DNA of 20,000 nt from Craspedostauros australis (taxonomy: Eukaryota). The position numbers and the translations under genes are program-made. The first letter of the stretch is position 1. Every line of letters begins with the position of its first letter. Where the stretch lies: the NCBI GenBank assembly GCA_030167865.1, contig JALAGF010005593.1, positions 46,500-66,499 on the forward strand, written 5' to 3'. Shown piece after piece: positions 1 through 20,000 of this stretch. The notes below the pieces were generated by a model, which was not told where the DNA came from, made no database searches, and worked only from the letters and a program-made list of their open reading frames with translations.

Positions 1-1
1 G

Positions 2-2029
2 ATACGGGTTTCTCGCCTTGCCGCTGCCGCTGCTTCCCTTGGTTGTGGGCGTGGAAGTGGCGATGGTTTGAGATCTGGTGAGACGAGAAGTAGGTGCGCC
101 GTCTCTGCTGCTGGTACTGCCGCTACTTTTGCGTTGGTATGGATTGGAATGTGATCGTGACAGCGGCCTTGCATTCGTTCTCATTTTCGACGTGAATGCG
201 GCGGATGGCGAAGGCGGGGCTGCCGATAATCCCAAGGGTGTTGCTTCTGGTGTTCCTGACAGTGACGATGTCAAACGTGGTTGTTGCGTGCGTGCAACGA
301 CTGCCGTCATTGTGGTGGAGGAAGTGCCGGAGGCCGAGAAGGATTGGGAAGCAGGATGGCTGGCAGTTGAATTTGCGGTTGAACTGATGACGCGCGCAGA
401 GGATGCTGCCGATGAAACTGGAGTTGGCGTTGCGCTGGCTTGCGTTGATGCGTTCCTGTTCGCGTATGGGTTGCTGGGAAATGAAGAACGCTTGGACTCC
501 GCGGATGTTGCCGTTGCGCTTGGAGACTGTTTGGTGTTTCGAAGGACAGCAGCAGCCGTAGCGAACGCTGTCCCTGCTGTGATGGATTCGGTGGGAACCT
601 GAGACCGAACTGGGCTGGATTGATGCCTTGTCGTAGAGTAAGTGTTGGCTCTCCGATACGAGTTGGAAATGTTGGAAGCATGGTTGGCATTGCTGCTGAT
701 GGTGTCCTGAGGCGAATCCTCCGTCATGTCAATGACCATTTGATCGGCTGAGCTTCCACGAACAGCCGAAGCCACGTTCGGAGTCACATGCGTATTCACC
801 CTCAGACTTGCACGTGCGTTGTTTGTGACAGAGCGCGATCTAGCAGGAGGCGGTATATGTCCGTTCCCATTCCCATTCCCACGCATGTGCACATTGCCAG
901 ATGTACGTGCTGCTGCAGGGGTTGCGCTTATTCTGGTCAAAATGCCACCTTGCCGCTGGGACAGTGCTTGCCGCTGCGAGGCCACATCACCAGATTCCAC
1001 TTCGGCCTCGTCTTCATCGTCCTCTCCATTGGTCATCCCATCTCCATCCATGTTGTGAATGTTGGCATTGGGACCAACGAGTGCTCGCAGTGTCGCGTCC
1101 ACCCCAATCCCGCGCTGCGTGTGAGCCTCTTGGTAGGACCGCTGCTGGTGGAGCACCAAAGCTGGGACCTGGCCACCCAGCACAATGGCATTGCCGCCGT
1201 GAAGCATGAGGATACCATGTCGGACATCGATGGGACCCTTGAGGATGATCTTCAAGCCAGCTTTCGAATGGACCGTTAGTTTGGGAATGGGTTGTGATTC
1301 CGTGCCAATCAAATGTTGGTTGTTGCTGTCATGGAATATGCTTGAGGATTGCTGTGCATTCGTTGTTGTCGGAAGCGCACCGTCGCACAGGAAGAGCTTG
1401 CAGCATCTCTTGTGAGGTTGCTGTCTGTTGCCATACCTGCGTTGCTGCTGCTGCTGTCGTTGCTGCTGTTGTTGCTGTTGATATGGCGTATTCCCATTCC
1501 GAGGTGAGGTCGCAGCGACTCCGTTGGGCATGATCTTTGCCAGCCGCGTGTCTGCATTGCAGCTCATGTCCACCAGCTCTTCCATCTGCACCAGAAGGCG
1601 GAAATTGGCATCGAGCTTGGATTTGAAGTTGGCTGACTGCTGCTTCGATTGCTGCATGGCTTGTCGCAATCGTCTGCTGGCCTGTCCAATGCGAATGTTG
1701 TTGCTGTTCCCGATGCCATCGAGATCCATGGCAGCGACGCGGTCAGCCCTGGAACGCACGACATCCCGCAGATCAGAGTGCAGGATGTGCTTCAGGACAT
1801 CGTCGGCCGAGGCTGACCTGCCATCCAGGTGCTGCGGCCGCCTCCGTGTTTGCATGCGACCGTGCTGCGGTTGCTGCTGTTGACAAGCCTCCAGCCAGTC
1901 TGCGGATGGGCACACGCCCACGCTTTCCTGCAGTCTCTGTTGCAGCTGCATGACAGCATGAGACTGTGCTTGCGTTTGGCCTTGTGCTTGATGTGAGTAG
2001 TCATGTTGGTACGAAGAGGAGGTTGGCAT
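2..2029 (-). CDS. RMI1: RecQ-mediated genome instability protein 1 (RMI1; N-terminal helical/DUF1767 region + OB-fold, then long disordered tail); 3' partial, runs off window start
   Basis: Manual translation from ATG at 2029 (in-frame TAG upstream at 2071-2069) is open to the window edge, 676 codons, which is why the ORF track omits it. Motifs GVCPSADWLEAC, VLKHILHSDLRDVV, FRLLVQMEELVDMS, KRCCKLFLCDG and LIGTESQPIPKLTVHSKAGLKIILKGPIDVRHGILMLHGGNAIVLGGQVPAL match the RMI1_N family pattern from memory. TDRD3 shares this domain, but no UBA/Tudor domain is visible. Confidence 0.85.
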   Translation of the reverse strand, partial: MPTSSSYQHDYSHQAQGQTQAQSHAVMQLQQRLQESVGVCPSADWLEACQQQQPQHGRMQTRRRPQHLDGRSASADDVLKHILHSDLRDVVRSRADRVAAMDLDGIGNSNNIRIGQASRRLRQAMQQSKQQSANFKSKLDANFRLLVQMEELVDMSCNADTRLAKIMPNGVAATSPRNGNTPYQQQQQQQRQQQQQRRYGNRQQPHKRCCKLFLCDGALPTTTNAQQSSSIFHDSNNQHLIGTESQPIPKLTVHSKAGLKIILKGPIDVRHGILMLHGGNAIVLGGQVPALVLHQQRSYQEAHTQRGIGVDATLRALVGPNANIHNMDGDGMTNGEDDEDEAEVESGDVASQRQALSQRQGGILTRISATPAAARTSGNVHMRGNGNGNGHIPPPARSRSVTNNARASLRVNTHVTPNVASAVRGSSADQMVIDMTEDSPQDTISSNANHASNISNSYRRANTYSTTRHQSSPVRSQVPTESITAGTAFATAAAVLRNTKQSPSATATSAESKRSSFPSNPYANRNASTQASATPTPVSSAASSARVISSTANSTASHPASQSFSASGTSSTTMTAVVARTQQPRLTSSLSGTPEATPLGLSAAPPSPSAAFTSKMRTNARPLSRSHSNPYQRKSSGSTSSRDGAPTSRLTRSQTIATSTPTTKGSSGSGKARNPY

Positions 2030-2858
2030 CGTTGTGTGGTGTTGTCTTGCTTCGTGTTGTTTGGTATTCTACATACAGTCCGCAGTACTTCTGTTGGATG
2101 TTTCTTCCTTGCCTCCCTTCTGATTCTTGGTTGAACAAGGGTATCAATGCTGTTGGTTCTGTTGGTTCTGTTGGTTCTGTTGATTCTGTTGGTGTCACTC
2201 CTCGTGCTGGCACGATCTTCTGATCTTGTTGTCCCAGAATGATGTTTGAGGAAGTGTTGGCGTGTTGTTGGAGGGAAACCCTGGGTGTTGTTTCCCCTTG
2301 CGTTGGGTTGTCGTTTTTTTGCCTCTCTTGGTTTCGGCGCGTTGTTTTGGTGGTTTTGCTTTTGTTGCCCGCAGTATCGCGTGGTTTGTGGGCGGTGTTG
2401 TGTGTGTTGGCGTGTTGGTTCTGACCTGCTTTTGTCGTGTTTCGATTGTTGTGTGCGTCTGGGTATCTCGCGTTGCACCGTGTTGTTCCACACGATCCTC
2501 GTGTTGTTTGCGCGCTTTTTCGAAGAAGCTCGTTTTTTCCCTCCACCTCGCGACGACGACTCAGATGACTAACTTTTTCGTTTGGTCGTGGTGCTCGTAC
2601 TTCTTTTCACAGTTTATTATTTATAATAGGTCCATGTACTGGTATTGGATCTCAGACTGGCCTGATTTTTCGCCAGAGATGGCGATGATGTGTCGTTTCG
2701 CCAAAACAGAACGTGCCGCGCGCGATGAGTGACGGAAGAGGCAACCACACAATCCACGATCTTCATCGAACGGAGGCCTCCACCGGCAGTACCATTCCGT
2801 ACTCGCAGCCTGGATCCATCCGCAACTACCCTCTTGAATCTCTACTGCACACACGATT
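2030..2858. promoter_or_regulatory. Divergent promoter / 5'UTR interval between RMI1 and the HAD-like gene
   Basis: Head-to-head genes. About 2030-2530 is strongly G/T-rich on + (A/C-rich on the RMI1 sense strand), and the skew relaxes after about 2600. Specific elements not identified. Confidence 0.5.
2150..2193. repeat. 9-bp tandem repeat (CTGTTGGTT) x~5
   Basis: ctgttggtt ctgttggtt ctgttggtt ctgttgatt ctgttggt read directly; about 120 bp upstream of the RMI1 ATG. Confidence 0.9.
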
Positions 2859-2867
2859 ATGTATACC

Positions 2868-4112
2868 ATGCAATACAGGATTGAGCAGTCGCTGTTGCGG
2901 ACGGCAACAAGAAGGTTTTCGAATGCAGGCAGGACTGCAACGCAAAGACGGCATGGTGGACAGTACGAGGGCAAGTACACATGCGGCGGCTCCGGCGTCC
3001 GTCTTTCCTCAATGCGTTGGGCAGCCTCTCCGAGATCTGCGTCGAAGCGTTGCATCGGGGGAGGGAGGTACAGCAGGATGATGGACATGGGCGGGAGTCC
3101 GTCGGCCGCCACCGACAAGTCCAACACATTCCGTCTCAACAAGGGCAACAAGAACAACAAGCTCAAGGCTGTGGCCTTTGATTTCAGGGTGCTGACCACC
3201 TCGTGGAAGGACGAAGAGACGCAGGGACAAGGGAAGGAGCAGCAGCAGTCGCATGGGAACACTGGCAATCCAAGTGGAACCAGCAATGAGAGCAACGCCA
3301 CGTTGATAACATCAGCATCCATTAAACCGGATGCTGGCATGGTGAACAGCATCGCGTCCCTTCTCAATGTACAGATTGGAAGCCAAGATCCGACGAGCTA
3401 CAACCAAAGAAGCGAAGAGGTCAGCATCAGCAACATTGCGAATACCATCGAGACAGCAAACACACCATCCAAGACAGCCACCGCCACCAGCTCGGCATCG
3501 TCAGCTTCGCCATTGAACCAAGACATCCGCGCCAAGTACGCATCCAAGTTGAAGGGCGGCCTGGCGGGCATCGAACTGGCCAAGTCGCAGGTGGAGGAAA
3601 CGGTGCAGCGTGGTGACGCGGCCGGTCACATGGCAGCGCGCAAGATCGTCGCAGGAACCGCGGCATCGTCATCCACGCCCAAGTGGATGGCACTGTCGGG
3701 AACGGGCAAGCTGCTGGGGTACTTGAGCAACCGATCCATTCACATTGCGCTGTTACCTGGTGATCCGACGTCCGATCAGGTTGATCCGCAGATGCATTAC
3801 TTGAGCAAGCAGATGAAGGACATCGTCATCGATCTGGTGCTGGATGCGGAACAATCCGCGTCACAGACCGTCACGTCCTTGGAAGGGAAGCTACCGAAGG
3901 ACGTTGAGATGAGCCGCGTCATGGTGGTCAGCGATCGCGATGACTACCTGCGCGCGGCGAGAGACGCTGGCATGATCACATGTCGATTGCGCAAGCCTAA
4001 CTCGAGACGTGGCAATATCACGACGCATTATGACGTGGAAGACGTGCCACAAATCCAGGAGGTCATCGATGAGATTGCTGGCATCTCCTTCAACGCAGTG
4101 CTAAATCGGTAA
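2868..4112 (+). CDS. HAD-superfamily-like protein with degenerate catalytic motifs, probable mitochondrial presequence
   Basis: Single ORF; ATG at 2859 or at 2868 (accATG context). KLKAVAFDFRVLT resembles HAD motif I and RVMVVSDRDDYLRAARDAGMITCRL resembles motif IV plus the C-terminal strand. N-terminus is Arg/Ser/Thr-rich and acid-poor (SLLRTATRRFS). Confidence 0.7.
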   Translation: MQYRIEQSLLRTATRRFSNAGRTATQRRHGGQYEGKYTCGGSGVRLSSMRWAASPRSASKRCIGGGRYSRMMDMGGSPSAATDKSNTFRLNKGNKNNKLKAVAFDFRVLTTSWKDEETQGQGKEQQQSHGNTGNPSGTSNESNATLITSASIKPDAGMVNSIASLLNVQIGSQDPTSYNQRSEEVSISNIANTIETANTPSKTATATSSASSASPLNQDIRAKYASKLKGGLAGIELAKSQVEETVQRGDAAGHMAARKIVAGTAASSSTPKWMALSGTGKLLGYLSNRSIHIALLPGDPTSDQVDPQMHYLSKQMKDIVIDLVLDAEQSASQTVTSLEGKLPKDVEMSRVMVVSDRDDYLRAARDAGMITCRLRKPNSRRGNITTHYDVEDVPQIQEVIDEIAGISFNAVLNR

Positions 4113-4279
4113 ACATCAAATGCACCCACTCTCCAGAGAGAAAGAGAGCAAACGTGTAGAGTATGTTCGTTCTTGTTCGTGCTGTCAGATTCGCAGAGAA
4201 CCATGTTAAAGAAGATTGCATGCAGAGGGCGGACTACGACTGTGACGATGTCACATTACTCGTACGTATGCACGCCACG

Positions 4280-5476
4280 TTACTTTTCGTCCATCACCCC
4301 CGAATGTTTTTGCCACCACCTAGTGGAGCACATTTCATGGATGCGACTTGCCGCACGTTGAAAGGCAAACTCAAGCTCGACCACGCTTGCCAGTGCACCG
4401 ATCGGCGCACCACCCTTCGTAGTTGCCACATCCATCCATTGCAGATCTTCATCGTCTGCAGCATCAGCATCGTCCAATCCTGTTTCGGCGCTTCCGAACG
4501 CTTGGAACAGCTTGGTCGGATCCAACGCCGTCGCACCGTCTTTTCTCATCGAGATGTCCGCATCATCCAAGCTGATCATCAGGGCGCATCTCGATTCGTA
4601 CAGTTCATCAATCAACGTGATGAATCGCCTCGCCTCGTTGTGTCGTTCCAACGTCAACGGGATGGGGATATCGGAGATGTGGACGCAAGAGAATTCTCTT
4701 CCAATCGCACGGTAGTCGTTGGCACCCAACTCGTGCTTCGTGCACAGATCATCAAATGTCATTTCGATCATGTTCAGTGATCTGTGGACGATCGGGATGG
4801 TGAGCGCTCGGTTCTGACCGATCGACAGTTCCATCGACGTGGGTTGAATCTGCGTGCTGTTGTTGGCGTTGGCGCTGGCGCATGCGTTTGTGCCTGAATG
4901 GTGAAGCAATGCTTCTACCACCGGGGCCGTGTCTTCCGTTGGCTCCGACATGAAGAACGATTGTGGCAAGTCGACCGTCGCTCTTGGTCCTGACTTTCCA
5001 TGCGGTGCTTCGACAGTGTTGCCCTCATCCGTGATCATGCGATAATCCACATCCGATCCCATCGAATGCACGATGCAATGCCGTTGCAGTAGATCAATGA
5101 ATGGCAGGAAGTAGTTACGATTCAACCCGCCTTCGTACAAATCCTGCGGTGGACGGTTGGACGTCGTCACCACCACGACGCCCTGTTGGAACAGAGTGGA
5201 AAAGAATTGGGACAGAATCATGGCATCCGCAATATCCGTCACCTGGAATTCATCGAGGCAGAGGATCGAAAGCTCTGACGCCACCTGCGATGCCACTCGA
5301 TAGATTGGATTGCTCTGTTGCCGAGTATCGATCTGAAAGCTGCGACCATGCTGCTCCAAATCTTGCTGTTTCAATCGATGGATGCGCTGGTGGATGCTGG
5401 AGAGGAAATTGTGGAAGTGGATGCGTTGGATGCGAGAATTCGCAGGAGCTTCGGAAGTGCTTTTCGATTGATCTTG

Positions 5477-5507
<31 letters not shown>

Positions 5508-6298
5508 TGCGAGACCAGCGTATCATAAAACAAATCCATCAGCATGCTCTTGCCTGTTCCGACATCGCCATGAATATACAATCCACGAGGTGTTTGCAAG
5601 GCTGGCGGTGTGGGTGGTGACGGAAGCTGAGATTGATCCCTCTGTTTCGCTTGTTCTCCTGCCATGTTGTCACTGCCATTGGCAAAGCTGTCTGCGTCTA
5701 CCTCATTGCTCGCAATGAGATCATCTTGCAGTTTGTGATACTGCAAGAGCTGGTCGGCATACTCCACCAGAGGCAAGTTGTCGTACCCCTGCAAGGCTCG
5801 CTGCAGTCGGCTCAATCGCTTGGCCACCCGCATCTGTGCATCATCTCGACGGATCGTCCCCATGGACACCATCTTCTGCATCCGATCGATCACCAATTCG
5901 GTTATTGATGATGATGCTGATGAAGAAGCGGATGCGGATGGTGGCAGATGCCGCGTCTGCTGAGCTTCTATGAGTAATTGACTCGCATTTGCATTGGATG
6001 CTCGCGACGTGCTGCCAATGCGGATGAAACTTGAAAGCAATCGACGTGAGCTCGACCGTGCAGAACAGAGCGCGTGACATGGCATGGTCGTCGGCACTGA
6101 ATGATGTGTGCTGAAACGGGCATGATGGCCTGCGCCATCCCTACCACATCCTCGCTGTGATAATTGAGAACTTCCACGCTTCTGAACGTGCCCCTCACCA
6201 CCGATGGCAGCTCCGATTCCACGCCCTGCCGAAGAGACGATACGCCGCTGTTCGTGCTGCCTCAGCCTCAAAGCGTGAATGGCAATCGAAGACAACAT
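4280..6298 (-). CDS. AFG1: AFG1/LACE1 (ZapE-like) AAA+ ATPase, probably mitochondrial
   Basis: GLYIHGDVGTGKSMLMDLFY (Walker A), RIHFHNF, LCLDEFQVTDIADAMIL (Walker B), TTSNRPPQDLYEGGLNR, FDDLC..LGANDY, NEARRFITLIDELYE and FAFQRAASRIHEM are family signatures. The first true ATG is at 6298; the track start at 6325 is TTG. Confidence 0.93.
5474..5509 (-). repeat. CAG/CAA trinucleotide repeat encoding Q12 inside AFG1
   Basis: (ttg)4(ctg)8 on +; translates as LVS-Q12-DQ just after the Walker A helix. Confidence 0.9.
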
Positions 6299-7838
6299 TG
6301 TTACTTTGTATAACAGCAGTCCCAATGCGCAAGGATTGTCCTTTCGTCAGCTACAGATTACTGTCGTCGCCATCGTCGTCGTCATCGTCGTGGTCTCCGC
6401 GTTCGCCGTGGTGGCGATCCTCGATGCTCTTGTGTTCGTTGACGCCAGCTCATGTTCGTTCATCAAGTTCACATTTGGCGATTTGGATTCGGTTCTCGAC
6501 ATCATCGGAATCTTGGAATGACCACATCGACTGCTTCACCTATTTGTGGTTTCGCTAGTGGAAGACAGTGTTGGGAACCCTCCACATCCCATCATTCCTT
6601 CTTGGAATCGTGTGCATGGGTACAGAGGAGAGCATAGTAGAGAGTGTGTCTCTCCTCTAATCGAAGTGCAGCCTCATCACCGCAGCATCTTGGGCAGAGA
6701 CAGAGTAATGCGAAAGGACATGCGGGTGGATGTTGCTGACATTCAAATCAATCCAATCGTGTCAAAACACGGCCGTGAACTTTGCCTGGTTTGTGACGCC
6801 ATTGCCTTGGGTCCTGAAGAGTAACATCCGCCGGCCCGGTGCATCTGTATCCATCATGCCTCATTTAAGATCGTGGATTCCATGTAGTAACCCTTTTGGG
6901 ATCTGGCCAGAGATCCATGGCTGAGAGCGGAGTAGCACGAAGCAGATGATGAACGTGTGGCGCAACGCGCTCCTTGGGTCACGCAAAGTAAAATAGTGAT
7001 TTGGTTGGTTTAGCTCGTAGTCCCAACAACAAGTATTGTATAATATGTACCAGTGCGCCACCGAGTATTCTAACTCTTCCTGTGCGGTATCTTGCGATAC
7101 AATCGTCCTTGCGTGAAGAGTACACCTGTGACGACTCATCTCCTCTACTCTACTCTGGTTCGTACTCTACTCGTATTGATCTCATGGCTTCTCATCTTGG
7201 ATCTTGCGTGGTGCTTCGAAGGTGATCACGAGATGCGACACGAACCAGTATCGACCGTCTGGCCTTCGCTCCCCGCGTGTTTTATTCGTGGAAAGTGTCA
7301 CAAACCTCATCGAAGCACGATTTGAATTTGGAGATTAACCGTCGCGGCTCCGAGAAAACCGAATCATTTGTCCTCTTCCTTTTCCTTGTGTTCTTTGGTC
7401 GATTTTGTTGACGGCGACGATGCGCACCCTCGTGATCGATGCTCGTCAACCATCAGAACTCCTTTTGTTGGCAGTGTTCGTGGCCGCCCGCCTCCACGTT
7501 TGCTCTGTTCGACGAAGGTGAGGAGATTTCGGGTACGACCGTCGAGGCAGCCACGCCGACTGTGCGGCCAGGTTCGGTTGAGCAGACCCACAGTCCAGCA
7601 ACACTCGTTTGAACACAACGCTCGTCTGATCGCAGCAACATCGCCACCGCTACGATTGCGATTCCAAGTACGATCCATTCCAGAACTACTCATTACTCAT
7701 ATTATATTACTTGCTATTGCACTTGGCACACTCTCGGCGATCCATACACCAAAGATATCACAACATCACACTAAGAGACCACAAGGAGCCACAACTCATC
7801 ACAGAGCGCTACTGCCACACTGGTACAAATAGGCGACG

Positions 7839-10322
7839 ATGGGAAATCACGCCTCGCTCGACATTCAGTTCGATGCGCCTGAAGACCAAGCAAGCGTCAA
7901 CGGAGGCGTCAACGGAGGCGATGCTGCGTCCGCCGATGCAAACACGCACGTAGCAGGCAATCGGTTGAGGGGGAATGTGGTCCTGGGGGTGATGCGCCGC
8001 AAGGGCATCGCGCCGTCGAGCATCACCGTGGCATTCAACGGCAAGGAGCACACCATCGTGGGAACCCCTCGCAACACATTCCGCGATGAGCACATCTTTG
8101 TGCAGGGCACCTGCAAGCTGTCAACAGAACACCTCATCACTCATGATCGCAAGTTCCGCAGCGTTATCCCCCGTGGCGTGCATCGCATTCCCTTCTGCTT
8201 CGAGCTGCCCAGTTCTGTGCCAACCACCATCAAGTTCCCTGCCAAGTCGCGCGGCGTCAATGCTCGCATCGAATACGGTGTCAACGCGACGTACGGAGAT
8301 GACAATGCCACCATGCTACAGCACAACAAGGCCTTGTTTGCCACCAAAACGGTCGACATCCAGGCGCTGCCTGTCGCTCTGCAGGAGCGTTACCAGGCAC
8401 AGCACCCGCAGGTCATCCACCCAACCACCCTCGAGTTGAAATCCTTCGGGATGATCCACCACGGTCGCATCACCTATGCGATCAACGTTGCCAAGCCGGT
8501 GGTGGCGATTGGGGACGCCCTCATGCTCGATCTCGCAATCTGGAAGGTTGCCAAGGTGCAGCTGGAGCGTGTCGAAGTCAAGATCAGCCAGTACGTTACG
8601 TACAAGGTCACCAACGACTTCACCAAGGGCTTGGGCGAAGCAAAGGAGCACGAGCGTCAGAAGAAGAACACCATTCTGCACTGGAAGGCCATCGACCCCT
8701 ACCTTCTAGGCGACCTCGCTGTGCGTGACGAATCTATCCTCACGAACCCCACCGATGTCAACGAAACCAAGATGCAGATCGAGCAGCAGATGCTGCACGA
8801 TCTGGCCAGCCATCAGAACAAGCTCCAGATCCCCATCCCGACCGACTCTGTCCACCTGTTGGATTCCTACGAAGGTCTGCTCATGAGCATCTCCCATTCC
8901 CTAAAGGTAACCATCCATACCAAGAACGCCATGCTCAAAAATCCATCCTGCCGCATTCCAATCGAGATTGGCAAGCCATTGAGCTCGGATCAGCTGGAAT
9001 CAACACCGCCGGCGGCATCGGCTCCAGAGCTGGCACCGGAAGCAGAAGTGGAAACCACACCCAATCCACCGCCATCGGCGCCGATCGCGACGGCATTGTC
9101 TGCGGAGGACACGAACGAGGCTTTGCAGGAAGCTGCTGCTGTGGCGGCCGCAGAGCAGGCGCCGAGCCGCATACCGTCCTTCCTGCGGGGCAGCAGCAGC
9201 ACTCCATCCGCTCCTGTTGACACCGTTCCGATGGCTGCGGCAGTTGTCATTGATGAGAACAATGATATCGTGTCTCCGGAAGCACCGACGGCTCCGGAAG
9301 ATGAATCGACAGTTGTTCTGGATGCCAACGCTGTCCAGGTTGAGGGCCCTGCGGATGGGCTGCTTGGGAACGTCAATGTCCGCATGAATGACAGAAGCGC
9401 GCCTCAACCAGCAACTGATGACAATGATGACGAAGATGATAATCGCATGTTCTTTGGCGCGCGATACGTCATCCCCAATGTACGGGCGACGCCAGGTTCG
9501 CCTGCCTTGTCCGATGACAACATCTCCGTCTTGACGCATGATATTCCAGAAACTCCACAGCGGAGGCCCATCACAGGCTCTGCTCGTTCTTCCTCCTCGT
9601 CGTCATCATCATCATCACCGTCGTCATCATCATCCTCTGCTTCGTCTCGGTCGCTGAACGCTCCTCCGGTTGTGCAAAGGATGGGTTCAATGTCTTCGTC
9701 CTTCAGCTCCATCCCGCCACCGGCCATGTACACCTCTCCGCAGCGAAGAGGGGCGAACGAGGAGGAGCATGAGCAACAACCCGAAGACCCGCAGCAATCC
9801 GAGCAGCCTGAGCTGGAGTCCACCGAGCACACGCAGGAGGACACTCACAGGGACAACCAAGAAAGCAATACACCAACGTTATCATCGCTTCTCGGACAGT
9901 TAGCTGCAGCGTCAGCTGCCTCGCCGGACCAATCCACGCTGCTGCAGGTTTTCCGAGGTAAGATGGAGGACCCCGGGTGGCCAAAGTTTGTGGCGAGCCT
10001 CTCGATTTCGGATTTTCAAACCATCTTGAACGCTTTCCCCATGGGCGATCGCATCGGTGCTGCCGAAGTGGTGGCGCAGCAGTTCATTCGCATGCACGAG
10101 AAGGCAACCGATGGCGACGCCAGTGGCTTGTCTCCATTCACATGCCTCCATTGCGCCGCCGCGATGCAATGCATGTCGGAGTATTGCAGAACGGACATGT
10201 TGCAGACCTTGCTGCCCTACTGCTCCGATATCAAGCAGAATCACATCATCATCCGGGAAGGCCTGTCCGATTGGGAACGCACAATCACCAACGGCATGTT
10301 TGAGGAAGTGTTGGCACAGTAG
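7839..10322 (+). CDS. Alpha-arrestin (ARRDC-like) protein: arrestin_N + arrestin_C, disordered P[S/T]AP-containing linker, helical C-terminal domain
   Basis: 827-aa ORF. AGNRLRGNVVL, SITVAFNGKEHT, IPRGVHRIPFCFELPSSVPTT, ARIEYGVNA and DSYEGLLMSISHSLKVTIH..CRIPIEIG follow the arrestin N/C beta-sandwich patterns. Starts MGNHAS. Confidence 0.8.
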   Translation: MGNHASLDIQFDAPEDQASVNGGVNGGDAASADANTHVAGNRLRGNVVLGVMRRKGIAPSSITVAFNGKEHTIVGTPRNTFRDEHIFVQGTCKLSTEHLITHDRKFRSVIPRGVHRIPFCFELPSSVPTTIKFPAKSRGVNARIEYGVNATYGDDNATMLQHNKALFATKTVDIQALPVALQERYQAQHPQVIHPTTLELKSFGMIHHGRITYAINVAKPVVAIGDALMLDLAIWKVAKVQLERVEVKISQYVTYKVTNDFTKGLGEAKEHERQKKNTILHWKAIDPYLLGDLAVRDESILTNPTDVNETKMQIEQQMLHDLASHQNKLQIPIPTDSVHLLDSYEGLLMSISHSLKVTIHTKNAMLKNPSCRIPIEIGKPLSSDQLESTPPAASAPELAPEAEVETTPNPPPSAPIATALSAEDTNEALQEAAAVAAAEQAPSRIPSFLRGSSSTPSAPVDTVPMAAAVVIDENNDIVSPEAPTAPEDESTVVLDANAVQVEGPADGLLGNVNVRMNDRSAPQPATDDNDDEDDNRMFFGARYVIPNVRATPGSPALSDDNISVLTHDIPETPQRRPITGSARSSSSSSSSSSPSSSSSSASSRSLNAPPVVQRMGSMSSSFSSIPPPAMYTSPQRRGANEEEHEQQPEDPQQSEQPELESTEHTQEDTHRDNQESNTPTLSSLLGQLAAASAASPDQSTLLQVFRGKMEDPGWPKFVASLSISDFQTILNAFPMGDRIGAAEVVAQQFIRMHEKATDGDASGLSPFTCLHCAAAMQCMSEYCRTDMLQTLLPYCSDIKQNHIIIREGLSDWERTITNGMFEEVLAQ

Positions 10323-11426
10323 GTGTTGGTTGGAAGACAACTTGTTTGTGTGCGATGCACGGAGGAGCATGTTAATCGTCTCCCAAGAGCGCAGTAACCA
10401 CACGAATACAGCACAATAGGCACTTTTCTTTTCCTCTCTGTCTGACTTGCTACCCGGAGGTACAACACATCCCTCAACAGCCACGCATCATGCCTTGGCA
10501 GATTCGGTAGATGGCAACTAGTAAGACTCTAGTTTCACGGAATATGCGTGAATGAGTGAAATCGATGGGAGATGTGAATGGCCTTGCTTGTTTGATCCAG
10601 TCTCATCGTAGCCGCGCACTGTTCTGCTCCAATGTGAACTCGGTCATAGCGCTCCCGCAAACAACGCGAAGCTGTGTCGTGCAGAACTTCATCAATCATC
10701 GCGAAAGGAACATGGTCCGTCATGATCTCGTTTGGCACGATACGACTACGACTACGAGTACGACTGCAAGCACGATGATGCGGTTGGAGTTGTCGGCTAG
10801 GTCGTGTCACGACAAGCCTACGCAATAGTTATTGCATCTCTTGTCCTTGTGTAGTCTTCACACAGTTAGAGGATGGACATGTGGAGGTACAAATGCTGGC
10901 ATTGTGTCCAGCATATGCATTCTCCATGATGCTCTCCAGTTTGGTTTTGATTGCAGATGGAAATATTGTAATAAGACTAGAATGTATTATAGAATATGTT
11001 ATAATAGAGCATGTGAGACAGATCGATAGCACAGAGGAGAGATTGCTCTCCGTAGTTGCAAACACATCCACGGTGGAGCTCGATCGCGCTGTGAGCCACG
11101 ATGCACGAGGAGGGTTGGATGAATGTGGACACATCGCATCAAGACGCAACCACATGATTCCCAAAGGTGAGTGTTCGATCGTGTCGCAGTCATCGCTCGT
11201 GAATGACCGCCTTGTGAGGTTTTGAGAACGCGTATAAAGTGTACTGGCCCGTACGTGAAGAAGGAAGAAATTGGTGTGCAAAGCAGAAAACAGCGCGACA
11301 ACATGCCACCACACGCAACGATGCGAGAAAAGAGGCACAGCGGATTTGTATCCACGCTGCGAATACAGACAGAGTCCAACGAGAACGCGAAGCGAAACCA
11401 AAAGGGCGACACACAGGCAAGGCAAG

Positions 11427-11488
11427 GAGGTATCCGCAGCAGCAAGAGGTATCCGCAGCGGCAAGAGGTATCCGCAGCGGCAAGAGGT
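11427..11488. repeat. 19-bp minisatellite (GAGGTATCCGCAGCRGCAA) x3.3
   Basis: Units at 11427, 11446 and 11465, partial at 11484; one substitution; no spacers. Confidence 0.92.
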
Positions 11489-11737
11489 GAGGCCAAAGGA
11501 AACCAAACAAAGCCACACACCACACCACGAAGCAAAGCAAAGCAAAGCAGGGCGAAGAAACAGAGCCACCGACTCCACTCTCTTGGATTCATCTTGTCCC
11601 TCCCCTGTGAATCCAGGTGCAGATCGATACTCGAAACCCAACGATCCAAACATCACAAACATCACCACAACCAACAGTACAACCAACAGCACAACCAACG
11701 GCACAAGCATCCGAATACTCACTCGTAGGGCAACATC

Positions 11738-13393
11738 ATGGTGTCCTCCAAAGATGAGCGCGATGAAGTAGAGTATGAGCACGACGCGGAGAGCAGCAGC
11801 GAAGAAGAGGAGGACGAGTCGTCGGGAGAGGAAGAATCCGAGGAGGAGTCATCCGGAGAAGAGGAGTCGTCGGAAGAAGAGGAATCGTCCGAAGAGGAAG
11901 AATCATCTGAGGAAGAAGAATCCGACGACGATGATGATGACGACGATGACGATGATGATGATGAGGGTGACGAGGAAGAGACCTACGCTGATCAAACGTA
12001 CAACACCGGCTACACGGATAACTACCAGGATCAGCCATCCGCGGCAGGCTACGACTTCAACGGCGATCAGAACAGCCAGTACGACAGCCAGTATGACAGC
12101 CAGTATGACAGCCAGTACGACGGCCAGTCCATGGGAGGATCCTACTACAGCAACGAGCCTCCACCGCACGGCGGCGTCCGTGGCAACGCCGGATCTCCCA
12201 TGGATCCGGCCTTCGAGGACGAGGAGGAGGCCTTCATCGATGAGCAGGACGACGAGCAGGACGACAAGGAGTACGAGAGATCCAGAAGGCGAAAGTTCAT
12301 CTTCGTCATCTGCTGTTGCTGCTGCTGCCTGGTCCTCATCCTGCTGGGAGTCGCGCTCGGTATCATGTTCTCCGGGGACGACGATGACAAGGAGCCAGGC
12401 CCCACTCCCGTGCCTGTCGAGCCGTCACCAACGGACCAGCCAACGAGGATGCCCATCATCTTCCCGCCTGTTGACTTGGGCGACACTGGCGATCTGGACA
12501 TCGGGGACGGACCCTTCACCAGACGGCCCAATCCGCCGACAGTTCCACCCAGCAAGAAGCCAACAAGGAAGCCCACTCCGGCTCCGACCATCTCTCCGAC
12601 TGTGTCTATGCTGCCTACCATCAGCATCCCGCCCACCTTCATCCTCGAAGCAGAGCGTGACACCATGCTACAGAACGGGTTCCTCGCCAACGACACAGCG
12701 GGCAGCAAAGAGATCTTGCAGATGCGTCACAGCCTGTCCGATGAAACGCAGGAGATGTACACCCTCATCCAGTTCGAGCTCTCCGATCTCCCTCGCCCCG
12801 TTGATCTGCTGCGTCCTCCGGTCACCAAGAAGGCAACGCTCATCCTCGCCCACGAGAAGTCCTTGGCATCCGGAAACACTCCCACCATCCAAGTCGCCAA
12901 GCATCCGCCAACACGCCTCAACATCGACTACCTCTTCTACTTCATCTACCCCGTCAAGCATGCCCTCGGCAAGAGCATCATGGGAGGCACCACAATTGTC
13001 AATGCGGATGACGACACCATCGAGATCGACATCACCTCCTTGGTCTTCGCCTACCAGCCGCCAGAGGCCCTTTACGAAGAAGAGGAAGACCCGACGAACA
13101 TGGTGCTCGTGGTCCACTCAACCACGAACACTCCGGGAGTGTTCTTCTACAGCAAGGAGCACTCGACCGAACCGGCGCCACATATCAAGTTCGAATTTGA
13201 TCCGCTCGCTCAACCCGGAGTCGCGAATGGCGACACTGATGTCGACACCAACGGCAACGTCTTCGACAACGGTGGTACCGTGGCTGACACCGCAGCGCCA
13301 ACCGCAACTCCGGGATCGGCACAACCGAGCGGCACCGTTGGCGGTGACACCACTGAACCATCGGAGACTCCATCGGTCGGGTTCAAGTTTTAG
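11738..13393 (+). CDS. Type II single-pass membrane protein: acidic N-tail, hexa-Cys + TM, Pro/Thr stalk, DNRLRE/CBM96-like ectodomain
   Basis: 551-aa ORF with strongly GC3-biased codons and no signal peptide. RSRRRK-FIFVICCCCCCLVLILLGVALGIMF is a positive-inside signal anchor; PT/PS stalk follows. LEAERDTMLQNG...YTLIQFELSDLP...KKATLIL...IEIDITSLV...FFYSKE...PHIKFEF resembles the DNRLRE/CBM96 pattern from memory. The CDS is confident; the domain call is less so. Confidence 0.75.
   Translation: MVSSKDERDEVEYEHDAESSSEEEEDESSGEEESEEESSGEEESSEEEESSEEEESSEEEESDDDDDDDDDDDDDEGDEEETYADQTYNTGYTDNYQDQPSAAGYDFNGDQNSQYDSQYDSQYDSQYDGQSMGGSYYSNEPPPHGGVRGNAGSPMDPAFEDEEEAFIDEQDDEQDDKEYERSRRRKFIFVICCCCCCLVLILLGVALGIMFSGDDDDKEPGPTPVPVEPSPTDQPTRMPIIFPPVDLGDTGDLDIGDGPFTRRPNPPTVPPSKKPTRKPTPAPTISPTVSMLPTISIPPTFILEAERDTMLQNGFLANDTAGSKEILQMRHSLSDETQEMYTLIQFELSDLPRPVDLLRPPVTKKATLILAHEKSLASGNTPTIQVAKHPPTRLNIDYLFYFIYPVKHALGKSIMGGTTIVNADDDTIEIDITSLVFAYQPPEALYEEEEDPTNMVLVVHSTTNTPGVFFYSKEHSTEPAPHIKFEFDPLAQPGVANGDTDVDTNGNVFDNGGTVADTAAPTATPGSAQPSGTVGGDTTEPSETPSVGFKF
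12072..12128 (+). repeat. 12-bp coding tandem repeat (ACAGCCAGTAYG) x~4.7 encoding (SQYD)4
   Basis: Read directly; protein NSQYDSQYDSQYDSQYDGQS. Confidence 0.9.
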
Positions 13394-13807
13394 TTAACCC
13401 ACGCACGCACCTTCCAGGGATGGATGCGCTACAACAAGCATGTGCAATGGCGAGCGGAAGGATATGGTAACACGCTGATGAAACTTCGTGACATGATAGG
13501 AGCATCCACTCTACTCCATGCTATTCAGACTCCATGCGTTCTCTGACAGACTATTCCGTGATATAAGACTACTCTGCATATTCCTCCAAGGCTCTACTCG
13601 TTCGAATCTGTCTCTACAAGGTAGGATGGAAGGCGCAGTTGCGGAGGGTTCTTTCAAAGTATTGGTACATTCGAACTGCATGTGCTCTTGTTCATACTCC
13701 TACTCGCATTGTGCTGCCCATTCTTGACAGGGGGCACCATTGGTTCGTCCATCATGTCCTCTCATGGGATGGATTTATCGATTACATATACTATATGATT
13801 ATGCATT

Positions 13808-16800
13808 CTAGTATGAATAAGGTGACCCAACAGCCTGCCGTATTTCATCCATGTGCTGCTGCACGGTTTGGTCGGCCCGATGCCGCCTCCTCTTCATATC
13901 CTCTTCCAGTGTCTCCAAATGCTCCATCTTGACTTGGTTCGGCACCGCAGCATGCTGGATCGTCTTCAGGATCGCACGATACCCGTAGTTGTCCACGGAC
14001 TTCATTTCGCCGAACAAACGCATCACGCGCTGCACGAGGGCTGCGCCGTTCCTGGCCAGCTCATCATCGCCCTCAGGTAGCTTCGCCCCCAGCAACGCGC
14101 ATTCGTTGGCGTACGCGTTCAGCACAATGTTTTGTGGTACCTTGTTCGATCCGCGGAACTTGCTGGACATCTCCTGCAGGATCTGGTGCGCGCGATCGCC
14201 CGATCCGACTTCACCTGATCGTGCCCAGCACGTCAGCAGCGCCGTGTAACAGTACACGTTCGTTGGGAATCGCATCTCCGATACCCACCAAGCAAGCAGG
14301 GCTTCCGCATCTTCGGCGGGGACGTCGGAGTTGGAAAAAGAAGACAGCACGCCCCTCAGGATGAATTCGTTCGGTGTCAGCATCGCGTGCCGTCCGCTCG
14401 ATTTCCAATCCTCCACCAATCCCAGCATGAGCTCCTTCGCGCTGGCGGCATCGCCAATGCGGGAGTACGCATGAATCACGTCACTGTACGCTCGAACGTT
14501 GGGCTTCAAATCCGGATCATCGCTATACCGGATGCTCTCCAACAGCTGTCGCGCTTGCTTCGGCGCATCGGGGTACAATTTCAAATCTGCATTCGCCCAG
14601 CACGAAATAGCGACCGTGTACGAAATGGTATTGGGCTTGCACCTCAGGCCCTCCTTGGCGTGCATGTCGTGCATGGATTGGAGGATGGATTGGACCTTCT
14701 CCACGTTGTCGGGATGCTTGGAATCGCGCCAGGCAGACATCAACGTTGTGAAGAGGATGGTGGTCGGATGCACGGATCGATCCTGGACCATCCAATCGAA
14801 CACCTCCTGTGCCTTTTCTGGCCGTTCGGCACGCGCCCATGCCTTCACGACGGCCGTGTAGCATGCCGTGCTTAGTATTGCATGCCTCTCTGTGCCCTCA
14901 GTCAAACTTTCGGATCGGGCGATGTAGTGCTGAAGTTTGGCCTGTGCCCGTTCGGCCGGTGCCGAATCTCGGGGCGTCGAGAGGTTGGCCCAGATCGAGA
15001 GCAGCTGCGCCACGTGCTGGCTGGAGATCTGCGTGGACGATGACTTCGTCTCCACGCTCTCCATCAATCTCTCCGCCTCCACCGCTGTGTTAACCTTGAG
15101 TTTCGGATGCCGCGCCAACGCTCTGAGCACTGTGGTGAGCGTGCGGGCGGATGGCTCTGCATCGTGGTTGCCGTTCGCAAAATCCGTCAACATCTCGTCG
15201 AACAGTCCCCGCGCTCTCTCGGGCTGATTGGAACGCGCCATGGCCGCCATGACCGAGTTGTACACAATCGCGTTGGGTCTGAGATTGGGTGACCCAGTGG
15301 CTTCATATGCGCGCTGCAGCTTGCGAAATACCTCGAGTGCTCGGTCCGAGGCACGTCGGCTGCTGTTGGCATCGGGCTCCACGCGTGGATACTGGGTAGA
15401 ACGATCGTTCTGTTGCACACCAGCACAGTACTTGGACCAGCAATCGATGACGATGCTGTAGCTGCCGCAGTCCGGGCCTTGATCGATCTGCCCATCCTGA
15501 AACAGGGTCTCGAAGTCCTCGAGCAGCTGCTGCGCTTCTTCTGCCGCTTTCCACATCGCATCGTGACTCGAGTAGGATTGTTTGGCGTAAGACAGCAGAA
15601 TCGCATTGAGGAACCTGGTCCTGGATGCTCCATCATGGTTGGTGCCGTCGAGGGTCTCGTCCATCTGCCGCAGCAATGGCTGAATTCGTTCTTTCTGTCC
15701 GCGCTTTGCGAAATGATGTACCACCGGTGTGAACCAGGCTTGCGATGGACGCAGTCGATCTCCGAACTTGTCGGGATGCTGGAATCGCAATGACTTCGCC
15801 CGTTCGATCCATGCAATGGCTCGATCCGGATCATCGACGGCGAGCCACACATGAATCACCTCCGCCACAAGGAAGGAGTCGGGATAAGCCTTAGCAGCAA
15901 CAGATCTCCCACTCTCGTTGTCGCCATCTTCCGCGCTACGGATAAGCTCTTCCATGGCCTCATCCACTTGCTCTGCGCTGGTAGCGTCCAAGTAGGAGGC
16001 GTGGCGCATGGCATTGAAAATCATGGTGTAGGCTTGGACGCTGGGCGTTGTGATCAGTGCATATTTCGTTCGCACATTCTCCAACAGCTGAACAGGCGAT
16101 GGGATGCCAGGAGGCCGGTCTTGCTCCCGCTGCTTTTTGGTCTGATTCGTCCAGATCTGCCAGTGATTGATGATGCCACCCAAGTGCTTGGTCGGAACGA
16201 TGCCTCTATCCGTTGGTACATCTGATGGTGATGGTGATGCTGCTGATGCCGTGGCGGTGACTTGCTTCTCCTCTGCCATGCGATCGAGAATCCCGAATGC
16301 CCGCTGCAAGGCAGTGTCTTTGTACCCGCCGTTGTACCAGAATGAGAGACATTCCTTCGCCGAGTTCCAATCATCTGAACTGAACTCTCCTTTTGGAATC
16401 GACATCAACTCGTCCGTCATCGTTTGCCAGCTTTTGCGATACGAGTTGTCTCTGTAATTCCTGTCGTTGTACCACGCCAAGTCTCTCGCCCTATGCTTCG
16501 ATAGTTGGTTCTGGCGGCTTCCTTGATGTCGTTGATTTCGACCTTGTCGTGGATGTTGGTTGCGATGATTCTGATTTTGTCTGCGGTTTGGATGAGGGCT
16601 GTACGAGCTCGTCTCTTCATGGCGCGTGCTGCGACGAGCTGCAGTCGTAATGTTTGTGCTGGATCCATGTGAAGAGCTGGCGAAGCAACGCACCGGAGAA
16701 CGCGAAATCCCTTGCCTCCTGCTGAGCCGTGCTGTCGCCATGGTGATGTGCTGCGGCAGAGCTGGGCGGAGCATGTTTGGGCATTCACCTGATTGATGGA

Positions 16801-17020
16801 ACTGAGCAGCTTTCCATGTGAACATCGATGCCGATGGTGGTGTTGCTGTTGGCATTCGTTCTTGGACGAAGGTGGACGTGGAGGCTGCTTGTGCCATTCT
16901 GGCAGAGCCCGTGCCGGCAGCGCCCCGTGCCTTGACGGCAAGCCTCGAAGCTACCGTTCTCATCGTTTGCAAAGTAGCACTCCTTCTCATCATCAGGTTC
17001 ATCATCGTTGTGGACGACAT
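13808..17020 (-). CDS. Pentatricopeptide repeat (PPR) protein, probably mitochondrial
   Basis: Many roughly 35-40 aa helical repeats (PNAIVYNSVMAAMARS, TACYTAVVKAWARA, PTTILFTTLMSAWRDS, PNTISYTVAISCWANA, PNVRAYSDVIHAYSRI, TNVYCYTALLTCWARS). Likely start MSSTTMMNLMMRRSATL at 17020, followed by an Arg/Ser/Ala-rich acid-poor presequence. The ORF is open up to 17329. Confidence 0.88.
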   Translation of the reverse strand: MSSTTMMNLMMRRSATLQTMRTVASRLAVKARGAAGTGSARMAQAASTSTFVQERMPTATPPSASMFTWKAAQFHQSGECPNMLRPALPQHITMATARLSRRQGISRSPVRCFASSSHGSSTNITTAARRSTRHEETSSYSPHPNRRQNQNHRNQHPRQGRNQRHQGSRQNQLSKHRARDLAWYNDRNYRDNSYRKSWQTMTDELMSIPKGEFSSDDWNSAKECLSFWYNGGYKDTALQRAFGILDRMAEEKQVTATASAASPSPSDVPTDRGIVPTKHLGGIINHWQIWTNQTKKQREQDRPPGIPSPVQLLENVRTKYALITTPSVQAYTMIFNAMRHASYLDATSAEQVDEAMEELIRSAEDGDNESGRSVAAKAYPDSFLVAEVIHVWLAVDDPDRAIAWIERAKSLRFQHPDKFGDRLRPSQAWFTPVVHHFAKRGQKERIQPLLRQMDETLDGTNHDGASRTRFLNAILLSYAKQSYSSHDAMWKAAEEAQQLLEDFETLFQDGQIDQGPDCGSYSIVIDCWSKYCAGVQQNDRSTQYPRVEPDANSSRRASDRALEVFRKLQRAYEATGSPNLRPNAIVYNSVMAAMARSNQPERARGLFDEMLTDFANGNHDAEPSARTLTTVLRALARHPKLKVNTAVEAERLMESVETKSSSTQISSQHVAQLLSIWANLSTPRDSAPAERAQAKLQHYIARSESLTEGTERHAILSTACYTAVVKAWARAERPEKAQEVFDWMVQDRSVHPTTILFTTLMSAWRDSKHPDNVEKVQSILQSMHDMHAKEGLRCKPNTISYTVAISCWANADLKLYPDAPKQARQLLESIRYSDDPDLKPNVRAYSDVIHAYSRIGDAASAKELMLGLVEDWKSSGRHAMLTPNEFILRGVLSSFSNSDVPAEDAEALLAWWVSEMRFPTNVYCYTALLTCWARSGEVGSGDRAHQILQEMSSKFRGSNKVPQNIVLNAYANECALLGAKLPEGDDELARNGAALVQRVMRLFGEMKSVDNYGYRAILKTIQHAAVPNQVKMEHLETLEEDMKRRRHRADQTVQQHMDEIRQAVGSPYSY

Positions 17021-17570
17021 GTTACGGCACGAGTACTCGTGAGGACTCCATGCGCTTGGAATGAAGGTGAGCGAAGGAGACGGTGTCAGCAGCTCCGAGG
17101 GAGGCACGTGGCTTGGATGGCTGCGTGAACGGTTGTTGGCCTCTTGTTTGATTTGGTGTTGAGCTTCAAACGTGCATGACGCCATCATGTTCATACGTGT
17201 CAAGGAAGAGGATGATGGCCGACTCAGCCGACCGTCGATAGATGTTGACCCATACGATTTCAACCAGGTCGTGAATGACGTCATGCTGCTTCCACCAATC
17301 AAAGGGAGCCATGGCGCGTGAATCGTCATCAGCCAAAAAAGAAGGAACGAGTGCTTCGTTTCTCACGCGTTCTCACCACACATCAACGCGTCTCGATCCG
17401 CACCGCCCAAAACCAAAAAGAAAATCTTCATGCATCGCCACAGAACAACAGCCACCGCAAACAACACGAGCACACGAGGAGACGCAAGCCTGTGGACAAG
17501 TCGCAATTCGTCTTCACATCACCACAACAATCGATCACGTCAACGCCCAGCTTCCTCCCATCCATCCACC
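17021..17570. promoter_or_regulatory. Divergent promoter interval shared by the PPR and NDPK genes
   Basis: Head-to-head starts about 550 bp apart; A/C-rich leader on + from about 17400 to the NDPK ATG. Confidence 0.5.
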
Positions 17571-18451
17571 ATGTTCACCCGCACAGCCATCCGCTCCCTC
17601 CGCAGCCGCGTCGCCAACAGCAATGCCGTCCGATCGTTCTCGGCATCCGCTGCCACCCAGAAGGTTGTCCGATCTTCCGCCTCCTCCAAGGCCTTCATGG
17701 GATTGATGGGAGCCGGTGCCATCACCTCCGCCTGGTTCATGCAGCAGGCCAACGACGTCGCCCTCTGTGAGGACGCCCTTCCAGTCTACGGAAAGGCAGG
17801 CACCAACCAGGAGCGCACCTTCCTTGCTGGTGCGTACATCTTACATCGTGCAAGGAATGGAGTTGGATCGGATCGGATTCATGCGCACGACATGCCTCAT
17901 CGGCTGGTTGCTTGCGTCACCACACTTGTGATGTTTCGCTTTCGGTGCCTGTGTCATGACTTCTCGACGCCTTTGCTCACCCACCACATTATTTGCACCG
18001 CCTTCTTTTTGTTCTCCATACAGTCAAGCCGGACGGTGTGCAGCGCGGAATCGTCGGTGATATCATCGCCCGTTTCGAAAAGCGCGGATACAAGCTCGTC
18101 GGCTTGAAGATGGTCTGGCCATCCCTGGAAATGGCCGAGGCCCACTATGCCGACTTGGCCAAGAAGCCGTTCTACCCAGGCCTCACCAAGTTCTTCAGCA
18201 GCGGACCAATCATCTGCATGTGCTGGGAGGGCAAGGACATCATCCGTCAGGGACGCCAGATGCTCGGCGAGACCCAGCCATTGGCCTCCAAGCCAGGCAG
18301 CATCCGCGGAGACTTCTCCATCGACCTGGGACGCAACATCTGCCACGGAAGCGACTCGCCGGAGGCCGCTGCTCACGAGCTCAAGATGTGGTTCCCAGAG
18401 GGTGTCAACGACTGGGGTAAGACTGTTGATGCTCACGTCTACGAGAAATAA
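17571..18451 (+). CDS. NDPK: Nucleoside diphosphate kinase, mitochondrial-type; exons 17571-17829 and 18024-18451 (228 aa)
   Basis: Splicing G|gtgcgt...catacag|TC restores ERTFLAVKPDGVQRG. Also AEAHYADLAKKPFY, PGSIRGDF and the catalytic RNICHGSDS. Presequence MFTRTAIRSLRSRVANSNAVRSFS; accATG context. Confidence 0.95.
17830..18023 (+). other. GT-AG spliceosomal intron (194 bp, phase 1) in NDPK
   Basis: Donor gtgcgt, branch-like gctcac near 17975-17980, pyrimidine tract, acceptor cag; removal joins the conserved NDPK N-terminal motif in frame. Confidence 0.92.
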
Positions 18452-18880
18452 GCACATTCAAGTTCCCAGTAGCATGCTCGCGCAGTGCAAGCACAAATAA
18501 TAGACGTGCGCGTGCATTGCGACGACAGACGAATACTATGTGGTTTCAGAGCAGAGTCGACAACACAATTGGAATTGCAACAACGGCAGAATGATTGGGA
18601 GGACATGGGCGGAAGGGAAGGAAAACTTGAGGAGAGTACATCCTCTGCTGTTTTGGCGAACGAATTTGTCTTCACACCATTCCCTTCTTTGTGCGGAGAG
18701 CAAACAACTTACTCTCTGGGGAGATACCATAGCCCACATTTTGCTGCAGTGCGAGTCTTTGCAGATATTGTTGCTTACGTTGTATTGATGCAGCTCGTAG
18801 TATTGAGACCAGAAAAACCGCAATCTATGAAGCGCAACTTTCATGATCCATTGGATTACATTGCATGGCATTACTCTGCA

Positions 18881-20000
18881 TCACTCTCTTCTCTTCGCCT
18901 TTGATTTGCCAGATTGATCCCTTGCATCGGCTCTCCGTACGCGAGCTTGTTTCTCATGGACCACGTCAATGCCATCAACCGGTTGCCACAGGTTCACGAC
19001 GCAAGCCCAGAATTCCATCGTCACCGCAAGCAGACATGCGACGAGGCCAGAGATCACGCCAAGGCGACTGTATCGACGCAACTTATCGAGCAAAGGCTTC
19101 GCTCCGCTACGTTCCTCCTTCTCGCTGGATATTGTATCGTAGACTCGCAATGTATCGGCTGCGACTTGCTCCCATGAGTACATGGACTTGATGCGTTCGT
19201 GTGTTTCGAAGGGATCCACCTTGGTTGCATCTGATGACTGCCTCGAGGCTGCCTCCATGATTTGCTGCACCAACGCATCCACGTTGGGTTTCGCCATCAG
19301 AATCATATCATCCTCCAGCACCTCCGGAATGCCACCGACATCTGTCGACACGATGAGCAACCCGCAGCATGCAGCTTCCAAGATTGCAATACAGAATGAC
19401 TCCGTCAGAGAACAGTTGAGGAAGATGTGACCCTGGCAAAGCACGTCACGGACTTGCTCGTGCGGGACGCTGCCCAGGAACTGCACGCGATCTTCCAGCT
19501 GTTCCTGCTCGACCATTTCCTGCAGATTGAGGAACTTGTTCCCGTCTCCACCCACGAGGAAATCGATCTGTGGTAATGCCTGGCAGACCTTGGGGATGAT
19601 ACCAACCAGCAGGTCCACGCCTTTGCGATACACCAGGCGAGACACCACGACGATGCGTATTCTGGAATTTGGTTGTGCCAATATGGAATCCAAAGAGGAG
19701 GAGACCGATTGGACACGGCGTTAGTTTCCTTTAATTTGATTTGATTCAGATTGGCACGGCGTGAACAAGATACGAGCAGTTCGAGACAGCTTACATACGC
19801 GGCGCGATGCTAGTAGCTACAACGCATCGACATCGCTCTGATACACACGCTCCGCAAGAAAAGCGCGCCGTCTCTTTTCTCTTGACCTACCTTTCCTTCG
19901 GCCGTTTGGATGGATCTGGCGTGAACTTGGATGGGTCGATTGCATTGGGCACCACATGGACACGTTGCGGATCGAGGTTGGCCCGTAGGATCAAATTGGT
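18881..20000 (-). CDS. PIGA: Phosphatidylinositol N-acetylglucosaminyltransferase subunit A (GPI anchor biosynthesis, GT4); 5' partial; exons >20000-19891 and 19661-18881
   Basis: TNLILRANLDPQRVHVVPNAIDPSKFTPDPSKRPKER spliced to IRIVVVSRLVYRKGVDLL; GHIFLNCSLTESFCIAILEAACCGLLIVSTDVGGIPEVL; MYSWEQVA; C-terminal hydrophobic helix. These are PIG-A/Gpi3 signatures. Confidence 0.95.
19662..19890 (-). other. GT-AG spliceosomal intron (229 bp, phase 2) in PIGA
   Basis: Donor AG|gtaggt at 19890, branch ctaac at 19724-19720, first downstream AG (ttccag) ends at 19662; restores the frame. Confidence 0.9.

Follow-up and report, generated by a model that had tools for sequence, protein, structure and literature searches.

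A diatom alpha-arrestin-type protein with a myristoylation consensus, P[ST]AP motifs and an additional helical domain, a candidate ESCRT-I recruiter

Gene, arrestin fold and C-terminal domain

We analysed a 20,000-nucleotide window of genomic DNA from Craspedostauros australis, in which an intronless and complete coding sequence (P0001) encodes 827 amino acids (aa) plus a stop codon. An in-frame TAG lies two codons 5' of the start ATG, so the ATG at 7839 is the first of the open frame. The nearest orthologue, a transcriptome-derived protein from Staurosira (P0002), begins with the identical MGNHASLDI, in agreement with this start, and the two proteins are collinear from Met1 through to the C terminus. 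On these two grounds, the start codon given in a preliminary description of the locus stands; the gene runs past the end given there (9296), as the frame holds 341 further codons. A 1007-nt contig from one run, whose kind we guessed, matches 9431-10436 identically and collinearly, with no joints, and is silent on the 5' end and on transcription. The main parts of the gene are as follows.

7830..7832, plus strand: in-frame TAG stop, two codons 5' of the start ATG
7839..10322, plus strand: coding sequence, intronless and complete
7839..7859, plus strand: MGNHASL, putative N-myristoylation consensus (Gly2, Asn3, Ser6)
7941..8360, plus strand: Arrestin_N domain (aa 35-174), Pfam PF00339
8463..8975, plus strand: Arrestin_C domain (aa 209-379), Pfam PF02752
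9003..9875, plus strand: disordered linker rich in Pro, Ser, Ala and Glu (aa 389-679), from composition and AlphaFold pLDDT
9879..10316, plus strand: conserved all-helical C-terminal domain, DUF4476-like (aa 681-826)

Both arrestin domains pass their Pfam cut-offs, Arrestin_N (E 5e-10) with 40 bits against 24.9 and Arrestin_C (E 1.7e-11) with 45 bits against 27.7. In the AlphaFold model, aa 36-388 form a two-lobed beta-sandwich with pLDDT mostly >90, the Arrestin_N region likewise being mostly >90, and Arrestin_C carries an inserted helix at aa 304-324. A Foldseek search with this model gave 261 PDB matches at E<=1e-3; among those listed (the best ~40 of the 261), all are arrestin, TXNIP or Vps26 chains, and the top match is C. 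elegans ARRD-6 (7usy_J; E 5.5e-14, TM 0.56 on the target). When the PDB was searched by phmmer with the protein itself, the sole match, to WDR70 (E 0.38), was one of low complexity. A profile of the family ranked ARRD-6 (5.6e-13), TXNIP (2.3e-11) and ARRDC3 (1.5e-10) ahead of beta-arrestin-1 (3e-8), and this ranking against the PDB appears to place the family nearer the ARRDC/TXNIP (alpha) branch than the visual/beta one.

The family, gathered by exhaustive search of cluster representatives, comprises 265 of them. Word-index searches returned only the Staurosira orthologue, and a word-index search with the C-terminal domain returned nothing. The three named members are all diatoms (Staurosira, Nitzschia and Thalassiosira), and both arrestin domains are present in 47 of the 48 aligned members. 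The two domain matches and the identity of the named relatives bear out the earlier assignment to an alpha-arrestin-type protein of a stramenopile. That the gene product is a diatom alpha-arrestin-type trafficking adaptor is a claim that we make jointly with the myristoylation and Vps23 proposals set out below, and as a whole we give it about an even chance.

The preliminary description was right about the arrestin fold but missed the conserved domain at the C terminus, which 136 of 151 family sequences share and which AlphaFold models as nine helices with pLDDT >90. DUF4476 (PF14771) matches nine of 48 family members at E<=0.01 (best E 5e-7); with E 0.089 and 13.5 bits, the window protein stays below the cut-off of 22.5. 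In the ESM Atlas, a cluster drawn mostly from Bacillariophyta combines Arrestin_N, Arrestin_C and DUF4476 (34% of members), and querying the ESM Atlas with the C-terminal domain gave scores of <=0.78 and no more than a weak pointer to DUF4476. A Foldseek search of the PDB with this domain returned nothing at E<=1e-3, and the best VIA-align match was to designed helical repeats, at a Z of 10.6 that lies under the meaningful level for helical repeats. Judged from the model, the fold appears to be a helical repeat of a generic kind, for which the PDB offers no particular relative, from which newness of the fold does not follow. Passages of two papers describe the function of DUF4476 as still undescribed (PMC7441323, PMC9881849).

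The linker and its P[ST]AP motifs

In the AlphaFold model, pLDDT falls below 50 at aa 401-468, 478-495 and 505-674 of the linker. Because all three P[ST]AP motifs are in such segments, they are predicted to be accessible. Column conservation was read from a 40-sequence linker alignment with ~30% overall identity, and the features of the linker are listed below.

9015..9026, plus strand: ASAP variant (aa 393-396), by sequence match
9072..9083, plus strand: PSAP motif 1 (aa 412-415), overlapping a family-conserved P-I-A-T block; P[ST]AP in 3/40 at this column
9204..9215, plus strand: PSAP motif 2 (aa 456-459), lineage-specific; P[ST]AP in 1/40 at this column
9225..9245, plus strand: conserved linker block VPMAAAV (aa 463-469); [IV]P[MI]xxA[VI] recurs in the alignment
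9285..9296, plus strand: PTAP motif 3 (aa 483-486), at a family-conserved site; P[ST]AP in 15/40 at this column and x[ST]AP in 6 more
9297..9335, plus strand: acidic-hydrophobic block EDESTVVLDANAV (aa 487-499), right after PTAP; aligns with DESLL, TESMI, EAILI and similar
9393..9404, plus strand: RSAP variant (aa 519-522), by sequence match
9588..9638, plus strand: poly-serine tract (aa 584-600); TRF, period 3 at 9603-9634
9714..9731, plus strand: PPPAMY (aa 626), not a PPxY motif, by sequence match

The PSAP, PSAP and PTAP motifs thus lie where they had been reported, together with the ASAP and RSAP variants, and the sequence closest to PPxY is PPPAMY. Alpha-arrestin tails typically, though not always, carry PPxY for ligases of the NEDD4/Rsp5 type. 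Neither PPxY nor LPxY occurs in the window protein, and its tail has no canonical acidic dileucine, clathrin box or YPxL. The Staurosira orthologue also has a serine run. Tandem duplication was considered as the source of the three motifs and rejected: no repeat extends across 9000-9300, and no tandem DNA repeat lies beneath the motifs.

The motifs could be functionless by-products of a disordered linker rich in Pro, Ser and Ala, with the MG start tolerated and unacylated, a reading that we judge very unlikely. The tail from aa 386 to 680 (295 aa) has the composition for it, with 37 Pro, 46 Ser and 36 Ala. However, shuffles of this tail contain a mean of 0.13 P[ST]AP motifs against the three observed, a number reached in none of 20,000 shuffles, and shuffles of the whole protein contain a mean of 0.08 (P = 5e-5 for three). 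Eleven permuted control words occur zero or one time each in the same tail. The family counts, made in 122 linkers (19,095 aa) and in the remaining 50,556 aa with shuffles providing the expectation, point the same way. The linkers hold 51 P[ST]AP motifs against 3.3 expected (~15-fold), and the other 50,556 aa hold one. This enrichment stands without the window protein, with 48 motifs observed once its three are removed against the 3.3 expected for all 122 linkers. Ten of the 11 permuted words occur zero to six times in the family, and PA[ST]P, which has the same composition, occurs twice; because of this difference of 51 against 2, we regard the enrichment as specific to P[ST]AP and not as a general proline effect. 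The eleventh word, [ST]APP, is present 21 times, a count that includes any copies lying within P[ST]APP. In both the tail shuffles and the family counts, P[ST]AP is more frequent than composition predicts.

Conservation of the motifs is uneven. P[ST]AP is absent from 85 of the 122 linkers, and all three motifs are missing from the closest orthologue, which has SNED in the conserved PTAP column and PPTY instead. Motif 2 is unique to the window protein in its column and motif 1 nearly so, and these two features, like the orthologue, favour the by-product reading; conservation of the PTAP column speaks against it. Of the motif conservation that had been proposed for testing, the PTAP site holds up, but the two PSAP motifs are specific to the lineage, and the threefold multivalency suggested for the protein is not conserved across the family. 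The suggestion that the adaptor may act independently of NEDD4 fares similarly. Because the Staurosira protein carries PPTY in place of P[ST]AP, such independence could be at most a property of this lineage.

What is conserved at the PTAP site exceeds the four-residue motif. The first proline varies (ASAP, ATAP and QSAP), being replaced in six of the 21 sequences with [ST]AP in this column, and the conserved [ST]AP is always trailed by the acidic-hydrophobic block. Because the first proline varies and the block always follows, the whole block may be a motif for another ligand or for an intramolecular contact. The protein would then be an ordinary alpha-arrestin in which '[ST]AP, acidic, hydrophobic' is no ESCRT-I motif but the site of another partner: an SH3-like or other proline-recognition module, or else the arrestin lobes or the C-terminal domain of the same protein, with the linker serving as a regulatory tail. 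Down-regulation of cargo would proceed through ubiquitin ligases or other routes. The C-tail of beta-arrestins is docked, and a weak strand at aa 495-497 of the AlphaFold model, just past PTAP, recalls it; moreover, PPxY is present in ten of the 122 family linkers, including that of the nearest orthologue. The exact P[ST]AP is nevertheless the enriched word, the block shows no confident docking in the full-length model (pLDDT ~50 or lower), and links between arrestins and ESCRT-I through the same class of motif are established in animals and fungi. We consider this alternative unlikely, though the most probable of the rivals to ESCRT-I recruitment through P[ST]AP.

The N terminus as a putative acylation site

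The N terminus fits G-{EDRKHPFYW}-x2-[STAGCN]-{P}, a PROSITE-type pattern for N-myristoylation. An MG start occurs in 46 of 76 apparently full-length homologues, defined by a complete N-lobe, and the full pattern is matched by 29 of the 76. Asn3 is found in 26 of the 46 MG homologues and Ser6 in 21. Gly2 is absent from the other 30, only one of which has an internal MG hinting at a miscalled start. In eukaryotic proteomes, Gly2 occurs in under a tenth of proteins, and the over-representation of MG in this family (46/76) argues against an N terminus that is tolerated and unacylated. Gly2 and Ser6 are both kept in the nearest orthologue. The conservation of these residues that the preliminary description proposed to test is found, in the family as a strong excess of MG.

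The lipid anchor that had been proposed is upheld as a consensus for putative acylation, but a second membrane signal is missing from the first 34 residues. A search of aa 1-34 for a basic patch or a cysteine found no Lys or Arg, no Cys and six Asp or Glu, and this acidic N terminus favours the by-product reading. In the family, counting the window protein, four of 47 MG sequences have a Cys at residues 3-12, and 40 of the 47 carry no net positive charge over their first 20 residues. Myristate by itself has only weak membrane affinity. MG and P[ST]AP are uncoupled in the family, the motif being present in 11 of 44 MG proteins compared with five of 25 non-MG proteins.

Proposed function and comparison with known systems

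We propose that the protein is a Gly2-myristoylated arrestin adaptor that links cargo to ESCRT-I through P[ST]AP and has a partner-binding C-terminal domain, and we think it about equally probable that this proposal is right or wrong. We class it as a candidate ESCRT-I-recruiting alpha-arrestin similar in kind to ARRDC1 and PalF/Rim8, to which a myristoylation consensus and a further domain are added; the interpretation in the preliminary description is partly supported. Against the proposal stand the absence of P[ST]AP from the Staurosira orthologue and from most family linkers, the lack of coupling between MG and P[ST]AP, the 30 full-length homologues without Gly2, the longer conserved block at the PTAP site and the missing second membrane signal. 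N-myristoyltransferase would acylate Gly2 co-translationally, and the fatty acid, three residues before beta-strand 1 of the N-lobe, would bias the arrestin domain toward the membrane. Because neither a basic patch nor a cysteine is nearby, membrane binding is probably reversible, needing cargo or lipid contacts besides. The exposed P[ST]AP motifs, chiefly PTAP at aa 483, would bind the UEV domain of the ESCRT-I subunit Vps23, and cargo on the arrestin lobes would pass to the ESCRT pathway, by analogy with ARRDC1 and PalF/Rim8. The C-terminal domain would bind some partner, and the outcome could be multivesicular-body sorting, plasma-membrane signalling or outward budding.

A published passage credits model diatoms with a complete ESCRT set; our literature search on Vps23 in diatoms found no direct study. 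In a passage of PMC3346829, yeast Vps23 is described as reading PSDP-type motifs at a site unlike the human P[S/T]AP site. The literature search also found no paper on alpha-arrestins in diatoms, on myristoylated arrestin-domain proteins or on a DUF4476-like domain attached to an arrestin. Taken from sequence, the combination of an arrestin fold, a Gly2 signal, ESCRT-type motifs and a helical end domain appears to be previously undescribed.

Outward budding could be the main function, with a myristoylated arrestin at the plasma membrane recruiting ESCRT-I through late-domain motifs to release extracellular vesicles from diatoms, in the manner of Gag or of ARRDC1-driven microvesicles (ARMMs). 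HIV-1 Gag likewise pairs myristate with PTAP, and in addition to its three P[ST]AP motifs the window protein has two [ST]AP variants. ARRDC1 buds microvesicles through its PSAP, as stated in a section of PMC9105457. This version is improbable in our view: multivalency is not conserved, a second membrane signal is lacking, fungal arrestins with the same motif class serve signalling and sorting rather than budding, and our literature search found no paper tying diatom arrestins to vesicles. A broader form of the idea is speculative to the same degree. Diatoms, and perhaps other ochrophytes, might have a dedicated family of fatty-acylated arrestins as endogenous 'late-domain' proteins, in which the N-lobe sits at the plasma membrane, the PTAP block pulls in ESCRT-I, the DUF4476-like domain selects cargo or self-associates, and vesicles bud outward; P[ST]AP and PPxY would then replace one another in different lineages as alternative ESCRT routes. 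If true, endogenous late-domain arrestins would amount to an ARMM- or Gag-like pathway that arose outside opisthokonts.

Only animals (ARRDC1) and fungi (PalF/Rim8) are known to couple arrestins to ESCRT-I through motifs of the P[ST]AP type. The presence of this motif class at a conserved position of the linker in a large and unannotated family of diatoms would suggest that the link is much older than opisthokonts or was invented repeatedly. The family adds two features, a DUF4476-like domain and, on an arrestin fold, a conserved signal at Gly2. In transformable diatoms, the G2A and PTAP-to-AAAA mutations and removal of the C-terminal domain provide simple handles, bearing on vesicle release and on how membrane proteins, nutrient transporters among them, are turned over in globally important algae.

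Among solved structures, C. elegans ARRD-6 (7usy chain J) is the closest to the window protein both by profile and by fold, at 14% identity and over the arrestin lobes only. HIV-1 Gag combines an N-terminal MGxxxS myristoylation signal with a PTAP that recruits TSG101. It differs in having an unrelated fold, in self-assembling and in carrying a basic patch that provides the second membrane signal, where the N terminus of the window protein is acidic. The recruitment of TSG101 by Gag is mentioned in a passage of PMC9105457. MGRN1, which belongs to the RING ligases rather than the arrestins, is reported to combine N-myristoylation with a TSG101-binding PSAP. Part of one article calls it a membrane-tethered E3 (PMC13161197).

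Human ARRDC1, like the window protein, has the arrestin N and C fold followed by a disordered tail with PSAP; unlike it, ARRDC1 has no DUF4476-like C-terminal domain. PPxY motifs are present in ARRDC1, and it is not known to have an N-terminal Gly2 signal. Solved alpha-arrestins share just 12-14% identity with the window protein, and the likeness to ARRDC1 does not imply orthology. The PSAP of ARRDC1 binds the UEV domain of TSG101, according to a section of PMC9105457.

PalF/Rim8 are arrestins of the fungal pH pathway that recruit the ESCRT-I subunit Vps23 to the plasma membrane through their tails. They are ubiquitylation-dependent and paired with a 7-TM sensor (PalH/Rim21), a kind of partner not known for the window protein, and they have neither the myristoylation consensus nor the helical C-terminal domain. 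As described in part of PMC3346829, PalF binds the Vps23 UEV domain, and its tail bears SSAP at 700, ASAP at 727 and PSAP at 745. This SxP cluster resembles the ASAP, PSAP, PSAP, PTAP and RSAP series in the linker of the window protein.

Gene model and domain architecture

We found that the alpha-arrestin-type protein of the window is encoded by a single long open frame at 7839–10322 on the forward strand, which specifies 827 residues beginning MGNHASL. The frame is open only from 7833, and an in-frame TAG at 7830–7832 closes it upstream, making the ATG at 7839 the earliest possible start. The closest relative, a 757-residue protein (P0002) from the diatom transcriptome MMETSP1352 (Staurosira), is 42% identical and collinear from Met1 to the C terminus, and the two proteins open with the same nine residues, MGNHASLDI; this alignment supports both the intronless model and the start codon. 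Thus, of the span 7839–9296 proposed in the preliminary description, the start holds, as does the MGNHAS N terminus, but the end lies in mid-gene. A 1007-nt contig from one public run, the kind of which is a guess, is identical to and collinear with window positions 9431–10436 and stops 114 nt beyond the stop codon, and a 210-residue database fragment (P0003) is identical to residues 618–827. At 7894–7920, a 12-nt unit is repeated exactly in tandem (2.2 copies), giving a GVNGGVNGG stretch in the N-terminal loop. The surrounding genes are ordinary eukaryotic nuclear genes; no Pfam match was found for the ORFs at 2838–4112 (+), 10829–11848 (−) and 11729–13393 (+).

Table. Features of the arrestin gene and neighbouring long ORFs
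2–2068, −, RMI1 (N-terminal OB fold), neighbour
4280–6346, −, AFG1-like ATPase, neighbour
9072–9083, +, PSAP motif 1 (residue 412)
9204–9215, +, PSAP motif 2 (residue 456)
9285–9296, +, PTAP motif 3 (residue 483)
9879–10316, +, conserved nine-helix C-terminal domain, DUF4476-like, beyond the span first described
13808–17362, −, PPR-repeat protein, neighbour
18881–19720, −, GT1 glycosyltransferase, neighbour

As first proposed, the protein belongs to the arrestin clan and to its alpha branch. Arrestin_N (residues 35–174, 40 bits against a Pfam cut-off of 24.9) and Arrestin_C (residues 209–379, 45 bits against 27.7) were both matched, and a family sequence profile ranked ARRD-6, TXNIP and ARRDC3 above beta-arrestins. 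An AlphaFold model (48-sequence alignment, mean pLDDT 70.6, pTM 0.65) contains two confident arrestin lobes to about residue 388, a short strand at residues 5–11, right behind the MG, that joins the N-lobe, and a confident all-helical domain at residues 681–826. Foldseek with this model retrieved arrestin-clan structures, led by Caenorhabditis elegans alpha-arrestin ARRD-6 (7usy_J, E 5.5e-14). In the linker, pLDDT falls below 50 at residues 401–468, 478–495 and 505–674, within which all three P[ST]AP motifs lie, in disordered and accessible sequence. The model also predicts a 21-residue helix inserted in the Arrestin_C lobe (window 8748–8810, residues 304–324).

When 1.84 billion cluster representatives were searched exhaustively, 265 proteins reached E ≤ 1e-3, and 109 of these also passed E ≤ 1e-10. 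We projected the three regions of the window protein by phmmer onto a family set of 151, namely the window protein and the best 150 of the 265 hits (one being its own fragment). Arrestin_C was matched in 137 and the C-terminal domain in 136 of these 151, indicating that arrestin fold, linker and helical domain, in that order, are the rule in the family. Because the representatives, clustered at 50% identity, are still related to each other, counts refer to sequences and not to independent events. The named relatives are all diatoms (3/3): Staurosira, Nitzschia sp. Nitz4 (P0012) and Thalassiosira sp. AJA248-18 (P0085, annotated 'hypothetical protein'); of 30 representatives looked up by name, P0012 and P0085 carry an organism name and the other 28 come from metagenome or run assemblies, the Staurosira protein having been named in a separate homologue search.

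The C-terminal domain, modelled separately (pLDDT 84), has no specific solved relative in two structural searches: Foldseek gave no match at E ≤ 1e-3, and the best VIA-align matches are designed helical repeats (Z 10.6), a fold class in which the tool itself considers that score uninformative. The domain has a DUF4476-like sequence; DUF4476 scored below the cut-off against the window protein (E 0.089) and matched 9 of 48 homologues (best E 5e-7). An ESM Atlas cluster combining Arrestin_N, Arrestin_C and DUF4476 is mostly from Bacillariophyta. The function of DUF4476 is given as not known in the relevant parts of two papers (PMC7441323, PMC9881849), and our literature search found no paper assigning one.

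A conserved N-terminal glycine

The preliminary description read the N terminus as a myristoylation signal. We examined 76 homologues among the best 150 of 265 hits that start with Met and have at least 120 residues before the projected Arrestin_C start, leaving out the window protein and P0003. An MG start is present in 46 of the 76, with Asn3 in 26 and Ser6 in 21 of these 46, and the PROSITE-type myristoylation pattern G-{EDRKHPFYW}-x2-[STAGCN]-{P} fits 29 of the 76. Gly2 is absent from the other 30, only one of which has an internal MG hinting at a miscalled start. Judged from these N termini, Gly2 is conserved in the family, although neither Gly2 nor Ser6 is universal. Gly2 of the window protein would be myristoylated co-translationally. 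A lone myristate confers weak, reversible membrane binding. Residues 1–34 include six acidic residues and no Lys, Arg or Cys, and a Cys near the N terminus occurs in 4 of 47 MG sequences (window protein included).

P[ST]AP motifs in the linker

All three P[ST]AP motifs occur where they were first listed, as do the variants ASAP (residue 393), RSAP (residue 519) and PPPAMY (residue 626). PPxY, typical of alpha-arrestins but not obligatory, is absent from the window protein, as is LPxY. Although Ser (46), Pro (37) and Ala (36) abound in the tail (residues 386–680), composition-matched shuffles yielded a mean of 0.13 P[ST]AP, with 0 of 20,000 reaching three; whole-protein shuffles gave a mean of 0.08 (P = 5e-5). 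Of the eleven control words obtained by permuting the residues of the motif, none occurs more than once in the tail, and no tandem DNA repeat spans the motif region. Since scanning one protein for any known short motif offers many chances of success, we gave more weight to the family comparison.

We counted motifs in 122 sequences, drawn from the best 150 of 265 hits and including the window protein, in which both domains are present and flank a linker 20 residues or longer. These linkers hold 51 P[ST]AP copies (48 without the window protein) versus 3.3 expected from per-sequence shuffles, carried by 37 of the 122 proteins; beyond the linkers there is one copy in 50,556 residues. Ten of the eleven permuted words occur 0–6 times in the linkers; the eleventh, [ST]APP, occurs 21 times and would overlap any P[ST]APP. 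PPxY is found in 10 of the 122 linkers. P[ST]AP is carried by 11 of 44 MG and 5 of 25 non-MG proteins in the same best 150, and this lack of co-variation argues against a single coupled module.

We aligned 40 linkers with MAFFT (the window protein, P0002, P0004–P0039, P0067 and P0097, a selection made for readability). Three islands are conserved: P-I-A-T directly behind the arrestin fold; [IV]-P-M-x-x-A-V, which is VPMAAAV at 9225–9245 of the window; and P[ST]AP with a one- or two-residue spacer before Glu, then Ser/Ala and a hydrophobic triplet. The PTAP at residue 483 sits in the third island, in a column that is P[ST]AP in 15 of 40 and ASAP, ATAP or QSAP in six more. By contrast, motif 1 overlaps the P-I-A-T island, where P[ST]AP occurs in 3 of 40, and motif 2 is found in the window protein alone (1 of 40). 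P0002 has SNED in the PTAP column and no P[ST]AP anywhere. Together, the column counts and P0002 indicate that one motif is old and recurrent in the family, that the other two are recent in this lineage, and that the class is gained and lost among close relatives. P0002 instead carries PPTY at residue 527, which suggests that two ESCRT-linked motif classes may swap between lineages.

The PTAP-containing block might alternatively bind another ligand or make a contact within the protein, as its conservation extends beyond P[ST]AP itself; the sole strand modelled near it, at residues 495–497, is weak. Conserved islands other than P[ST]AP in the disordered linker, namely VPMAAAV, EDESTVVLDANAV (9297–9335) and THDIPETP (9534–9557, which the Staurosira orthologue also has), may represent additional binding motifs. 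A poly-serine tract (9588–9638, residues 584–600) has a counterpart serine run in P0002. By analogy with the hinge of yeast Rim8, described as a multisite phosphorylation region (PMC4472021, in part), it could be such a region.

A candidate ESCRT-I adaptor

Alpha-arrestin identity, the conserved Gly2 and the PTAP column favour the preliminary interpretation of a lipid-anchored ESCRT-I adaptor, but the recent origin of motifs 1 and 2 and the uncoupling of MG from P[ST]AP weaken it. Through its linker motifs, the protein would bring ESCRT-I to membrane cargo bound by its arrestin lobes. We consider the chances about even that the protein is a myristoylated alpha-arrestin adaptor recruiting ESCRT-I, with an extra C-terminal domain; vesicle budding is a speculative and improbable sub-case. 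Outside the arrestins, MGRN1 and HIV-1 Gag offer precedents for pairing myristate with P[ST]AP. The ESCRT set of Thalassiosira pseudonana and Phaeodactylum tricornutum is stated to be complete in an appendix to a comparative study (PMC4501334, Appendix 3). Our literature search found no papers on diatom alpha-arrestins or on myristoylated arrestin-domain proteins.

By sequence features, the window protein most resembles ARRDC1 and PalF/Rim8, arrestins with tail motifs for ESCRT-I. The PSAP of ARRDC1 binds the TSG101 UEV domain, according to a passage of PMC9105457. Passages of PMC3346829 report that Aspergillus PalF, whose tail contains SSAP, ASAP and PSAP, binds the UEV domain of Vps23, that yeast Rim8 uses an SxP motif, and that yeast Vps23 reads PSDP-type motifs at a site other than the human P[S/T]AP site. 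Unlike every arrestin with ESCRT-I tail motifs that we found described, the window protein carries a Gly2 consensus that is conserved, and it ends in a DUF4476-like helical domain.
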